Virus record (IMG/VR): IMGVR_UViG_3300028800_000002
Location: 122,444 to 186,443 of that record
DNA: 64,000 nucleotides
Origin: a virus
Direction: 5' to 3' (one strand)
In this document: positions 1 to 64,000 of the stretch, piece after piece
Layout: each line of letters begins with the position of its first letter
Position numbering within the stretch: position 1 is the first letter of the stretch
The notes under the pieces: model-generated
What the model was told of the DNA's origin: nothing
What the model saw: the letters and a program-made list of their open reading frames with translations, nothing else
The model's database searches: none
Translations under genes and position numbers: made by a program

Positions 1-3000
1 CTGCTGGTTACCGATGGTAGCGGCAGCAAGCTTTTGAATTCCGAGGCTCTTGTCAGCCTGCCGGCGTTCTTTCTAGCGAAGGCTGCCTCTGGAACACCCC
101 CTGTTTACACGGGTCTCAATACCCTGCACCTCGTCTTTTCAGTCAGTAATGGCTCGAATGTCGATGTGCTCTTTTCGGACTCCCCTGCAGTTGGGCTTAC
201 ACCCACCTCTGTAGTGGCCGCCATCAATAAGGCGTTGGCCGCAGCGGGCGTGTCATCCGCCATCTCTGAGTTGATCGGTACGACACGATTCAGGCTGCGC
301 ACGGTAGGAACCGGCCAGTACCAAAGCCTGCGCATCGATCCATCGACTAGTCCGGCTGTTTGCACCGCGTTTGGCATTGGCCTCGGTAAGACGTATGACG
401 GCTTTGACAGCTATGCGCAGCTGGAAGAGTCCGTTCCTGAAGTCAGCTTGCCTGATCCCAATGGGAACTTGGCAGAGCTCAGCATTGAAGCTCCTAGCAT
501 TCGTGCCTTCTTGGCGATGAGTACTTCGAACTTCATCGAGGTTCTGCGCACAGAGGCCTTCCTTCGCAACGGGTCAGTGAACACGCATGCGGTAGTTACG
601 GGCAGCGTGGACCTGACCAGTCTGACGTGGGCGCTAGGCGCTTCCGTTGCAGGCAAGTCGTTGAAAGTTTCCATCTATGGAGCAGCGGAGCAGACGGTTG
701 CCTTCACGGCAGCTGAAACATCGATCTCGTTGTTTCTAGCCAAAATCAATGCTGGATTGGCTGGGTTGGTTGCTACTGAAGCACCTACATCAAACTTCCT
801 GGTGTTGACCAGTGTTTCCACAGGCGCTGCAGCCAGCATCATTGTTGGCAACGGGGACATCGATGCCGTGGTTGGGCTCACCAACCTACAGGCGTCAACT
901 GGGTCCTCTGTCGCAGTGGTCGATGATGGAAATGGGGACAACTTCTCTCCATTGCTGAAGTTTGCTGGGGTGGATTTCACCGCAGTGGGCGTGGCGGCAT
1001 CTGTACAAGGCACCGTGGATCTCACCACGTTGACCTACCCGGCTGGCGTACAGGGCTTGTCCATTGAGATCAGTGACGGGCAGCAGCTGCAGACGTTGGT
1101 CATTCCCTCCACTACGATGGCGAGCGATACCGACTTAGTTGCCTACATCAATGAGGTGATGGGCGCTGCGTCAAGCGGTCGACTCTTGGCCACCATCGAT
1201 GGCTCATCTCATCACTTGGTGCTGACTACCACCAACACAGGGGCCGATGCATTCATTTGGGTGAAGAGCGGCACGGCCCTTACCGTACTGGGCCTCACTG
1301 CGGACACGCAGGTTCATGGAACTCTTGGCCATGCTGTCGTGGGTGATGAGGTTTTTGTGGATGGAATCTCCGCAGGAACCATAATCTCAGTCGCCCCTGG
1401 CGGTCATAACGACATGCTCAAGGTGAACGCTCAGCAGGCGTTGACGACCAATTACGGCGACCACTGGTACATCGTCGCCAAGAACCTGACTGGCACGGGA
1501 GTCGATAGGCCGACCCCCAACTTGGTCATCGATGCCAACAATACGGCAACGTTGAAGAACACGCTGCTGCGCGACACCAATGGTGGTCCGATTTCTCCCA
1601 CCGCAGGCCGGGCCCCGTTGTACTTGTCCTACACGGCAATCCGTAAGGATGTGTCGGCGCTCGCCAAGCACTCAGGGTTGCTGCGCTTTGACAGCCAGAC
1701 CCAGATTGAGGCGAGCATTCCTCCGATCAGCACGAACAACCCGCTCGCGCTTGGCCTGTTCTTCGCCATTGCGAATGCCCCTGGCATCCAGATTACTGGC
1801 CTAGGCGTTGATGCGGTTAGCGCGGACGAACCTTACGGCACTGTGGAGGCGTTCAATCGCGCTGCAGAGTTCCTGGAGGCGTTTGAAGTTTATGCTTTGG
1901 CTCCGTTGACTCACAACAATGAAGTGGGTCAGCTGTTCAAGACGCATGTCGACTTCATGTCGGAGCCGTCCCAAAAGGGCGAGCGCATCGCGCTGTTCAA
2001 CTCCAGCCAGCCTACGCATGCGCTGGATACGCTTGTGGGCTCTGGGGTCAATGGAAACACCGTCGGCTCTACTGGGTTGAGCTTCGACACGGGAATCCCC
2101 AACCTGTCTGCGCTCTTGCTCAACAAGGGCGTGAACCCGGTCGGTACTATCGGTGCTGGCTCGGGCGTGTTCTTGGACATCGCGAGCGACGCTAAGAGCT
2201 ATTCCATCTCGGCTGTCAACGGGTCCATCATCACGGTACGGATCACCTTCGATCCGGGTACCAATGACGATGACTTCTACTCGACAACGGCGCTCAATGT
2301 CCCTCCGCTGTCCAGCCAGCTCATTCAGGAGGTCTTCGCGGTCCGCATTCGCGGTGCGGCGTTGGTGACGGTGGATGGGAACCCGGACAAGAATGCCGTG
2401 GCTTCCGCCTATGCCGCAGTAGGACAGTCGTTTTCTGACCGCAGGTTCTGGCACACCATGCCTGACCAGTGCGCGGCCACGGTAGATGGAGTGGAGCAGG
2501 TGCTCGAGGGCTTCTACATGAATGCTGCAATTGCCGGCATGATTGGACAGCAGCCTCCGCAGCAGTCCTTCACGAACTTCCCGATGTCTGCGTTCACGCG
2601 TGTCATTGGCTCGAGCAACTACTTCTCCGAGAGCCAGATGAACGTCATGGCGGCGGGAGGCACCTACATCATCGTGCAGGATTCTCCTAGCGCTCCGCTC
2701 ATCGCGCGCATGGCCCTGACGACGGACCTGACTTCGGTTGAAACCCGTACGGACTCCATCACCAAGGTCGTGGACTTCACGGCTAAGTTCCTGCGCAAGG
2801 GCCTGAAGAACTTCATTGGACGGTTCAACATCACGCAGGCCTTCCTCGACCAGCTCGGCTCAGTCACGGGTGGTCTTGGTGGTTACCTGGTGGAGGTGGG
2901 TGTCTTGGTTGGTTTCAACCTCAACAACATCATTCAGGACGAGGATGCCCCTGACACCGTGCTGATTGACGTCCTGATCGATCCCCCGTACCCCTGCAAC

Positions 3001-3027
3001 TACATCCGCATCACACTGGTGATCTGA
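1..3027 (+). CDS. Contractile tail sheath protein (5'-partial, frame open from base 1)
   Basis: About 1000 aa; C-terminal sheath-like domain ending ...IIQDEDAPDTVLIDVLIDPPYPCNYIRITLVI; repeated inserted beta modules in N-terminal half; followed by tube-like gene. Confidence 0.85.
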   Translation: MLVTDGSGSKLLNSEALVSLPAFFLAKAASGTPPVYTGLNTLHLVFSVSNGSNVDVLFSDSPAVGLTPTSVVAAINKALAAAGVSSAISELIGTTRFRLRTVGTGQYQSLRIDPSTSPAVCTAFGIGLGKTYDGFDSYAQLEESVPEVSLPDPNGNLAELSIEAPSIRAFLAMSTSNFIEVLRTEAFLRNGSVNTHAVVTGSVDLTSLTWALGASVAGKSLKVSIYGAAEQTVAFTAAETSISLFLAKINAGLAGLVATEAPTSNFLVLTSVSTGAAASIIVGNGDIDAVVGLTNLQASTGSSVAVVDDGNGDNFSPLLKFAGVDFTAVGVAASVQGTVDLTTLTYPAGVQGLSIEISDGQQLQTLVIPSTTMASDTDLVAYINEVMGAASSGRLLATIDGSSHHLVLTTTNTGADAFIWVKSGTALTVLGLTADTQVHGTLGHAVVGDEVFVDGISAGTIISVAPGGHNDMLKVNAQQALTTNYGDHWYIVAKNLTGTGVDRPTPNLVIDANNTATLKNTLLRDTNGGPISPTAGRAPLYLSYTAIRKDVSALAKHSGLLRFDSQTQIEASIPPISTNNPLALGLFFAIANAPGIQITGLGVDAVSADEPYGTVEAFNRAAEFLEAFEVYALAPLTHNNEVGQLFKTHVDFMSEPSQKGERIALFNSSQPTHALDTLVGSGVNGNTVGSTGLSFDTGIPNLSALLLNKGVNPVGTIGAGSGVFLDIASDAKSYSISAVNGSIITVRITFDPGTNDDDFYSTTALNVPPLSSQLIQEVFAVRIRGAALVTVDGNPDKNAVASAYAAVGQSFSDRRFWHTMPDQCAATVDGVEQVLEGFYMNAAIAGMIGQQPPQQSFTNFPMSAFTRVIGSSNYFSESQMNVMAAGGTYIIVQDSPSAPLIARMALTTDLTSVETRTDSITKVVDFTAKFLRKGLKNFIGRFNITQAFLDQLGSVTGGLGGYLVEVGVLVGFNLNNIIQDEDAPDTVLIDVLIDPPYPCNYIRITLVI

Positions 3028-3290
3028 TGAGTGACCGCTTTCACGCCGCCGTTCTGCAGGTTAGAGCCGAGCAGTTCTTCGAGGAGAAGGCTGCTGCGGC
3101 GGATCACTGCGGTCTTACGCCAGTCGACTACGCACTGTTCAACAAGGCGGCATCCGCATTCTGTAAACAGGCCGAGCCCCCTCCACCAAAGGGGGTTTCG
3201 GTTTCAGAGTGGGACAGGATTCTAACCAAGGTACCGACTAAAGGGCCCGCTGCTCGGCTAATAAAGCGCCAGAGCATTGCGACCAAGTGA
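3027..3290 (+). CDS. Hypothetical protein with K-x-A motifs
   Basis: 87-aa ORF overlapping the sheath stop (TGATG); EEKAAA, FNKAAS, FCKQAE. Confidence 0.55.
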   Translation: MSDRFHAAVLQVRAEQFFEEKAAAADHCGLTPVDYALFNKAASAFCKQAEPPPPKGVSVSEWDRILTKVPTKGPAARLIKRQSIATK

Positions 3291-3330
3291 ACTTTTTACC
3301 GTGATAGACTGAGAGAAGGAGCAAAACACA

Positions 3331-4095
3331 ATGGCTGGCAACTTCAGTGACTGGTCTCCCTACACGAACTACGTGCAGGCTGGTTTGGTCGATGGCGCGT
3401 ACGCCAACGCAGGGTTCACCATGCTCGCTGCAGGTCCGCCTCGCATCTCGAACATCGGCGGGGCTGCCGCGTTTGCACAAGCTGTCAGCGGGACTGGGCA
3501 ATCTGCCAACCAGATTGTACTTCCCGTCGGCATCGTGCAGAACTTCCAGCTCTCGCACACTCGGCAATTCAATCGCATCTTTGAGATTGGTTCCGAGCGC
3601 AGCTACTTCATCACGGGCCGCACCGTGGGACAGCTGGGCCTTGGTCGCATCTACTATCATGGTGCATCACTGCTGCGTACCCTGTACGCGTACTACCAGG
3701 ACTTGCTCCCTCCGACGGTAGTGCCAGCGATGTTTCTCAACTCTGGCTCAGCCAGCATGTCCAACCCGCACAATGTGGTAATTCCACCCGGGTACGAGAA
3801 CATCTACATCAACTTGGCTTCGGACTTGTTCACGCAGCCCGTTGGCATGCTGATGTATGTGCGGGACATCAATCAGGATGCTCTGGGCGCCGTGTACTTC
3901 GAGGCGTGCTACCTACCAAACCACACTTGGGCGACGGACGCTCAGGGCGTGCTCATTCAAGAGTCAGTGGCCATGCAGTTCGAACGGGCAGTGCCCGTGG
4001 CGATCTCAGCGTTGACACTCATCTCGAGCGCGACCAATCCCAATGCGGGTGGCTCTAATACCAATGCGACCTTCCTAGGCATCCCCGGGTCCTAA
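3331..4095 (+). CDS. Probable tail tube protein
   Basis: Near sheath; strong SD (AAGGAG); VGIVQNFQLSHTRQFNRIFEIGSERSYFITGRTVGQLGLGRI and GAVYFEACY...ESVAMQFER fit a tube-type fold. Confidence 0.65.
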   Translation: MAGNFSDWSPYTNYVQAGLVDGAYANAGFTMLAAGPPRISNIGGAAAFAQAVSGTGQSANQIVLPVGIVQNFQLSHTRQFNRIFEIGSERSYFITGRTVGQLGLGRIYYHGASLLRTLYAYYQDLLPPTVVPAMFLNSGSASMSNPHNVVIPPGYENIYINLASDLFTQPVGMLMYVRDINQDALGAVYFEACYLPNHTWATDAQGVLIQESVAMQFERAVPVAISALTLISSATNPNAGGSNTNATFLGIPGS

Positions 4096-4472
4096 TGAGC
4101 GCGAGCACTGCTCCTTTTGTGCTGCAAGGCACGCTCACTGTGACGCTCCCTGGGCAGCCGCCGACGCCGCTGCCTTTCGGGCTTTCCGGGGCATTTTCCT
4201 CATTGATGAGCGAGCGGCTCATAATGTCGGGTGCTGGGACTGAAGACGTCTCTCTTGGAACTATCGTAGGAGCTAAGCTCTTGCTGCTCGAGTACGTTGC
4301 CGCTGAGGGAGCTGCCGCCATTACCCTGCACATCAATGGCAGCACCGATGGCCTTGAACTTTCCCCAGGTGGGGTTTTACTTTATGGAAGCCCCAACCCA
4401 ACTATTGGCCTCACTGCATTGAGTATTGAGCGCACGGTAGCTGCCGAGGTTCTCGTCCACGTCTTAGGCTGA
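4095..4472 (+). CDS. Hypothetical virion-associated protein
   Basis: 125 aa, beta-rich, coupled to tube gene (TAATG). Confidence 0.55.
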   Translation: MSASTAPFVLQGTLTVTLPGQPPTPLPFGLSGAFSSLMSERLIMSGAGTEDVSLGTIVGAKLLLLEYVAAEGAAAITLHINGSTDGLELSPGGVLLYGSPNPTIGLTALSIERTVAAEVLVHVLG

Positions 4473-4487
4473 TAAGCTAGTGGGGCT

Positions 4488-5174
4488 TTGCCTTCCCCGC
4501 CCCCTCGCCCACCCGTGCGACGGTCAAGTCACGACGATTTGGCCGCTGTACAAGCCCTAGACGACGCCGAATCGCGCGCCCGGGCATCCCTGCGTCTAGC
4601 GGAGGCGGCTGAGGACCGAGTAAACGAGCTCGAACATGCGCTCGCACGCGTTCGTGATGACAATGAGCACGTTGAGACGGCGAACCGGCTGAGCATCGCA
4701 GACACAGTCGCCTTGCTTTCCATGGCCAAGGGGGGCGCTCCGGTGACCTCGGAGAAGCCCATCTCGGTTTCACCTACTGCCCTGACATTTCGCGGGCACC
4801 ACTGGAAGATCGCAATTCCGTTGTCGGTGTTGATTACCGTTGTGCCGCTGGCTTGGGCATTGGTGAACGACTATCGGCAGATGAAGACTGATTTCAAGCA
4901 GCAGACGGATACCTACGCTGGCATGCAGAAGCGTGCTGATGCGCTCGAGCAACGACTAGCCGAGGTCACAAAGTCCAACAATGACCTTCGAGAGACGGTT
5001 GCCAAGCTGGCTGGCTACATCGCGGCTGCGCTACCCAACGCCGGCGTAAAAGTACCGGGTGCTGAGTTTGGGGCTATTGCAATGTCTGTTCAGGCGGACC
5101 CATTACCGCGAGGTGCCAAGAGGCAGACCCCGGTGGTGACCCACACGCTGGTTCCGGCCCCGAAACCACAGTGA
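4488..5174 (+). CDS. Hypothetical membrane-anchored coiled-coil protein
   Basis: Hydrophobic segment IAIPLSVLITVVPLAWALV flanked by heptad-like helices; start codon uncertain. Confidence 0.55.
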   Translation: MPSPPPRPPVRRSSHDDLAAVQALDDAESRARASLRLAEAAEDRVNELEHALARVRDDNEHVETANRLSIADTVALLSMAKGGAPVTSEKPISVSPTALTFRGHHWKIAIPLSVLITVVPLAWALVNDYRQMKTDFKQQTDTYAGMQKRADALEQRLAEVTKSNNDLRETVAKLAGYIAAALPNAGVKVPGAEFGAIAMSVQADPLPRGAKRQTPVVTHTLVPAPKPQ

Positions 5175-5210
5175 GTTGTCTTTCTGGGCACAAGGAAGGT
5201 AGACTGAACC

Positions 5211-5822
5211 ATGATGAATCGAGCCATAGCGGCAGCATTCGGTACCGACAAGTTAGCTGCTGAGGGCGGATGGAAGCCCATGAAGGGCGGCCTCCCATTG
5301 GCTGCTGCGGTTGGCGGTGCTTTGATTCTTCATGGAATGCACCGAGGCTCTAAGGTGGATTCTGCCCAGCAGAATGCCAGACAGGAGGCCAATCGAGCCT
5401 TTGAATCTAACCGTTTTGCTGGCACGGATGCCGCGTTACGCGGTGGAGTTCCATTGACTCCTACAGGTTCCTCCATCTACGCCAACGAGCGTGCGGACAG
5501 CAACCAAGCAGGGGATTTCTCGCTGTTTGATAAGGGCGCATCCGCCGCTGGTATAGAGGCTGGGAGAATTCTTGCCAAGCACGCAGGTATCGGCGGGTCA
5601 GTTCTCGGTGGAATCAAGGCCATGGGTAGTGCGTTGGCACCCGGGTGGAAGACTAAGGCTCTCTTAGGAGCTGGTGCTGTCGGTGCAGGGCTGGCGGTAG
5701 CTAAAGGAGCACGTGCAGCGAACAACTTCATGCAGGCCCCATCTGGCGAACAAAGAGTAGGCGGGCACAATGCAGAATTACCCACGGCTGTAAGTCAATT
5801 CGGAGTTCCGACCATGGGTTGA
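5211..5822 (+). CDS. Gly/Ala-rich protein with K-x-A motifs (putative internal virion protein)
   Basis: TDKLAAEG, FDKGASA, LAKHAGIGG; glycine-rich hydrophobic stretches. Confidence 0.6.
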   Translation: MMNRAIAAAFGTDKLAAEGGWKPMKGGLPLAAAVGGALILHGMHRGSKVDSAQQNARQEANRAFESNRFAGTDAALRGGVPLTPTGSSIYANERADSNQAGDFSLFDKGASAAGIEAGRILAKHAGIGGSVLGGIKAMGSALAPGWKTKALLGAGAVGAGLAVAKGARAANNFMQAPSGEQRVGGHNAELPTAVSQFGVPTMG

Positions 5823-5891
5823 GGTAAGATGGTTTGAAATCTGGGCCGTGTAGGCCCGTAACTAGTTCCGGGCAAAGTATCGGAGGAAATT

Positions 5892-7295
5892 ATGTCTATC
5901 GGTTCAGGTTTATTCAGTAAGATGTTGTCGCATTTTAGCCACTTGGTGAAGCCCAGTGGTGGGTTTCAAGGTGAGTTCTTTGATCTGCGCAAGGACATCG
6001 TAACGACGCTTTCTCCTCTGAAGGCGTCTGTGATTCAAGAGTTTGATACTCCGGTTGGTCTTTCTGCACCGGGTACAACCACGCTACATGCAGCGGCGCT
6101 TTGTACAGCAGCAGCTTTGACCTATCACGCGAGCGATCTGGTCGCTGCTGGGTTGACGCAGCTCACGGTTTGGTCTCGAATGCTCACGTTTACAAGTAGC
6201 GCTGCCGGTGGTGGTGATCAGACAGAGGTTCCGGCCTCCGTTGTAGTCACCGGGGTAAATGCCGCCGGTGCAACTGTCAGTGAGACCGTTGATTTGACCG
6301 GCATCGCCGGGTCTAATGCCGCTGGTACTGTTTCGACTACTAACACTTGGGCGTCGATCACCAGTATTGTATTCGCTGCTGTGTCTGGTAGCACGGGCGC
6401 CAAGTCGAAGATGGCAGTTGGCATCAACGCTGCCTACATCCTCTACACGACCACCACCACCGTTGCTCTAATGACGTTGACCGCTAGCCAGCTCGTTCAA
6501 ACTGACTTGGCCAACAACCCTCGAGCTTTGGTGTTCACCACAGGCTCGTCGAACTACGGCAATGTCCCCGCCACCGTACGCGTACTAGGTACTGACATCA
6601 ACGGCTTCAAAATTGACGAGACGTTGTCATTGGCAAACACCTCAGGTGGTACTGCTACTACGGTCAACTCGTTTGCCCACGTTACCAGCATGGCGTTTTC
6701 GGCAGCTACCGCGCCAGCACCTACGGTTGTTGTATCGCCATCCGCAGCATTTGGGCTTGCAAGGACCGCCAAGGCACGTTGTGGCTACACGCTGTTGCTG
6801 CATGAGATTGTAAGTGGTACCGGTTTAGTTACGAATGGCGTGCTGACTCCCCCAGTCGACACGGCATCTATCACGGGCACAGCAGACCTCACTGGCTCTG
6901 GTGTAATCGCTGGTCTGAACGGTGAGACTCTCATCATTCAGGCTAATGGTAAATCCATTACAACAACGTTTGTCTCCCCTGTTACGGAGTTGGATGTGGT
7001 GACGCAGGTCAACGCTGCTTGCGATGCTGCAGGAGTGACAGGCGCAACAGCCACCATAGTTTCAGGAAAGTACCTGAATGTTACGGTGTCGTCGCCAGAC
7101 TTTGTCAGTACCCTTCGCGTCATGGGAGGTACTGCGAACACAGCGCTCGGGTTTACGAGCAATACGACAGCACCCAGCGCCCTCCCGTATGGCACGTATA
7201 CCCCTGACAACTCGCACGCACCAACTGGCGCGCTGTCATACGCGATAACTTACGAAGCTGACGCTACCTTAGACAGAAACACGCAGCAGCGCTAA
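5892..7295 (+). CDS. Virion structural protein with internal duplication
   Basis: SD GGAGG; Thr/Ala/Ser-rich; two copies of R.L.FT...VPA.V.V.G....G....ET..L; C-terminal module like the sheath inserts. Confidence 0.7.
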   Translation: MSIGSGLFSKMLSHFSHLVKPSGGFQGEFFDLRKDIVTTLSPLKASVIQEFDTPVGLSAPGTTTLHAAALCTAAALTYHASDLVAAGLTQLTVWSRMLTFTSSAAGGGDQTEVPASVVVTGVNAAGATVSETVDLTGIAGSNAAGTVSTTNTWASITSIVFAAVSGSTGAKSKMAVGINAAYILYTTTTTVALMTLTASQLVQTDLANNPRALVFTTGSSNYGNVPATVRVLGTDINGFKIDETLSLANTSGGTATTVNSFAHVTSMAFSAATAPAPTVVVSPSAAFGLARTAKARCGYTLLLHEIVSGTGLVTNGVLTPPVDTASITGTADLTGSGVIAGLNGETLIIQANGKSITTTFVSPVTELDVVTQVNAACDAAGVTGATATIVSGKYLNVTVSSPDFVSTLRVMGGTANTALGFTSNTTAPSALPYGTYTPDNSHAPTGALSYAITYEADATLDRNTQQR

Positions 7296-7816
7296 GTTAG
7301 CCACCAGTACACAGGAAGCTCCGTCACCGGTACATCAAGTCCGGGACGGGGCCTTTCTGTTGGTGGTCTTTGACGCTTCACCCGTTGCGCTGGTCGTGTT
7401 TCTTGTGCCGCTGAGTTCTTAGGTGTTGGGCTCTTCTTGGGCGGGACGCTTTGGTGATAATCGAGTGTAGCCAGATTGAGCAAACGTCTGTCGTTTGGGT
7501 TCAAGTGCTTGACTGATGCGCTCCCAGACGCCAAGCGTTGTAGGAGTTCTCTGCACTCTTCTCCGTACTTCTCTGGGCAGCTCTGGAAGTCCTCGACCAA
7601 GCGGGTCTGGTCCCCGAGAGTTCCATCGAAGAGGTCCGAAAGACGCCGGTTCACCGTCTCCGATGAACTCTCTCCGTGTTGCTTCACTAGTTCTTGGAAG
7701 GTAGGAAATTCCGGAAAGATCGGGGGTTGTATCTCCGGCAGGCAGGTCAGGCCTGGCACAGGAACGTTTTCTTGGAAGGTTGATCTTCTTGTTGAGGAGC
7801 GTGTCTTCGTAGTCAT
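7292..7816 (-). CDS. Hypothetical protein
   Basis: 174-aa ORF convergent with 5892-7295; helical core; heavily overlapped by 7419-8009. Confidence 0.5.
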   Translation of the reverse strand: MTTKTRSSTRRSTFQENVPVPGLTCLPEIQPPIFPEFPTFQELVKQHGESSSETVNRRLSDLFDGTLGDQTRLVEDFQSCPEKYGEECRELLQRLASGSASVKHLNPNDRRLLNLATLDYHQSVPPKKSPTPKNSAAQETRPAQRVKRQRPPTERPRPGLDVPVTELPVYWWLT

Positions 7817-8009
7817 CGAGAATCCCCGAACGGATAGCTAATAAAAAGTGGGCGCAGATGCCGCCCATCACCTTGATCTGACTGGTAGGTGGGAGCCCTT
7901 GTTCACGTAGGCGCTCGTTGACAACGAACGTGTACTTTCTCAAGAGCTCCCATACTTCCGGGAAGAGCATTGGTCCCCACCGACCGTATCGTTGTTCCAG
8001 TTGCGTCAT
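7419..8009 (-). CDS. Hypothetical protein (N-terminal ~70 aa most credible)
   Basis: ATG preceded by TGtTATATT at 7 nt; 3' part overlaps 7292-7816 in another frame. Confidence 0.4.
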   Translation of the reverse strand: MTQLEQRYGRWGPMLFPEVWELLRKYTFVVNERLREQGLPPTSQIKVMGGICAHFLLAIRSGILDDYEDTLLNKKINLPRKRSCARPDLPAGDTTPDLSGISYLPRTSEATRREFIGDGEPASFGPLRWNSRGPDPLGRGLPELPREVRRRVQRTPTTLGVWERISQALEPKRQTFAQSGYTRLSPKRPAQEEPNT

Positions 8010-8028
8010 CGCTTCAAATATAACAGGG

Positions 8029-8769
8029 CTACGCGGCGAGTTCCATCTCAGTACGTTCTGCTACGGGTGTGACCGCTAGATTCCTAGTCAGGCCATGTTC
8101 CCTACGCCGCTCTTCCTTTGGACCCCACACGAACCAAGCGTAGTTACTCGAGTCCCCTGGCATGGGCTTGCCACGTAGTTCTACCTTTTCATAGTCCGTG
8201 GGGTAGTTAGGGAACTTACCGTCGATCATGAACTTGATGCGGTCTGGTAACGGGTAGACGTCGGGTGGGAAGTCACGCAGGAAATCGTTCTTGCCGTTGT
8301 TGGATCCGCCGCCAAGCCAATCCGTGCGCTGCAGCATGACTACGTACTCCGCGATAACTAGACACTTGGATAGTATTTCGAAAGCCTTGGAGAATGGTGG
8401 ATTTGTAATTGCCACGTCGAAGTAGCTTGGCCCTACATCGAGTCTTCGGTGATCCTTGGCGTTGAAGCCACCGATGAAATCTGTTGGGCAATGAATGAGG
8501 CGCTTTATGCCACCTGGGTAGATCAGTTGAGGCCCAGACGCTTCTAGGCGCGGTTTGCACTCAGCCCTAACCTCTACAGCTGTGAAACTAATGCACTTTG
8601 GTCGGTCTTCACAGATGGCTTGAATGATCCTCCCGTTACCCGCGCAGGGTTCAATCCAGTGCCCGACTGGTAACCAAACTTCTTCGATGAGACGACGGAC
8701 GGCCCACTTGGGAGTTTCCCAGAGCTCTCCGAATGGCTTGTCGGCTTTTGTACGATGAGTAGATGTCAT
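8029..8769 (-). CDS. DNA N6-adenine (or N4-cytosine) methyltransferase
   Basis: Motif I WIEPCAGNG and catalytic motif ITNPPF; N-terminal WETPKW typical of phage MTases. Confidence 0.85.
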   Translation of the reverse strand: MTSTHRTKADKPFGELWETPKWAVRRLIEEVWLPVGHWIEPCAGNGRIIQAICEDRPKCISFTAVEVRAECKPRLEASGPQLIYPGGIKRLIHCPTDFIGGFNAKDHRRLDVGPSYFDVAITNPPFSKAFEILSKCLVIAEYVVMLQRTDWLGGGSNNGKNDFLRDFPPDVYPLPDRIKFMIDGKFPNYPTDYEKVELRGKPMPGDSSNYAWFVWGPKEERRREHGLTRNLAVTPVAERTEMELAA

Positions 8770-8778
8770 GGTCCTTAC

Positions 8779-9171
8779 TTACCTTGTACCGCCAAACACT
8801 TTGTCTTTGATGCGCGGGTCTAGCACATTGCTGTCGTAAAGCAGTGTGCGAAGTTTGGCCGCTTCGGTATTCAACATTCCAGTTAGGATCCAGCTCCTGA
8901 TGTGCGGGAAGATGACAGGTTCCTTGCAGCGCCTGCATGAGAACCCGATGACGGCCCCTGGATCGTCCGTGTCATCCTGTTCGAAGCAGCGCTCCTTCCA
9001 ATCGTCTGTGCCCATGACCAGGCTGGTTTTACCTTCCATCCTGTAAAGTCGGAGGACGACTAGGTTGCTTTCCTCCACGTCCTCGAACCAAGCGTGGCAG
9101 TTAGGGCAGCTGATGGGTAACTCAACAGGGACCTCAATAAACGCGGCGTGCTGAATTCGTACGGTTGGCAT
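8779..9171 (-). CDS. Hypothetical zinc-binding protein
   Basis: CPNC and CRRC pairs; start moved to MPTVRIQ (SD GAAGG). Confidence 0.6.
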   Translation of the reverse strand: MPTVRIQHAAFIEVPVELPISCPNCHAWFEDVEESNLVVLRLYRMEGKTSLVMGTDDWKERCFEQDDTDDPGAVIGFSCRRCKEPVIFPHIRSWILTGMLNTEAAKLRTLLYDSNVLDPRIKDKVFGGTR

Positions 9172-9172
9172 G

Positions 9173-10069
9173 TTACCTTCTGTTCCATTCTTTTCTGGCG
9201 AATCCCAGCGAGTCAATAATGTATTCGTAGAGGAGTGGGCGTAGTCTGGACTTGATCCATTCGGCGCGGATGGTTACCATCGGCTTTCCATGCTTGAATG
9301 CGTTTTCCATTCTTCGGGAGATTTGATTGGCTGTGCGCGCGGGTTTGAAGGCATCGTGCCCTTCCGCCAGCAGTATCTCTATAATTTCTCCGAAGTCTAA
9401 TCCCCCATAGGATTCCTGCTCTACTCCTGAGTGGGTGATCGCGGCAAAGGCGAGTTCACCGAAGTGAAATTTGTCGACGATGCATTTGGCTAGTACACGG
9501 CTGTGGAACATCGTATCGGAGTTTCTCAGGCTAAACATGGAGTCTGTAATGATGTCGTTGCTGAACAACAACCTTTTTAGCAGCCTCGCTATGTAGTCGT
9601 CGATGTACCCGGGCATTTCCTCCACTGCGGCCTGTGCCTGATGCGTATACCAGATGGATGAAAATCCTTCGTAGTTCAACACCAGTGGTAAGTTGTACGG
9701 GTAGGTCCCGTGCGGTGTCTTGACGAAGCTGATGTGCTGTGGCTTTTGCAGTTGAGATATGTGCTTGGAATAGATACTGTGACCAGCTGGCAGGTATTGA
9801 TTCAGTCGTATATGCGTGGTGCGGCTGTACCACCCATGGTCATGGATCTCGAAAGTACTGGGGTGAAATACCAGGATGGGGTTGCCGAATAGCCTGAGTT
9901 CATAGTTTGGGGCGGCGTCGCTTGTAAGATGGGGGTCAATGTAGCTCAGCGTGGTGCTGTTCTCTAGGTTCTTCTTGATGGGGCTGGCTTTTGCTTTTAC
10001 TACCCCACGGCTCCCCTCCACTGCCGCCCGGTGCTGGCCCATGATGTACTTGGCTTGCTCGTAGTCCAT
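9173..10069 (-). CDS. Hypothetical protein
   Basis: 298-aa ORF with SD GAAGGA. Confidence 0.65.
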   Translation of the reverse strand: MDYEQAKYIMGQHRAAVEGSRGVVKAKASPIKKNLENSTTLSYIDPHLTSDAAPNYELRLFGNPILVFHPSTFEIHDHGWYSRTTHIRLNQYLPAGHSIYSKHISQLQKPQHISFVKTPHGTYPYNLPLVLNYEGFSSIWYTHQAQAAVEEMPGYIDDYIARLLKRLLFSNDIITDSMFSLRNSDTMFHSRVLAKCIVDKFHFGELAFAAITHSGVEQESYGGLDFGEIIEILLAEGHDAFKPARTANQISRRMENAFKHGKPMVTIRAEWIKSRLRPLLYEYIIDSLGFARKEWNRR

Positions 10070-10185
10070 AGTTCCTTCAAGTTATTATTCCGCCAACCAT
10101 GGCTGGTTTGTTGTAGTTGCTACAATTGTATTTGACTACTGGGCCATTCGTGCTTTTATTGATTGGACTGGAGTCAAGGATTCGC

Positions 10186-10674
10186 ATGAACCATTTCGTA
10201 TATTCAATGAACGGCAAGGCAGAGGCCCCCGCTGCGGGTGGCGACATGAGGAGTTGGTTCTTCTTCTATAAGTGGGATACCGGAGAGGGTGCATTCGTAC
10301 CGGTGCCAGAAGCAGTGCAAAGTGCCAGGCCAGTGGCCAAAGACCTGCTCTGGTTTGTCCTTGATGGAGTCCCTTTGGGGTACGCCCCGGTCACGTCTGT
10401 CTTGGACGTAGACAATGGCGGGTACGAAGTCCACTACGATACGCAGCAGATAATTGGCCGTGATCAAGGGATCCCGTCGTTTGACTTGGCAGCGGGCACC
10501 GGTTTGGCTGATGGAGCTACTAGCTCGACTTTGGACCGTTTGAAGCATCTATTCGATGCGACTTGCCCGGCCAGGCCGAGCAGTGCTTTGCCTCCTATGC
10601 CGGATGGAGTGCACCCTGGTAAACCCCCACCGGCGCCACTACCTCCCGCTTCTCCCGTGTCTCCGCGGTCCTAA
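10186..10674 (+). CDS. Hypothetical protein, Pro-rich C-terminus
   Basis: ORF track; start moved to MNHF (SD AAGGA). Confidence 0.55.
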   Translation: MNHFVYSMNGKAEAPAAGGDMRSWFFFYKWDTGEGAFVPVPEAVQSARPVAKDLLWFVLDGVPLGYAPVTSVLDVDNGGYEVHYDTQQIIGRDQGIPSFDLAAGTGLADGATSSTLDRLKHLFDATCPARPSSALPPMPDGVHPGKPPPAPLPPASPVSPRS

Positions 10675-10763
10675 ACAAACACAGTTTCACGTTTCGATGC
10701 CCAATGGATCGTTGGGTATCCAGTCCCTTTTACCCAGCAAACAGTACAGGCAGGAACTACATC

Positions 10764-11810
10764 ATGAGCAGTTATCAGAAGTTTACCCTCAAGACCATTC
10801 AGACCAACCTCAAAAGCGGCAAATACGCAGATGCCACCGGGGCTAACCGAGCAATTGGTAAGACGCAGGAACTCTCAGCGGCGGACAAAGAGAAAGCCAA
10901 AGCTCTGGTTGCCAAGCACTTTGGCATTACGGCAAAGCCCAAGGCCTCTAAGGTTGCGAAGAAAGCCGTGGCAAAGCCAGTGAAGGCAGTCAAAACCGCG
11001 AAGGTAGCGAAAGCTGCAAAGAAGCCGGCGAAGAAAGTTGCCAAGAAATCCCCGGCTAAGCCTGCAGAGAAGCCAGTGGCCAAGAAGACTGCCAAGAAAG
11101 CCTCGAAGAAAGTCACCAAGGCAGCCCCTGTGGCACGCATCGTCACTCCGGCGGCAAAAGGACGCGGCAAGAAACCGGTTGTGGTGAAGGCTGCAGCGCC
11201 TAAGCGTGCTGCTCGAACTAAGGCTGTTCAAGAACCAGAAGCTGCGCCGGTCTCTGCGTTGACTCGCGATGTGGGAACAATCCCCACTGCCTTGAAGAAG
11301 GTCCAGCGGCTGGCTGCCACGCACGGCGCTGGGGACAATGAGTTGATCCTCAACATTGGCAAGATCATCGAGACAATCAACATGGCGCTCAAGGCCATGG
11401 ATGTCGCGAAGAGCTTGTACCCAAAAGGGTCCTATGATGCGGGAGTCAATGCTGCGCAGAGCGCAATGACCAAGGCAGTGCAGGCGTTGGATACCAAAAT
11501 CCTGAGTAAATTTGACAAGGGAGGTCCTGCCACTGTTTCCGCATCAAAGAAGCCCTCTGCCGTGGCAAGTGCCCCTGCTGCAAAGACGTCTCCCAAGAAG
11601 GTACAAAAGCCTAAAGAACCAGGCGCTGTAGTTGCAGAGAGCGCCGAGCTGGAAGATCAGTTGGAAGAAGAACTTCAGATTGATCAGGACTTGCTTGATA
11701 GGGATGATCTGGATGACGACGAGCGGTACAACATTATGTTGGCCAGAAAGCATCGCCCGGCGGTAGATGCCATGATGGCCTCTCGCGGCAACGGCACTCA
11801 CGAGGCCTAA
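10764..11810 (+). CDS. Histone H1-like Lys/Ala/Pro-rich putative DNA-binding protein
   Basis: KVAKKAVAKPVKAVKTAKVAKAAKKPAKKVAKKSPAKPAEKPVAKKTAKKASKK tract; acidic C-terminus. Confidence 0.7.
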   Translation: MSSYQKFTLKTIQTNLKSGKYADATGANRAIGKTQELSAADKEKAKALVAKHFGITAKPKASKVAKKAVAKPVKAVKTAKVAKAAKKPAKKVAKKSPAKPAEKPVAKKTAKKASKKVTKAAPVARIVTPAAKGRGKKPVVVKAAAPKRAARTKAVQEPEAAPVSALTRDVGTIPTALKKVQRLAATHGAGDNELILNIGKIIETINMALKAMDVAKSLYPKGSYDAGVNAAQSAMTKAVQALDTKILSKFDKGGPATVSASKKPSAVASAPAAKTSPKKVQKPKEPGAVVAESAELEDQLEEELQIDQDLLDRDDLDDDERYNIMLARKHRPAVDAMMASRGNGTHEA

Positions 11811-12235
11811 TTAGCCTTCCATCGGATACCGATAGACTCGGTATTGTCCTTGCAGCTTGGTAGACCAAGGATGCTGATGTCCCCATGCGGTTTGATGGGG
11901 AACCTCCAGGTCCTGGTCCCCTGCTCGCTCTCAAAGATCATGCGAACGCTGTCCTCGAGCTGCTCTGTAAGTAGCAGCCCGTAGGCATCGCACGCCTTGG
12001 CGGCCTCTACAATCTTGGCCTTGCGCAGTGCCTTGTCCTCTGGGAGTTCCACCGTGACAAGGGATGCAGTAGCTCCAGATGTGGTCACCACGTCATGTAG
12101 TGGCCACAAGAGCAGGGTAGGCTCTATGCGTCTATTCTCCTTCCAGTTGGCGAATACCGCCGGGATAACTCCGGAGGCTTTGAGTAGCAGTACGTCGTGT
12201 AGGCTGAGCGTATTGGAGGTATAGTCCATAGGCAT
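11807..12235 (-). CDS. Hypothetical protein
   Basis: 142-aa ORF, convergent with H1-like gene. Confidence 0.6.
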   Translation of the reverse strand: MPMDYTSNTLSLHDVLLLKASGVIPAVFANWKENRRIEPTLLLWPLHDVVTTSGATASLVTVELPEDKALRKAKIVEAAKACDAYGLLLTEQLEDSVRMIFESEQGTRTWRFPIKPHGDISILGLPSCKDNTESIGIRWKAN

Positions 12236-12520
12236 ATGTCAACTATGAAGCGCGAGGCGCACCTTCTGCAACTACTTCGTGCTGAGTTTTCAGAGCACAC
12301 GCCCTGGCTTAGTCAGATGACTGGGGCAGTCGTGACAGTACAGCCAACAGGCAACGGCAATGACTTTACGCTCGTTGCTGTTTGGCAAGGTGGGCGGTAC
12401 GGTAAATTTTACAACATGGATTCGGTGAGGACACTAGGCGGACGCGGAGGCTGTGCCGCCCGTATGGCTGGGAAGTACATCGCTGAAGTACTTGAGGAAA
12501 AAAGAAAGAGTACCACATGA
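12236..12520 (+). CDS. Hypothetical protein
   Basis: 94 aa, ATGA-coupled to dNMP kinase. Confidence 0.55.
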   Translation: MSTMKREAHLLQLLRAEFSEHTPWLSQMTGAVVTVQPTGNGNDFTLVAVWQGGRYGKFYNMDSVRTLGGRGGCAARMAGKYIAEVLEEKRKSTT

Positions 12521-13329
12521 TTATCGGTATCACTGGTTGTTGTGAAGACCCCAACGGTCATCGACGAATTGCTGGGGCAGGTAAGGATAAGGTTGCCAAG
12601 CGCCTGCAGGTAAAGCACAAGTTCACATCCATAGCGTGGGCGGATCCATTGAAGCGGTTCTGCCAGGAAGTATTCGGGTTCTCTGATGAGCAGCTATGGG
12701 GAGGCAGCGAACTGCGCGCATTGCCCGATCAACGGTACCCACGCCCCGCGGATAGACCCCTCGATGGCTCTGCCAATGTGACGGTCCATGACCTTGAATA
12801 CTTGACGCCGCGCTATGCGTTGCAGACGTTGGGTACTGGCTGGGGGCGTAGTTGTTACGAACGGGTTTGGGTGGACTACGGTGTTCGTCAAGCAAAGCGA
12901 CTGCTGGAAGACAAAGAGTATCGGTACATGCCGCAGCGCGGAGTATTCAAGCCAACTTTGCTAAATTACGGGACCATTGTGGGCCTTCCATCAAACCCGA
13001 CAACGGGCGTTGTATTCAGCGATCTCAGATACTTCAATGAATACTATGGGGTACGCGATCAGGGTGGCAAAGTCGTACGCGTCAAGCGCTATGTTGAGGT
13101 ACCATTTGACACAGAAGGGATGGATCACAGCCATTCAAGTGAGCGTGAGCTACTGACTTGGGATGATACCAAGTTCGATTACGTTTTAGACAACAACGGT
13201 ACACTCCACATGTTGGAGATGCTGGTGGATACCATGCTTGATGTGTTCAAAGGAAAGATCACACCGTTCGACGAGGACCAGGTGGACACCCCACCGTTCC
13301 TACGCGGTGGTAACATCCAAGGAAGGTAA
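12517..13329 (+). CDS. Deoxynucleoside monophosphate kinase (T4 gp1-like)
   Basis: IIGITG...GAGKDKVA P-loop, AWADPLK, PRYALQTLGTGWGR, VVFSDLRYFNE, HSSE. Confidence 0.88.
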   Translation: MIIGITGCCEDPNGHRRIAGAGKDKVAKRLQVKHKFTSIAWADPLKRFCQEVFGFSDEQLWGGSELRALPDQRYPRPADRPLDGSANVTVHDLEYLTPRYALQTLGTGWGRSCYERVWVDYGVRQAKRLLEDKEYRYMPQRGVFKPTLLNYGTIVGLPSNPTTGVVFSDLRYFNEYYGVRDQGGKVVRVKRYVEVPFDTEGMDHSHSSERELLTWDDTKFDYVLDNNGTLHMLEMLVDTMLDVFKGKITPFDEDQVDTPPFLRGGNIQGR

Positions 13330-13332
13330 TAC

Positions 13333-13728
13333 ATGCCATTCCCGATTAGCCTTGATCAAGACGAATACGAAACATTGGTGGAGCTAGCTCGCAGGAGCAC
13401 GTTTGACGCACAAGGGCAAGTAATCCCAGAGAAGGCAAGGGACTTAGAGTCTTGGCTTGTAGGCATTGAGCTATCCAGCGGTATTCAGCGTCATTTGCTT
13501 TGGGTGCAGTGGCAAGAGCTGGGTGCCGCTCTTCCTGTTGGGACTTCATTCCCAGAGAAGTGGCCACCGTCACAGCGGTCACGCATTGCGCTCACGTCTC
13601 GCCCCATAACACGCAGTGACGTGGACAAGTTGCTCGCTTCAAAGGCAAAGAACCCAACATCGATCATGGTCACTAGAGATCCTGGAGCGATAGTTGGCTG
13701 GACTGAACTAGATGTCTTCTTCAAATAG
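13333..13728 (+). CDS. Hypothetical protein
   Basis: 131-aa ORF in tightly packed operon. Confidence 0.6.
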   Translation: MPFPISLDQDEYETLVELARRSTFDAQGQVIPEKARDLESWLVGIELSSGIQRHLLWVQWQELGAALPVGTSFPEKWPPSQRSRIALTSRPITRSDVDKLLASKAKNPTSIMVTRDPGAIVGWTELDVFFK

Positions 13729-14041
13729 CGTTGTAGATAGACTCAGGGAATTGACGGAGGCAAACGCGCTGCAGGCGAAAGACATAGAACTAGATCGTCT
13801 TCGCACAAACTACGGACTACTGAAGGCACACCAGGATCATGTGCTCAAAGAGTTAGAGGGTTTGCGTGCGCTTGTCACTAGGTATGAGGGAGAGCTTCGC
13901 ACGGTCTTGGGATTCATTATGGATAGCAGTGCTGAACTGACCGCTCCTGTAGCTGATGTTTTAGCGCTACACGAGGAATTGCGCATTGCGTCCAACGCTG
14001 ACTATGACGAGTATGGAGTTTCGTGGAAATTCAAAATGTAG
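13712..14041 (+). CDS. Hypothetical coiled-coil protein
   Basis: Leucine heptads. Confidence 0.55.
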   Translation: MSSSNSVVDRLRELTEANALQAKDIELDRLRTNYGLLKAHQDHVLKELEGLRALVTRYEGELRTVLGFIMDSSAELTAPVADVLALHEELRIASNADYDEYGVSWKFKM

Positions 14042-14051
14042 GGGGTAATCG

Positions 14052-14357
14052 ATGAGTTTGGTTGATGTTGCCGTAGAGAACAGTGAGGGAAGCTTCTATC
14101 AATTTCTCTACGTGGAAGAGCGTATTTTACGGGCAGCGGTGGACAAGGCATTGGTTGACGGTGTTGCTTTGTCGTTAGTCAGTTCTGATAACAGCGCCGC
14201 GCTCGTCATTCCATGGCGGTCGGTGCAGCGCGTGCTGCACATCGACGTAAGTTGCGAGTCAAAGCAAACGACGGAATGGACCGTGGTCTGGGAGCGTGCC
14301 GCGCAAACCCAACCCAAGAAGAAGGCACGCAAAACGAAGAAGGTGGAGCATGAATGA
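14052..14357 (+). CDS. Hypothetical protein
   Basis: 101 aa, SD-like GGGGG upstream. Confidence 0.55.
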   Translation: MSLVDVAVENSEGSFYQFLYVEERILRAAVDKALVDGVALSLVSSDNSAALVIPWRSVQRVLHIDVSCESKQTTEWTVVWERAAQTQPKKKARKTKKVEHE

Positions 14358-14757
14358 CGAGGTACCCCACATCTCCATGGAATGCATGAACTGTAGGCAG
14401 ACGGTACGCCCAGAAGATGCGAAGTTATTCGCTGAGGTGTTCGTTTGTCCCACTTGTCACGCGCAAGCAGTTCATTTCTGGGAAAAACTAGAACGAGAGC
14501 TGCGTTACCTGCTCGTAGTTGCGAAGGAGTCTATTCGCTTATCGCTGCTTGAAGGCAAATTCTTTTTCCCAGAGGACAAGGGATCTGAGGTATCTAAGCG
14601 GGAAGTACTGCAGGAGATACTTCGAATGCAGCAAGCTAGAGAAGAGGCAGCATGCAAAACCCCAACGACGATTTCTTTGGAGAGTTCACCGCCAGTTGCA
14701 AGCACCCCGGATGCACTGGTAAAACAAAGTTCGAACACGCCGTCACGGCAGGATTGA
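14350..14757 (+). CDS. Hypothetical zinc-finger protein
   Basis: CMNC...CPTC; start moved to MNDEVP (SD GGAG). Confidence 0.6.
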   Translation: MNDEVPHISMECMNCRQTVRPEDAKLFAEVFVCPTCHAQAVHFWEKLERELRYLLVVAKESIRLSLLEGKFFFPEDKGSEVSKREVLQEILRMQQAREEAACKTPTTISLESSPPVASTPDALVKQSSNTPSRQD

Positions 14758-14906
14758 AGCCGGGTGACTTGATTCCCATTGATGGGACGAGGCCGGAGTT
14801 TGGTAGGTGCCCAAAATGCAAACGGTACACGATGGTAGTGCAGACAGTTCCGCAGCCAGCCCCGCCCCCGGGGCCCAAGGGATTCGCGAAGTTACCAGAG
14901 ACATAG
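14652..14906 (+). CDS. Small zinc-ribbon protein
   Basis: CKHPGC...CPKC; overlaps both neighbours. Confidence 0.5.
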   Translation: MQNPNDDFFGEFTASCKHPGCTGKTKFEHAVTAGLKPGDLIPIDGTRPEFGRCPKCKRYTMVVQTVPQPAPPPGPKGFAKLPET

Positions 14907-15289
14907 ATTGGTTCCGTCTAGACTGGGGCGTGCCTGTGGGTACGCTCCCGTCTTTGCGGGTAACGCATCGAGAGTACGCTTGTGAAGGAGCAAGCTTCAC
15001 GTGGTTGTTTATTGAAGTGCCCAAGCTGTACTTAGGGCATAAAGCAGCACTGCTGCTACTTCAAGGGCAGTCTCTTTCAAGGATTTTGATACCCAACCAT
15101 GAGTTCAGGGCACAGGGGGTAGAAGCACGGGCCTCCATTGGGCATGTGCTTCTTCGCGTGGACCCTTGGGAGTATTGGCGAAGTCGTCCCTTCTTGACCG
15201 GTCTTCAATTGGCGCACCTACATGAAGTTCCTGCCCAATTGAAGCCGGAAGAAGTGTTGAGCATCCTGGTGACAGAAACGTCTGCTTGA
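14807..15289 (+). CDS. Hypothetical protein (start uncertain)
   Basis: ORF track; C-terminal 130 aa look globular. Confidence 0.5.
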   Translation: MPKMQTVHDGSADSSAASPAPGAQGIREVTRDIDWFRLDWGVPVGTLPSLRVTHREYACEGASFTWLFIEVPKLYLGHKAALLLLQGQSLSRILIPNHEFRAQGVEARASIGHVLLRVDPWEYWRSRPFLTGLQLAHLHEVPAQLKPEEVLSILVTETSA

Positions 15290-15348
15290 CCTCGCCCTTT
15301 TTTCTAGCTACCTATTAGGCGTACGATGTACGCCAGGAGTGATGTTGC

Positions 15349-16668
15349 ATGAAGAGATCTCCAGAAAATGCCGTAGACCCGGGTGGTCCTGGTGTCCCTG
15401 GCGGAGTGGTTCGCAGGGATAAGGCCAACCCCACACAGCTGGGTAATGATCCTAGAAATCCCAAGCCTTTCGTCGATCCGGCTGTAACCAACCCGGCAGC
15501 GCTTAGTTACGCGATTGGCGCAGAGGGCAGACGTCGAAACAATCCTCTTCCGAAGTACACAGATCCCGTCGCGGGCGGTCCAGACCTTCCAATTCCATTG
15601 CTCTCAGGGGAAGCTTCCGGAGGAACGATGGTGGAACAGGCGCGACAGCAGCGTGGAATGCCAGCGCCCGGAGGAATTCCTGCACTAAACGCAGTGCTTT
15701 CCTCGATGGCCGGGGAACCGGCAGTACGCGGGGGTGGAATCGTAGAAGGCACGGAACACCAGCAGGCTCCCGCCCCAGTTAGGGCCAAGACGGCGGCTCC
15801 GAACATACCGTCCACGATTCTCAGAGATGACATGCTGCCTGACCAGGCCACAAAGGACCCCAATTTCAGGCAGGGTCCCGGCAGTATGTACGCGGTGAAT
15901 CAACATGAGCTGGCGCTTCGTTACGGCGTCATGCGCAACGGAAAATTTGTTCCACCGCAGCAGCTTAGATCTGATTCAAGCAAGGTTACGGGGAAGTTGA
16001 GCCCCGAGTCTGTTGAGGGATTGCAGGCAATTGCCGAATTGCAGAAGGCAGGGGACAAGGTCTCCTCGCAGCAGGAAGAATCTGCGGCAATGGCGGGACC
16101 AGCTGGAGGTGCCGGAAAGACTGAGCGTCCGTTGACGGAGGCGGACAAGAAACAACTGCTTGACGACATGGACGAGTTCGAGTTGAGCCGTTTGAAGAAT
16201 GCGCTCTTCAAGGACATGCTCAACAACGATGAGCAGCGGCAGGTCATTGAGTCGCGCCTCAAGCCGTTGGACTTGGACAATCTGATCATCACCGGGCAGG
16301 TTTCTCAGAATGTTCCGATTCACCCAGGGAAGTTCGAAGCAGAGTTCCAATCTTATGCGGCGGAAGAAGACCTTCGCTGCAAGCGCATGATTGGAGAAGA
16401 GGCAGCCACGCTGAAGCCCAGTGATCGTTACTTGATGGATAAGTACCACTTGATGGGACTCACCATCGCGATACGCGCTATCAATAGAATGCCTCTCCCT
16501 GATTACCGCGATGAGAAAGGTGACTTCGACGAGGATAAGTTCTGGGCCAAGTATGCCGTTGTCGCAAGGTTGAACTACCACATGATGGCCAGCTTGATGG
16601 TCAACTGGTTCTGGTTCGACATGCGGGTCCGAAAGCTCTTCCGAGCGGAGACACTGGGAAATGGCTAG
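15349..16668 (+). CDS. Probable tail assembly chaperone (gpG-like) with long Pro-rich N-terminus
   Basis: SD AGGAG; ends ...RKLFRAETLGNG* on slippery heptamer G GGA AAT with an open -1 frame. Confidence 0.65.
   Translation: MKRSPENAVDPGGPGVPGGVVRRDKANPTQLGNDPRNPKPFVDPAVTNPAALSYAIGAEGRRRNNPLPKYTDPVAGGPDLPIPLLSGEASGGTMVEQARQQRGMPAPGGIPALNAVLSSMAGEPAVRGGGIVEGTEHQQAPAPVRAKTAAPNIPSTILRDDMLPDQATKDPNFRQGPGSMYAVNQHELALRYGVMRNGKFVPPQQLRSDSSKVTGKLSPESVEGLQAIAELQKAGDKVSSQQEESAAMAGPAGGAGKTERPLTEADKKQLLDDMDEFELSRLKNALFKDMLNNDEQRQVIESRLKPLDLDNLIITGQVSQNVPIHPGKFEAEFQSYAAEEDLRCKRMIGEEAATLKPSDRYLMDKYHLMGLTIAIRAINRMPLPDYRDEKGDFDEDKFWAKYAVVARLNYHMMASLMVNWFWFDMRVRKLFRAETLGNG
16656..16662 (+). other. Programmed -1 ribosomal frameshift site G GGA AAT
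   Basis: X XXY YYZ heptamer in frame with 15349 ORF, one codon before TAG; -1 frame reads GKWLETPEGWAQANLL... into ORF ending 17087. Confidence 0.75.
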
Positions 16669-17087
16669 AGACTCCCGAGGGCTGGGCACAAGCGAACCTA
16701 TTGCTTGTGACTCTGAGAAGGCCGCCTCCTCGGGGGTCTCTTCAATCTCACGTACTGCAGGCTCTTCTCATACGCAAAGATCAGATCGAGTACATGCGCA
16801 CACGCGCCCTTGTACAAGCATTGGTGAGCAAAGATGATGCACAGAAGGCTCTCGACGACTATCGGGATGCGCAGATGCCTTATCTGCCCGGTGTCCAGAA
16901 GAACGAGCGACAGAACCATATCAAGAATCTCATGTCGGAAGTTGCTCGAGGCGCCATCGGCATTACCCCGATCATGCCGAAGCAGGTTCGTAGCCGCCTG
17001 AGGACGAAGATCGTGCAACGAGCAACTCAGGAAGAGCAACTGGCTCAGTCCCGCAGAATATCGAAGAAAATCGGAGGAATCCTATGA
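16656..17087 (+). CDS. Frameshift extension of tail assembly chaperone (gpGT-like)
   Basis: -1 frame open from slippery site; track ORF 16701-17087 has only a TTG start without clear SD. Confidence 0.65.
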   Translation, partial: GKWLETPEGWAQANLLLVTLRRPPPRGSLQSHVLQALLIRKDQIEYMRTRALVQALVSKDDAQKALDDYRDAQMPYLPGVQKNERQNHIKNLMSEVARGAIGITPIMPKQVRSRLRTKIVQRATQEEQLAQSRRISKKIGGIL

Positions 17088-17497
17088 CAGCTAGTAGCGT
17101 GAAGTTTTGCCCCCACTGTGGCAGTGCCTCAGTCAAGTTTTCCAGCTTGGCCGGTGGTGAAGCTTCTTGCTCGAACGGGGTTTGCTCATGGAGGGGCAAG
17201 GTTGAAGACCTATTGGCTGTCCCCTTCGATCATGCTTTCCTCAGTGATGAAGGAATGCTTTTACAGTTGATGAATGACCTGCGGCAAGCGCTATCGGGTC
17301 CTTTGGGTTTGCCTTACCTGCGGTTATTGACTAAGTGGGGTTTTGTCAATATCGACAAGACCACAGGGGCTGACGTCAAACTGTTTGCTCGCTACTTGTC
17401 TGTTGTTGCAAAGGCAATCCTTACAGCCATCCTGGAGGAACGAGCGAAGGTAGCTGCAGAAATTCAAGTGCATGAGGTAGGCAACGATGTCCAATGA
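17084..17497 (+). CDS. Hypothetical zinc-binding protein
   Basis: CPHC...CSNGVC; ATGA coupling. Confidence 0.6.
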   Translation: MTASSVKFCPHCGSASVKFSSLAGGEASCSNGVCSWRGKVEDLLAVPFDHAFLSDEGMLLQLMNDLRQALSGPLGLPYLRLLTKWGFVNIDKTTGADVKLFARYLSVVAKAILTAILEERAKVAAEIQVHEVGNDVQ

Positions 17498-17759
17498 GAG
17501 TTTAGAGCAAGCAGCCATGGGCGATGGGGAGCTGCGTTTAGATTGCGCCTTCGACCAGACGCGGCAGTGCGGCCCTTCCTGCATGGCCTATTTAGCGCAA
17601 GCCCCAACAGGTGACATGTACAAGGGTGAGGCATGGGCACATTGTCTGCTCTTGGTAAACACTGAGAAGCTGGCGAGGCACGTGGTTATCGCCGTCAGCA
17701 TGCTCACACGGAACAAGGCCGAAGCAACACGGGCGCAGGGCGCCCCTAAGGTGACATGA
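17487..17759 (+). CDS. Hypothetical protein
   Basis: 90 aa, Cys-containing, SD GAGG. Confidence 0.55.
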   Translation: MSNESLEQAAMGDGELRLDCAFDQTRQCGPSCMAYLAQAPTGDMYKGEAWAHCLLLVNTEKLARHVVIAVSMLTRNKAEATRAQGAPKVT

Positions 17760-18502
17760 TGCAAGCACAGATCGTAGGTATTCGTCAGGAGCTATCGTTT
17801 GAGGACGGGGAAACTGCCAGCTACATAGTGCTGCGGTTACCCAACGGGTCCGAGATTCAAACTCTCGTCACTGACGACACTGTTCGTCTCCTAACAGATC
17901 AGTTTGTAAAAACGGGAGGCGCCGCGGCAAATAAGGCAGTGGCTGATGCCATGGAGCAGCCCAGTAGATCCCCGGTAACTACTGCCCCAGCACGCACTCA
18001 GCCCAATGCGAGCCAAGTGCACCCAGCGCTTGCCCACAACATGGAAATTACGCAGGCAGGTGTGGAGCGCAACGGTAATCACACGCCGCTCCGGCTCGCT
18101 GATGATGCCGACTCCGATTACGTTTTTGGCGGTAGCGATGATTCAGCGGAAGACGATGAAGAGGACGTAGCTGGGATACAGCAGCAGTTCCGTGATGCAT
18201 CGGATAGGATAATCGGTGCAGTTGAAAGTACAGACTCCTTGTCCGCTGCCACCCAGTTATTGGAGAATGCCGACGGTTCACCGCTTCCTGTGCCGAGTTG
18301 GGCAGTTGACGAGGCAAAGCCCACCCGGCAAGAAAATAAAAGGTCATTGCGCACTAGTCATGTATCCACTGTGGCGGTGGCCTCTGCGGTGCATGTAGAG
18401 GCTGACATACGAGGTAACCCAGTGCTGAGAGGAGCTGGCATGGTGGACCCGCAGGATTTGACAGGCCCTAGCGATGAAGAGGGAGAGGCTGCTCAGCTAT
18501 GA
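17756..18502 (+). CDS. Hypothetical acidic protein
   Basis: 248 aa, ATGA coupling. Confidence 0.6.
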   Translation: MMQAQIVGIRQELSFEDGETASYIVLRLPNGSEIQTLVTDDTVRLLTDQFVKTGGAAANKAVADAMEQPSRSPVTTAPARTQPNASQVHPALAHNMEITQAGVERNGNHTPLRLADDADSDYVFGGSDDSAEDDEEDVAGIQQQFRDASDRIIGAVESTDSLSAATQLLENADGSPLPVPSWAVDEAKPTRQENKRSLRTSHVSTVAVASAVHVEADIRGNPVLRGAGMVDPQDLTGPSDEEGEAAQL

Positions 18503-18975
18503 TCACTATCGTGTGCCAATCCTGCAAGCATGCACTGTGCGTGGTGGGAGAGGTGCGCGATGTTGACGTCCTAGTTGGCAAGCAGAGTGACTACTGGCCA
18601 GACAAGTACTCCTGTTACAACTGCGGAGGTCAGGCTTCAGGATTCCTTACCCCGCAGGTGGATGAAGCCGTTATGAGGTCCCTTCAGGTCACGAACGTCA
18701 ACGCTGAGGAGGCCTTCGCTGCATTGAACGGCCTTGGTGTACCAGAGGAGCGGACTTGCTGCGCTGAGGTTGTGCTGCCCTACTTCGAAGCGTTAGGGAT
18801 TATTGTGAAGGGCAGGCAGCCGCACGGTCAGACTCGATACATAGTTGAAGAGTTGACATTCCCTGATGGGACACGGATGCAATTAGGGGCAAGCCCACAG
18901 GGGGCCCTCATCTACAGAGTCGTGAAGAAGCACTCGTACGCAGCTGCCGTGAAGGACACTAGCAATGCCGGTTGA
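18499..18975 (+). CDS. Hypothetical zinc-binding protein
   Basis: CQSC...CYNC; ATGA coupling. Confidence 0.6.
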   Translation: MITIVCQSCKHALCVVGEVRDVDVLVGKQSDYWPDKYSCYNCGGQASGFLTPQVDEAVMRSLQVTNVNAEEAFAALNGLGVPEERTCCAEVVLPYFEALGIIVKGRQPHGQTRYIVEELTFPDGTRMQLGASPQGALIYRVVKKHSYAAAVKDTSNAG

Positions 18976-19639
18976 TGTAGTTTTGTCGTATCGTCGAGCA
19001 GGCACCTTGTACCAAGGGAATCTCGATGGCCAACCATTCTCCGAGAAGGACTTTGCCGCGATGATGTCTCTTGTACATCTTCGACTGCTGGAGTTCCCTG
19101 AGTCGGGACTTACTTTTCAGCGTACAGATCGTGAAGGCTTGCTGCCTATCAAGATCACTGATGATTTAGTGCGGCTACTTCGAGAGGACCCAGCTCAGTA
19201 CATTCGCATGCACAGCGTTGCCCCTGTACGCATAGATTTGACCGGTAGAACAAGTGCCTTAGCTGCGCGGGCGCGTACTGTCCTCCCAAAGACCAGCGGC
19301 ATCCGCGCTGGCTACGACACTATCGCTGATGCCTTTGGCGAAGTGGTCTATGCCCGTTTCCGTAACTGTAATGTAGAGAGCCCGGAGTCGGGCCGTTGGG
19401 TTATCTTGGGAGAAGTTGAGAAGTGGCTAGGTCAATCAGTCAATGCTGAAACACCAGGATGGGTCTCATTCAAAGTTGCAGATCTCTTGGCCACTACAAG
19501 CTTGCGGTTTTACTTGCCTCGTGAATGGAATCCCTATCACGGTTGGATCACGAAAGAACAATTAGCCAAATTGCTGGAGCAATTTTTAGAAGAAAGGTCA
19601 GCACTATGTCAATCGGTGGAAAAAACGAAAGCGCTCTAA
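18965..19639 (+). CDS. Hypothetical protein
   Basis: 224-aa ORF. Confidence 0.6.
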   Translation: MPVDVVLSYRRAGTLYQGNLDGQPFSEKDFAAMMSLVHLRLLEFPESGLTFQRTDREGLLPIKITDDLVRLLREDPAQYIRMHSVAPVRIDLTGRTSALAARARTVLPKTSGIRAGYDTIADAFGEVVYARFRNCNVESPESGRWVILGEVEKWLGQSVNAETPGWVSFKVADLLATTSLRFYLPREWNPYHGWITKEQLAKLLEQFLEERSALCQSVEKTKAL

Positions 19640-19983
19640 ACATTAGACGAGCAGGAGTCCGCGTTGCGGTGGATGGTTCATCAGCATCAAAGGGCACACC
19701 CAACACGGTAACTGGCGTGTCTAGGGCAGCTGCGATCATCGTTTGGCATAACGATGCCAAGGGTGTGCCGGAAGCGGCATTATTCTTTGAAATCAACGGT
19801 GAGTATTACTCGACCCCCGACACTGTTGACTGGTGCCGAAGCTTGCGCCCAATGTCCGATTGGATGCGCAAGGGCATGGAGAGCAAAGTCAAGGAGGAGC
19901 TGAAGGCTGAAGAGATCCCAGCTACAGACTCAGTGGATGTCCTTGGCATCGGAGACGACAATGAAGCTGCGACTGCGTCTTGA
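19606..19983 (+). CDS. Hypothetical protein
   Basis: Start moved to MSIGGK (SD AAAGG). Confidence 0.55.
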   Translation: MSIGGKNESALNIRRAGVRVAVDGSSASKGTPNTVTGVSRAAAIIVWHNDAKGVPEAALFFEINGEYYSTPDTVDWCRSLRPMSDWMRKGMESKVKEELKAEEIPATDSVDVLGIGDDNEAATAS

Positions 19984-20281
19984 TTGGGTACTGGTCAAGG
20001 TAGACCCTCCGGAAACGCAATCCTCTGGAGGAATACTATTGGTTGGCGCACAACCTATTCGAATGGCCACGGTTATCGATGTGGGTCCAGGCAAGTACAA
20101 CCATAAGGGGGTGCGCATCCCCACCGAGCTGCAGCCAGGCGACCGCTTCCCATTCTTCAAGGCGGTTACTGAGACCAAGCAGGGGCATGCACTGACGCTC
20201 TTGCTTGAGGATGGAGAGGCCCTTGTGCGTGAGAGCGATGTCCTGTTCCTCGCAGAAGGGGAGGGGGTAGTGACTCTGTGA
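19961..20281 (+). CDS. groES: Co-chaperonin GroES-like protein
   Basis: LRLRLDWVLVK...TQSSGGILL...VIDVGPG...LQPGD...LVRESDVL pattern of the Cpn10 family. Confidence 0.85.
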   Translation: MKLRLRLDWVLVKVDPPETQSSGGILLVGAQPIRMATVIDVGPGKYNHKGVRIPTELQPGDRFPFFKAVTETKQGHALTLLLEDGEALVRESDVLFLAEGEGVVTL

Positions 20282-20829
20282 CCACCTTCACTTTCGAGGC
20301 TGAAAATACAAAGGAACTCCAGCCTGGAGATATCCTATTAGTACGTGGAACTGCCCAACTGTCTCGTGCAATTGAAGACTTCACCCAAAGCCCGTACAGT
20401 CACGCCGCGATTGTTATGCCCGCATGGGGCAAGTACGATATGGTTTTTCAGGCGTGGGCATTTGGGATTGAGATCGTGCCCCTCCATCAGGCCTTCAGTG
20501 AGTTCACTAGCCCAGTAGATGTCTACCGTCTTGTAGACCCTGCCAATCTGCAGGTAGATGATCTACTGGCCGCTGCCCTGGCACTGGTTGGTCGCAAGTA
20601 TGATTACTTCGGCGTCATTCGGTTAGCCTGGCTCATTCTGACTGGGCAGCGTAAGCGGGCTCCTTCCAGGCGCAGCAGTCGTTTGTTTTGCAGTGACTAT
20701 GTGCAGAGAGTCTATCGCGTGGGAGGCGTTGAACTCACATCATTCAATGATTCGGTGGTAGAGCCCGGGGACTTGGCGCGTTGCTCGAAGTTGGCTTTGG
20801 TCTCTAAGAACTGGCGGCCAGGAAGATAG
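20278..20829 (+). CDS. Permuted papain-like NlpC/P60 amidase (YaeF/YiiX-like)
   Basis: LQPGDILLVRG, SPYSHAAIV, VGRKYDY, LFCSDYV. Confidence 0.8.
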   Translation: MTTFTFEAENTKELQPGDILLVRGTAQLSRAIEDFTQSPYSHAAIVMPAWGKYDMVFQAWAFGIEIVPLHQAFSEFTSPVDVYRLVDPANLQVDDLLAAALALVGRKYDYFGVIRLAWLILTGQRKRAPSRRSSRLFCSDYVQRVYRVGGVELTSFNDSVVEPGDLARCSKLALVSKNWRPGR

Positions 20830-20898
20830 GCATGGTGGCATCATGAAACGATCCGTTGACTATCAGGAATGGAATGAAGAGCCAGTTGAGGTGACTCT

Positions 20899-21249
20899 AT
20901 GATTGTACTATCAAAATGTATGGAGGAATTAGCTGAGCATAAAAGTGAGACCCCAGAGAGCGCTGTGCGTATGTGCTTATATGCCGCTTCCTACATGTTT
21001 GACCAGTCCCTCCATATGAGCAAAGAGAGACAAACGTTTCGTTGTGTTGCTCTGACACTCATCGGTTCTTGCAAACTATTGATAGACGGTAATCCCGAGC
21101 TAGGGGTGCTGCTTATGGATGGTACACCTGCACTAAAGCAGCTAAATAATTTGAAGCAGCTGCTATTTGATACGCGCATAGCATACGAAGAAGCTGCTAT
21201 TACGCTAAATACGGTTGAGCCCTCTCCAGTCCCAAAGGAAACCGCATGA
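20899..21249 (+). CDS. Hypothetical protein
   Basis: 116 aa, SD GAGG. Confidence 0.55.
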   Translation: MIVLSKCMEELAEHKSETPESAVRMCLYAASYMFDQSLHMSKERQTFRCVALTLIGSCKLLIDGNPELGVLLMDGTPALKQLNNLKQLLFDTRIAYEEAAITLNTVEPSPVPKETA

Positions 21250-21509
21250 GATTCGTAGACCGCACAGGCCCCGGTAAGCTTGAGCTCAATTACATGTGGC
21301 TACCAACGTGGGTAGGCATGAATGAGGTACTGATCCGAGATTTGGAGAAGGAGCTCAGCGATACCATTGTCGGTAGAGATCTGACGGAAGAGCTGCTAGA
21401 TGAGGCGCATCAAAAGGTTCTTCAACTCTTGGTTGACAAGTTCCCGCAGGTCGTGGGGATGTTTGAATACCTCGAAGGCATCAAGTTTGTAGAAGGCAAT
21501 GGCAGCTAA
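21246..21509 (+). CDS. Hypothetical protein
   Basis: 87 aa, ATGA coupling. Confidence 0.6.
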   Translation: MRFVDRTGPGKLELNYMWLPTWVGMNEVLIRDLEKELSDTIVGRDLTEELLDEAHQKVLQLLVDKFPQVVGMFEYLEGIKFVEGNGS

Positions 21510-21690
21510 ACAATATGGACCCAAGAAGCTCGGGCGACTTCACATCCGTGTGGAGGCAACGCTAGCTATCAAGATGCATGACTATGCACGCAGGCACCAC
21601 ACCGACTTGACCGCGCTTGTTACCGAGCATTTTTTGAACCTATTGGCAGCCGAGGAAACCTTGAGGGTTCCAGAAGCGGAGCAGATTTAG
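21499..21690 (+). CDS. Small ribbon-helix-helix-like DNA-binding protein
   Basis: RLHIRVEATLAIKMHDYARRHHTDLTALVTEHF: strand-helix-helix pattern. Confidence 0.6.
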   Translation: MAAKQYGPKKLGRLHIRVEATLAIKMHDYARRHHTDLTALVTEHFLNLLAAEETLRVPEAEQI

Positions 21691-21692
21691 CT

Positions 21693-22232
21693 ATGACCAC
21701 TTACGCAGAGGAAGAGAAATCCTACGATATTCCCAAGGCTGCCGGGAATGCCGCCTATGTGGAACTGTTCAAAAAGCTAATAGGCATGTCACTGGTACAG
21801 ACCATTGTCGTTACTCCAGGGCACATGTCCTACAAGCGCTATCGCAAAGAGGATGAGCCAGAAACTCCAGTCGAGATGGAGTTCGATTCGTTGATGCCCT
21901 TGGCAGCCATCAGAACTCACCTGCTCGTAGAGTTGGACCCCATGTCCAAAATAGCGTCAACCGTCTTTGCTCAAATGCTTACGCAGGCCAGTCTTGACGG
22001 ACTGAACCCAGTGGCCTTTGCCAGTGGGAGTGAGCGTACCGTGCGCGCATGGCATAAGAGCACCACCAAGGTTGTACTTCCTGAAGATGAAATATACGGG
22101 ATTCCATTCTTGATCGATCAGGGCCTTCCAAAGGAGGCGCTGTTTCTTTGTGCGGCCTACGGACGGCACGGTGCCCTAGCGGACACAATCAAGACGTACA
22201 AAATTACCATCCCCGCGTGGAGAGCCCCATGA
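21693..22232 (+). CDS. Hypothetical protein
   Basis: 179-aa ORF. Confidence 0.6.
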   Translation: MTTYAEEEKSYDIPKAAGNAAYVELFKKLIGMSLVQTIVVTPGHMSYKRYRKEDEPETPVEMEFDSLMPLAAIRTHLLVELDPMSKIASTVFAQMLTQASLDGLNPVAFASGSERTVRAWHKSTTKVVLPEDEIYGIPFLIDQGLPKEALFLCAAYGRHGALADTIKTYKITIPAWRAP

Positions 22233-22717
22233 GCGATTTAGCGAAAGCAGTAGCATTATCTGGCGCTATAAACTCCGATATGCTGCGGGAGCTGGCCCAC
22301 TGGAGATTGCCGATAGACTTACCAGAAGGGGACCCGTTCGAGAGCCCCGAAGAAGCCATAGCTGCCATTGAAGACGCCATGACTGGCTCTGAGCAGGTAG
22401 AGATCCGCACTACAGACCTCGATGTGCTTCGGCAGTACTTGCGGACGAAGCGCAAGGGCAAGCTGCATCTCTCCGCCAGCCGTGGCAGCGGCACCATCGA
22501 CATAGAGTTTGGTGTGTCTGTCTTAGGCGAGTACATCATCCCATGGAATGCAGACAGCATTGTCGACATCATGACTAATGGGGAGAGCCACATCTTGGAT
22601 GTGCGTAGGAAGGTGTACGTAACCGACGTCACCGAATTGTATTTTGGGAAAAGCAAAGCATTCATGCTGTGCACTCCACGTAAGGATCGCAATGTCAAAC
22701 CAAGTCACGCGAGTTGA
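22229..22717 (+). CDS. Hypothetical protein
   Basis: Start moved to MSDLAK (ATGA coupling, SD GGAG). Confidence 0.6.
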   Translation: MSDLAKAVALSGAINSDMLRELAHWRLPIDLPEGDPFESPEEAIAAIEDAMTGSEQVEIRTTDLDVLRQYLRTKRKGKLHLSASRGSGTIDIEFGVSVLGEYIIPWNADSIVDIMTNGESHILDVRRKVYVTDVTELYFGKSKAFMLCTPRKDRNVKPSHAS

Positions 22718-23165
22718 CATCTACACGGCGCTAGCCAAAAAGTGCGGGTTCCAGGTCGTTCAAGATCATGAAACCGGTAAGCAACTGCGCATCATTGGGC
22801 GTTGTGCCCCTAGCCGCTGGCCCTTCATGCTGCCAGTTATCCATGCCTTACTAATGGGAGCAGAGGACGTCGCTGCACGCTGGACCTGTGACATTTCGAA
22901 GCAGTACGTCATCCGCAACAGGAAAGTTCTCTACGGCTGGAGGATCATTTTCCAGGGCGATGTATTGTCAGATCAGTACATTCAGATAGCAGCGGTCATC
23001 AACAGTGCTCAGCGGCCATCAAGGGTTGAGGTGGACTCCGCACCGTTAGCTGGGTATGCTCCAGGCCAAATGCGCGGCGGCGTGAATGCAAAAGGTAAGG
23101 GAAGTTCTTCAGCTGGTTCTATACCGTTGGCTATGCAGCGCGGGGGAGGAGGCGTAGTTCGATGA
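22692..23165 (+). CDS. Hypothetical protein
   Basis: Start moved to MSNQVTR (SD TAAGGA). Confidence 0.6.
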   Translation: MSNQVTRVDIYTALAKKCGFQVVQDHETGKQLRIIGRCAPSRWPFMLPVIHALLMGAEDVAARWTCDISKQYVIRNRKVLYGWRIIFQGDVLSDQYIQIAAVINSAQRPSRVEVDSAPLAGYAPGQMRGGVNAKGKGSSSAGSIPLAMQRGGGGVVR

Positions 23166-23842
23166 TTGAGCTTACGCAGAATTCCCACGTAGGGGCCCTA
23201 CGCTACGACGAGGTGCGGGGCGCCCCGCTTATCTTGAACGCAGAGGAAGCTGTTCAATTCGACAAGCAGGCCAGTGCTTTGCGTAAATTGCTGAACGACA
23301 AGACCATCGTTGCCAAGTACAAGGTGGAGATACTGTTCGGCACAAAACGATCTGTCCACAACCCCATCCCTGGCGTCATGAGCTTCTGGCTCAGCGGCTC
23401 GAGATTCCATGGGGGTGGTGACGACAAGCTGTACTTGTGCCCGGGTGTTTCCCCGGACAAGAAGCGTTGCTCCTGTATCTTGCGCGACAGTTACAACGGC
23501 CCGACAGGAATTGTATGCCCAACCTGTGGCAGCATTTGGACGCACGAGCAGGTGATAGGGGAGCTGTTGTTCAATGTGACGCTGCAGAACTGGGCCTATG
23601 TAGTTTTGAAGTACTTCAGGCATTTTGAGTGCAACAGTGACATTTATCTGAAGTACGCCCCTGACGACCTTCGAAGTATTGCCCTGGCGCAGTCTGCCAA
23701 GCAAACGTGGCAAGGCAGCCAGGGTCTGGAGAGGGCTAGGGCAAAAAGAGCTCGCTCAATCTATCCGCTGAAGAATATACTCAAGGAGACGTCTGCCGGC
23801 GCCGACCTACTCAAACGCTTTTACGCATACCTATCAGCATGA
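23162..23842 (+). CDS. Hypothetical zinc-binding protein
   Basis: LCP...CSC...CPTC; ATGA coupling. Confidence 0.65.
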   Translation: MIELTQNSHVGALRYDEVRGAPLILNAEEAVQFDKQASALRKLLNDKTIVAKYKVEILFGTKRSVHNPIPGVMSFWLSGSRFHGGGDDKLYLCPGVSPDKKRCSCILRDSYNGPTGIVCPTCGSIWTHEQVIGELLFNVTLQNWAYVVLKYFRHFECNSDIYLKYAPDDLRSIALAQSAKQTWQGSQGLERARAKRARSIYPLKNILKETSAGADLLKRFYAYLSA

Positions 23843-24279
23843 CTACCCCGCAATATTTGAAGTTGGCCCAGCAACGCGCGGCGTTTATGGCGTTGTCACG
23901 GCTTGTACAGGAACGGTACTTACCCATCGAGGGAGCTGATGAACCCGAGATGAGAGTTGAGGCCGAGGATCTTCCTCGCAACGAAAGCGAGGTTTCGCAA
24001 GAAGTCTGGGTGGAAATGGCAGCCAAGTTGAATAACCTGGCGGCCAAGAGACTAGACAGGATGTCCGGGTTCAGATTCGTGGAGGCTAGTGATTTAGATG
24101 AACAAGAATGGGAAACGGCTGTTGCGCGCAAAGGTAGTCCAGCGAAAACTGCAGAGAATGCAAAGCAAGGAGCGGGCGAAAGTAGCGCGCCACGTAGTGA
24201 AGCTCCAGCAAATAAACGCCCCGGATCAAAGTCCTCTGTCAATCCAAGAGCTCGGGGATCAGCTCGAGGCAAACCGTAA
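23839..24279 (+). CDS. Hypothetical protein
   Basis: 146 aa, disordered C-terminus. Confidence 0.55.
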   Translation: MTTPQYLKLAQQRAAFMALSRLVQERYLPIEGADEPEMRVEAEDLPRNESEVSQEVWVEMAAKLNNLAAKRLDRMSGFRFVEASDLDEQEWETAVARKGSPAKTAENAKQGAGESSAPRSEAPANKRPGSKSSVNPRARGSARGKP

Positions 24280-24649
24280 AGGCCTCAACGAGTTAGTCAA
24301 GGCCCATAACACTAATTTCGCCACGTACAGCGATGCCTTCCAGCACTTGGATGCGCGTTTGGGTGCCATCATGCTGGTGGCCAACGATATGACTCAGCTG
24401 TTGAAGTCACACGGCTTGCTGAATGAAGACGTCTTGACCACGACGACAAGTGTATCGTCTGGCTTGGTGCAACCGTTCTGGGAGGCTTACATTCAGCAGT
24501 ACTTGAAGTCAGTGAAGCAGGCGGCCGACGCGGCGAAGGTAGCGTTAGCTGCAGTGCCGAGCATCATTACGGATTCTGAAGAATCAAACTATGCCGACAT
24601 GGAGTTCGGCGGAGAGGACACACCAAATGTCGAAGTTAGTACCGGGTGA
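24098..24649 (+). CDS. Hypothetical coiled-coil protein (start uncertain)
   Basis: Helical, overlaps upstream ORF. Confidence 0.55.
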   Translation: MNKNGKRLLRAKVVQRKLQRMQSKERAKVARHVVKLQQINAPDQSPLSIQELGDQLEANRKGLNELVKAHNTNFATYSDAFQHLDARLGAIMLVANDMTQLLKSHGLLNEDVLTTTTSVSSGLVQPFWEAYIQQYLKSVKQAADAAKVALAAVPSIITDSEESNYADMEFGGEDTPNVEVSTG

Positions 24650-24839
24650 GCGGCGTGCCCGTCAGATTGCTGGTACCAATGTGCGCGTTGTGCACGAGGC
24701 AGGGGCGGGAGGCATGCGTAAGATGCGTTGCCCTGGTACTCATCAGTTAGCGGTACCGTCGCGGGCTCCTGACGGATCGTCTGTACTCAGAACACCGGGA
24801 GGCACTACGTACGTCACCAAGAAATTGGGTCGTACCTAA
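24627..24839 (+). CDS. Small hypothetical protein
   Basis: Start moved to MSKLVP (SD GAGGA). Confidence 0.5.
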   Translation: MSKLVPGERRARQIAGTNVRVVHEAGAGGMRKMRCPGTHQLAVPSRAPDGSSVLRTPGGTTYVTKKLGRT

Positions 24840-25212
24840 GAACCCACCCAAGCCCATCTCGCAGGCGCCCGATGACTTTGAATCCATTGCATAGGTAGAG
24901 TTTGAGGGCACCGAGGTTCCCTTGCCGCACGGTGAGCACAATTGGTCTACCTAGGTTTTGGACTTCACGTAACAGCTCAGATCCGATGCCGCGCCTTTGC
25001 TGGTCTGGATGGACACCGAGCCTAAGGATGTCGTAAATCTCCCCGTACCGCACTAGGACGTAGGCAATGAGCGCGTGCTGTCTCCATTTACCCCAGCAGA
25101 AACCTAATTCGATCTCGCGTGCAAGCGTGGTTTCGTTGAAGCAGTTCTCAGGAAACAGCAGCATGTCGAGTGCAGCTAATTCATCTGTATCGTCTGAGGT
25201 GACTTGTTCCAC
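24814..25212 (-). CDS. GNAT acetyltransferase, RimI-like
   Basis: LGVHPDQQRRGIGSELL acetyl-CoA motif; LTVRQGNLGALKLY..NGF; GTG start 7 nt after TGcTATAAC. Confidence 0.82.
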   Translation of the reverse strand: MEQVTSDDTDELAALDMLLFPENCFNETTLAREIELGFCWGKWRQHALIAYVLVRYGEIYDILRLGVHPDQQRRGIGSELLREVQNLGRPIVLTVRQGNLGALKLYLCNGFKVIGRLRDGLGWVLRYDPISW

Positions 25213-25233
25213 GCCCCGTGTTATAGCAGGTAC

Positions 25234-25482
25234 ATGGCGAATGTAGCTGTCATAATCACGGAAGAAGATGTGAAAGTACAAGGTTCTAGTACCTTGACGG
25301 GTGCAGATCTTGAGGCGGCAGTGGACGCCGACATTGCCAAGTTTGACTCCGCTTTTCAAACCGAGTTGAAGAATGACCCACTCGTACGGTCTGAAATTGC
25401 GATTCTCAAAACCTACCTATTCTGGAAAGCCAATTCGGAGAAGTTCAATGCCCCCCAAGAGAGTCCTGCAATATCAGTGTGA
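25234..25482 (+). CDS. Hypothetical protein
   Basis: Start moved to MANVAV, 6 nt after TGtTATAGC. Confidence 0.6.
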   Translation: MANVAVIITEEDVKVQGSSTLTGADLEAAVDADIAKFDSAFQTELKNDPLVRSEIAILKTYLFWKANSEKFNAPQESPAISV

Positions 25483-25918
25483 ACGTTGCCCGGCGACTTG
25501 GTACCTTTCTGAGGCCGAGGCTGCCAAGGAAAAGCCCTACTCGATTGAAGTGAAAGCAGACTTTGGGGATGGTAGCGCGCCGATCCAAATGACGTACACG
25601 TGCCTGTGCGCAAGCTGCAAGCAGACCGTGGCCACGCTATTGCGACAAGCATCGCGCACCTTGCAGAAGATGAGTGCGGTACGAGTAGCTAAGAAAAAGA
25701 GCGACGATGCGGGCAAACCGGCGGACAAGGGTTCTCCCTCATCCGCCGATACCGTCCCAACTAAGTCGTCAGCGACTGCTGACTCATTACCGCCGAAGTC
25801 ACTGGTCGCCGTGCACCCGGCTCCTCCCGTTGTGACGCTGCCGGCTCCCGCGCATTCCGGGGCGGCAGCATCCTCTGGCAAGGTGTCTCAAGCAGCTGGC
25901 AACCATCCCAGGCAATAA
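25448..25918 (+). CDS. Hypothetical zinc-ribbon protein
   Basis: CERC...CASC; low-complexity tail. Confidence 0.6.
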   Translation: MPPKRVLQYQCERCPATWYLSEAEAAKEKPYSIEVKADFGDGSAPIQMTYTCLCASCKQTVATLLRQASRTLQKMSAVRVAKKKSDDAGKPADKGSPSSADTVPTKSSATADSLPPKSLVAVHPAPPVVTLPAPAHSGAAASSGKVSQAAGNHPRQ

Positions 25919-26396
25919 CGAACCTCTTGGCCGTCTTAGCGCGCTCTTCGCCTAATGCTCCGGCTGGCCAACATATAAATAGTGCATCCCCGGGTTCGAA
26001 CAGGAAGAGGGTTCTAGAGCAGCCGTCTCCTAGGAACTCGGCGATGCGCTCAGGGGGTCTCTTTCCTCGAGCCTTAGCGACCATGGTGGTGCCTAACTCC
26101 TGATCGAGGCACCTGTCCACAAATACCAGTGCTTTCTTTTCCGCCCTGGCATCAGTGGCTGGCTGCCTTACTAAACAACGACCAGACGGGGGTGACTTCA
26201 ACGCAGCTCGATACAGCGTGAAGGTCCCCTTCTGGTCGTCTTGATGTGCCATCAATCTGGAAATGGACTTCCCAACGGGCAACAAGCGGGTCATTCCGTT
26301 TTCAGCAATTTCACCTAGCGGGACTCCAACGCGGCCTGGCTGCGAAACGAGTCTTACGCCGGTGCGCACTTCATCAGTGACTTCGAATAACCACAT
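25761..26396 (-). CDS. Hypothetical protein
   Basis: Start MWLFEV with SD GGAGGAG; convergent overlap with previous gene. Confidence 0.6.
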   Translation of the reverse strand: MWLFEVTDEVRTGVRLVSQPGRVGVPLGEIAENGMTRLLPVGKSISRLMAHQDDQKGTFTLYRAALKSPPSGRCLVRQPATDARAEKKALVFVDRCLDQELGTTMVAKARGKRPPERIAEFLGDGCSRTLFLFEPGDALFICWPAGALGEERAKTAKRFVIAWDGCQLLETPCQRMLPPRNAREPAASQREEPGARRPVTSAVMSQQSLTT

Positions 26397-26470
26397 GTCT
26401 CCTCCATTGTGCAAAGGACCCCACGTCCTTCCACAAGTCTCTTATGCCTGGAGATTAGCGGCTTTTACAG

Positions 26471-26830
26471 TCACCCGGCTAAGCGCGTAGTAGCCCTGAG
26501 CGTATTGATTGCATTGGCTAGCGCTTTGATGGCGTACTTGCGCACGTCAGCGACACCCTCAAATTCTGGGATGTCTCGAATGGTGAGAAGTGCGAGTCGG
26601 GCTGATTCAAAGGACGTAACATCCAATCCTCGAAGGGATTGAAACACGTCACCATGTCCTGCCCGCGCGTACTCGTCACGGCACAAGTCCAGCATTACCT
26701 GGGCATTCTCGAGCGCGAAAGGGCTCTCAAAAATGGTTTGCTTGTTCATGGGGGTACCTACGGGTTGGGGTTTGTTTGTAGTGTCTATAATCATTTTGAA
26801 TGAATCTGCAACTACTTCAAGTGAATTCAA
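26471..26830 (-). CDS. Hypothetical protein (start uncertain)
   Basis: 119-aa ORF, helical. Confidence 0.55.
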   Translation of the reverse strand: MNSLEVVADSFKMIIDTTNKPQPVGTPMNKQTIFESPFALENAQVMLDLCRDEYARAGHGDVFQSLRGLDVTSFESARLALLTIRDIPEFEGVADVRKYAIKALANAINTLRATTRLAG

Positions 26831-26956
26831 CGTGGCGTAGTACCGGGTGCCTCATGTACGCCATGGATTTTGTAGTTTCCCGTTGGCAATTTGCGAAACG
26901 CAATACGGGGCTAAGAAAAGACACGCGGTTTGGAAACCGGCATCTTTTCGGGTACT

Positions 26957-27247
26957 TCAGCGCGCTATCCAACGCTTGTTCGCCCACAGCACACCGAGGG
27001 CAGCAGTAACGAAAATGGGTACTACCACTGCCGCACGCTTCAATTCATGTAGGACGATTCCCTTGAAGGACTCATCCTGGGATAGTCGATGCAGGACTTT
27101 GCGAGCCTCCGTCCGCTCATTGCTCCTTGCATTCTCGCCTGTTGTATTGCTCTCGTTCACTACGACCTCCAATCGTGGCTGGAATCCCAGCCCTGCTTCT
27201 TGTTGAATTGCTCTTCTGTCCGCCACGGACATTTCATGAATGTTCAT
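26957..27247 (-). CDS. Hypothetical protein with C-terminal transmembrane helix
   Basis: Start moved to MNIHEM (ATGA overlap with upstream small ORF); AAVVVPIFVTAALGVLWA. Confidence 0.6.
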   Translation of the reverse strand: MNIHEMSVADRRAIQQEAGLGFQPRLEVVVNESNTTGENARSNERTEARKVLHRLSQDESFKGIVLHELKRAAVVVPIFVTAALGVLWANKRWIAR

Positions 27248-27363
27248 TGAGATCTTTGCCCCGCTGCGTAAGCAGCCCTGATGTCTCGAACGCACTTGTT
27301 GTGGATTCGAAGTGGGACTTCCAGCAGCATCTTGAAGCCAATAAAGGCCATTCCGAACAACAT
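27244..27363 (-). CDS. 39-aa small protein absent from ORF track
   Basis: MLFGMAFIGFKMLLEVPLRIHNKCVRDIRAAYAAGQRSQ*; SD GAGGAG 7 nt upstream; stop overlaps next start. Confidence 0.55.
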   Translation of the reverse strand: MLFGMAFIGFKMLLEVPLRIHNKCVRDIRAAYAAGQRSQ

Positions 27364-27396
27364 TGCTGTGCTCCTCTACTGTTCTTATCCCCGAGA

Positions 27397-27606
27397 TTAC
27401 TCGGCAATTACACGTCCAGCATCGGTCAAGAGGAGTGTCGCCATTGCAAGTTGATGCACTGTGGCTTGTGCCTCATTGAGCCGCTTTTGCTGCGCACACA
27501 ACTCGCACAACACGCACCTACTCTGCTTTTTGGATCCTTGACAATCAGCGTGCTTTTCCGAGTACAATTTGCCGAAGCACGCCGGGACACTCTCTTTTTG
27601 GCACAT
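27397..27606 (-). CDS. Small Cys-rich protein
   Basis: PACFG...DC...CVLCELC; SD GAGGA. Confidence 0.55.
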   Translation of the reverse strand: MCQKESVPACFGKLYSEKHADCQGSKKQSRCVLCELCAQQKRLNEAQATVHQLAMATLLLTDAGRVIAE

Positions 27607-27908
27607 TTATGTATCCTCTAGTCCTCTTATTCCCATCGGCCTACGGAATTTGCGGGATTTATGAGCTAAAAAGAAGGCCTTCTTTTTCGCATAATGGCGC
27701 CCCGCCAGCGATATCCCTAGACACCTTGGATATCGTCAGCGGGGCCCGTGGGGACTGTGACTCCTCTTGCCAAAGGGAGAGTCAAGGCACTGGCCAAGTA
27801 GAAGGAGGATGCTCTACGGAGGAGAGCTGTCCAGTACCATCACTATTCTTATACCCGGCTTCTCCGCGCTTTTGCATGCCCTTTAGGTGGGGATGTTACG
27901 CTTAGCTG

Positions 27909-30900
27909 GTGCCACTCAACAGCTCACAAATTGCGCAGCTCAACGACAGTTTTCAGCAACAGTACTTGACGCAGCAGCGCATCTCCTCTGGCATCCAACC
28001 ACAAGGCTACAACTTTGGAGGGATGAACACTGGAGCTCAGAACGAGGGTATGGCTGGTCGCGCCCTCAACACAGCTACCGCCATCGGAATCCCGGCAGCC
28101 ACATTGGGCATGGGACTTATGGGGTTGGACCCGATCTCGATGGGGATTAGATCGGGCATGGCCGCCGGAAGCATGGGAGGCATGGGCGCTGGACTCGCGG
28201 TTGGTGCCGGTGTCGCAGGCATGGGCATGCTCGGTGTGGGTGCTGTCGGTTACATGGGCAATCAGATGATGCATGGCGCCCAGCAGACGCAGCAGTTCAA
28301 CCAAGGCATGCGCTCGAGCTTCTCGTTCGCTAATCCCTATGGGCAGCACGGTCGCGGGTTTGCCGAGAGTGACATTCGAGAAATCGGCGGATCCATGCGC
28401 GGCATGGCTGGCGGACAGTCTGGTGGGCAATTCGGTGGCACCATGGATCAGTTCCAGTTGGGGCCAAGCTTTGCTGAGCTCGGGCGCTTGGCGGCAAACA
28501 TGGGTCGAATGGGGCTCGCCGACGGCGTGCGTAACGCCAAGGAGTTCACCGAGAAGTTCCGGGAGATGATGAAGTCGGTCAAGTCCATCGCCGAGGACAT
28601 GGGCTCTACCCTCGAGGAAGCTCAAAAGACGATGGCTTCGATGAAGGGCTCAGGCATCTTCAAGAACCAAACTAGTGTGAGCCACGCCATTCGTGGGGCT
28701 TCTGTTGGTGGAAACTTGGCCACCACTGAGGTCACAGGAATGATGAACATCGGCTCACAGATCAGTCGCATGTACGGGGGAACGGGGCGCCAAGGGGCCA
28801 TGGGTGGGATCAAGGCCATAGAAAACGTTGGTGCCGCAATTCAGACGGGGGTTTTGAGTGAGGAGGACATATACCAGGCAACAGGGCTGACCGGTGCCGA
28901 AGGCCGGCAGGCGATGGCGCAGCAAGGGCTCATTAGAACAGGCTCTTTTTTGAAGTCATCAAAAGGTCGCTGGCTTGTGGCGTCTCTAGCGGGGCGTGAC
29001 GGCAAGCTCGATGCTAGCTCCGTGGCCGACTTCATGTCGGGCGGCATGGGTGTAGACGACACTCGCGGTGCGGCGCACCGAAACCTGCAAGGGGTAGGCC
29101 GTGCGAACTTCATTCGAAACGAAGGGCGCTTGCGCGGAGCGGTGATGGAGCAGTTTGGCGACATGGCACCTGCAATGGCCATGATTGGCTGGGCGCAGAA
29201 GAAGGGCATCGACATCAACTCGATGGGTGATCGAGAGATGCTGTTCATGCAACGTCAGATGGGGCTTGGCCGAGATGAAGCGGATGACTTGGTGAAGCGT
29301 GCGCGGGCCATGCCGCAGCTCATGGAGCATTTGCGTGAAGCCAAGTCTGAGGATAAGTTCTCAGTTGAGCATGGGCTGCGCGCGCAGGATTCTGGCATTG
29401 AAGGTATCAAGCGGAAGCTCGAGGCGGCTCGTGACCAAGTCAACAACAGCATGCAGAAGGTTGGTCAAGACATCCTCAACTCAACGACGGACATGGTTAC
29501 TGAGTGGGCCAATAGGTTGACGGGAGTGTACGAAGAGCGGCAGATTGAGGTGCAAGACATCAAGAAGTCTTTGCTCTTGGGAGGTTCCGCAGGGAAGTCT
29601 GCTGTTTCTATGTTGACGGGAGGCAACCTCGGGAAGCCTCTCGGCGGTGGTGGGCCCCATGAAGACATCGGGCAGCGTGCGCTCGTGAGCAAGATGCAGG
29701 GATACCAATTCGCCACCCGCATGGCTGATTCGAGATCCTTGAGCGCAGAGGCTGGCAGCCTAGTGGATTCCAAGCAGTCGAAGATTCTTGAGGTATACGC
29801 GAACGGTGCAGCCTCTGCTAGGGGCGAAGATCGACTGCACCAATTGAAGGAGGCGTTCAAAGACGATCTCGAGATGTCCATGTTCCTACGCCAGGGCAAG
29901 CATGACGACCAATTGGTTCGAGTTCAGCAAATGGAATCTCGAGTAAAGCTCCCGGCAGAGATGAGGCTCAGCGAGTCTTTTGACATACCCAAGCTTCCCG
30001 AACTTGTGGGAGGTGGGGATGAGCATTCGAATGCCCGCGCCAGAGAGAAGCTTGGGCATGGCCTATTGGCTACGTCGACAGCGGATGAGCGCATGGCTCA
30101 GGCGGCCAAGCGTAGTTCTGCAATCGCCATGGCCGGTGGCGGCATGGCCTCTGGGATGACCCCTGGTGGCGCGGGTATTGGTGAATGGATCGCAGACAAG
30201 TTCTTCAACAGGGCAAGTGATGCGCAAGCACAAGTGGCTGGCGCTCTGTTCGATAAATCTGAGACTCGCGAGTTGGCCTTCGGAGTCTTGACCGGCGGAG
30301 AAGGGGCTAACGATAGGATTAGCAGACGCCTCATTGACTTATCAGGCAAGACGGATGACGCATCTGTCGGCGAATCAGGATCTCTTCGCGCAATACAGCA
30401 TGCGAGTTCCGTAATGGGGATTGCGCGAGAGCGAGGAGGCGTCAACAAGTTGACGGATGCGGATTGGGAGCAATTAGCCAAGAAGTCCAATATGTCGGTG
30501 GACTCCATGAAGTCTCAATTCAATACTGTGCGCGGCGGCGCGGCTCAGTGGCAAAAGGAAGCACAACAGAAAATCGCTGAGCAGATTACGCGCACAACCC
30601 GTGACGAGGGAGAGTTCATTCAGGCTGGTGGTATTGCCAACTACAAGAATGGCGTGTTCAGCTTGACTGACACCTCGGAGAAGGCACTGATGAAGAAGGG
30701 CGGGAAGAGCGCGGTGCAGGCCGCCCGCCTTGCCATGGCAGCGCAATCGGCCGCAGCGCACCTTGGGCCAGATGGTGACGGAATCTCTGCTATGGAGGCG
30801 GCTAATAGTGACTTCATGAAGGCCATGTCCGGCCTGAGCACAAGCGAGATGAAGGCAGTTGCCTCAACCTTGGCCGGCACATCGCGAGGTGGGATTGCTT

Positions 30901-31370
30901 CCGAGGCTGTTATCCGTGGTGCTGGCATTGATGCCAGTAAGGGCAAGAGGGGTATCGGCGGAGCTTTTGCCGGCACGATGGGTATGGACCTATCTCCCGA
31001 GGAAATGGCTCAACTGAAGGGGGCGAGCGCGGGTAGCGCCGCCAAGATGCTGGCCTCCAAGCTTGGTCTTAGCGATGACAACAAGTTGGTCGAAGGGCTA
31101 ACTGCTTCTATGACTGCCGCCACAAAGAAAGGCGGTGGAGCTGCCGGTAGTCTTCTACTCAGTCAGACGTTGCAGAACGATCCGGAGGCGCGCAAGAAGC
31201 TTGAAGACTTGGCTAAGGGTAAGGGATCTCCCGAGGACAAGATTGTCGACAAGCTCAATGAGAGTAACCTTCACTTAGCTGTGTTGGCTAAGGCTGCAGA
31301 TCGCGACGGTAAGATTTTGGCAGGCATCCAAAGCAACACCAAAGACGTAAAGAAGGATGGGGAGAAGTAA
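27909..31370 (+). CDS. Probable tail tape measure protein
   Basis: 1153 aa, Gly/Ala/Met-rich, largely helical, upstream of tube-initiator and baseplate-like genes. Confidence 0.7.
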   Translation: MPLNSSQIAQLNDSFQQQYLTQQRISSGIQPQGYNFGGMNTGAQNEGMAGRALNTATAIGIPAATLGMGLMGLDPISMGIRSGMAAGSMGGMGAGLAVGAGVAGMGMLGVGAVGYMGNQMMHGAQQTQQFNQGMRSSFSFANPYGQHGRGFAESDIREIGGSMRGMAGGQSGGQFGGTMDQFQLGPSFAELGRLAANMGRMGLADGVRNAKEFTEKFREMMKSVKSIAEDMGSTLEEAQKTMASMKGSGIFKNQTSVSHAIRGASVGGNLATTEVTGMMNIGSQISRMYGGTGRQGAMGGIKAIENVGAAIQTGVLSEEDIYQATGLTGAEGRQAMAQQGLIRTGSFLKSSKGRWLVASLAGRDGKLDASSVADFMSGGMGVDDTRGAAHRNLQGVGRANFIRNEGRLRGAVMEQFGDMAPAMAMIGWAQKKGIDINSMGDREMLFMQRQMGLGRDEADDLVKRARAMPQLMEHLREAKSEDKFSVEHGLRAQDSGIEGIKRKLEAARDQVNNSMQKVGQDILNSTTDMVTEWANRLTGVYEERQIEVQDIKKSLLLGGSAGKSAVSMLTGGNLGKPLGGGGPHEDIGQRALVSKMQGYQFATRMADSRSLSAEAGSLVDSKQSKILEVYANGAASARGEDRLHQLKEAFKDDLEMSMFLRQGKHDDQLVRVQQMESRVKLPAEMRLSESFDIPKLPELVGGGDEHSNARAREKLGHGLLATSTADERMAQAAKRSSAIAMAGGGMASGMTPGGAGIGEWIADKFFNRASDAQAQVAGALFDKSETRELAFGVLTGGEGANDRISRRLIDLSGKTDDASVGESGSLRAIQHASSVMGIARERGGVNKLTDADWEQLAKKSNMSVDSMKSQFNTVRGGAAQWQKEAQQKIAEQITRTTRDEGEFIQAGGIANYKNGVFSLTDTSEKALMKKGGKSAVQAARLAMAAQSAAAHLGPDGDGISAMEAANSDFMKAMSGLSTSEMKAVASTLAGTSRGGIASEAVIRGAGIDASKGKRGIGGAFAGTMGMDLSPEEMAQLKGASAGSAAKMLASKLGLSDDNKLVEGLTASMTAATKKGGGAAGSLLLSQTLQNDPEARKKLEDLAKGKGSPEDKIVDKLNESNLHLAVLAKAADRDGKILAGIQSNTKDVKKDGEK

Positions 31371-31375
31371 GTACA

Positions 31376-31645
31376 ATGGCGAGCTCTCTTCTGTACCAGG
31401 CCAGCAGTATCATGCGCGTCCCGCCAGGCTGCGGGTTGTGTGACCGTGTTGAGATTCCAGTCTCATTACGTAAGGGTGGGAGGATTTACCGTTTCGTTCT
31501 TCGAGACAAGGTAGTTCCCGAGGATTTGCTCATCGTCATGATGAAGGCCGCGGCTTTTGCCATTTCACAAGGGGAGTCCTACTCAGGAACTCCACCAGCA
31601 CGGCAGCTGCTGGATTTTCTCATCAAGCAGAATGTGGTGATTTAG
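31376..31645 (+). CDS. Hypothetical protein
   Basis: 89-aa ORF after tape measure. Confidence 0.45.
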   Translation: MASSLLYQASSIMRVPPGCGLCDRVEIPVSLRKGGRIYRFVLRDKVVPEDLLIVMMKAAAFAISQGESYSGTPPARQLLDFLIKQNVVI

Positions 31646-31801
31646 CTAGTACAACACTGAGCTAAGTTTGGGGCACGACCCCGTCGGGCCGTGCTGTGCG
31701 CCATTTAGCTTCATGCAGCCCGTCAGCTTACTTATGTGCTCCCATGTGAATCTTATCCCAGGACAACTGGGAAAATTTCAAGTTTAGAGTAAGATGATCC
31801 G

Positions 31802-33736
31802 GTGGCAGTCTTCATCGAGCTCACAACCGATCCGTTCGAGGCAAATTACAACAGGCTCAAGAGCAGCAACGACCCAGCGCTTTCGCGCAGCGGCAGAGCT
31901 GGACTCTCCAATGTAAGGCGCCCGCTACGCGGCATGGAGATCAAGGAGGACACCTATGCCGCTCTGAAGGTCATACGCTCTGACGGAACTGAGGTTCCTT
32001 TCCTCGATTCAAGTGCGGCATCTGGCCAATCCACATCGTACTCAAACTTCATTCTCCAATCGGTGACCGAGGCCCGCATGGAGAAGCACCAGATTATTGA
32101 GACCTTCGGTGACGCCTACATTTACTTCTTCGGAGAGTCACCGCGCTTCCTTGAAGTGCAAGCTATTCTACTGAACAGCAACGACTTCAATTGGCAGGCA
32201 GAATGGTGGGCTAACTGGGATCAAACCCTGCGTGGTTCGAAGTCCGTTGAGAATGGCGCGCGTACGTACATGTTCTACGACGATAACGTCGTCGAGGGTT
32301 ACATGCTAATGGCGCAGGCGGCCACGGTGAGTACCGAGCCATTCCTAGTGCAACTGAGCTGGCGCATGTTTATTTCAAGCTACAGGAACGTATCCTTCGT
32401 GGGAGATCCCAGCTTCCCAGTTCCGGAGTCCATTTACTTGCCACCGGATGTTTCTCTCACTAGTGGAGATGCTTTCAGCAAATTGAACCCCCTGTACCCC
32501 GACGGTATTGATGCCGGAGACGACAGTACATGGGCGGATGACGTTGAGAACAATTCCACGGGAGGCTTCGGCACCCCTGGAAGATTGACGAGTCTGCTGG
32601 CTCGAGGTACGCATTCTGTTGCATTCCCCGTTTCAGTTCAGGCGTACATCGACGACCTGCGCGCAGCGGGTCAAGATGATCAACTCTTGGGCTTGTACCA
32701 AGACCATCCATTGCGCGGAATGATTTCCGATAACACGGATGAATACACGGGGTCAGGGACGACTAGCGTTACAAACAGCGACATGCCTGATTCATTAGAT
32801 CCCTTGATTCGAGATCAACTTGAGGTAGATGACCTCTTCCAAGAGGCTATCAATTGGATGGGTTGCTTCGGCGCGAACATCAACAGCTATCAAGCCTTGA
32901 GTGGCTTAGGAATGGGAGTCAGTTTTGGAGCAGGTAGTGGTATTGGTGTTGGCTTTGGCGCTAGTATTTCTGCTGGCATTGGGGCAGGGGCCACGTTTGG
33001 AGCGACACCCAGGAGTGGTGTTGGCTTCGGCGGTAGTGTTGGGCGCGGCTTTGGTTTTGGCGCTGGCTCCTCTGGATCCGGATTCTCCGCAGGCTCTTAT
33101 GCTGGATCTGGCGCGTTCGGATCCCAAGGTTCCAGTGCTGGACTGTCGGCAAATGGCTTTAGTTCTGGAAACTCACCCTCTTCTAATTTCTCAGCTGGAG
33201 TCCTTGCCTCCATGCAGGGAGACGTCCTATTCAGTTCCGGATCGGCCACGTCTGGTTCTACTTCCGGGGTTGATACTGGGTATGGTGATCCCGTTTACGG
33301 ATACGGAAGTCCTTATGGTGGACCGGGATACGGGCAGGCTGGCTACGGTGACTATGGAGGTCTTGGCTTTGGCTCCAGTCTTGGTGCTTCCGGAGACCCG
33401 GGTTACATGGCCCCGTCAAATCTCACCTTTGCTGGGGAAGAGAACCAGAGCAGTGATTTGGACCGATTGCTCGCCACAAAGCCAGGCTTTGGATCTGGGC
33501 TCGGAGGGATCGGGGTTGGAAACAGTTACGCAGGGTCAGGCGGTGGTGCCTCTGTGTCTGTAGGAGGCGCCATTAGCGCGTTCTCTATTTTTGCAGCTCC
33601 AGGCAATTTGGTTCCCGACGGCAACGCGTTGACTGCCACAGGGCGTCGCACTGGGTTTACTTCTACCAATCCTTACAACATCCCATGCCTTGGGCAGACG
33701 AATGCCACTGGCATTGATCTGTTGAGTTTACTTTGA
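31802..33736 (+). CDS. Tail tube-initiator/baseplate-associated protein with Gly/Ser-rich C-terminal region
   Basis: N-terminal NFILQSVTEARMEKHQIIETFGD...WQAEWWANWDQTLRG tube-like block; position after tape measure. Confidence 0.55.
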   Translation: MAVFIELTTDPFEANYNRLKSSNDPALSRSGRAGLSNVRRPLRGMEIKEDTYAALKVIRSDGTEVPFLDSSAASGQSTSYSNFILQSVTEARMEKHQIIETFGDAYIYFFGESPRFLEVQAILLNSNDFNWQAEWWANWDQTLRGSKSVENGARTYMFYDDNVVEGYMLMAQAATVSTEPFLVQLSWRMFISSYRNVSFVGDPSFPVPESIYLPPDVSLTSGDAFSKLNPLYPDGIDAGDDSTWADDVENNSTGGFGTPGRLTSLLARGTHSVAFPVSVQAYIDDLRAAGQDDQLLGLYQDHPLRGMISDNTDEYTGSGTTSVTNSDMPDSLDPLIRDQLEVDDLFQEAINWMGCFGANINSYQALSGLGMGVSFGAGSGIGVGFGASISAGIGAGATFGATPRSGVGFGGSVGRGFGFGAGSSGSGFSAGSYAGSGAFGSQGSSAGLSANGFSSGNSPSSNFSAGVLASMQGDVLFSSGSATSGSTSGVDTGYGDPVYGYGSPYGGPGYGQAGYGDYGGLGFGSSLGASGDPGYMAPSNLTFAGEENQSSDLDRLLATKPGFGSGLGGIGVGNSYAGSGGGASVSVGGAISAFSIFAAPGNLVPDGNALTATGRRTGFTSTNPYNIPCLGQTNATGIDLLSLL

Positions 33737-33737
33737 C

Positions 33738-36700
33738 ATGACTGCCCACGCGATACGGTTGAAGCTTAGAATGTTTCTCGAAGGGGTAGAAGTCCCCATC
33801 GTAGGGATTCAAATTCAGTGCTTACCGAACGCGCCACTGATGGCCGCGATTCAAGTGCCTCCAGTACCGGAGGGGACTCGCTTGAAGCCGCGCACATTGG
33901 TGCATGTATTTTTTCTAGACCCGTACGAGGAAGAAAGCCCTCTGCTGTCAGGGACGCAGTCAAGCGCTGCATCGAATCGCATGGACCCTTCTGCGTACCA
34001 GAAAACCATGAACCAGGCTGAGGTAGAGGTGTCTGGCAGTGCCTTGGCGGCTGTCGATGACTACACCAGGTACAAGCTCATTTTTGGTGGAGAAATACTT
34101 GGGTTTGAGTGGTCGAAGGATCAAGCGCAGCGAGCCTTGATTCTACAATGTGCTGACTGGTCCAACTACTGGGATTACGCGTACCAGTGGAACAACACTG
34201 ATCTGTTTGGCCCTGGCATCAAAGCCTTGTTCTCTGGTGGATCGACAAACTTATTCACAGACTTTCTGTCGAGCCCGGCGGAGGTCATTACAACGATATT
34301 GCGCACCCCTTCGATATCGTTTCCCAAGTTGAAGGGGCTTGCCGGTGGCATCATCCATCTTCTCGAGTCCATAGGTGGCTCGTACTACTACGACAAGAAG
34401 ATTGCCGGGCAGAACATTTTCTTCACGCTTGCAGAGTTGCGGCTGCACGTGAATCAAATGATCATGGCAATCGAGGATGATCCCACCACCGCGCGCCTTT
34501 TGGCGTTGCAGGGCTACACCAGCATGATGAGCCGCATGCTAGGAGGCATGGGTGGGCAGACATCGATTCGTCAGAGCATCACAGCACTACAAGGGGTGAT
34601 TTTCCACGAGACCTACGCACAGCCATGCCCCAAATACATACCGGGCCTTGATGGAACTGTTAGCGGTCAGTCTCGCAAGAGGCTTGACCAAGATCCAAGC
34701 ACTGTGTTCATCTCTAGAAATGCAACGGCAGTATCGGCGGAGCTTTCCTCCGTTGTGCAGCAACTGCATGTGGCAGACAATAGGCCTGATGTTTCACTGT
34801 TCTCCACCTCTGGTACCGTTCAAGCGAGCTTGCGCAGCCAGCTGGTAATTCGACTACGACGTCAGCAGCAATTCTTGAACAGCACCATTATGCAGTTGCG
34901 AAAGGTGCGCCCCGCGGTGCCTTCTGCTGGCTCCATGCTGAACACTGCTGTACAGAAGGTAGGGATAGCTGCGACGAAGACTGCCCAATGGAACGTGAAT
35001 AACGCGAGTTCAATCGCAGCAATTGAGACTCCGTTGAAGGATGCCATTTCTAATTTGGACAGAGTCGCCAAGTTGACCGTGGTGACCAGTTCCGCGAAGA
35101 ACAGGCAACCTGCACGTCTTGCCCAGCAGATATTACGCCCTGACGTGTGGTTCAGCGCTCCCCCGCGCTGTAACGTCTGGTTTCCAGAGCACTACAACCA
35201 CCTCAGCTACCGTCGTACGTTCATGGAGGAGCCTACTCGTCTCTTGCTGAAAACTAACGATGAGTTCTTTGGTGAGGATGAGCTATTCGACAGATTTTAC
35301 TTTGCCCCCAAGACCTCGAGCGTGAAGAAGAGCAAAGTCAATCTGCAGGCGCTATTGACTAATGACCTTCTCGATCACGAGTTGTTCACTGGCATTCTTC
35401 CCGTGTTCGAGAAGATGGGGGAGCTCAACATTTTTGCTGCGCGGGGTGGCGTGGTCAACGATAGAGTCCCACAGGTTGGGCTCGCTCAACGTTCTGCCAA
35501 CTTCTTGTACTTCAAGTATCGATTCGCTGCACGACAAATGACCGTCAGTGGGCGGTTCAATCCGTATATTGCCGTGGGGTTCCCAGGGCTAATAATTGAC
35601 AAGTACGTCGACGTCGATACCCTCAATTTGTACAACGATTTACTGAAGAAGTCTGGACAGTCTACGCGAGACATCAACAAGCTGCTAGGCACCGCGTTTT
35701 TAGGGAACTTCACGCAAGTCACGTTCAATGTGAATCAGAACAGTGGCTCAATGGATGTTGTACTCAGCTACCCGCGGCAGCCTGATGAGGGAGTTGAGTA
35801 CCTAGGTGCCACTGACAAGACAGAAACTACAATTAGCCGTCGCTTCAACGAGGACGCCGTACGAGCAACGGATGTCGCATGTATCGGGCAACCGTCTGTG
35901 GAATCCTTGGGCCCCAACTTGGGAAGGATAACCAACGTTGAGGATGTGTCCGCGTTGTATCGAGGACAGAATGGTGCACCTAGTGGGAAGGCATTATTGC
36001 TATTCACCGCCCAGTCTGGCAAAAAGCCCAGGTCCCCGGCAAGTCGCAAAAGTTCCAAGGTCCCCGTGGGCACTGAGGTTGACGCGCGGGACTTGGACAA
36101 GGATACACTCAAAGAGCTAGGTTTATTACCCAGTTCGGATGGCAACGCAGCTTCCACGCAGACAGCTTCGTTCTTCACGCAGCCAAGACCTGTAACCATT
36201 CGAGCGTATCGTCTGCAGGAGGAAGTACCTCGCTTTTACCAAGAGGTGGTGGACCTGCCCGCCGAGGAATACATTCGACCAGGATGGTACGGGGACATCT
36301 GGCACCCAGCGAAAATTGGGCAGGCTTACGATACATTCTTCTCCACGGGCGCCATCACTGACCCGCACACCATCTCTGACTCGAACGCAGCCAATGAAGC
36401 ATTGGCGACGTCGAGCGAGACGGATGACCCCAACGATCCTAGAAGCACTGCTGCAGTGGCATACCAACTTGCTGCAGGAGCCTCCATTGAGCAGGCGGTG
36501 GCCTATCTGCAGGCTACCTACAGTCACATCAAGCAGTCGGGCTTGGACATTGAGCAGTTCATCCGTGCCTACACCTGGCGCCCCATTGCCTCGATGATAG
36601 ACATGTTTGGTACAACAGACCTTCAGCTCAGCCCTGATGGGCATAATGTGCTGCAGGGGATTGAGGGGTTTCACTCGCGTGCCTTTGGCCCTTACGGAGA

Positions 36701-36854
36701 TCTGTTTGGTTTGGTAACTGCCGAGCTCGAGGAGGTCGTGGGGCTTCGCCGCGGGACCACTGCCGCGCAAAAGGGCGACACACGAAAGGTGAAACAGGAC
36801 GCCGTGAAGGACTATTTGGCTGGGCTAGGTATTGGCCGCGCAATTATTGGCTAG
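33738..36854 (+). CDS. Probable baseplate hub protein (gp27/VgrG-like)
   Basis: 1038 aa; LFLEGVEVP-like N-terminus, LILQCADWSNYW, PPRCNVWFPE, FAARQMTVSGRFNPYIAVGFPGLIID; gene order. Confidence 0.6.
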   Translation: MTAHAIRLKLRMFLEGVEVPIVGIQIQCLPNAPLMAAIQVPPVPEGTRLKPRTLVHVFFLDPYEEESPLLSGTQSSAASNRMDPSAYQKTMNQAEVEVSGSALAAVDDYTRYKLIFGGEILGFEWSKDQAQRALILQCADWSNYWDYAYQWNNTDLFGPGIKALFSGGSTNLFTDFLSSPAEVITTILRTPSISFPKLKGLAGGIIHLLESIGGSYYYDKKIAGQNIFFTLAELRLHVNQMIMAIEDDPTTARLLALQGYTSMMSRMLGGMGGQTSIRQSITALQGVIFHETYAQPCPKYIPGLDGTVSGQSRKRLDQDPSTVFISRNATAVSAELSSVVQQLHVADNRPDVSLFSTSGTVQASLRSQLVIRLRRQQQFLNSTIMQLRKVRPAVPSAGSMLNTAVQKVGIAATKTAQWNVNNASSIAAIETPLKDAISNLDRVAKLTVVTSSAKNRQPARLAQQILRPDVWFSAPPRCNVWFPEHYNHLSYRRTFMEEPTRLLLKTNDEFFGEDELFDRFYFAPKTSSVKKSKVNLQALLTNDLLDHELFTGILPVFEKMGELNIFAARGGVVNDRVPQVGLAQRSANFLYFKYRFAARQMTVSGRFNPYIAVGFPGLIIDKYVDVDTLNLYNDLLKKSGQSTRDINKLLGTAFLGNFTQVTFNVNQNSGSMDVVLSYPRQPDEGVEYLGATDKTETTISRRFNEDAVRATDVACIGQPSVESLGPNLGRITNVEDVSALYRGQNGAPSGKALLLFTAQSGKKPRSPASRKSSKVPVGTEVDARDLDKDTLKELGLLPSSDGNAASTQTASFFTQPRPVTIRAYRLQEEVPRFYQEVVDLPAEEYIRPGWYGDIWHPAKIGQAYDTFFSTGAITDPHTISDSNAANEALATSSETDDPNDPRSTAAVAYQLAAGASIEQAVAYLQATYSHIKQSGLDIEQFIRAYTWRPIASMIDMFGTTDLQLSPDGHNVLQGIEGFHSRAFGPYGDLFGLVTAELEEVVGLRRGTTAAQKGDTRKVKQDAVKDYLAGLGIGRAIIG

Positions 36855-36890
36855 TTCTGTTAGAACAGGCCTTGTGGTAAAACAGTAGGC

Positions 36891-37262
36891 ATGATGCACG
36901 AGGTCATGTACGCCGCTTTTAGGGATGAACTAACCAAATTAGCCGCCCCTGGAACCAACTTCAGTGAGACTTTGGCGAACATGGCACGGCAGACAGTTCG
37001 GGCACCTGCTGCCAAAGGTGCCGTGCAGAAACTCACAGCCCCTGCAGCACAGAGTTCCTCACGATTGATGTCTTTCAAGAACAATATTGGGGCGAGATCC
37101 ACTATGCTGCCACCGAGTGGCGGGGCCGCTGCTGCGCCTGCACCATACATCCCACTGCACTCAAATTCCCCGGTGCATCACTCAGAGCTCTCTGCAACAA
37201 TGCGTCCACAAGCTATGGGAACTGCGGCTACATTGCGTCCTGCCCCCGCCTTGGCCGGCTAG
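36891..37262 (+). CDS. Putative internal head protein (DELTKLA motif)
   Basis: MYAAFRDELTKLAAP; leaderless-type start. Confidence 0.6.
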   Translation: MMHEVMYAAFRDELTKLAAPGTNFSETLANMARQTVRAPAAKGAVQKLTAPAAQSSSRLMSFKNNIGARSTMLPPSGGAAAAPAPYIPLHSNSPVHHSELSATMRPQAMGTAATLRPAPALAG

Positions 37263-37303
37263 GACATTCCGCTTTAGCTTTCGTCCGTGGTAAAACTAAG
37301 GGT

Positions 37304-37543
37304 ATGAGTTCTCCGTCAATGTACCCAGGTTTCATGGACGAATTACAAAAGATCGGGGCAGGTAAGGGGGTGAGTACTTTGCTGTCGAACCTGGCAGAGC
37401 GACAGGGGTTCCGACCCTCGATGTTCCCGAGTATCAAGCAGGTTGGGCATGTAGCCACCAGAGACCGCGGGCGCGCGGCGGAGATAGCGAGCAACATCAG
37501 GACGCACTTGAAGTCAGCTAAGCCTCAAGACGCGGCGGCGTAG
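37304..37543 (+). CDS. Putative internal head protein (DELQKIG motif)
   Basis: MYPGFMDELQKIGAG; same upstream GTGGTAAAAC. Confidence 0.6.
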   Translation: MSSPSMYPGFMDELQKIGAGKGVSTLLSNLAERQGFRPSMFPSIKQVGHVATRDRGRAAEIASNIRTHLKSAKPQDAAA

Positions 37544-37545
37544 TC

Positions 37546-39111
37546 ATGAGTGAGTTCAATCCCAAGCAAAGCCAGGCGGCTTTCGGTGAGCTGCGCAAGT
37601 TGGCTGCCTCACGTCAGCGCATGGCGATACCACAGACGCGTTCCGGTCGCAGATCAATGACCGTAACAACGATGCTGAGAAAGGACAAGGAGGGTACTTT
37701 ATTTCGGCATTGGCACGATCATCTTCCAGGCGGGCTAGCAGACAAGAAGAAGCCACAAGATTTTGATTCTAAGTCGCTCGCGCAAGGGCAAGTAGTCGAG
37801 AGCGAGCACACGAGCCAGCCAGCCTTGGCTACTGAGATCGCCATGGATCACCTGACGGAGGATCCCAAGTACTACACGAAGCTCAACCGGATGGAAAAAG
37901 AAGGTGGGCTTGGAGATTTCCTGAAGACTCCAATCCCTGGCACGCGTGATTGGGTCCTGAATACAAGCAAGAATACGTTGCAGGGCGCACGCGCGATTAC
38001 GGGCCGAGCTCCAATACGGCCAAGCTTGTCCCCGGTGGCAGCCAATTCAGTAGCCCCTAGGTCTATGGTGCCTGCTGCGAAATCCATGAAGCCACCAGCC
38101 AGGTCTGTAGCTCCATCCGCGAGAGTCTCAGGCACAATGCCGGCAGCGCGCGGTGGTGTGTCTAGTATTTCCGAAGACGAGATGCGTCGGATGGGATTTA
38201 GTGATCTGCTGAAGTCAGGCTCGGTCATGGCCGAGTTGCGCCAAAAACTTGCCTACACGTTGCAAGGGCACATGAACGTGCAGGGTATCCCTATCTCAAT
38301 TGAGAACCGGAAGGGGTCCGTGCGCAAAGGGGTAGATCCCGACGGGAAGCCTTGGCGCACAGTGTTCAAGCTGCCCTATGGCTACATCACCGGTACGGAG
38401 GGCAATGACCACGAAGAGATTGATGCGTACGTAGGACCGCACAAGAAGGCCCCCAACGCTTTTGTTATCCATCAGCGGCACATCACAGGAAAGGGCTTCG
38501 ACGAGGACAAGGTCATGCTTGGCTTCGAGGACATTGATGAGGCCAAGAAGTTCTACCTAGACCATTACAACGGCGTGGGCAAAAAGCTCCTTGGACCTAT
38601 TTCCACCATCGCAGTCGACGAGTTGCGTCGACGTCTCGAGGAGAAACGCAAGCACACCAAGATTGCCGCAGTCGACATCATGAACTCATCGCTGTATACC
38701 GACAGCGTTGGGGCCAAGCCTCCGAAGAAACCTGGAGAACTTCCCGACATGGAAGGCTCAGATGCTCCGACTTCGAAGTTGGCTAAGCCGGAACTTTCGG
38801 CATTGTCTGATCCCACTGCAATCAAACTTTGGAAGTCATTCGATCAAGGGGCACCTGGAAAGAAAAAACTAGCTTGGGACGGAGTTGGTTCCACGGGCTC
38901 CCCGCTCACCAACAGCACGATGGCCCGCATTGATTCTGATGAAAAGCCTGATCGCGCGCATAAGGGGGACGTTCCTTCAAGGGATGGGACCAGCCCAGGA
39001 TCTGCGCTCACAGTCAAACATGAGGCCGGGCCAGACTTCATGACAACGCTTCCAACCGCCGCTGCGACGGAGAACGCTGGTTCCCAGACGGGCGCCACTA
39101 CGAGGATGTGA
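37546..39111 (+). CDS. Multidomain protein: DUF5661-like domain plus phage inorganic-pyrophosphatase-like (InPase) domain
   Basis: GQVVESEHT...EIAMDHLTEDPKYYTKL; ISIENRKGSVRKGVDPDGKPW...YGYITGTEGNDHEEIDAYVG...FDEDKVMLGF. Confidence 0.72.
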   Translation: MSEFNPKQSQAAFGELRKLAASRQRMAIPQTRSGRRSMTVTTMLRKDKEGTLFRHWHDHLPGGLADKKKPQDFDSKSLAQGQVVESEHTSQPALATEIAMDHLTEDPKYYTKLNRMEKEGGLGDFLKTPIPGTRDWVLNTSKNTLQGARAITGRAPIRPSLSPVAANSVAPRSMVPAAKSMKPPARSVAPSARVSGTMPAARGGVSSISEDEMRRMGFSDLLKSGSVMAELRQKLAYTLQGHMNVQGIPISIENRKGSVRKGVDPDGKPWRTVFKLPYGYITGTEGNDHEEIDAYVGPHKKAPNAFVIHQRHITGKGFDEDKVMLGFEDIDEAKKFYLDHYNGVGKKLLGPISTIAVDELRRRLEEKRKHTKIAAVDIMNSSLYTDSVGAKPPKKPGELPDMEGSDAPTSKLAKPELSALSDPTAIKLWKSFDQGAPGKKKLAWDGVGSTGSPLTNSTMARIDSDEKPDRAHKGDVPSRDGTSPGSALTVKHEAGPDFMTTLPTAAATENAGSQTGATTRM

Positions 39112-40274
39112 TGGACCAATTATCCTTGATGAAATACGCTTGCGCGCGAGAGCTGCTTGCCCAAGGGGCGGTCACAGCAAACCAGGCTCTAGATCTAGCT
39201 AAATACGCAGAGCAAGCTGAGGAAGGACGACCTAATCTCAGGAAATATCTAATAGGAACAGCGGGTGAGACAGCAGCCAGAGCTAGTGGTCTTGCAGGTG
39301 CGCATGCCATGACGCGACAGTCTGGAAAGTACATGGAATCAAATCCTGCGCGTGCACAGGAATTACTTGGGAAGTTGAAGGCCAAGTCTCCAGTGCCCAT
39401 TCAGGATGTAGAAGGGTTGGACAACTCTATGTTTGTGCCAGGTCCTTTTTCCGCCAAACAGATCTCTAAGAAGGTTGGCGTCCCTGTTCAAGGCAACAGC
39501 ATCCTCATGGGCAGCGGAGCAAATTCCCCGCACGTACTTGCGCATGAACTCGGGCACGCTGATATAGCTGGATCACGCTGGGGTAAATTGTTGCAAAATA
39601 CTCCGACTACCTTATTAGGAAATGCTTCTCAGCACATTGGAGCTGCTTCTGGCTTGCTAACGGGGCTGAACTCAGATGAAGGATCTAAAGCTAGAAAATG
39701 GGGCATAGCTGCTCCAGCGTTGGCTGCTGCCCCTCAATTGATGTATGAAGCGGGTGCTACTGCCTTAGGCATGCGGAAGTTACGTGGAGCAGGTGCCAGC
39801 GGCAAAGAGCTATTGCACTCTTTGAAGACCCTTGGTCCAGCCTATGGGACCTATCTGTCGCGTGCAGGTGGAGGAGTTGCCTCAGCGGCTGCCATGCAGG
39901 GCGTGGGCGGCGCCATCCGTGATCATAGGAAGAAGAAAACTGCCGGAGTTACACCGGAGCGAGCGCGACGCTCTTTGGACAGGCTCGATACCCTTGAGAG
40001 CAACAAGCCAACGGTTGGGCAGGCTGGTCGCTATGGAGCTATCGGCGGGGTAGGTGGCGCTGGAATTGGTGCCATTGGGAATATGATCGAGCACGGCTCC
40101 GCACTGAAGGGAGCAACACCCAAGGCCAAAGCACTCAATTTTGCGGCCAACGCTGCGAAAGGGGCCCTCGGGGGAGGGGCAATCCCATTGCTGCGCAACA
40201 CCATGGATCGCCGTGCAGAGGTAGGGACCCTCCACAAGTTTGTTCGAGAAAATAGAGGAATTCCTAATGCCTGA
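39108..40274 (+). CDS. Protein with zincin HExxH motif and Gly-rich hydrophobic segments
   Basis: VLAHELGHA, downstream E in LMYEAGA. Confidence 0.6.
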   Translation: MMDQLSLMKYACARELLAQGAVTANQALDLAKYAEQAEEGRPNLRKYLIGTAGETAARASGLAGAHAMTRQSGKYMESNPARAQELLGKLKAKSPVPIQDVEGLDNSMFVPGPFSAKQISKKVGVPVQGNSILMGSGANSPHVLAHELGHADIAGSRWGKLLQNTPTTLLGNASQHIGAASGLLTGLNSDEGSKARKWGIAAPALAAAPQLMYEAGATALGMRKLRGAGASGKELLHSLKTLGPAYGTYLSRAGGGVASAAAMQGVGGAIRDHRKKKTAGVTPERARRSLDRLDTLESNKPTVGQAGRYGAIGGVGGAGIGAIGNMIEHGSALKGATPKAKALNFAANAAKGALGGGAIPLLRNTMDRRAEVGTLHKFVRENRGIPNA

Positions 40275-41304
40275 GTGGATGCACAATCGAGCTGAGCACA
40301 TCTTGGCTAAAAACCCATCGATGCCGAAGTCCGAGGCTTTCGCCATCGCGACTCAGCAGATGCACTCGGGCGGCCACGGACCCAAAGGATATGGCACCGC
40401 CGAGGGGCGCCGTACCGCCAAGGCTAAATTCAGCACGCCCAAAGATGATCAACAGTGGGCTAACCCAGGTGGGCTCGAGTCTCCGAAGCTCAAGCATGCA
40501 TCACTGGGTTCCGCCTTAGTTACCGTGCTGACCAAGGTCGGGTTCACTGCCTCTTCCTACGGTGGGCAACCCGCGCAGAATCCCCCTGGCATGAAGGGGC
40601 AAAGCCAAATCCCGCCTTTCGTAGCCCCTCCTATTGAGGTCAAGGCTGCCGCCGCGTTAGGAGCAGGCATCCGGAACTTTGCTAAGGCAGTCAAGGGTGA
40701 GGGAAAACCCCTGCGTGCTGCAGCAGAGCGGCACCGCTCCATGGCCAACAGTATTAGGGACAACCTGGGCCGGAAGGTGGATTTGAAACGCCAGACTGTT
40801 GACCTGCCGCCGATGCGCGGGGGCTGGGCGCACTCTACGCAGGCACTTGAGACAGATGCCCGGCGTCATGCGCGGGCAGGCCACCTGTCTGGAGTACTTG
40901 CCGACGTTGCGGATAAAGAGACCCGTAAAGCTCGTGCAGTGCTGGGTGGTGGGGTTGCCGCCACTGCCGGGGGTGTTGGCGCTGCGATGCATGGTGCACG
41001 CAAGGAAAAGGAAGCCGGCGTCGGAGTTGGTGCTGGTATGTCCGCCTCCCAGTACTCAGGCCCGTTGTCCATGGGTGCATTCAAGCAGACCAGCCAAATC
41101 CCTCCGTTTACTGCGCCGCCCATTGAGCAGTCGAAGACTGCAGCTCCAGCTACGGGTGCCATGGGTGCCGCGGGCAAGCTTCGAGCAACACAGCGTGTGG
41201 GCGGTCCCAAGACGACTGGATTCTCGGGTCCTAGTATCTCTGAGATCTCAAAACCTCGAGGTTTTGGAATGCCGTTGTCCGGAACTCTGAAGAACCAGCT
41301 GTGA
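40267..41304 (+). CDS. Putative internal head protein with multiple K-x-A/G motifs
   Basis: Start MPEWMH; KHAS, KVGF, KAAA, KEAG, KTAA; internal repeat SQIPPF.APPIE twice. Confidence 0.6.
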   Translation: MPEWMHNRAEHILAKNPSMPKSEAFAIATQQMHSGGHGPKGYGTAEGRRTAKAKFSTPKDDQQWANPGGLESPKLKHASLGSALVTVLTKVGFTASSYGGQPAQNPPGMKGQSQIPPFVAPPIEVKAAAALGAGIRNFAKAVKGEGKPLRAAAERHRSMANSIRDNLGRKVDLKRQTVDLPPMRGGWAHSTQALETDARRHARAGHLSGVLADVADKETRKARAVLGGGVAATAGGVGAAMHGARKEKEAGVGVGAGMSASQYSGPLSMGAFKQTSQIPPFTAPPIEQSKTAAPATGAMGAAGKLRATQRVGGPKTTGFSGPSISEISKPRGFGMPLSGTLKNQL

Positions 41305-41388
41305 TCTCCTGCACAATTCCGTTGCAAACAATCAGTGAGTAAGTGGCATAAGAAACGTGAACAACCAATCTTTCCTATGGGAGGTTGC

Positions 41389-42057
41389 ATGCACGATGCC
41401 TGTCCAATCATAGGCAGTTACTTGGCTCAAGTTCGAAAATACGTGGATGAAGATGCCTGGATCACAGAGGCATATCTACGACAGCTCGATACTATTGATG
41501 AGGCCTTAGTCAGACAGGGGGCTGGGAATACATTGGCTCGGCAACATCAGCGTGCATTCTTGAGCATAGAATGGACGTTATACCGTTTGCCGGCTAGCTT
41601 ACCCTCCAACATAACCCAGCAGCTATCGATGTCTCCATGGCCGCGGTCTAGAGAGGGATTGACGACGCTGGTTACCTTGCTTCGCGGCGACACAGATGAA
41701 CTCCTAGGCGCTATGACGGAGCATACGCTGTCCAGAGGGATGGTGCTGCAGGGTGGTGAAGTGGCAGGAGATCCACTCAATAACGTGAAGAGAAAACTTG
41801 GGGACATGGCGGATCAGATGTACCAGGATAATCGCGCTGCGCTGCAGCATGTATACCGCTACGGTGGTGAGTCAGCGATCATTCTTAGGCGTGCACTACG
41901 AAACCCTTGCATACGGCTTACCAGAGTGGGTGTGCGTTTGGCAAAGGCAGCACGCGCTGCGCGTATCGGTATGAGCAGTATGTTGGAGTTGGCGGAAATA
42001 CTTTTGGCACAACAAGAAAGCAATGCGGTGAGAGCATGGGAGATTCCGCTGAGGTAA
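41389..42057 (+). CDS. Hypothetical protein
   Basis: SD GGAGG before MHDACP. Confidence 0.55.
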   Translation: MHDACPIIGSYLAQVRKYVDEDAWITEAYLRQLDTIDEALVRQGAGNTLARQHQRAFLSIEWTLYRLPASLPSNITQQLSMSPWPRSREGLTTLVTLLRGDTDELLGAMTEHTLSRGMVLQGGEVAGDPLNNVKRKLGDMADQMYQDNRAALQHVYRYGGESAIILRRALRNPCIRLTRVGVRLAKAARAARIGMSSMLELAEILLAQQESNAVRAWEIPLR

Positions 42058-42398
42058 TTGACAAGCTTCCAGGGCTTCAATTCCATGGAGTCCAATCGAC
42101 CATCAAGGCAAACGGTAGAGGGGACTTGACGGGCACAATCACGATGTCCTGTCGTGTGCATGATCGAGATCTCTGGAATTTGGCTGTGGACAAGTTCGAA
42201 GACTTCAAAGTCTTCAGCAGTACAACAGAGGAGATTTTTGATGCATTGAGCAGCGCCCTGTATGGTGCCGACGATGACCTCCATGCCGCCCAGCAACGGG
42301 AGCAAGCGGCCCTTATGCTTGTGGCACAAAAGGAGCTGAAGATCGCTGAATTGGAAGGAATATTGGCATCCATCGGCGTAGAACTGGGCATTGAGTGA
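42036..42398 (+). CDS. Hypothetical protein with C-terminal coiled coil
   Basis: Start moved to MGDSAE. Confidence 0.55.
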   Translation: MGDSAEVIDKLPGLQFHGVQSTIKANGRGDLTGTITMSCRVHDRDLWNLAVDKFEDFKVFSSTTEEIFDALSSALYGADDDLHAAQQREQAALMLVAQKELKIAELEGILASIGVELGIE

Positions 42399-42425
42399 GA
42401 GATGCCGTAGTATTCTAGGGATCCT

Positions 42426-42914
42426 ATGGCACTCACCGATGACGTCCCTATCCGAATCACGGCCCCTGAGTACACAACTGCAGCGGAAAGCGCGCTCACC
42501 CAATGGCTCAGCAAAGAGGCCATGGGTGGTGGTGAAGTACCCGAGACCAATGAGTCCACAAGTACCGTAGCCTATTCGGACTTGTACGACGACCCAAAGG
42601 GCAGGAAGGATGTATCGAACGTTGATGGGCATTGGGGAAAGAAGACGCAATCTACTGAACAGCGCGTCGATCCCTTGCACAACAATCGCGGTACCTTCTC
42701 AGCCTCTCAAGAAGAGCGGCATATAGTGACCCAAAGGGCACTTGACTCTTTACCGTCGGCAGCAGCCAATGCGCAGGCAATGCTCGCCGCAAACTTCGAC
42801 CACGCTAAGTCAGGAGATTACATTGCGCATTCCTTGCTGCAGCAAGGGAAAGCAAAGGCGGCATCAGCCGGTACCTTGTCCGAGCGTGTGCGACACATTA
42901 TCGATCAGTTCTGA
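42426..42914 (+). CDS. Hypothetical protein with K-x-A motifs
   Basis: WLSKEAMG, KAKAASA. Confidence 0.6.
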   Translation: MALTDDVPIRITAPEYTTAAESALTQWLSKEAMGGGEVPETNESTSTVAYSDLYDDPKGRKDVSNVDGHWGKKTQSTEQRVDPLHNNRGTFSASQEERHIVTQRALDSLPSAAANAQAMLAANFDHAKSGDYIAHSLLQQGKAKAASAGTLSERVRHIIDQF

Positions 42915-42920
42915 GGAGTC

Positions 42921-43682
42921 ATGAGTGAGAATCCTGTTCAGGACTTCCTGAACTACAGTAGCAAGGAAGCCAGCGGCAAGGCGGAGGAAGATCTCCGCCT
43001 TTGGCATGTCTGGGACCAGTCTGGGAGAACCCCAGAAACTTTGCAGCCCTTGATGAAGCGTTATGCTCCTTTATTGGGCAGAAAGGCACGGGACTGGAAA
43101 GCGCCATCGGTAGCTCTTGAGGCGTTCAACGCTGAACTGCAGCGTCAGTTCATTCAAGCGGCGCATAGCTTTGACCCAGAACGCGGGGTAGCCTTCAACA
43201 CGCATGTTCAGACGCGCATACCCAAGGCTCAACGTTACAACGCCAGGTATCAGAACGTCGGATATATTCCTGAGGGGCAATCAGTAAACATCGGCCCTAT
43301 GGATCGTGCATCAGAAGAGTTGATGGACGAGCTAGGCAGAGCGCCTACAAATGGAGAAATTGCCTCACGACTGGGCTTGCCTGAGCGCAAAGTAACCGCG
43401 CTAATGAAAGCTCGAAGAAAGGATGTACCTGCATCGAGATTTGAGTCTGATCCCTTCGGTAGTTCTACTGCCCGAGAGATGGACGTTATCCGATTGATGA
43501 AGGAACGTCCGCATGAGTACTTCACACCTGACGAGGCGCGCGTGTTCAATCACGTGTACGGGGTTGGTGGGGTAAAGAAGATAACGGACACAACAGGGCT
43601 TGCCGCCCAGTTGGGTATCTCGCAACCCAAAGTCTCACGCTTGAAGACTTCAATCGCGGGCAAAGTAAAAAAGCACATGTAA
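42921..43682 (+). CDS. RNA polymerase sigma-70 family factor (FliA/SigF/WhiG-like)
   Basis: Region 2 AAHSFDPERGVAFNTHV; region 3 ELGRAPTNGEIASRLGL; region 4 HTH LAAQLGISQPKVSRL; SD GAGGAG. Confidence 0.85.
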   Translation: MSENPVQDFLNYSSKEASGKAEEDLRLWHVWDQSGRTPETLQPLMKRYAPLLGRKARDWKAPSVALEAFNAELQRQFIQAAHSFDPERGVAFNTHVQTRIPKAQRYNARYQNVGYIPEGQSVNIGPMDRASEELMDELGRAPTNGEIASRLGLPERKVTALMKARRKDVPASRFESDPFGSSTAREMDVIRLMKERPHEYFTPDEARVFNHVYGVGGVKKITDTTGLAAQLGISQPKVSRLKTSIAGKVKKHM

Positions 43683-43736
43683 TGTAGCCGCCTTGGCGGG
43701 AACTACATCCTATTCTTACCGCAGCCTTCGCGCTGC

Positions 43737-44954
43737 ATGGATCCATTTATGTACTCACCTTCTGACTATGACGTCCAAGAGGACGAACAAACTAATGCCC
43801 AACGCAGCCGTCTTCTCTCCCACATCAACCTTGGCGCGCAGGAGCAACGGCGTCTCATACAGTATTGCGCCGACAACATTCCGACGGACCGTTACGTTCA
43901 CCCGAGACTTATGCGGTTTTTCGTCGAGGACCATGCGTTGGGTGGTGACCGCTCGGATATACGTATTCAATACACGATGCGCCAGGGTTCGCCGGAGGTG
44001 AAAAATGTGCACAGGCACGCACTGGGGCAATTGGGAGATATCTCTGGGCTAAAGCGGACTTACTTGAGCTTCCTTGATGAGCCTTCACCGAAGGCTTGGA
44101 AGCGCGAGTTGATGGTGATGAACCTCAATACCTTGTTCGATAGACAGACATTCTTGAACAAGCTGAAGCGTGAAGCTGAGTTTCTTCATCGCATGGTCAA
44201 CGGGCAACTCCGCGCAGTACTAACCCAGAGTTACAATCGGCACTTGGTTAGTTCTGCTGTACTGCAGCCATTTCTGGAGGTATGCCAGGAAGTTGGGCTG
44301 AAACCTGCAAGGGCTCATATCACTGATACTCGAGTGCACTTGCAGACGTATTTACCCTATGCCTTTCAACCCTATCCAGGAGAGTTCTTGGCAGTAGGTA
44401 CATGCTGGGGTAATAGCGACTTTGGCGAAGGCAAGGTGAAAATTAGTCACAGCGTTCTTCGACTCAATGGCAAGGGCAGCCTCATCACCGGGGATACCTT
44501 TAGCCGTATTCACATCGGGTCGGTGGTGCAAGACACAGACATCAAGATGGACGACAAAGTTGCCGTCAAAGAGCTTGAGGCTGTGGCAGCTGCTTCACAG
44601 TCAGCCGTGCGGGAAATAATGAAGCCTGAGTCAGTACAAAGGCTTCTTGACGCCATCGGCAGGGCCCATGCAGAGGACATTCCTTGGTCAAAGCTCAAGG
44701 ATCGTCTGCACCGTCTGCTTTCAAAATCGGACGTTACAACACTTGAAGGCTTCTTGACCGATGGCATCGTAGACCTGCCAAAGCCCGGCATTGGCAACAA
44801 CGGTGAGCCCTTGCCCTCTAGATGGTGGGCGGCTGCAGCTTTGTCGCTATTGGCTGAAAATCAAACAGATGTGGCCAAGGGCATGGAACTCAAGGCCCTC
44901 GCTGGCACATATCTTGTGCTAGACAAAACCAAGAACGGAGAAACCAATGCCTGA
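43737..44954 (+). CDS. DUF932-like phage protein
   Basis: LRAVLTQSY...GEFLAVGTCWGNSDFGEGKVKISHSVLRL resembles the DUF932 signature. Confidence 0.55.
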   Translation: MDPFMYSPSDYDVQEDEQTNAQRSRLLSHINLGAQEQRRLIQYCADNIPTDRYVHPRLMRFFVEDHALGGDRSDIRIQYTMRQGSPEVKNVHRHALGQLGDISGLKRTYLSFLDEPSPKAWKRELMVMNLNTLFDRQTFLNKLKREAEFLHRMVNGQLRAVLTQSYNRHLVSSAVLQPFLEVCQEVGLKPARAHITDTRVHLQTYLPYAFQPYPGEFLAVGTCWGNSDFGEGKVKISHSVLRLNGKGSLITGDTFSRIHIGSVVQDTDIKMDDKVAVKELEAVAAASQSAVREIMKPESVQRLLDAIGRAHAEDIPWSKLKDRLHRLLSKSDVTTLEGFLTDGIVDLPKPGIGNNGEPLPSRWWAAAALSLLAENQTDVAKGMELKALAGTYLVLDKTKNGETNA

Positions 44955-45198
44955 TGAAAAGAAAGTCTTCAAAGTAGTTGTCAATGTGCCGGTCAATGCA
45001 CTGGAGGATACGTTGAATGCATTGGTGGAGGAGGGGTATCAAATTCACGGCTACAAAGAGACGCCCACAGTAGAGGGCGTTCTTCATTTTGTGGTCGTAG
45101 GCTTTGACCCTATTCAAATAGGGGTGAAGCATGCACATGCGCAGGCAGCCGCGATGGGCTTTGCACAGCATCCTATTCCCACTGCCAAGGGCGTATAA
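44947..45198 (+). CDS. Hypothetical protein
   Basis: 83 aa, SD GGAG. Confidence 0.55.
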   Translation: MPDEKKVFKVVVNVPVNALEDTLNALVEEGYQIHGYKETPTVEGVLHFVVVGFDPIQIGVKHAHAQAAAMGFAQHPIPTAKGV

Positions 45199-45204
45199 CA
45201 GCCC

Positions 45205-45666
45205 ATGAGTCGGTGGACTCCGCTTTACGCGACATCCCCGAGCGGTAAGACACTCTTTGTCTGTCGAATGTGCGGGAGAATCACGCCGTTACCAGACAAA
45301 GAGTGCTCTGTACTGCCCGTGGTCTCTGACGGCAAAGCCGCAATGACCTGCTCGCTGTTGGAGGAAATTGAGGAGTCATTGATCGAAGTCGGTGAGATCC
45401 CAAAACAGGAAGGTATAGAGCTCTGGATTCATTGGGATGAGGAAAATCGCAAGGGGGTAGTGCAATGGGGCAAGTACCCTGGTCGAGGCGGCATGATGCA
45501 CCGTGCAGACGTTGTAGTTATCCCAAAAACAAAGAATACAGAGCGAGCCGTGGTTCCTCGCACTCCGGAGGGCCACATCAACAACTGCTCATTGGCGCAC
45601 GGTGAAGATGAAGCTACTTGTCAGATTTGCAATGGTAATTGTCCGGATCGGGAGTTGTTCAAATGA
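45205..45666 (+). CDS. Hypothetical zinc-binding protein
   Basis: CRMC, CSLAH...CQICNGNC. Confidence 0.55.
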   Translation: MSRWTPLYATSPSGKTLFVCRMCGRITPLPDKECSVLPVVSDGKAAMTCSLLEEIEESLIEVGEIPKQEGIELWIHWDEENRKGVVQWGKYPGRGGMMHRADVVVIPKTKNTERAVVPRTPEGHINNCSLAHGEDEATCQICNGNCPDRELFK

Positions 45667-46673
45667 GTGCAGAGGCAGACGCAATCAAAGGTAAGTATTT
45701 CAGAGTGCTAGATCACGGCTTCGTGTCCTTGGTCGATTACATGGGCGATGATGCCGCGGTGGTTCAGGCTGCGAGGGTTTCATACGGTGCTGGGACAAAG
45801 TCCCCTAAGGATGATCGAGGAACTTTGCGGTACATGAAGCGGCACATGCACACTTCTCCATTCGAGCAGGTGGAGCTGAAGTTCCATGTGAAGTTGCCCA
45901 TCTTTGTGGCCCGCCAACTCATTCGGCACCGCACTGCTAACGTCAATGAGTACTCCATGCGGTTCTCGCTACCGTTTATGCAGTTCTACATGCCAATGGC
46001 GGAATCTATGGGCACCCAGAGCAAGAAGAACAAGCAAGGACGTGCCGCGCCAGTTAGCGCACCGAACGCTTCTTGGATCCTGGATAAATGGGAGGAATTG
46101 CAGAAGCAATCAGTTGATCTCTACGAGCTCATCACTGCTAAGAACATCGATTTGGCACGTGAGCTTGCGCGCATGGGGTTACCCTTATCCATCTACACTG
46201 AGTGGTATTGGAAGATCGACATGCACAACTTGATGCACTTCCTCTGCCTTCGTTGTGACGGACATGCTCAATGGGAAATTCAACAGTACAGCAACATGAA
46301 GGCTTCCATCATGCGTGCGGTGGCACCTGTCTCCTATGACGCCTGGATTGACTATGCCTTTCAAGCACATACGTTCAGCCGCATGGAGATGGTGCTGTTG
46401 CGTAGGCTTTTAGGGACTTCAATATCCAGCGGCCTTGGTCTGGCTCCTGCAGCTACGCATGTGCAAGTTATCAGTGGAGATATTTTGAAGCTCCATGCAG
46501 ATGCATTAGGGATGACCGACCGTGAATGGACTGAATTCATGGAAGCCTTCGACCGAGTCAACACACCCGATCTCTACGAGAAACCCGCGGACTTCAAATT
46601 GGACCTGTCTACGGCAGTGCCTGCTGCAGTTCTGCAGCGTGAGGCGCTAATGAGCGCCCCGAGAGAGCTGTAA
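45663..46673 (+). CDS. thyX: FAD-dependent thymidylate synthase
   Basis: AARVSYG, HTSPFE, PIFVARQLIRHRTANVNEYSMRF signature, HAQWEI. Confidence 0.95.
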   Translation: MSAEADAIKGKYFRVLDHGFVSLVDYMGDDAAVVQAARVSYGAGTKSPKDDRGTLRYMKRHMHTSPFEQVELKFHVKLPIFVARQLIRHRTANVNEYSMRFSLPFMQFYMPMAESMGTQSKKNKQGRAAPVSAPNASWILDKWEELQKQSVDLYELITAKNIDLARELARMGLPLSIYTEWYWKIDMHNLMHFLCLRCDGHAQWEIQQYSNMKASIMRAVAPVSYDAWIDYAFQAHTFSRMEMVLLRRLLGTSISSGLGLAPAATHVQVISGDILKLHADALGMTDREWTEFMEAFDRVNTPDLYEKPADFKLDLSTAVPAAVLQREALMSAPREL

Positions 46674-47332
46674 TGTCGCGCTGCACCTCAACGACGACTC
46701 AATTGCAAGAGCGGGGACTTCAACGCTTGCAAGATCCTAGCCTTGCTTTTGTGATTGGAATTGATGAGGTGGGCTATGGAGCTTGGGCTGGGCCGGTTGT
46801 GGTTTGTGCCGCAGTAGCCCCGGCCCAATGGTCCCACCCAGAGGTCAAAGACTCGAAGCTTGTCAGCCCTGTCAACCGTGAGGCGCTGACGCGCAACCTG
46901 CTCATCCCTCCCATAATCCCTTTCCACTGCATCCTCTCGTACTCGAACACGGAGATTGATGAGAGGGGCGTGGGGAAGGCTAGGGACTCATTGGCGCTGC
47001 GCGCGGCACGCCGTTGCCTGGAGAAATACCCAGGATCTATTGTGGCCATGGACGGAAACGTTAGACCGGCTGGGATGCCAGACAAGTTTGTCTGCATGCC
47101 GAAAGCCGACAACCTCGTCCCTGCAGTGAGCGCTGCGAGCATCATCGCCAAAGTGTACCGTGATGAATTGATGCGTGTATTGGCTCTAGAATTCCCCGGT
47201 TACGATTTTGAGCACAATGTGGGCTATCGATCCGACAAGCATGTCGACGGATTGAACACGCTTGGAGTATCGGCAGTACATCGACAGAGCTACAGCAATA
47301 TTCGTCAATTGTTGGATCGCGAATCAAAGTAG
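46673..47332 (+). CDS. rnhB: Ribonuclease HII
   Basis: IGIDEVGYGAWAGPVVVCA, VKDSKL, DGN, VSAASIIAKVYRD, HNVGY, HRQSY. Confidence 0.92.
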   Translation: MSRCTSTTTQLQERGLQRLQDPSLAFVIGIDEVGYGAWAGPVVVCAAVAPAQWSHPEVKDSKLVSPVNREALTRNLLIPPIIPFHCILSYSNTEIDERGVGKARDSLALRAARRCLEKYPGSIVAMDGNVRPAGMPDKFVCMPKADNLVPAVSAASIIAKVYRDELMRVLALEFPGYDFEHNVGYRSDKHVDGLNTLGVSAVHRQSYSNIRQLLDRESK

Positions 47333-47368
47333 TCGCCACATCCGTACATTTAGGCTAGATTTTGCGGA

Positions 47369-47584
47369 ATGGCTACAGTTGCTGAGCGTAACGCCCGCCT
47401 TGATGCGCTGCAATTAGCAGTGACCCAGTACGCTGACAAGCAAAGAAAGACGTTGAACCGCAGGGTCGACGTGTGCCAAAGAACTTTGCAAGGCCGTACT
47501 GGGTCGACGCGGTTGGCTCAAGCAGCCGTCAGTCAGTCAACAGCGTTGGCGTATACCTCTATCAACGATTTCCTAACTGGATGA
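47369..47584 (+). CDS. Hypothetical protein
   Basis: 71 aa; TAGATT 7 nt upstream of ATG. Confidence 0.55.
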   Translation: MATVAERNARLDALQLAVTQYADKQRKTLNRRVDVCQRTLQGRTGSTRLAQAAVSQSTALAYTSINDFLTG

Positions 47585-47587
47585 TTT

Positions 47588-48001
47588 ATGAATTCACAAG
47601 TAAACCACATCTCAACGACTGGTACATCGGAAGAATTCGCCGCCAATGTGTTGAGGGATGCAGCGGAACAAGTAGTAGTTGGCGGTGCAGCAACTAGTTC
47701 GGTAGCCCCTTCGCCTGTTGGATCAGCAGTGCGCTTGGATGAACTTGACCATCTTCGTTACCAATTGCTTCGATCAAAGCTTGCCCATCAGCAAGACCTT
47801 GTGGGGATGTACGACAGAGAGTGCCAACGGGCACAGATAGATCTCGCCAACCTGTCACAAGAAGCTCGGCAGTTGTCAGATTCTTTCGCAGAGAAATACG
47901 GTGTGGATATGCAGTTGAACACGGTCACGACCGATGGCGTGATTATGCCTCTGCCTCCAGAGCAACGAGACTCAATCGTTCGTAAAATGCATCAAAGGTG
48001 A
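47588..48001 (+). CDS. Hypothetical coiled-coil protein
   Basis: 137-aa ORF. Confidence 0.55.
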   Translation: MNSQVNHISTTGTSEEFAANVLRDAAEQVVVGGAATSSVAPSPVGSAVRLDELDHLRYQLLRSKLAHQQDLVGMYDRECQRAQIDLANLSQEARQLSDSFAEKYGVDMQLNTVTTDGVIMPLPPEQRDSIVRKMHQR

Positions 48002-48002
48002 C

Positions 48003-49037
48003 ATGTCCAACATCATCGTAAGCCCTCTTCGGTCTGATACAACTCCAGCATTTGAGGTGGTGAACCTCGACATCCGCGTGCAGGATTCCGACTTTGTTGG
48101 TCAGTTCGACCAAATTGAAGTTTGGAGGTCTCGCGACACTGAGCAGGGGCCATACCGAGAGCTTACGGCTGATATGTGGAAACCAGCGCGCTTGCCCAAG
48201 ACCGGAGGAAATCCTCCGCTGGTTTTGACTGCAGGCGCATTGGTGCAAATAGTGGGGAAAACCCTTGAGTTTCTGCTGAAAGAAAAAGACTTGGTATCTG
48301 TGCTCTTCACGGGCACAGATCCTCTCACCTTGGCTCAGGTCGCTTTTCAAATAGCTGACCAAAGTGCTGGAAGACTCCGAGCGTACGTAGATGAGCAGGC
48401 ACAGTTAGTTGTAGAGACTCTAGAGCCCGGGACGGGCGCTTCATTGTGCGTGCTTCCTAGCGATGCAGCAGCCATCTTGATTCTTCCGTTAGCATCTCCG
48501 GACAATTTGGCATTTGGCAAGGATGCTCGAATTCCTCTGATGCAAGGGGTAGGCAGCTACACGTTCAGAGATGGGATGGGCTCTACCACGTACTACTACA
48601 AGATACGGCTCAGAAACCACAGCACTGGAGCCACTGGTGGGGACAGTATGGCGTTCGGATCTGGTCAGTCCATTGGGGTAAGTCCCGCCAATGTGGTGTG
48701 CGGCATGTTGGACTTGGTCGATCTGTCCGGTAAGCCCTTGATTGGATGTGAGGTGAGCTTGAATAGCCCCTTCAACGGCACACTGGTTGAGGGTAAGGCT
48801 TTGCTTGGTTGGGCGCTAAACGGAAAGACGGACAGCGCAGGGCACATTCAATTCAACTTGGTTCGTGGCGCTCACTATGAGCTTTCTATTGCAGGAGCGA
48901 ACTTGGTCAAAACCGTAATAGCTCCGATGGATCCCGCGATACCCTCTTTTGCGTTACTGGATGCCGACTTCTCAGAACAGCAGGATTATTTCCGAGTTCG
49001 AGTGCCACAGATACCCACCTTGCTTCGGAGTACTTGA
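48003..49037 (+). CDS. Probable virion structural protein
   Basis: Beta-rich; sheath-insert-like module plus C-terminal GKTDSAGHIQFNLVRGAHY Ig-like segment. Confidence 0.6.
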   Translation: MSNIIVSPLRSDTTPAFEVVNLDIRVQDSDFVGQFDQIEVWRSRDTEQGPYRELTADMWKPARLPKTGGNPPLVLTAGALVQIVGKTLEFLLKEKDLVSVLFTGTDPLTLAQVAFQIADQSAGRLRAYVDEQAQLVVETLEPGTGASLCVLPSDAAAILILPLASPDNLAFGKDARIPLMQGVGSYTFRDGMGSTTYYYKIRLRNHSTGATGGDSMAFGSGQSIGVSPANVVCGMLDLVDLSGKPLIGCEVSLNSPFNGTLVEGKALLGWALNGKTDSAGHIQFNLVRGAHYELSIAGANLVKTVIAPMDPAIPSFALLDADFSEQQDYFRVRVPQIPTLLRST

Positions 49038-49432
49038 TGTTGCCTGAGTTCGAATCGCCAGAGCAATTGCTCAATGATACTGTGTTGGTGGGCACAAGCT
49101 CGTCTGTCTTTCCTGCCGGTGACGACTTGTTTGTGCCCATTCATGTGGTGCCCCGCATTGAAACGAATACGGGGGTTACGCCGACTCCGGCGGGGCATAT
49201 AACCATCCAGTACATGTCCCAAGTGGGCATGCGTTCGGTGCATGTTCCTTGGACGCCTTCGCTCACTGTGGCGAGGGCGTTTTCTTTGGCGCGAAACCTG
49301 GACCCCATCTTCAAGCACGTGAATGTGTTTGGCTATGCCCGGGTCGTTAGGCGCCGGAGGGTAAAGCTGAACTTCACGCTCTTTATGGGTGATGTGATCG
49401 AACTCAATGACCGTCTGAAGCCCTTTAGGTGA
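49034..49432 (+). CDS. Hypothetical protein
   Basis: 132 aa, coupled to neighbours. Confidence 0.55.
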   Translation: MMLPEFESPEQLLNDTVLVGTSSSVFPAGDDLFVPIHVVPRIETNTGVTPTPAGHITIQYMSQVGMRSVHVPWTPSLTVARAFSLARNLDPIFKHVNVFGYARVVRRRRVKLNFTLFMGDVIELNDRLKPFR

Positions 49433-50322
49433 CCATGACCTTATCCAGTATTGACATCAATGTGCAGGACGATGCGGCGCTAAACCCACCAGTGGCGGGC
49501 GTAGTTGTTCGCGTCTTTGATTCAACAGGAACTAACTTCATTACGCAAGGCATTACAGGAGACGATGGGCACGTGGGGTTTGCGCTAGATGCGCCAGACA
49601 CGTACCAAGTTCGCTTCTTCATGGAGAGTTTCTCGATAAAGCAACCTCAAATCCTCGCCGCGCTAGACATGTTGGTCAATAAGTTCACAGCAATAGGTCA
49701 TGTCTACAAACCACCAGAGGCCGTGCACCCACGGTTGTGCTGCTGTTCGGGATTCTTCAAGAACCCAGACAATTCAGCAGCAGTCATGCACTTGATCCAC
49801 GTCATCCCAAAGTTCGACCCCATCCTGTTCGAAGGCTCTGCGATGCTGACGGAGCTGCTCAAGCAGAAAACGGATGAGAGGGGGTATGCCCAGTTCAATC
49901 TTGTCCGCATGGGGCAGTACCAAGTAACTGTCGAAGGATTCGAGGATGAGGTACGCATCATCACGATCCCCGATGCCCCAAGTGTCAATTTGCCAGACTT
50001 GTTGTTCCCGGTGGTGGATCTCATCACGTTCGATCCCCCAGGCCCGTACAGCATTGGAGAAGGGACTCAAAATGAAGTGGCAATTATTCCGACGGTTCAC
50101 ACGTCTGATGAGCGGGTTCTTCCAGGAATTGCTTCAGGCGATGTCCAGTGGTCGTCTAGTAATCCCGCCGTGCTCGCAGTTCTCGCTATCGGAACCAACT
50201 TGGTACTGCGCGGGATGTCGCCCGGGTTGGCCCGGATACAGGCAGTGCGTGTGGACACCTCCATCATCCGAATCCCCAACACACCCATCCAAGGCGTCCC
50301 CGTAGACGTGATGGTGGGCTAA
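49429..50322 (+). CDS. Ig-like/carboxypeptidase-regulatory-like virion protein
   Basis: PVAGVVVRVFD...GITGDDGHVGF; C-terminal VQWSSSNPAVLAV (Big_2-like). Confidence 0.65.
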   Translation: MTMTLSSIDINVQDDAALNPPVAGVVVRVFDSTGTNFITQGITGDDGHVGFALDAPDTYQVRFFMESFSIKQPQILAALDMLVNKFTAIGHVYKPPEAVHPRLCCCSGFFKNPDNSAAVMHLIHVIPKFDPILFEGSAMLTELLKQKTDERGYAQFNLVRMGQYQVTVEGFEDEVRIITIPDAPSVNLPDLLFPVVDLITFDPPGPYSIGEGTQNEVAIIPTVHTSDERVLPGIASGDVQWSSSNPAVLAVLAIGTNLVLRGMSPGLARIQAVRVDTSIIRIPNTPIQGVPVDVMVG

Positions 50323-51113
50323 TGGACAACCGCGATTACCAGCTACGGCAAGTCTTGAGCGACGTCACCCAAGGGGCGGAGGTCATGCGCTACATGGCCT
50401 TGGCCATGGAGGTGATCCCAAACATCTGGGTGTCGGCCAACTTCTTGACCGCCCTAACAACCCCGCTTCGAGCTTTGGACGGGCTGCTGGGGGATTCTCC
50501 GCTTCCTGTGCGGCATCGGGCTGCGCGCAGGCTTCCCCTCCGCTTGGTAGTCAAGACGCGCGGTCGGCGCCCCATGAAGCGGACACTTGCCGAACGTGAG
50601 CTCCCCAACGCCCTACCCAAGCCCCCGGATATCTCCAGCCTTGGTTTTCTGTCCAGCGTTACCATTGAGGCGAAGATCAGGTCCATTTCGGAAGCCTCTG
50701 CGTGCCGGGCGCTGTTGCTTGAGATTGTGCGCCGCGCAGCTTTCGACTGGGTGCTGTACCGCTCGAGCTCGAAGCTCATCAACCGGCAGCTGGCTGAAGG
50801 AGCTCACAGCTGGCTCTTCATCGAGGAGCCTGACTCTTCACTGGGCCTCATTCGCCACAAGAGCGGCAAGTCCTTGACTAGTTTCGTGGCGATCTGCGAG
50901 CTGCTCGACCTTGACCCCGACAGCGTCCGTGAGCGCATCAAGCTGTTGACCCGGCAAGAGATCATGAATGCAGGCCGCCCCGCGGAGCGCCGCAAGCACA
51001 AGACCATCTCTGAGGATGCTCTGCACACGGATGATCTGCGAGTATTCGATGTCGATGTGGACTGCCTGCCAATCCATGATCCGTTGTATAGCTCATACGC
51101 AACGGATAGCTAA
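50322..51113 (+). CDS. Hypothetical phage protein
   Basis: LLEIVRRAAFDW...WLF...SFVAICELLDLDPDSVRERI helical motif. Confidence 0.6.
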   Translation: MDNRDYQLRQVLSDVTQGAEVMRYMALAMEVIPNIWVSANFLTALTTPLRALDGLLGDSPLPVRHRAARRLPLRLVVKTRGRRPMKRTLAERELPNALPKPPDISSLGFLSSVTIEAKIRSISEASACRALLLEIVRRAAFDWVLYRSSSKLINRQLAEGAHSWLFIEEPDSSLGLIRHKSGKSLTSFVAICELLDLDPDSVRERIKLLTRQEIMNAGRPAERRKHKTISEDALHTDDLRVFDVDVDCLPIHDPLYSSYATDS

Positions 51114-51142
51114 AAATAAGGGCACCGTTGTAGTGCCCTTAT
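51112..51142 (-). terminator. Intrinsic terminator closing the - strand array transcript (possibly bidirectional)
   Basis: 10-bp stem ATAAGGGCAC/GTGCCCTTAT, 7-nt loop; followed by a T-run on the - strand. Confidence 0.8.
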
Positions 51143-51512
51143 CCCAATGAAATCCAAACTAGTTCTATGCCCCGCCTCGGTTCAATGATTTCGACTGTGT
51201 TCCCTGAAGGACTTTGGATCAATGCTTGAATGCGTCTTCGGTATCACAGTTTGGTTCAATGTACGAACTTTACATTCGATACCCACGCTTGGCTCAATCT
51301 CCTTGTAACTCTTCGCTTCCTAGAAATGATTCAATAGCCATTCTTGTTTTCGCTGTTCACTATAGATTCAATAACTTGTATCGATATTCCATGGCCCGGC
51401 TCGGTTCAATGTTGGGCAAAGTCTTCGGTCTGTCTCGACGGTTCAATGAGCAGCGTGACGTTACGTGTGCGGCGTAAGTTCAATGTTGGACGTAAGCTTC
51501 GCTGTCGGGCTT
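51140..51512 (-). repeat. Dual-repeat interspaced array (TIGR-like architecture), 37-38 nt period
   Basis: Repeat 1 starts at 51140, 51178, 51215, 51252, 51290, 51327, 51364, 51402, 51439, 51476; repeat 2 (ANNGAANN) always 9 nt after repeat 1 on the - strand. Confidence 0.88.
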
Positions 51513-51966
51513 TGCAGCCGTTGCACTTGTGCTTTCGCTTAGGAACTTTTCCTAGTATTTCGAATACAACCCTGTGCGCTTGCGATAGAGTAATTGGGTT
51601 GTTGTTATGCTTGCGCGAGTCAAGACGTACAGCTGTCATGATTGCCGCAGTATTGGTCACATCAACTTTTCCGCTCACCCAAATGAGAGCTTCGTGACTC
51701 ATGTACTTCCCGTAGGACTTTCCTAAGCGGGCTAAGGCCACATGGATGTTCCTCCAGTAACGAAAGTATTTACGGGTTACACAATAGAGCCAATCGCTAC
51801 AGGTTTTTCCACCTGCCTCCTCAGTTCTGGTTGCATCCCATCTTGTGTTTAGCTCAATCACAAGCTCAGCCGCTTGCTGCAGATCGGTATTTGTGCGTAG
51901 TTTTGCAGCTAGCTTCTTGCCTATTACGTCTAAAGGATCTCGTGGATCAAAGGTATCATCGCTCAT
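51406..51966 (-). CDS. Uncharacterised array-associated protein
   Basis: SD AAGGAG; 186 aa, basic, helical, CNGC; 3' end is encoded by the first array units. Confidence 0.7.
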   Translation of the reverse strand: MSDDTFDPRDPLDVIGKKLAAKLRTNTDLQQAAELVIELNTRWDATRTEEAGGKTCSDWLYCVTRKYFRYWRNIHVALARLGKSYGKYMSHEALIWVSGKVDVTNTAAIMTAVRLDSRKHNNNPITLSQAHRVVFEILGKVPKRKHKCNGCKARQRSLRPTLNLRRTRNVTLLIEPSRQTEDFAQH

Positions 51967-51987
51967 TACTGGGCTCCTTCTGAAATA

Positions 51988-51995
51988 CTTATCCC
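51988..51995 (-). promoter_or_regulatory. GGGATAAG promoter-like motif upstream of array-associated gene
   Basis: Same motif at same distance from SD at 27384-27391 and 27626-27634. Confidence 0.45.
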
Positions 51996-52132
51996 GGATT
52001 TCGCAATTTAGTTGCGAGTCTGGTAGACTTTGAGGTCTGCGAGTTGGCCGTCTGTGCAGTACACCGGAACATCTAGTCAGTAGGCTCGTAACAGCGCATA
52101 GATTCGATTATCTGCGGCATAAGAGAACCAAT

Positions 52133-52441
52133 ATGGGAGATATCATCGATCCGAAGCCACCTCAGTGGGAGCGCACGCCAGTGATGGAGGACGTGCGTGA
52201 AGATGGCGTGATTGATCTCGCCCGGCGAATTATGGAGCTAATTCAGCAGGATCTGGCGTCCACGGTAGAGCCCACAGTATTGCAACTGGCTGCATTGCGC
52301 TTGGCGCAGAAGGCTGTCATCGGGAACTACCAAATTCAAATGGGGGAAGAGGCAACGGCACTCTTGCTGAAACAGGCAAGAGAGTTGGCTGGTGTCTACG
52401 TGGTTAGAGGCACTGATGGAACCAACGAATACCAATTCTGA
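52133..52441 (+). CDS. Hypothetical protein
   Basis: 102-aa ORF. Confidence 0.55.
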   Translation: MGDIIDPKPPQWERTPVMEDVREDGVIDLARRIMELIQQDLASTVEPTVLQLAALRLAQKAVIGNYQIQMGEEATALLLKQARELAGVYVVRGTDGTNEYQF

Positions 52442-52592
52442 GCCCAAGTTAGATCTCGGTGGTCTTGACGTGCGGGAGACTGTCCCCTGTCCACCACCAA
52501 GCTTCTCATCGTGCCCGCCAGAAAGTGGGGTCTCTGTTGAATTTCCCAGAGATCCTCGGCTACCAAACTTACCTGGAGTGATACTCAAGTGA
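52416..52592 (+). CDS. Small Pro-rich hypothetical protein
   Basis: ATG with SD GAGG. Confidence 0.4.
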   Translation: MEPTNTNSEPKLDLGGLDVRETVPCPPPSFSSCPPESGVSVEFPRDPRLPNLPGVILK

Positions 52593-52632
52593 AACAACTG
52601 TACGAATTCATTACCGTGATATCGGGTGTTCT

Positions 52633-52971
52633 ATGCGTATGTCTGATTGCATGTTGGACGGTGGAGCAGCTGCTGGAAGAGGTATTTTTAGGCTTGGAGG
52701 AGACCTCGTAGTCATCTCTGAGCTCATGACTCAGGCCCAGTCTTTGCAGCAGGAGGGGATGGCCCTCAAGCTGCAGGGGCACCATAAAGAAGCGGTTGAG
52801 AAGTACCGCCAACTTTTGCAAGTGGTCCGTGCCCTGGAGTCGCTCCATGCTTTGGGGTGGCCTCAGGGCATCTCCATTCAGCTGGTACAACGTGCAATTG
52901 AAATCGAGGAAGACGATAGAAAAACCCCTTGTGACGAGGAGTACCAGGCTGCCCTGCAAGCCACGCACTAG
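52633..52971 (+). CDS. TPR-like helical protein
   Basis: QEGMALKLQGHHKEAVEKYRQLL. Confidence 0.45.
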   Translation: MRMSDCMLDGGAAAGRGIFRLGGDLVVISELMTQAQSLQQEGMALKLQGHHKEAVEKYRQLLQVVRALESLHALGWPQGISIQLVQRAIEIEEDDRKTPCDEEYQAALQATH

Positions 52972-52988
52972 CGTACCGAGTATCAAGC

Positions 52989-53831
52989 ATGGCCTTCAAA
53001 GGTAGGGGCCATCTAGAGCGCGCCATTCTTTGCCCTGAGTGCGGAGTGCCCATGGCGGAAAGGATGAGTGCCAAGTACGGGGGCTTTTACGGGTGCACCA
53101 GGTTCCCCCTCTGTGTTGGCACCCGCCCAGGTAAGGCAGGCCTCAATTCCTACACCAAGCTGCTGCACGAGGCTTACGCCAAGGCCTTGGTCTTTCTCAG
53201 CAGCCCCAGGCTTCTTGGAGCACAGGTAGCCTCGCTTTGGCTGATGTGTCGAGCGCTAGATTTGGACGATGATGAAACAGTAGCTGAACTACCAGCGCCG
53301 ACAGATCTGACTGATGCGGCATTGGAGAAGGCTATTGATGCAGCGGTGGCCTACGTGGTTGAGCACGGCTTTGACCAAGACTTCTTGGTGTTGGCGCACA
53401 GCGAGCGCTTGCTGCACATCAAGAGCAAGTTCAAGGCCAACATTACCCCGGACAGGATCCGCGCACTACCCAAGCCGGCAATTGTTCGCAGGTATGACGA
53501 AGGCACTTTGCTGCAACTTGAGGCAGCTATCACCGCAGACTGGAACAGTGAGGGCATGTACTGCCCGCGCTGTGGTAGTTGGGCAGAAAAGTGCCGAGTT
53601 GCTACGAATATCGATGGACTGCACTTCGACCTCGAAGCCGATGACGATATGCTCCCGTTTATTGGCTTCAACTGCACTGAGTGTGGAGAATTCAAGAAGC
53701 GCGGCAAAGTATATGTCTTCACAAATGACGTGGGTGAGCCTGGTGTAGTTCCGGGTATTGCCTTGGATGCCCCAGAAAGAATGCGCGAGGAAGATAGGCC
53801 AAGGATTGTATTCGATGTCGACAAAGACTGA
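52989..53831 (+). CDS. Protein with topoisomerase-type C4 zinc ribbon
   Basis: CPECGVPMAERMSAKYGGFYGCTRFPLC; second CPRC...CTEC. Confidence 0.7.
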   Translation: MAFKGRGHLERAILCPECGVPMAERMSAKYGGFYGCTRFPLCVGTRPGKAGLNSYTKLLHEAYAKALVFLSSPRLLGAQVASLWLMCRALDLDDDETVAELPAPTDLTDAALEKAIDAAVAYVVEHGFDQDFLVLAHSERLLHIKSKFKANITPDRIRALPKPAIVRRYDEGTLLQLEAAITADWNSEGMYCPRCGSWAEKCRVATNIDGLHFDLEADDDMLPFIGFNCTECGEFKKRGKVYVFTNDVGEPGVVPGIALDAPERMREEDRPRIVFDVDKD

Positions 53832-54567
53832 TCTGTTCACTTCAAAGGAAATCAGGTTGTGGTACTGCCTGCAGAGCAATGGGTGCCACGACCTGTATTA
53901 CACCAGGCGCGAAGACACATGCGCCATTGGCTCTATCCCCAAGTGGTGGGACAACGACCCAGAGGATTTGTCCACCATCTTGGGCATCGATGAATTCTCC
54001 AATGCCAATGCGGTTGAGATTGAAGGTTTGACCTTCCGTTACCCATGGCTGTACTGGGCACTCTGCAACGGGATAGCCCCTGGACAGTCGTTCCAGATAG
54101 CGTTCAGTGAGCCCACGTACACCAGGACATCCTGGGAGTACAACGAGTGGGATGCAGAATGGGATGGATTCGTATGCCAAATAGAGCCATGGCCTACTTC
54201 ATACATTGTGCGTCGATGGTCTAGCTTTTTGACTAAGTTAGAGCGTCAGCGACTATTTGCAGTACGCGAGTACAAGGAACTGGAGAGATCTGTGATGAAG
54301 AACACCGGGGCCATGGTGATTCAGCAATCCAGCTACACTCCTAACAATGGCCCCATGTACAAAGGGGTACGTCTTTCCCTGAACTCCACATTGCGTAAAA
54401 CGCATGCTTCAGCAAGTGGCAAGTACGTGTGTACGCAATGGGGCACTGGCTTCAACGACAGTGGGAACTTGAATGTGGCCATGGCACAGTTGGTCAAAGA
54501 GGCTTGTGCCTCCAATTCTTTCCTGTGCCCAGAGGTAATCTATTCCATGGAGGTAAAACACACGTGA
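53815..54567 (+). CDS. Hypothetical protein
   Basis: Start moved to MSTKTD. Confidence 0.6.
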   Translation: MSTKTDLFTSKEIRLWYCLQSNGCHDLYYTRREDTCAIGSIPKWWDNDPEDLSTILGIDEFSNANAVEIEGLTFRYPWLYWALCNGIAPGQSFQIAFSEPTYTRTSWEYNEWDAEWDGFVCQIEPWPTSYIVRRWSSFLTKLERQRLFAVREYKELERSVMKNTGAMVIQQSSYTPNNGPMYKGVRLSLNSTLRKTHASASGKYVCTQWGTGFNDSGNLNVAMAQLVKEACASNSFLCPEVIYSMEVKHT

Positions 54568-54977
54568 GCAGAATGGCTTTGCTTCAACAACGAGTACTGC
54601 ATTATGCCAGAGAATGGTGGGTGGCGCATCGTTCCGAAGGGATGACGGATAGGCAGCATTTGGCTGATCCAACGGTAGGCGTATACACGCAGCACTGTAC
54701 GGATCATGAGATCAGGTTAGCTCGAGCGGTGGCCAGGTTGGTTGAGTGCTCGTGGGAAACTGATGAGGCTGCCAACTTGGTGAAAGACTTATTGGCTTGC
54801 TCCAAAGGGCTTGAAGCCAATAACTGGAGGACCTGCGATGAGGTACGTGACCGAGTTGAGATCTACAGGCGCGCTGAAGTCTTTTTGGGCAAGCGTGAAG
54901 TAACGGATGATTGCGAACCACAGAAAAGTAGGCCGCGTAGGTTCGTGCGCCTTTTGGGTAGGGGCGGTCCCTATTGA
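54564..54977 (+). CDS. Hypothetical protein
   Basis: GTGA coupling with upstream stop. Confidence 0.55.
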   Translation: MSRMALLQQRVLHYAREWWVAHRSEGMTDRQHLADPTVGVYTQHCTDHEIRLARAVARLVECSWETDEAANLVKDLLACSKGLEANNWRTCDEVRDRVEIYRRAEVFLGKREVTDDCEPQKSRPRRFVRLLGRGGPY

Positions 54978-55218
54978 GTTGCCCATGCCGTTACTAGCAA
55001 GGCCTCGACTCTGGCTGAGAAGTTTGTGGCGTAGGCAAGGCAATACGAAAGCGCTTCTCGTTGAGCGTGCGCTACGATCCGAGTACAAGTACATCTGCAT
55101 AATAATGGATGCGACCCAGTCAACTTACGAGGAGGCCGAAGATGCATTCAATAGAGCAAAGTCGGAGGCGGAAACAGAGAAAGCGACGAAGGCGAAGAGT
55201 TCTGCTGAAGACAGCTAG
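54907..55218 (+). CDS. Hypothetical protein (start uncertain)
   Basis: ORF track. Confidence 0.4.
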   Translation: MIANHRKVGRVGSCAFWVGAVPIELPMPLLARPRLWLRSLWRRQGNTKALLVERALRSEYKYICIIMDATQSTYEEAEDAFNRAKSEAETEKATKAKSSAEDS

Positions 55219-55225
55219 ATACGCT

Positions 55226-55495
55226 ATGCTCTCTGCTGTTCAGCAAGAAAACAGGGTTGCCCGCCGCATGGAGTACGCGATAGAAGTTGGAGAGCATATC
55301 CATGCTGAATTAGAGGCCGAGGCACGGCGGGCAGCTAGGTTGCAGAATACAACCATGGGCCACCACTTCTCCGGTATACCAGTGGTGGATCGTGACCATG
55401 CTAAGTCTCTGCTGAGATCGTGGCTAAAAGCGTTCCCAGCGATGCGTCAATATTTGGTAAACTACGATGAGTCGACGCAAGAAGAAAGGGCATAG
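55226..55495 (+). CDS. Hypothetical protein
   Basis: Start moved to MLSAVQ. Confidence 0.5.
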   Translation: MLSAVQQENRVARRMEYAIEVGEHIHAELEAEARRAARLQNTTMGHHFSGIPVVDRDHAKSLLRSWLKAFPAMRQYLVNYDESTQEERA

Positions 55496-55772
55496 CCCAG
55501 ATACGCAGCCCTGGTGGGGAAAGACTCAAACCCCTAATACGGTGGCTCAGAAAATGGAGAGAGCCATGATCGGCGCAAGCCAGAGGGCTATCACTGAGAG
55601 AGAACGGCAGCTGAAGGAAGCTGACTACAACAAGTACTTGGAGTATGTGCGAAGCAACCCTGCGATACCCATGAAAGAAGTCTATGATGCAGTACCTGAA
55701 TCGAACCGACGGCGAGAAACTCCACCTGGCTACCGCTATCTGCGAGTACCTCAACGACCTAATCGCCCATGA
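55467..55772 (+). CDS. Hypothetical protein
   Basis: 101 aa, basic N-terminus MSRRKKKG. Confidence 0.5.
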   Translation: MSRRKKKGHSPDTQPWWGKTQTPNTVAQKMERAMIGASQRAITERERQLKEADYNKYLEYVRSNPAIPMKEVYDAVPESNRRRETPPGYRYLRVPQRPNRP

Positions 55773-56025
55773 CGTGGATGCCGTGCACAATCTCTGCGAG
55801 AATAGGGTGCCGTGCAACATGAAGCTAACCAAGCACCCGACTGTCCAGGTTGTGGCCACTTGTTGTGCCCCGCCTATGGTTGGGCTGATAGGCATTCTCA
55901 ATGGATTCATTGGAACACAGGAGGATGGGTGGGGTTACATAGCAGGCAGATACGGAGACGACGGGAAGTTGCTTGGGTTTGATCTCGCCGATAAATTCGA
56001 ACGCATCCCTGAACGAGAAGGTTAG
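55684..56025 (+). CDS. Hypothetical protein
   Basis: HPTVQV...VGLIGILNGFIG...GYIA globular pattern. Confidence 0.6.
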   Translation: MMQYLNRTDGEKLHLATAICEYLNDLIAHDVDAVHNLCENRVPCNMKLTKHPTVQVVATCCAPPMVGLIGILNGFIGTQEDGWGYIAGRYGDDGKLLGFDLADKFERIPEREG

Positions 56026-56302
56026 CGTGCACACCATGTACAACTCAATTAGGTACTTAGCCAATCCCAAGAATCCTATACGTGATGTGCTGCGAGCCAT
56101 GACTGGTAAGAAGCCACCGGATTACGTAAAGGGCTATGACTTCTCAAACCTGACTAGTGCTCAGCGGGATAGGCTGCAGGATTGGGCAGTAAACAATGTG
56201 AGGCCCACGTGGCTGACTGGTATTGGTCTTATTGAGGCTGCTGAAAAGCAGGTCAAAGAGGCAGTGGACAACGCTAATATCCCACCCGAAAGTGTGACAT
56301 GA
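55973..56302 (+). CDS. Hypothetical protein (start probably near 56026)
   Basis: Stop overlaps exonuclease start. Confidence 0.55.
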   Translation: MGLISPINSNASLNEKVSVHTMYNSIRYLANPKNPIRDVLRAMTGKKPPDYVKGYDFSNLTSAQRDRLQDWAVNNVRPTWLTGIGLIEAAEKQVKEAVDNANIPPESVT

Positions 56303-57021
56303 GACGAGCATTATTAGTAGACACAGAAACCACCGGAGTCGACCGTAACGGCAATTGGATTGTGGAGATAGCTGCCATCCTGTACAGCCTGGAGTTTGCG
56401 ACACCTATTACTTCATTCTCAGGGCTCATACCCGGCGATACAAACGCAGCAGAGGAGTTCAATTGGATCTCCCCACTCCTACTAAAGCAGTCCATAAGTT
56501 TGGGCGCCACTTGCGCCATGCTTGACGAGATGCAAATGGCTGCGGATGTTGTAATGGCCCATAGCGCCAAGTTCGACCATGACTTCGTGACACAAGAGGC
56601 CTATTGGGGCTTTGACTGGGACCGACTCCCTTGGGTTTGCTCAATGCGTGATATCCAATGGCCAAAGGCTGGGAATCATCGCAACCTAGTGGCATTGGCC
56701 CTGCTACACGGAGTTCCTGTAGTTGCCGCGCATAGGGCATTGACTGATTGTGACATCCTTGCGCGGCTACTCACACGCGTCAGCGAGCAAGGGGAGGATT
56801 TGCCTTCTATGCTCAAGCGTGCCCTGCGCCCCAAGGCGCTGGTTGAGGCCCTGACCACAAAGGAGGAAAAGGACATCACTTACCGCTATGGGTTTGACTA
56901 CGATCCTAAGCAATACAAGACCCTTCGGGAGATGCCTGCAGAGGACATCGACGCTCTTCCTTTCAAGTGTAAAATTCTCAAGGACAAGGTCCCACAGCTA
57001 GGAGCTGTCTATGATCACTAA
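56299..57021 (+). CDS. DEDDh 3'-5' exonuclease (DnaQ-like)
   Basis: LVDTETTG, AHSAKFD, AHRALTD. Confidence 0.9.
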   Translation: MRRALLVDTETTGVDRNGNWIVEIAAILYSLEFATPITSFSGLIPGDTNAAEEFNWISPLLLKQSISLGATCAMLDEMQMAADVVMAHSAKFDHDFVTQEAYWGFDWDRLPWVCSMRDIQWPKAGNHRNLVALALLHGVPVVAAHRALTDCDILARLLTRVSEQGEDLPSMLKRALRPKALVEALTTKEEKDITYRYGFDYDPKQYKTLREMPAEDIDALPFKCKILKDKVPQLGAVYDH

Positions 57022-57643
57022 GTATGTAGCTGGGTTCATGTTTGACATGCGTAATAAGCTAGTGGCATTAGTGCAGAAGGATAGGCCCAATTGGCAGAAG
57101 GGTTTGTTCAACGCCATTGGTGGGCATGTCGAGGAGAATGAAGCACCCTTGGACGCCATGGTGCGGGAGTTCAAGGAGGAGACAGGGCTCGTTACAGCCC
57201 GAGAAGCTTGGAGACATTACGCCAAGCTGACTGGGAGTAATGACGGCGGGTGGGAAGTTGATTGGTTCTGGGCTCTATCGCTGGAGAAGACATTGAGAGA
57301 AGCCAGGGCGCCTGGGGTTGAGCCCATTTACGTGCTGGCCACTACTGCTGTGTCTGGTAGGTACATACCGACGGTGGCCAACCTGCCCTGGCTGTTGGAG
57401 ATGGCACTAGTTAGCATCTCCGGCGTTGACCGCTGCGGCTTTCATCTGATCACAGAGCACATTCAAGTGGCCCTGCTGTGTGCTTCACCGATGAGAAAGA
57501 GTAGGGCTCGAAAGATAAGTAGCGCGCATGCTTGGCTGTTCCACTGGATGGGCGTTACCCTAGCAATAGAGTGCGCTCAGTGTACGTCCGTCAGTTTGAA
57601 GTCAAACACACGCTATGGACCGATAGCCAGACACGTAGGCTAG
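57011..57643 (+). CDS. Nudix hydrolase
   Basis: Nudix box GGHVEENEAPLDAMVREFKEETGL. Confidence 0.9.
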   Translation: MITKYVAGFMFDMRNKLVALVQKDRPNWQKGLFNAIGGHVEENEAPLDAMVREFKEETGLVTAREAWRHYAKLTGSNDGGWEVDWFWALSLEKTLREARAPGVEPIYVLATTAVSGRYIPTVANLPWLLEMALVSISGVDRCGFHLITEHIQVALLCASPMRKSRARKISSAHAWLFHWMGVTLAIECAQCTSVSLKSNTRYGPIARHVG

Positions 57644-57770
57644 TGGCCTCTGTTCAAGAAGGTCTTGAGTTCACTCCAGAGCCTGAAATGCCAGCAGAGG
57701 CATTCTGCCTATGGGATAATGAGCCATCCTTGGCCTCTTCTCCTTGTCTTTTTGATGAGGGCTATACCTG

Positions 57771-57983
57771 ATGACTAAAGATAAGCCTAAGAAGAAAATG
57801 GACAGGCAACTTGAGCGAACGAAGTCATTTGTGCAGGCACAGTCGCAAGGCTATACCTCTGACGAGATATGTAATGCCCTTGACTTAGAGGAATCCATCG
57901 CAGCGTTCGTAGATAGAGAGCCTGTGCGTACCAAGAATGCTGCTTTACAGATGTTGATCAATTACGCGAGACACCCTGTATGA
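57771..57983 (+). CDS. Small hypothetical protein
   Basis: 70 aa, SD GAGG. Confidence 0.5.
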   Translation: MTKDKPKKKMDRQLERTKSFVQAQSQGYTSDEICNALDLEESIAAFVDREPVRTKNAALQMLINYARHPV

Positions 57984-58285
57984 GCTACACATCCCTAGAT
58001 CATCAACTACCTTCCCACGAAGATGTTGTCGGGTCTAAGATGGAGGACAGTGTGGAGTTGTACCTTCAACGACAAGAGCTGATTCGACTAGCCAAAGAAT
58101 CTGTGCGCACTTTTGTGGGTTCTTATGTGAGCAGTATCCCAAATGTACAAAACTTCAAAGTTGAAGACTGTCAAGTTGATCGAATTGACCCGACTAGGAT
58201 CGAGTTATCGGTTACCGTACAGCCGACACCCGACTACGTAGAACTGTCATTCGTAATATCGGAGGATCCATGCAAGGTAGTTTAG
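57980..58285 (+). CDS. Hypothetical protein
   Basis: ATGA coupling. Confidence 0.55.
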   Translation: MSYTSLDHQLPSHEDVVGSKMEDSVELYLQRQELIRLAKESVRTFVGSYVSSIPNVQNFKVEDCQVDRIDPTRIELSVTVQPTPDYVELSFVISEDPCKVV

Positions 58286-58767
58286 CCGAGCAGGCTCCAA
58301 GCCCTGTTGTCATCACGCAAGCGCGAATGCTTGAATTTACGTTTGAAGGGATATACCCAGCCGAGCTCCTAACAAGAAGAGACTTCTTCAGTTCCCCGAA
58401 GTTGGATAAACTGAGCAAGTGGCTACTAAACCACGGCTGGAGCCTTCACCCGTTAGCGTTTGGGTACGCCAGCGGTTGGAGCTATGGCAACCAAACTCCT
58501 TTTACAACTACGCTTAGTCTACGAGAGGCAATACTGTCGAATGCGGCGCACCTGGTGGAGGAACACTTGTCCAGCATCGGGTACCACGTAGTTAGGAGTA
58601 GCTTGGGCCACGTTTGGCCCAATCATTCTCATGCTGCAATTGCTCCTGGGGAATATACCAAGAACAAAAGGAGGCCCAAGCGTGGCAAGCATTGGATGTC
58701 TTTGCGGGCGGCTGCCAGGCAAGCAGGGTTGTTCCCCCCGCACCACAAGTTTGTTACCAATGGCTGA
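58270..58767 (+). CDS. Hypothetical protein
   Basis: SD GGAGG. Confidence 0.55.
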   Translation: MQGSLAEQAPSPVVITQARMLEFTFEGIYPAELLTRRDFFSSPKLDKLSKWLLNHGWSLHPLAFGYASGWSYGNQTPFTTTLSLREAILSNAAHLVEEHLSSIGYHVVRSSLGHVWPNHSHAAIAPGEYTKNKRRPKRGKHWMSLRAAARQAGLFPPHHKFVTNG

Positions 58768-59014
58768 TTACACTGAAATGTCCAGGCAGTTGGTGTCTCA
58801 CGAGGATGCTCAGGCGTTGGCTATTGAGGAGGAGATTGAGAGGTACCAAAGACCCAAATGGCCGTACTGGTCTGACTTGTCTGACTGGCCTAACCTTGAC
58901 GTGGCTGGTGTGGGTATTGCAAAAGGCCAACTCTTCATTCCACATCACTACGTGGTGACTCGTATTCATGACGAGTTCATCCTAGAAATATGTAAGTACA
59001 GGCGCAATGGTTGA
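58760..59014 (+). CDS. Hypothetical protein
   Basis: Start moved to MADYTE. Confidence 0.55.
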   Translation: MADYTEMSRQLVSHEDAQALAIEEEIERYQRPKWPYWSDLSDWPNLDVAGVGIAKGQLFIPHHYVVTRIHDEFILEICKYRRNG

Positions 59015-59273
59015 AGTAGCAGTTCCGGACTTCATTCGAGAAGCAGTGTCACAACTTGACAGTCCAAAGCAGGCGGCGCTGCTCCTGAAGATACTGAAGT
59101 CTCACAACAGGCTAGGTATATACATGACAGCAGAACGCCTGAGTGAGTTGGTCAAACAAATAAAGAATATTGATCACCGAGAAACTTCTCTAGCAGAACT
59201 GGGCATTTTGGAAGTGTCTGCAATCGACGTTGACTCCGCTGAGATACTTGATGGCACAGTTCACAAGAAGTGA
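59007..59273 (+). CDS. Hypothetical protein
   Basis: 88-aa ORF. Confidence 0.55.
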   Translation: MVEVAVPDFIREAVSQLDSPKQAALLLKILKSHNRLGIYMTAERLSELVKQIKNIDHRETSLAELGILEVSAIDVDSAEILDGTVHKK

Positions 59274-59505
59274 ACGCCGAAAGGCTCGTGCTCTAGAGAA
59301 GTTGTTTCTTAGGAGGCAACCCAGCGCCCCAAAGCAAAATACCTTCTTCGCTAGTATAGACTACGCCTCAGTAGAGGAGAGATGCCTGGCCACAGTCTGT
59401 CTCATGCATCGGGAGAAGAACGGAGTGATCGTGGTAGATGCGCTTACTACTGAGGAAATCTATGGCTTCAAAGAGAAGGGTGGACACCAAAGTAGACTTC
59501 GATGA
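59251..59505 (+). CDS. Small protein with Arg-rich N-terminus
   Basis: MAQFTRSERRKARALEK. Confidence 0.5.
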   Translation: MAQFTRSERRKARALEKLFLRRQPSAPKQNTFFASIDYASVEERCLATVCLMHREKNGVIVVDALTTEEIYGFKEKGGHQSRLR

Positions 59506-59671
59506 CGACAAGGCTAGGCAGAGGTACGCGTTGGCACGATACGAGACCCCAAAGGGATCTGTGCCTTTTGTGTTCCTGCCCCCTGATGGAAAGCAGTGGC
59601 ATCCACAAGAGGTGAAATTCGCAGATGATGGCAGTTGGGTCTGCATTCTTTGGACACAACCAATTTACTGA
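59462..59671 (+). CDS. Small hypothetical protein
   Basis: Start MASKRR, SD GAGG. Confidence 0.5.
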   Translation: MASKRRVDTKVDFDDDKARQRYALARYETPKGSVPFVFLPPDGKQWHPQEVKFADDGSWVCILWTQPIY

Positions 59672-59678
59672 GGCCTCA

Positions 59679-59903
59679 ATGCCCAAAGTACAACTAGTTT
59701 TGCAGCACGATAACCCAGCCCTGGTCGAATCAGCTATTAGTGCCTCCGCAGATCTGTTTGCTGCACGCAAGGCACGCAAGGCACGCAGGTCCATGGATAT
59801 TGCTGGTCTCCGAGAGAATGTGGTGGCAGCCCAGATGGAGAAGACCATATTGCGCGCGGTAGCGGAAGACGAGGACAACATCGTAGAGTACGGTGATGAC
59901 TGA
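59679..59903 (+). CDS. Small hypothetical protein
   Basis: Start MPKVQL, SD GAGG. Confidence 0.5.
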   Translation: MPKVQLVLQHDNPALVESAISASADLFAARKARKARRSMDIAGLRENVVAAQMEKTILRAVAEDEDNIVEYGDD

Positions 59904-59908
59904 CCAAT

Positions 59909-60133
59909 ATGTCCGTAACTAGCAAGAATCGCCACAGACGTGAGCGCAAGCGAGCTAAACAGCGGGCTGTCGATAAGCTAGCCCGATCTTTAGAATCCAG
60001 GATAGTTGCTGGGGCACCACCAAGTAGGTGGGAAATACTATCTAAAGCATCGGATGCCGCAGTAGCACGCATGAGGAGGGTTGACATACTTTCGGGGAAC
60101 GCGGTAAAGTACAAGGACAAGCTCTATGTCTAA
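59909..60133 (+). CDS. Small protein with Arg-rich N-terminus
   Basis: MSVTSKNRHRRERKRAKQR. Confidence 0.5.
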   Translation: MSVTSKNRHRRERKRAKQRAVDKLARSLESRIVAGAPPSRWEILSKASDAAVARMRRVDILSGNAVKYKDKLYV

Positions 60134-60353
60134 GTTCACCATCGGCATGGTAGTTCAGCATAAGCTGGGAATACAACCCAGGTATTCTCCTAAGGTTCAG
60201 CCTGTGTACATAGCCGCCATCTTAGAAGGATTTGCCCAAGGATTCTCTGTGCACGAGATGGAGTCAGCCTTGGACGTAGAGGGCTCATTTTGCTCCAAGG
60301 CTGGGGTGTCTCTGTTGAAAGGGGCTGACGCTGACTATGACCTTTACCCGTAA
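60126..60353 (+). CDS. Small hypothetical protein
   Basis: 75 aa, overlaps neighbours. Confidence 0.5.
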   Translation: MSKFTIGMVVQHKLGIQPRYSPKVQPVYIAAILEGFAQGFSVHEMESALDVEGSFCSKAGVSLLKGADADYDLYP

Positions 60354-60543
60354 AGAGCGTAGGAAGGCTCGAGAGCTAGAACGCAGGGTAGCTTCAAGTA
60401 CGCACGGCAAAGACACTCTCGTGTCCATTGTCGATATAGACCCTGTCTCTCGACCGCTCAAGTTACGCTTTACAACAAGCGACACCACAACCTACATAGA
60501 CGCGGAGACCTACGAGCGCGTGGGAGGTAAGAAGCAGCCATGA
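60337..60543 (+). CDS. Small protein with Arg-rich N-terminus
   Basis: MTFTRKERRKARELE. Confidence 0.5.
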   Translation: MTFTRKERRKARELERRVASSTHGKDTLVSIVDIDPVSRPLKLRFTTSDTTTYIDAETYERVGGKKQP

Positions 60544-60695
60544 CGCGACCCAGCGCTGGGCAGCGTCGTAGAAAACGACGTAAGCGCAGGCAGCGACATC
60601 TCGCAAAGGTTGCCTGCCAGATGGAAGGTAGAATTAGCGGCACCATGGCTGGGCCCGTGGCAATGTACTGGGATCTATTCCCCCAGTTCATTTGA
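60540..60695 (+). CDS. 51-aa Arg-rich protein absent from ORF track
   Basis: MTRPSAGQRRRKRRKRRQRHLAK...; ATGA coupling with upstream stop. Confidence 0.5.
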   Translation: MTRPSAGQRRRKRRKRRQRHLAKVACQMEGRISGTMAGPVAMYWDLFPQFI

Positions 60696-60717
60696 TACTG
60701 AAAGTAAGGCACAGGAC

Positions 60718-61200
60718 ATGAGTTACTACCGAGTGATGCTTACCAACACTGGGGAGCTGCATTCGTGCATTGAGGTCCCCAAGGCTGAGTATACTGGCTC
60801 TCTCAGAGTTTACTTCTTAGAAGCATGTGACCAGACTATAGCGGTCCTCGTTGCTCAAGAACTCCATCGGGAGGAACAGAGGCAACGACAAAAGGCACGC
60901 AGGCACCGATACATCTCCGCTGGTAGGTGCCCAGACTGTGGTGGTAAGCCCAAGCGGCCACACAAGCATTGCCAGGAGTGCCTGGATAAGGTGGCTAGAG
61001 CCAAGGAGCGAAAGAGCGGCAAGCTCAAGACCTTGGCGCAACCCAAGTCTGTAGCGCTGGCAGTTACCCGCAGGAAGCGGGAAGATGAGGTCAGGCTGGC
61101 TCTCATTCAAACGTTATGGAAAGCGCTCTGTGATGACAAGGTTGACGTCTACGAATGGCTCAAGGCCAAACGTGAGTCATTGCTGAAAAGGACGAAGTGA
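60718..61200 (+). CDS. Hypothetical zinc-finger protein
   Basis: GRCPDCG...HCQEC; start moved to MSYYRV. Confidence 0.6.
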   Translation: MSYYRVMLTNTGELHSCIEVPKAEYTGSLRVYFLEACDQTIAVLVAQELHREEQRQRQKARRHRYISAGRCPDCGGKPKRPHKHCQECLDKVARAKERKSGKLKTLAQPKSVALAVTRRKREDEVRLALIQTLWKALCDDKVDVYEWLKAKRESLLKRTK

Positions 61201-61838
61201 TTGACATGAATACTGTGGATGTAAAAGCACTAGTTCAACGCTTGGGTTACAACGCAGATGGGTTACTCTTCATCAAAGAGGAGGATTGGCGTAAAAGGCA
61301 GCACAAGTATGGGGCTGAAGTCGCCCCAGAAGACATTGAAACGGCTAGGATGCTCCACAAGGAGCTAGGCATCTTGCCAAATAGTCATGAGCTTATACGC
61401 GGCTGGGTAGATCGTGGCTTTGGGGTCACCATAGGTGTGGTGCGTGGCTATTACATCGTCAGTTTGGATGACTGCACAGATGAGCCCAAGTGGTGGAGGA
61501 CCTTGGTGTTCACCTCTTTACATGATGCGAAAGCTGCCCTACTAGACGACAGCTATTCCATAGACAGCAATGTGGCTGCCCCTGCCCTTCCGCCGTATCG
61601 GGATATCCCTGTCAGTGTGGAGTCGAATATCGCTGAGCAATACAACAAGGATCAAGTCATTATCGTGACTTGGGACAAGAACCACAATACAACTCACGTT
61701 ACTACCTTCGATAAAACTAAAGACGATTGCCTGCAGGCGGCCGAGGGAGGCAATCGAGTGAAGAAGGCCTTAGGCTGGCCAGATGAGCTTTGTCACGCTG
61801 TGCCGGAGGCGGACGTTGTCTCGAAAAAGCCGGCGTGA
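61197..61838 (+). CDS. Hypothetical protein (possibly two fused small domains)
   Basis: GTGA coupling; 213 aa. Confidence 0.6.
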   Translation: MIDMNTVDVKALVQRLGYNADGLLFIKEEDWRKRQHKYGAEVAPEDIETARMLHKELGILPNSHELIRGWVDRGFGVTIGVVRGYYIVSLDDCTDEPKWWRTLVFTSLHDAKAALLDDSYSIDSNVAAPALPPYRDIPVSVESNIAEQYNKDQVIIVTWDKNHNTTHVTTFDKTKDDCLQAAEGGNRVKKALGWPDELCHAVPEADVVSKKPA

Positions 61839-62052
61839 GCGTAGACAAGCGAACAAAATAGCCTGCAGCGTAGAACGCACTCTTTTGCGCAAAGCAGAAC
61901 ATGAGAGCATGGAGCTATTTATGGATCCTGTTGAACGCGAGTATGGGGCTGCGCTAGCGAGGACGATGAGAATCTTTCAATTGCAGCCAGTCACCGTGAA
62001 GACTTACAGACTTGCGGAGTTTCTTCGAGATGTCTCTAAAAAGCAGGCGTAA
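61816..62052 (+). CDS. Small protein with Arg-rich N-terminus
   Basis: TTG start with SD GGAGG: MSRKSRRERRQANK. Confidence 0.5.
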   Translation: MSRKSRRERRQANKIACSVERTLLRKAEHESMELFMDPVEREYGAALARTMRIFQLQPVTVKTYRLAEFLRDVSKKQA

Positions 62053-62329
62053 GCGTAAGCGTAAGCACATGGCCAAGATCGAGAAGGCAATTGAGCGTTA
62101 CCTCAATCGGTTCGACCTCAATTCCCCGATCACTCTGGAGAATAGCCCGGACACGGTGGACGATATGTTTCTGGTTGGAAGAATCAACAGGCACCTGTTG
62201 GCCAGGGCCCTTTGTATTCTGACCAGTGGGACTTACGAGCAGGAATTCATGCAGATGTCTGACATGCGACAAGCTGAAGTACTTGCTGTGGCAAAGCGTA
62301 GTTACCTGCAGCAAAAAGCCGGGCATTGA
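62030..62329 (+). CDS. Hypothetical protein, paralog of 63548-63859
   Basis: IERYL...LENSPDTVDDMFLVGR...FMQMSDMRQAEVLAVAKR. Confidence 0.65.
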   Translation: MSLKSRRKRKRKHMAKIEKAIERYLNRFDLNSPITLENSPDTVDDMFLVGRINRHLLARALCILTSGTYEQEFMQMSDMRQAEVLAVAKRSYLQQKAGH

Positions 62330-62395
62330 CTTTGAATTTTGCAACGATCTTACTTAGCAATGACGTGTCTCAAAACAAGCAACATGGAGAAGCAG

Positions 62396-63247
62396 ATGTT
62401 ATCTAAATTAGTAACGTTTTTCGCGCTATTGGTGGTTTCATGTACGGCAGTACAATCAGGAACCGAGGACTCATCATCAGAGCAAAGTGGTCTTGGCGAG
62501 GTCAGAGCAAGCATACAAATTGCATCTGGAGTCGACATCACTCAAATCGCATACACGTTATCTTGCACGCCGATACCCGTCCCTAGCCAAGTGGCTACAG
62601 GAGTTTGGCAGGTCAACTCAGACATCAACGGCAGGGCAAAAGTGAATGGATCCATTGGAGGGCTCGACCCAAATGACACCTGCACCTTGGTGCTTTTGGC
62701 ACAAGATTCCTGGGGGCTAGCTCATGGAAACATCCAGAACTGCAGAGGTGAAGCCGATGGTCTGCCAGTCAGTGGCGGCGCAGTTCAAATGAATCTAACG
62801 TGTACCGACAACAGCGTTGCCGGGCCCAACTCAGGAAACCTTACAGCTGACATCACTGTATCGCAAGGAGCTCCTTACCAGTGCAGCGGCATTGCTTGGT
62901 ACTCGAGTGTGGAAGCCTATTCTCCCGTGCAGTATGTTGGAGACACCTTTGCTCTGAACATGGGAGTTACTGCCCCGACTTCTCCGCAAACTGTCACATG
63001 GACTAGCAGCAATGGTGGTGCTTACTGGTACCAAGGCAGCCTTTATGCGAACGTCTTCACCCTGACAGGCAACCAGGCGACAGACCCAGCCACAGCTGGA
63101 AATCCAGCGCAGATAATGCTTTGCTATACCAGCGGCCAATTCACCATTACCTTGACTGTCCAAGACCTGACTCAAGGCCTTCTCATCAATGGGCAGCCTG
63201 GGCTTTGCCCGGCCTACTCGAATACGTTCCCAATCACCTGCTACTAG
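62396..63247 (+). CDS. Predicted lipoprotein, Cys-containing beta-rich extracellular protein
   Basis: Signal peptide MLSKLVTFFALLVVS-C with lipobox VVSC; SD GGAG. Confidence 0.7.
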   Translation: MLSKLVTFFALLVVSCTAVQSGTEDSSSEQSGLGEVRASIQIASGVDITQIAYTLSCTPIPVPSQVATGVWQVNSDINGRAKVNGSIGGLDPNDTCTLVLLAQDSWGLAHGNIQNCRGEADGLPVSGGAVQMNLTCTDNSVAGPNSGNLTADITVSQGAPYQCSGIAWYSSVEAYSPVQYVGDTFALNMGVTAPTSPQTVTWTSSNGGAYWYQGSLYANVFTLTGNQATDPATAGNPAQIMLCYTSGQFTITLTVQDLTQGLLINGQPGLCPAYSNTFPITCY

Positions 63248-63320
63248 CAACCGTCCAGTACCCAGCCGCGCTTCATGTCACCCATGGGGCGCGCCTGGGC
63301 CTGCTATTCGAGGACAAGTG

Positions 63321-63551
63321 ATGCTCGACTACACCCCGCCAGAGTTCCAACTTATCTCTCATGAAGATGTAATTGCCATGGATCTAGAGCAGACTTTTGC
63401 CTACGCGGAAACGCGCAAGCTTGTCGCAGAGTTCGTCAAAGAGATGATAGGAGCCAGGCTTAGTGACTCCTTTCGAGTATTCCCTGTCGAGCAAATCTCT
63501 GAAGAAGAATTGGGTATCGATCTCTACAAGAAACTAGGTATTACCAAATGA
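63321..63551 (+). CDS. Small hypothetical protein
   Basis: Start moved to MLDYTP (SD GAGG). Confidence 0.5.
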   Translation: MLDYTPPEFQLISHEDVIAMDLEQTFAYAETRKLVAEFVKEMIGARLSDSFRVFPVEQISEEELGIDLYKKLGITK

Positions 63552-63859
63552 AGGTACTGAACACGAATGGGCAGCAGGTGCCAATCGATGACTTAGTGGG
63601 TGCCAAGATGGAGGCAACCATCAAGCGGTACCTTAGGAAGTACGATTCAAGTCGCCCTCCCTCAATCGAGAACAGCCCCGATACCGCAGAAGAAATGTTT
63701 CTCATTGGGCGCTTCAATATGCGGTTCCTTGCCATGGAGCTGGGTATATTCACCAGAGACGAGGATAAGGAGAACTTCATGCAGATGTCCAACTCTGAGC
63801 AGGCAGAGGCCCTGATTGCAGCAAAGCGGCGCTGGGAAAGAGACCATGGCCAGATTTAG
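63548..63859 (+). CDS. Hypothetical protein, paralog of 62030-62329
   Basis: IKRYL...IENSPDTAEEMFLIGR...FMQMSNSEQAEALIAAKR. Confidence 0.65.
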   Translation: MKVLNTNGQQVPIDDLVGAKMEATIKRYLRKYDSSRPPSIENSPDTAEEMFLIGRFNMRFLAMELGIFTRDEDKENFMQMSNSEQAEALIAAKRRWERDHGQI

Positions 63860-64000
63860 CCGCAAGCAGCGTAGGGAAGCCCGCAAGCTTGAACAAGTCC
63901 TGGCCAGAACTCTCAATCAGCCTAAGGCTATGGGAGTGAACTTCAAGACCGTCACCCAGGTGGAGGTACTGCCGGGCTTAGTCCGTATCGAAGGCACTGA
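63846..64000 (+). CDS. 3'-partial small protein with Arg-rich N-terminus
   Basis: MARFSRKQRREARKLEQ...; runs off window end. Confidence 0.5.
   Translation, partial: MARFSRKQRREARKLEQVLARTLNQPKAMGVNFKTVTQVEVLPGLVRIEGT

What the first reader, a model, noticed from the sequence alone, without database searches (positions are those of the whole stretch)
51112..51995. Self-contained unit: promoter-like motif, orphan 186-aa gene, array, terminator; the gene is the candidate effector or processing protein
Seen: on the - strand, in an otherwise + strand neighbourhood, GGGATAAG (51995-51988), SD AAGGAG, ORF 51966-51406, the array and a perfect 10-bp terminator hairpin follow each other without gaps. 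The protein is basic and helical (RWDATRTEEAGGKTCSDWLYCVTRKYFRYWRNIHVALARLGKSYGKYMSHEALIW) and has KRKHKCNGC. Its last ~35 codons are encoded by the first array units, so the array appears to have grown into or out of the gene end. I see no Nop, RuvC, HNH or Cas motif. Inference: gene and array form one functional module, with the protein binding the array RNA or the repeat DNA.
Basis: partly seen in the sequence, partly recalled or inferred. Interest (0 to 1): 0.8.

Follow-up and report, generated by a model that had tools for sequence, protein, structure and literature searches.

The report
Orphan remnant of a TIGR-Tas locus
The repeats are the last ten units of a TIGR guide-RNA array whose Tas protein gene was recently deleted from this 186-kb phage; the 186-aa gene is the truncated neighbour of that lost gene, not the RNA-binding effector, so this is a decayed copy of a system described in 2025.

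Summary
The array is a dual-repeat TIGR array, the kind defined by Faure et al. 2025. It has ten units of 37-38 nt. Each has an edge repeat (CATTGAACCA), an 8-9 nt spacer, a loop repeat (CAnCGAAGACA) and an 8 nt spacer. It ends in a truncated edge repeat and a terminator.

Three close metagenomic relatives carry the intact locus: geneA (179-184 aa), a 369-392 aa gene, then 24-48 such units. The middle gene is a nuclease-free TasA. Its profile hits TasR and TasH structures at E = 4.6e-35 and 2e-24, and its fold matches them with probability 1.0.

Against the nearest relative (99.7% identical flanks) the window lacks 2,729 bp. The deletion lies between two copies of a 10-bp microhomology. It removed the geneA tail, all of tasA and 38 of 48 units. 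The "array grown into the gene" is therefore a deletion scar. The complete phage genome has no tas gene.

The 186-aa ORF is not the effector. Its family does sit directly upstream of tas in all 11 loci where that side could be read. It has no detectable fold or domain.

This is a known kind of system, and the scan has already reported it in at least 34 other genomes. Interest is modest.

The parts
51988..51995 (-). GGGATAAG motif, 22 nt upstream of the start codon. Probably part of a phage promoter or leader element.
   Evidence: The phage genome has 12 copies, 10 of them on the - strand. Seven are followed within about 30 nt by GAAGGAG-type SD plus ATG. Relative L004 has it at the same place. 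Promoter function is inferred, not shown.
51974..51979 (-). Shine-Dalgarno AAGGAG
   Evidence: Read directly from the sequence.
51505..51966 (-). Codons 1-154 of geneA, the conserved gene found upstream of tas. The native last 25 codons are lost.
   Evidence: One mismatch in 461 nt against L001 geneA. The protein alignment diverges after KCNGCKAR. The family lies directly upstream of tas in L001, L004, L007, the P0002 contig, L015-L018, L020, L021 and L023.
51506..51515 (-). Deletion junction: the single remaining copy of the 10-bp microhomology GCAAAGCCCG.
   Evidence: L001 1-2201 aligns to window 53706-51506. L001 4931-6280 aligns to window 51515-50166. The two alignments overlap by 10 bp, and L001 2202-4930 (2,729 bp) is missing.
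51406..51504 (-). Out-of-context ORF tail: 32 codons plus the stop, read from TIGR units 1-3.
   Evidence: The sequence is identical to array units at L001 4941-5040.
51142..51515 (-). TIGR array remnant, ten units. Each is edge repeat C-ATTGAAC-CA, spacer A (8-9 nt), loop repeat CA-n-C-GAAG-ACA and spacer B (8 nt). The last edge repeat is truncated at its 3' end (CATTGgga).
   Evidence: Unit table. Logo of 104 related units. These are the same ten units as L001 4931-5305, with 4 SNPs. Periodicity statistics.
51112..51142 (-). Rho-independent terminator: 10-bp perfect stem, 7-nt loop, T-run.
   Evidence: The same hairpin closes the arrays of L001 and L004.

Best explanation
The stretch is the relic of a phage TIGR-TasA locus. 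TIGR-TasA is an RNA-guided, nuclease-free DNA-binding system.

The intact ancestor was one operon: promoter, geneA, tasA, about 48 TIGR units, terminator. By analogy with characterised systems, the operon transcript carries the array, and TasA cuts it in the edge repeats using a Tyr/His loop. This gives tigRNAs of about 37-38 nt. A TasA dimer carrying one tigRNA pairs spacer A with one DNA strand and spacer B with the other. It occupies the site without cutting, which represses transcription or blocks the target.

In this phage a 2,729-bp deletion between two copies of GCAAAGCCCG removed the last 25 codons of geneA, all of tasA and the first 38 units. What remains is a truncated geneA fused in frame to array sequence, ten units and the terminator. 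These are probably still transcribed from the retained promoter. No Tas protein is encoded anywhere in the complete 186-kb genome, so the ten guides can be neither processed nor used by the phage itself. The remnant is most likely non-functional.

Shown here: the anatomy, the homology, the deletion and the absence of tas. Inferred: transcription, processing, the repressor mode, and the loss of function.
For: 1. The array matches the published definition of a dual-repeat TIGR array (PMC12045711, read). It has two alternating 10-11 nt repeats, two 8-9 nt spacers and a 37-38 nt period. It ends in a 3'-truncated edge repeat plus a terminator.
2. Relatives L001, L004 and L007 have geneA, then a 369-392 aa gene, then 48, 35 and 24 such units.
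3. A profile of that middle gene's family hits TasR chain 9mty_A at E = 4.6e-35, TasH chain 21kl_A at 2e-24 and IS621 at 5e-3. 32 of 62 family members hit Pfam Transposase_20.
4. Its model (pLDDT 83.6) finds TasH and TasR structures at probability 1.0, and then the IS110-family recombinases IS621 and ISCro4.
5. No HNH or RuvC domain is found in the family. His314 is invariant in 62 of 62 members and Tyr305 is present in 44 of 62. They occupy the position of the SpTasH processing residues Y289 and H296.
6. 8 of 9 distant tas loci have an adjacent 37-38 nt array with related boxes (CGAATGACA, GAGCCA).
7. The window is 99.68% and 99.63% identical to L001 on the two sides of a clean 2,729-bp gap at a 10-bp microhomology.
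8. The intact geneA form is seen in three independent assemblies.
9. There is no tas in the complete genome, which has direct terminal repeats, by either protein or profile search. The same profile finds tas in control records.
10. TasA proteins have been shown to act as RNA-guided repressors (bioRxiv 10.64898/2026.09.09.750476).
Against: - Transcription, lack of processing and the reality of the deletion in the phage population are therefore unverified.
- The loop repeat carries CG...ACA instead of the UG...CCA of the TasR consensus.
- The unit is 37-38 nt rather than 36, and spacer A varies between 8 and 9 nt within one array. The 2025 paper describes spacer size as constant within a locus.
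- No target was found for any spacer pair.
- A Tas protein supplied in trans cannot be excluded.
Confidence: 0.85

Rival explanations
1. One reading: the 186-aa protein is itself the effector or processing protein. It binds the array RNA or the repeat DNA, and gene plus array form a self-contained unit.
For: Homologs of the gene (22-29% identity, or HMM E = 2e-12 to 1e-68) lie immediately upstream of tas in every locus where that side could be read. Arrays are present in the loci that could be scanned. The protein is basic and has a conserved CxxC.
Against: - In all relatives a TasA gene sits between it and the array, or next to it in the distant loci.
- Tas proteins are the demonstrated tigRNA binders and processors.
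- The protein has no similarity to Tas or Nop (hhalign probability 0.3%) and no Pfam, PHROG, PADLOC or PDB match.
- The copy here has lost its conserved C-terminal helix.
Confidence: 0.05
2. The orphan array is kept because it still works in trans. Either it supplies guides to a TasA encoded by a co-infecting relative or a prophage, or it acts as a decoy that soaks up a competitor's TasA.
For: The promoter motif, ten well-formed units and the terminator are all retained. Near-identical phages carrying tasA exist in other samples.
Against: The flanks are 99.7% identical to the intact form. The deletion is therefore too recent for retention to indicate selection. The end points are set by a chance 10-bp microhomology and not by unit boundaries.
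Confidence: 0.08
3. The repeats act as DNA: iterons or a centromere-like site, of the sopC or parC kind, bound by the adjacent protein for replication or partition.
For: The layout of genes followed by a phased array of short boxes resembles sopABC. The period is strict.
Against: - Arrays of the same build accompany Tas genes in 11 loci.
- The boxes match the TIGR box D/box C logic.
- The array is bounded by a strand-specific terminator.
- No ParA, ParB or Rep domain is found in geneA or in TasA.
Confidence: 0.02
4. The deletion is an assembly artefact or a minority variant, and the real phage carries the full locus.
For: Only this one record shows the deleted form. Three assemblies show the intact form. 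Repeat arrays are hard to assemble, and contigs L002 and L003 break in or near the array.
Against: A 10-bp repeat is much shorter than assembler k-mers. The junction is a clean microhomology-type join inside a complete contig with direct terminal repeats.
Confidence: 0.1

Closest known systems
Dual-repeat TIGR-TasA systems, for example FpTIGR of Flavonifractor plautii and MbTasA (Faure et al. 2025, PMC12045711; Xu et al. 2026, bioRxiv 10.64898/2026.09.09.750476)
   Same: - Alternating edge and loop repeats with two short spacers.
- A truncated last edge repeat followed by a terminator.
- In the relatives, a nuclease-free Nop-domain Tas protein with a Tyr/His processing loop.
- Carried by a phage.
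   Different: - Here the tas gene and 38 units are deleted.
- Units are 37-38 nt, not 36.
- Spacer A is 8 or 9 nt within one array.
- The loop repeat has CG...ACA where the TasR consensus has UG...CCA.
- The intact relatives have 24-48 units. 5-15 is stated as usual, and the average over 4,126 arrays is about 16.
- A constant unknown partner gene lies upstream.
SpTIGR-TasH of Salicola phage CGphi29 (PDB 9w03, 9w04, 21kl; PMC13421893)
   Same: Best structural match of the relatives' Tas protein. Spacers are 8 + 8 nt. It is phage-borne. Processing is autonomous through a Tyr/His pair.
   Different: TasH has an N-terminal HNH nuclease and cuts DNA. The protein family here has none.
tasParB-tasA operons (Faure et al. 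2025, fig. S14)
   Same: A small gene operonic with tasA. Arrays have 10-nt repeats and lie downstream of the two genes or between them.
   Different: GeneA shows no ParB signal. The Pfam ParB_N search of the genome is negative while its controls are positive. The PDB profile search gives no ParB hit. The predicted secondary structure is all helical. HHpred-level homology was not tested.
Orphan or degenerate CRISPR arrays left by loss of cas genes
   Same: A guide array stranded without its effector after a deletion.
   Different: A different system. Here the exact ancestral state and the break points can be read from a relative that is 99.7% identical.

Membership tests
TIGR array (dual-repeat type) | Two distinct alternating short repeats (8-12 nt) separated by two short variable spacers (about 8-12 nt) | tested here: met
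   The logo of 104 units gives an edge repeat C-ATTGAAC-C-A and a loop repeat C-A-n-c-G-A-A-g-a-C. Between them the information content is about 0. The window units are listed.
TIGR array (dual-repeat type) | Regular unit of about 36 nt | tested here: met
   The period is 37 nt in 67 units, 38 in 32, 36 in 4 and 39 in 1. That is 1-2 nt longer than the type systems. Distant relatives have a strict 38.
TIGR array (dual-repeat type) | Both repeats begin with box D (UG) and end with box C (CCA), or with covarying equivalents | tested here: inconclusive
   The edge repeat is UG-AA-CCA. The loop repeat is (C/U)G-AAG-ACA. The two are related but not identical. Protein contacts were not modelled.
TIGR array (dual-repeat type) | [quoted passage not shown] | tested here: met
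   CATTGgga is followed by a 10-bp hairpin and a T-run. L001 and L004 are the same.
TIGR array (dual-repeat type) | Adjacent gene for a Nop-domain Tas protein | tested here: not met
   No tas is found in the window or in the complete genome (control). It is present in L001, whose flanks are 99.7% identical, and in L004 and L007. The window therefore holds an orphan remnant of a member locus.
TIGR array (dual-repeat type) | Transcribed and processed into unit-length tigRNAs bound by Tas | not testable with these tools
No RNA data were obtained.
TasA (solo Nop-domain Tas protein): the relatives' 369-392 aa gene | Nop / IS110-Tnp-like RNA-binding domain homologous to solved Tas proteins | tested here: met
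   The profile hits 9mty_A at E = 4.6e-35 and 21kl_A at 2e-24. Foldseek gives probability 1.0 to TasH and TasR. PF02371 is found in 32 of 62 members.
TasA (solo Nop-domain Tas protein): the relatives' 369-392 aa gene | No HNH or RuvC nuclease domain | tested here: met
   No HNH hit in 62 members, and a single weak DEDD hit at E = 0.079. The N-terminal 44 residues are disordered or form a single helix.
TasA (solo Nop-domain Tas protein): the relatives' 369-392 aa gene | Tyr/His processing loop of dual-repeat Tas proteins | tested here: met
   His314 is present in 62 of 62 members and Tyr305 in 44 of 62. They align with SpTasH Y289 and H296, with a 2-residue offset. Catalysis was not tested.
Tas protein: the window's 186-aa ORF | Nop domain | tested here: not met
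   No Pfam, PHROG or PADLOC hit. hhalign against the Tas family gives probability 0.3%. The PDB profile search gives no Tas hit.
TasParB: the window's 186-aa ORF | ParB-like N-terminal domain | tested here: inconclusive
   The Pfam ParB_N search finds nothing in the genome, while 11 of 14 control genomes ring. There is no ParB among the PDB profile hits. The structural model is too poor to decide (pLDDT 58).

The most novel reading that the evidence does not exclude
The geneA family is a constant third component of one TasA clade that has not been described. It has about 180-215 aa and is predicted all helical. It has conserved Trp43, Arg47, Trp59, His91 and Pro124 and a C-terminal CxxC plus helix. 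It would act with TasA, for example as a recruited effector, a regulator of the operon, or a factor in making or loading guides. The deletion in this phage would then be a natural double knockout.
Probability: 0.3. Interest if true: 0.55.

Novelty: new member of a known kind. Interest (0 to 1): 0.3.

Why it matters
It turns an apparently self-contained "orphan gene plus array" into a mapped decay event in a TIGR-TasA locus. This shows that the system is dispensable for the phage, at least in the short term. It also shows that tools which start from tas genes will miss stranded arrays of this kind.

Three by-products may interest people who work on TIGR-Tas:

- Arrays of up to 48 guides.
- Spacer A length varying within a single array.
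- A partner gene found upstream of tas in every locus of this clade that could be examined. The published work describes TasA as lacking clear partners apart from an occasional ParB-like gene.

Tried and rejected
- **Repeat and RNA scans.** Tandem Repeats Finder found nothing, Rfam found nothing and there are no tRNAs. The units are too diverged for these tools.
- **GeneA in viral contigs.** The single-protein search gave no relative.
- **GeneA fold.** The AlphaFold2 model from 4 sequences is poor (pLDDT 58). Foldseek gave no match at E <= 0.001. VIA-align gave only generic three-helix bundles at Z <= 8.1. The ESM Atlas feature search scored below 0.9. No fold can be assigned.
- **Complex of TasA with geneA product.** Complex prediction gave no verdict (score 0.00, controls not run). 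This says nothing either way.
- **Targets of the guides.** 104 spacer pairs from L001, L004 and L007 were searched against the 186-kb phage genome. Four strand arrangements and gaps of 0-4 nt were tried, allowing up to 2 mismatches. Counts equal those for shuffled pairings, and there was no perfect match. The host is unknown, and 16-17 nt guides are too short for database-wide searches.
- **Spacer relatedness.** Spacers within and between arrays are as different as random sequence, apart from one adjacent pair in L001 (the script stopped before the L007 comparisons).
- **Three-unit 112-nt rhythm.** The 37-37-38 pattern holds only for these last units and not for the rest of the L001 array. Identity at lag 112 (0.431) does not exceed identity at lag 37 (0.445). 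There is no sign of a higher-order duplication.
- **Iteron/centromere, type III toxin-antitoxin and box C/D sRNA readings.** These were considered early and dropped once the Tas homology was found.

Full report
**Observation.** On the - strand the window reads, without gaps, as follows.

- GGGATAAG at 51995-51988.
- AAGGAG at 51979-51974.
- An ATG-started ORF at 51966-51406, 186 aa.
- Ten phased boxes of the ATTGAAC type.
- A hairpin with a perfect 10-bp core and a T-run, ending at 51112.

The boxes are spaced 37, 37, 38, repeated three times. Each is preceded at a fixed 12 nt by a second box, CGAAG. Self-identity at lag 37 is 0.445. Shuffles give 0.302 +/- 0.013, with 0 of 2000 reaching the observed value, and none of 335 tiles of the window reaches it. 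Standard scans (TRF, Rfam, tRNA) see nothing. The window is the last 64 kb of a 186,443-bp virus record with direct terminal repeats, rated complete. Its neighbours are phage structural and unknown genes.

**Relatives show the full locus.** The 186-aa protein has only four database relatives, at 69-91% identity. All are on phage-like metagenomic contigs. In each, the gene (179-209 aa; geneA below) is followed after 2-34 nt by a 369-392 aa gene. Where DNA was available, a long non-coding stretch comes next. That stretch is the same kind of array: 48 units in L001, 35 in L004 and 24 in L007. In L001 and L004 it closes with the same terminator hairpin.

A logo of 104 units gives this order:

- Edge repeat C-ATTGAAC-C-A.
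- Spacer of 8-9 nt with no information content.
- Loop repeat C-A-n-c-G-A-A-g-a-C.
- Spacer of exactly 8 nt.

**Identity of the middle gene.** It has no Pfam hit on its own but belongs to a family of 306 clusters.

- A profile of 62 members hits PDB 9mty_A (TasR) at E = 4.6e-35, 21kl_A (TasH) at 2e-24 and the IS621 recombinase at 5e-3.
- 32 of 62 members reach Pfam Transposase_20, and none has an HNH or RuvC domain.
- The AlphaFold2 model (pLDDT 83.6) retrieves TasH and TasR cryo-EM structures at probability 1.0, then IS621 and ISCro4.
- His314 is invariant and Tyr305 is common. They align with the tigRNA-processing residues Y289 and H296 of SpTasH.

It is therefore a nuclease-free TasA.

**Identity of the array.** It fits the published definition of a dual-repeat TIGR array. 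That definition is alternating edge and loop repeats of 8-12 nt, short spacers, and a truncated last edge repeat followed by a terminator (PMC12045711). Eight of nine more distant tas loci from viral contigs also carry adjacent 37-38 nt arrays with related boxes.

**What happened in this phage.** L001 aligns to the window at 99.68% over 2,201 nt on one side and at 99.63% over 1,350 nt on the other. Between the two alignments, 2,729 bp of L001 are missing. The alignments overlap by 10 bp, GCAAAGCCCG. In L001 this sequence occurs once near the end of geneA and once in the spacer region of unit 38.

The deletion removed the last 25 codons of geneA, all of tasA and 38 of 48 units. GeneA therefore now reads on through array units 1-3 for 32 codons.

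Neither a protein search nor a family-profile search finds any tas in the complete genome. The same profile finds tas in two control phage records. The intact geneA form occurs in three independent assemblies. A minority variant or an assembly error therefore remains possible. A 10-bp repeat is too short, however, to mislead an assembler.

**Mechanism.** In intact relatives the operon transcript carries the array. TasA should cut it in the edge repeats into tigRNAs of about 37-38 nt. As a dimer, it should then use spacer A and spacer B to pair with the two strands of a DNA site. Having no nuclease, it would act as a repressor or a block, as shown for other TasA proteins. This is inference by homology.

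In the window the promoter-side motif, ten units and the terminator survive, so a transcript is likely. Without Tas it should be neither processed nor used. The near-identity of the flanks means the loss is recent, so the survival of the remnant says nothing about selection.

**The 186-aa gene.** It is not related to Tas (hhalign probability 0.3%). It has no Pfam, PHROG, PADLOC or PDB match. Yet tblastn and an HMM find homologs directly upstream of tas in L015, L016, L017, L018, L020, L021 and L023, as well as in the four close relatives. That is every locus where the upstream side is present.

The family has conserved W43, R47, W59, H91 and P124, with a C-terminal CxxC plus helix. It could be the ParB-like partner noted by Faure et al., but a Pfam ParB_N search is negative with positive controls. 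Structure prediction was poor, and the complex test gave no verdict. Its role is open. The copy here lacks the conserved C-terminal helix.

**Other checks.**

- Spacer pairs of 104 units show no enrichment of matches in the phage's own genome.
- Spacers are as different from each other as random sequence.
- The 3-unit rhythm is local and carries no extra similarity.
- GGGATAAG recurs before SD plus ATG of seven - strand genes in the genome.

**Verdict.** The thing is a decayed member of the TIGR-Tas family, first described in 2025. This scan has already reported the family in at least 34 other genomes. Another note on this same stretch reads the array as TIGR-like without a Tas gene. The case is ordinary in kind. 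It has some value as a base-exact natural knockout and for the constant unknown partner gene.

Noticed in passing
window 27384-27391, 31752-31759, 51988-51995 (- strand), and G000 18271, 22190, 23112, 23766, 28688: GGGATAAG followed by aa...GAAGGAG...ATG recurs upstream of - strand genes. 10 of its 12 genome copies are on the - strand. It may be a phage-specific promoter or leader element for one gene class.
   Followed up: partly
L016:4521-5098, L020:4581-5138, L021:4241-5119: In more distant relatives the 37-38 nt array lies between the geneA homolog and tas. It appears to overlap the ends of those ORFs. So real array-in-gene overlaps may exist in this clade, even though the one in the window is a deletion scar.
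   Followed up: no
L017:6433-6508 and L001:3660-3740: L017 has two adjacent identical units. L001 has two adjacent units sharing spacer A (CGATTAGC). This hints that arrays grow by unit duplication followed by divergence.
   Followed up: no
L004:2565-3906: Relative L004 has an 86-aa gene and a 366-aa gene, co-oriented, directly upstream of geneA. Neither has a Pfam or PADLOC hit. The 86-aa gene also occurs in L007 and in the P0002 contig.
   Followed up: no
G000:C1:58200-58510 (outside the window): A stretch with 36-nt periodicity is a collagen-like Gly-X-Y repeat (GATGATGPAG...) inside a + strand ORF, probably a fibre protein. It is not a guide array.
   Followed up: yes
window 52989-53831 (+): A 280-aa protein with an N-terminal topoisomerase-type C4 zinc ribbon (PF01396, E = 2.7e-8) and nothing else recognisable.
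   Followed up: no
window 37546-39111 (+): A 521-aa protein combining DUF5661 with an InPase domain (PF18823, E = 4.5e-38). It resembles modules of phage polyvalent or virion-delivered proteins.
   Followed up: no

Follow-up and report, generated by a model that had tools for sequence, protein, structure and literature searches.

TIGR-Tas systems were described in 2025, and their natural role in phages is still open. By definition, TIGR arrays have repeats of 8–12 nt and spacers of about 9 (up to 12) nt, arranged in units of about 36 nt, and they finish with a truncated last edge repeat followed by a rho-independent terminator (PMC12045711). [quoted passage not shown] Maturation of the dual-repeat tigRNAs needs the Tas protein (PMC12045711), and processing goes through a Tyr/His dyad of Tas (preprint 10.64898/2026.09.09.750476). 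According to the published TIGR-Tas work, proteins of the TasA type bind DNA without cutting it, and repression of transcription is possible.

Here we analyse a stretch of 64,000 nucleotides (the window) at the end of a virus record of 186,443 bp, of which it makes up the last 64 kb. The record carries direct terminal repeats and is classed as complete. An earlier note, made from the letters alone, had recognised in the window an array of two alternating repeats and read it as a guide-RNA array, either a divergent TIGR relative or a new family. Compared with the dual-repeat TIGR/TasA loci (Faure et al., Science 2025, PMC12045711; TIGRFinder 10.64898/2026.09.09.750476), this array has the same alternating edge and loop repeats of 8–10 nt, and likewise units of about 36 nt with two short spacers each; it too finishes with a truncated last edge repeat and an intrinsic terminator. 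It is likewise phage-borne, with a word common to both repeats and spacers that differ between relatives, and in those relatives a Nop-domain Tas gene stands immediately upstream of the array. In contrast to the described loci, the genome to which the window belongs is without any tas gene. We conclude that the feature is very probably the 3′ end of a dual-repeat TIGR array from a TIGR-TasA locus, that its effector has been deleted, and that it is likely an inactive relic.

Anatomy of the array and of its relatives

The array is read on the minus strand, where a cut unit, nine complete units, a degenerate copy of repeat 1, a hairpin and a U-run follow one another from 51512 to 51112. The nine complete units (51150..51485) measure 37 or 38 nt each and equal units 39–47 of the 47-unit array of a sibling contig (L006, see below). 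The unit ahead of them (51486..51512) is cut at its 5′ end, its edge repeat having gone with the deletion described in the next section, and the terminal degenerate edge repeat, truncated at its 3′ end (CATTGGGATA), occupies 51140..51149. The ten copies of repeat 1 reported by the earlier note, with plus-strand starts running from 51476 to 51140, all proved exact. Its second repeat does lie at the offset that was claimed, 9 nt after repeat 1, but the conserved loop repeat, as defined by 100 units of related arrays, begins one base earlier. Conservation in these units is concentrated in two cores, YATTGAA(cc) at positions 1–9 and CAnyGAA at positions 19–25; A2, G5 and A20 are invariant, and the remaining positions outside the cores are near-random. 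Edge and loop repeats have one word in common, CA..GAA (C-A-n-y-G-A-A), 18 or 19 nt apart, in which the A is invariant and the G-A-A near-invariant.

A compound pattern (ATTGR with the loop core 13 nt on) gives nine tandem matches in the array, spaced by 37 or 38 nt, whereas elsewhere in the whole 186-kb genome, on both strands, it gives six scattered matches against 4.6 expected in shuffles; this is therefore one array, far beyond chance. The array escaped Tandem Repeats Finder owing to the variability of more than half of each unit. The array is closed by an intrinsic terminator (51112..51140, minus strand) with an 8-bp GC-rich core stem, extendable to 14 pairs, and a loop of 7 nt for the core stem or 5 nt in the extended fold, followed by the U-run. 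The hairpin folds at −18.7 kcal/mol (z −5.0 versus shuffles), adjoins the stop codon of a convergent plus-strand gene (50322–51113) and is present on one strand only. A scan with consensus promoter and terminator models missed this terminator and gave no sigma-70 promoter; Rfam, applied to 5 kb around the array with E up to 10, returned two chance-level matches, both outside it; and blastn of the array region against GenBank phages gave no match. Pfam and PHROGs yielded no useful names for the neighbouring genes. Two neighbours have recognisable domains: the product of 52989–53831 (plus strand, 280 aa) has a C4 zinc ribbon of the topoisomerase type (PF01396, E 2.7e-8), and that of 49429–50322 (plus strand, 297 aa) a carboxypeptidase-regulatory-like domain (PF13620, E 5e-8). 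Both are kept beside the locus in relatives and have no evident link to the array.

In its anatomy the array resembles the dual-repeat TIGR arrays throughout: short repeats alternate, two short spacers separate them, the units are in tandem, a degenerate last edge repeat is followed by a hairpin and a U-run, and edge and loop repeats carry a matching word, as TIGR boxes do, with letters unlike the boxes of TasR guides. The adjacent Tas (Nop-domain) gene that belongs to such arrays is present neither in the window nor in the complete genome, but it does adjoin the array in the 99.7%-identical sibling and in two further relatives, L007 and L008. These are phage contigs about 70% identical in DNA, with Tas proteins 75–82% identical and arrays of 23 and 34 units, respectively. 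The order common to the relatives is accessory gene, tasA, hairpin, array, terminator and a convergent gene of 261–267 aa, and a fourth relative shows the same gene order. A truncated last repeat and a terminator likewise end the arrays of L006, L007 and L008. The hairpin between the tasA stop codon and the first edge repeat (L006:3494-3546, L007:7111-7148, L008:9111-9149) folds at −22 to −30 kcal/mol, differs in sequence from one relative to another and is not followed by a U-run; it is gone from the window, and could be a leader, processing or attenuation element.

The comparison of orthologous loci that the earlier note had proposed bears on the kind of element at hand. L006, L007 and L008 conserve the repeats and have no spacer in common, and since the repeats are kept while the spacers all differ, guides are favoured over protein-binding sites. 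This bears out the claim that the array is of TIGR type and encodes guides instead of a protein repeat, and it disfavours the alternative that had been offered, namely iterons, par or packaging sites. We give almost no credence to the broader form of that alternative, in which the repeats would be phased double-stranded DNA sites bound by the helical protein encoded upstream, or would belong to a guide family unrelated to Tas. The period is indeed regular, and the upstream protein weakly resembles DNA-binding domains of the ParB, KorB, Spo0J and SopB kind in VIA-align (Z 6.5–6.8, too low for helical folds). However, the array adjoins a Tas homologue in every relative, the segments between the repeats are fully replaced even between relatives whose Tas proteins are so similar, only one strand carries a terminator, the array being strand-specific, and its anatomy agrees with TIGR point by point. 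We infer from homology that the array would serve as a source of guides.

Other arrangements were also seen. In L009, a distant member of the two-gene system, dual-repeat arrays stand on both sides of tasA (L009:4483-4920 and L009:5858-6130) and use different repeat words, AACGAGAG alternating with AACGAAGTG. In L021 and L022, the accessory gene and tasA flank the array. Viral contigs scanned for three spaced edge-repeat cores yielded nine matches, all of them plain tandem repeats and none a TIGR array; no Tas or accessory gene accompanied any of the nine.

A deletion of 2,729 bp relative to a sibling phage

The array is an orphan because a mapped deletion removed tasA. The 186-aa ORF upstream of it (P0001) has four close homologues in public metagenomes, and a sibling contig from a public metagenome (L001; L006, of 46.9 kb, is its extended form) shows 99.7% identity to window positions 53706–51506 (7 mismatches in 2,201 nt) and 99.8% to the next 7,350 nt of the window (12 mismatches, no indels). 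At the upstream join of the array L006 carries 2,729 extra bp, the flanks being otherwise collinear without indels. The window sequence is that of L006 minus the stretch between two direct repeats of the 10-bp word GCAAAGCCCG, which occurs twice in L006 (L006:2192 and L006:4931) and as a single copy at the junction in the window (51506..51515). The missing DNA comprises the last 25 codons of the upstream gene, a gene of 392 aa (P0006), the hairpin and 37.5 array units, that is, units 1–37 and the edge repeat of unit 38, or four fifths of an array that counts 47 units in all in L006 and ends there with the same truncated repeat and terminator. The earlier note had remarked that the first copy of repeat 2 has no intact repeat 1 upstream; so it is, and the deletion junction explains it. 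Between window and sibling 8/9 of the A spacers and 8/9 of the B spacers are identical, the exceptions being single-base changes. A guided event at the junction was also considered, of which there is no sign: the junction word is not special, six 10-mers being common to the upstream genes and the array where about 3 are expected.

What doubt is left concerns mainly the nature of the deletion, which could be biological or could reflect a choice made in assembly. In the second case the phage would possess a full tasA and a 47-unit array, and the record would be either misassembled or a minor variant that the assembler picked. Searches for exact copies of the junction, of the intact left junction and of the array end brought up no further contig in the viral and metagenome collections, in which near-identical records are possibly masked, so that an independent contig with the junction is not at hand. 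Furthermore, two of the three contigs with the intact allele (L002 and L003) break inside tasA or just after its start, as could happen in a mixed population: L002 ends 174 nt past the left breakpoint, and L003 ends inside tasA. These breaks may reflect population heterogeneity, in array length or in deletion alleles, that disrupts assemblies at the locus. Against an artefact, the join is exact at a 10-bp direct repeat, which is too short to collapse an assembly graph at the usual k-mer sizes; such joins are typical of real microhomology deletions, the flanks are collinear, and the record is closed by its terminal repeats and rated complete. We consider an artefact unlikely.

As one option, the earlier note had named a Nop-domain effector lying elsewhere, which the searches did not bear out. 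The complete 186-kb genome gave no match to P0006; tblastn with six Tas family members found no match in it (best E 1.8), nor did the Tas family profile on all six frames (best E 4.4), and the Pfam profiles PF02371 and PF01798, the Nop/IS110 search that had been suggested, matched nothing in it, while positive controls worked for both. With the searches for Tas, IS110-C and Nop all negative, an effector elsewhere is unsupported. A second array of the same repeat type is likewise absent from the 186-kb genome. Targets of the A+B spacer pairs, a further check proposed at the outset, were sought in the phage's own genome as 18-bp sites in both strand arrangements: none was found at ≤2 mismatches, and matches with 3 mismatches were fewer than in permuted-pair controls. 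Complementarity between spacer A and spacer B within a unit was no higher than in permuted pairs.

The lost Tas homologue and its upstream partner

The 392-aa product of the missing gene, which lies at L006:2315-3493, is a Tas homologue. As a single sequence it matches 9mty_A, a solved TIGR-TasR complex (E 3e-4), and the profile of its family (33 members) matches PDB entries for TasR (9mty_A, E 7e-25) and TasH (21kl_A and seven other entries, E 6e-15). Its AlphaFold model (pLDDT 80, pTM 0.77) finds in Foldseek, as its ten best matches, TasH-tigRNA-DNA and TasR complexes (E 2e-9 to 3e-6), with the IS621 bridge-RNA recombinase coming next. The protein thus has what defines the Tas family, a coiled coil and a Nop / IS110-C RNA-binding domain homologous to those of TasR and TasH; in the model residues 1–55 are basic and of low confidence, and residues 57–133 form a helical hairpin. 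The TasA subtype is marked by having neither an HNH nor a RuvC domain ahead of the coiled coil; since Pfam recognised no nuclease domain in the protein, we call it TasA-like, a likely assignment. In PHROGs its sole match is a family annotated 'transposase' (E 6e-8), and tblastn against GenBank phages gave no match. With a tasA directly upstream of the array in the near-identical sibling, the suggestion of a new family falls away: the array is one of the dual-repeat TIGR-TasA kind already described. The earlier TIGR reading was thus right in kind and, taken as a whole, is partly supported.

The gene upstream of tasA is a constant companion of this clade. In the window it survives as the truncated copy P0001 (51406..51966, minus strand), which is native to about 51506; the array supplies the last ~32 codons, with the TGA of an edge repeat serving as stop codon. 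In the sibling the intact protein has 179 aa, so that the deletion swapped its last 25 residues, downstream of a conserved CxxC, for residues encoded by the array. AlphaFold predicts the intact protein to be all-helical (pLDDT 93.5). Its family comprises proteins of ~160–210 aa with the conserved CxxC (92 representatives), and the gene stands directly upstream of this TasA clade in 13/13 loci that have upstream DNA. It lies upstream on the same strand in all seven loci fetched via either protein (L006:1741-2280, L007:5444-5998, L008:7430-7969, L009:4001-4483, L011:83-640, L021:1885-2448 and L022:1737-2372), and in 6/6 IMG/VR loci with a close Tas of the clade and upstream DNA (L023-L026, L028 and L030). 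In contrast, three loci with much more distant Tas proteins are without it. In L030, an accessory-like ORF (3741-4076) overlaps a Tas-like ORF (3851-4453) within L030:3741-4453, which could be a fusion, a frameshift or a broken locus.

What this protein does is less clear. Comparison with the PDB by sequence and by Foldseek gave no significant match, the Atlas gave sub-threshold leads only, and prediction of a complex between the Tas and accessory families returned 'no answer' with a score of 0.00, which speaks neither for nor against binding. We considered the possibility that the 186-aa ORF is itself the Nop effector and rejected it: the model is all-helical, there is no match to Nop, in the PDB or in Foldseek, and Pfam was uninformative. 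Nor does it match TasParB, the partner known from other loci, as the DGFHR-type motif (DG.HR) occurs in 0/50 members, the fold is all-helical and no Pfam ParB profile matches; it seems to be a distinct partner. A helical partner with CxxC is absent from the TIGR-Tas descriptions in PMC12045711 and 10.64898/2026.09.09.750476. It is quite possible, if somewhat short of probable, that the all-helical CxxC family is an obligate partner of one TasA clade, distinct from TasParB, and it could act, for example, as a DNA-binding or recruiting subunit or as a factor for the upkeep of the array.

Fate of the remnant and comparison with known systems

These findings suggest the following course of events. 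The ancestral locus would have had two genes, ordered as accessory gene, tasA, leader hairpin, 47-unit array and terminator. A deletion between two chance copies of the 10-bp word would then have taken away tasA, the leader hairpin, the 3′ end of the accessory gene and units 1–37 with part of the next, leaving 9.5 units and the terminator fused to a truncated accessory ORF; the loss would be very recent. In the intact sibling, a transcript of the array would be cleaved within the edge repeats to give tigRNAs of ~37 nt, and the two short spacers in each of these would direct a TasA dimer to the two strands of the DNA target. As TasA has no nuclease, the expected outcome would be binding or repression instead of cutting.

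Transcription of the remnant in the window would at most occur by read-through, with the remnant forming the 3′ tail of the truncated accessory mRNA. Ahead of the 186-aa ORF, on the minus strand, stand a promoter-like word, GGGATAAGT (51995–51987), and a putative ribosome-binding site, GAAGGAG (51980–51974). The word is a candidate promoter, and no other source from which the remnant could be transcribed is visible. In the general form GGGATAAG(A/T) it has 3 copies in the window against 0.67 expected, a weak enrichment, as 5/100 shuffles reach 3. The copies lie at 51987–51995, 27383–27391 and 31751–31759, all on the minus strand, and one of them is 21 nt upstream of the accessory start codon. 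Because there is no Tas gene and dual-repeat tigRNAs require Tas for their maturation, the guides of the remnant are likely unprocessed and inactive.

It might be argued that the remnant is still in use, with guides matured and loaded by TasA from a co-infecting intact sibling or from another element, in which case the deletion variant would profit from the sibling's system or titrate it. Intact siblings at 99.7% identity do exist in public metagenomes, nine units retain intact repeat cores together with the terminator, and a read-through ORF and a promoter-like word lie upstream. We regard such use as very unlikely, however: the leader hairpin, present in all three relatives, has been lost, and there is no sign of co-infection. 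Moreover, the 19 substitutions between window and L006 are 6.6-fold denser in the remnant (4 in 376 nt, window 51140–51515 versus L006:4931-5306) than in the flanks (15 in 9,175 nt; Fisher p 0.006), a density that would agree with relaxed constraint and that the non-coding status of this DNA could by itself explain. An inactive relic is thus the reading that we retain.

The locus offers a base-exact case of how a TIGR locus is lost, by a microhomology deletion that leaves an orphan array, and it recommends that orphan arrays emerging from repeat scans be compared with sibling genomes before a distant or new effector is proposed. It also provides two jumbo-size phages from the environment that are near-isogenic and differ in the presence of tasA, and the array of the intact one is unusually long, with 47 units. 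The conserved second gene beside this TasA clade, unlike TasParB, could be an accessory factor, and if the partner reading is true, window and sibling would form a natural pair for testing the function of TIGR-TasA in phages.

No new kind of system is present here; the array belongs to the known TIGR family. It departs from the described dual-repeat loci in some features: units measure 37 or 38 nt instead of the usual 36 nt, and spacer B has 10 or 11 nt; the repeats carry CA..GAA instead of the UG/CCA boxes of TasR and ParTasR guides; and the intact array of the sibling far exceeds the usual 5–15 units. The tasParB-tasA operons (Faure et al. 2025, Methods, fig. S14) likewise join a small upstream partner to tasA and dual-repeat arrays, which may lie upstream of the genes, between them or downstream, and the prediction that TasParB relies on its C-terminal region can be counted as a further likeness. 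However, TasParB has a ParB/Srx-like fold, the DGFHR-type motif and a C-terminal dimerisation region, whereas the partner here lacks the ParB/Srx strands and has the conserved CxxC. With the bridge RNA of IS110/IS621 and the box C/D snoRNA guides, the system has in common a two-part guide logic and, in the effector of the relatives, the same Nop / IS110 C-terminal RNA-binding fold. In contrast to these, no DEDD/RuvC recombinase domain, serine loop or single bridge RNA was seen, neither a K-turn nor an L7Ae partner was identified, a sequence match to L7Ae with E 0.39 not being significant, and the guides are arrayed. A parallel in fate is that of the orphan CRISPR arrays left after cas loss, where a guide array likewise outlasts its effector, keeps its repeats and terminator and is presumably inert; the system, the repeat architecture and the effector family are different, and comparison with a near-identical sibling places the present deletion to the exact base.
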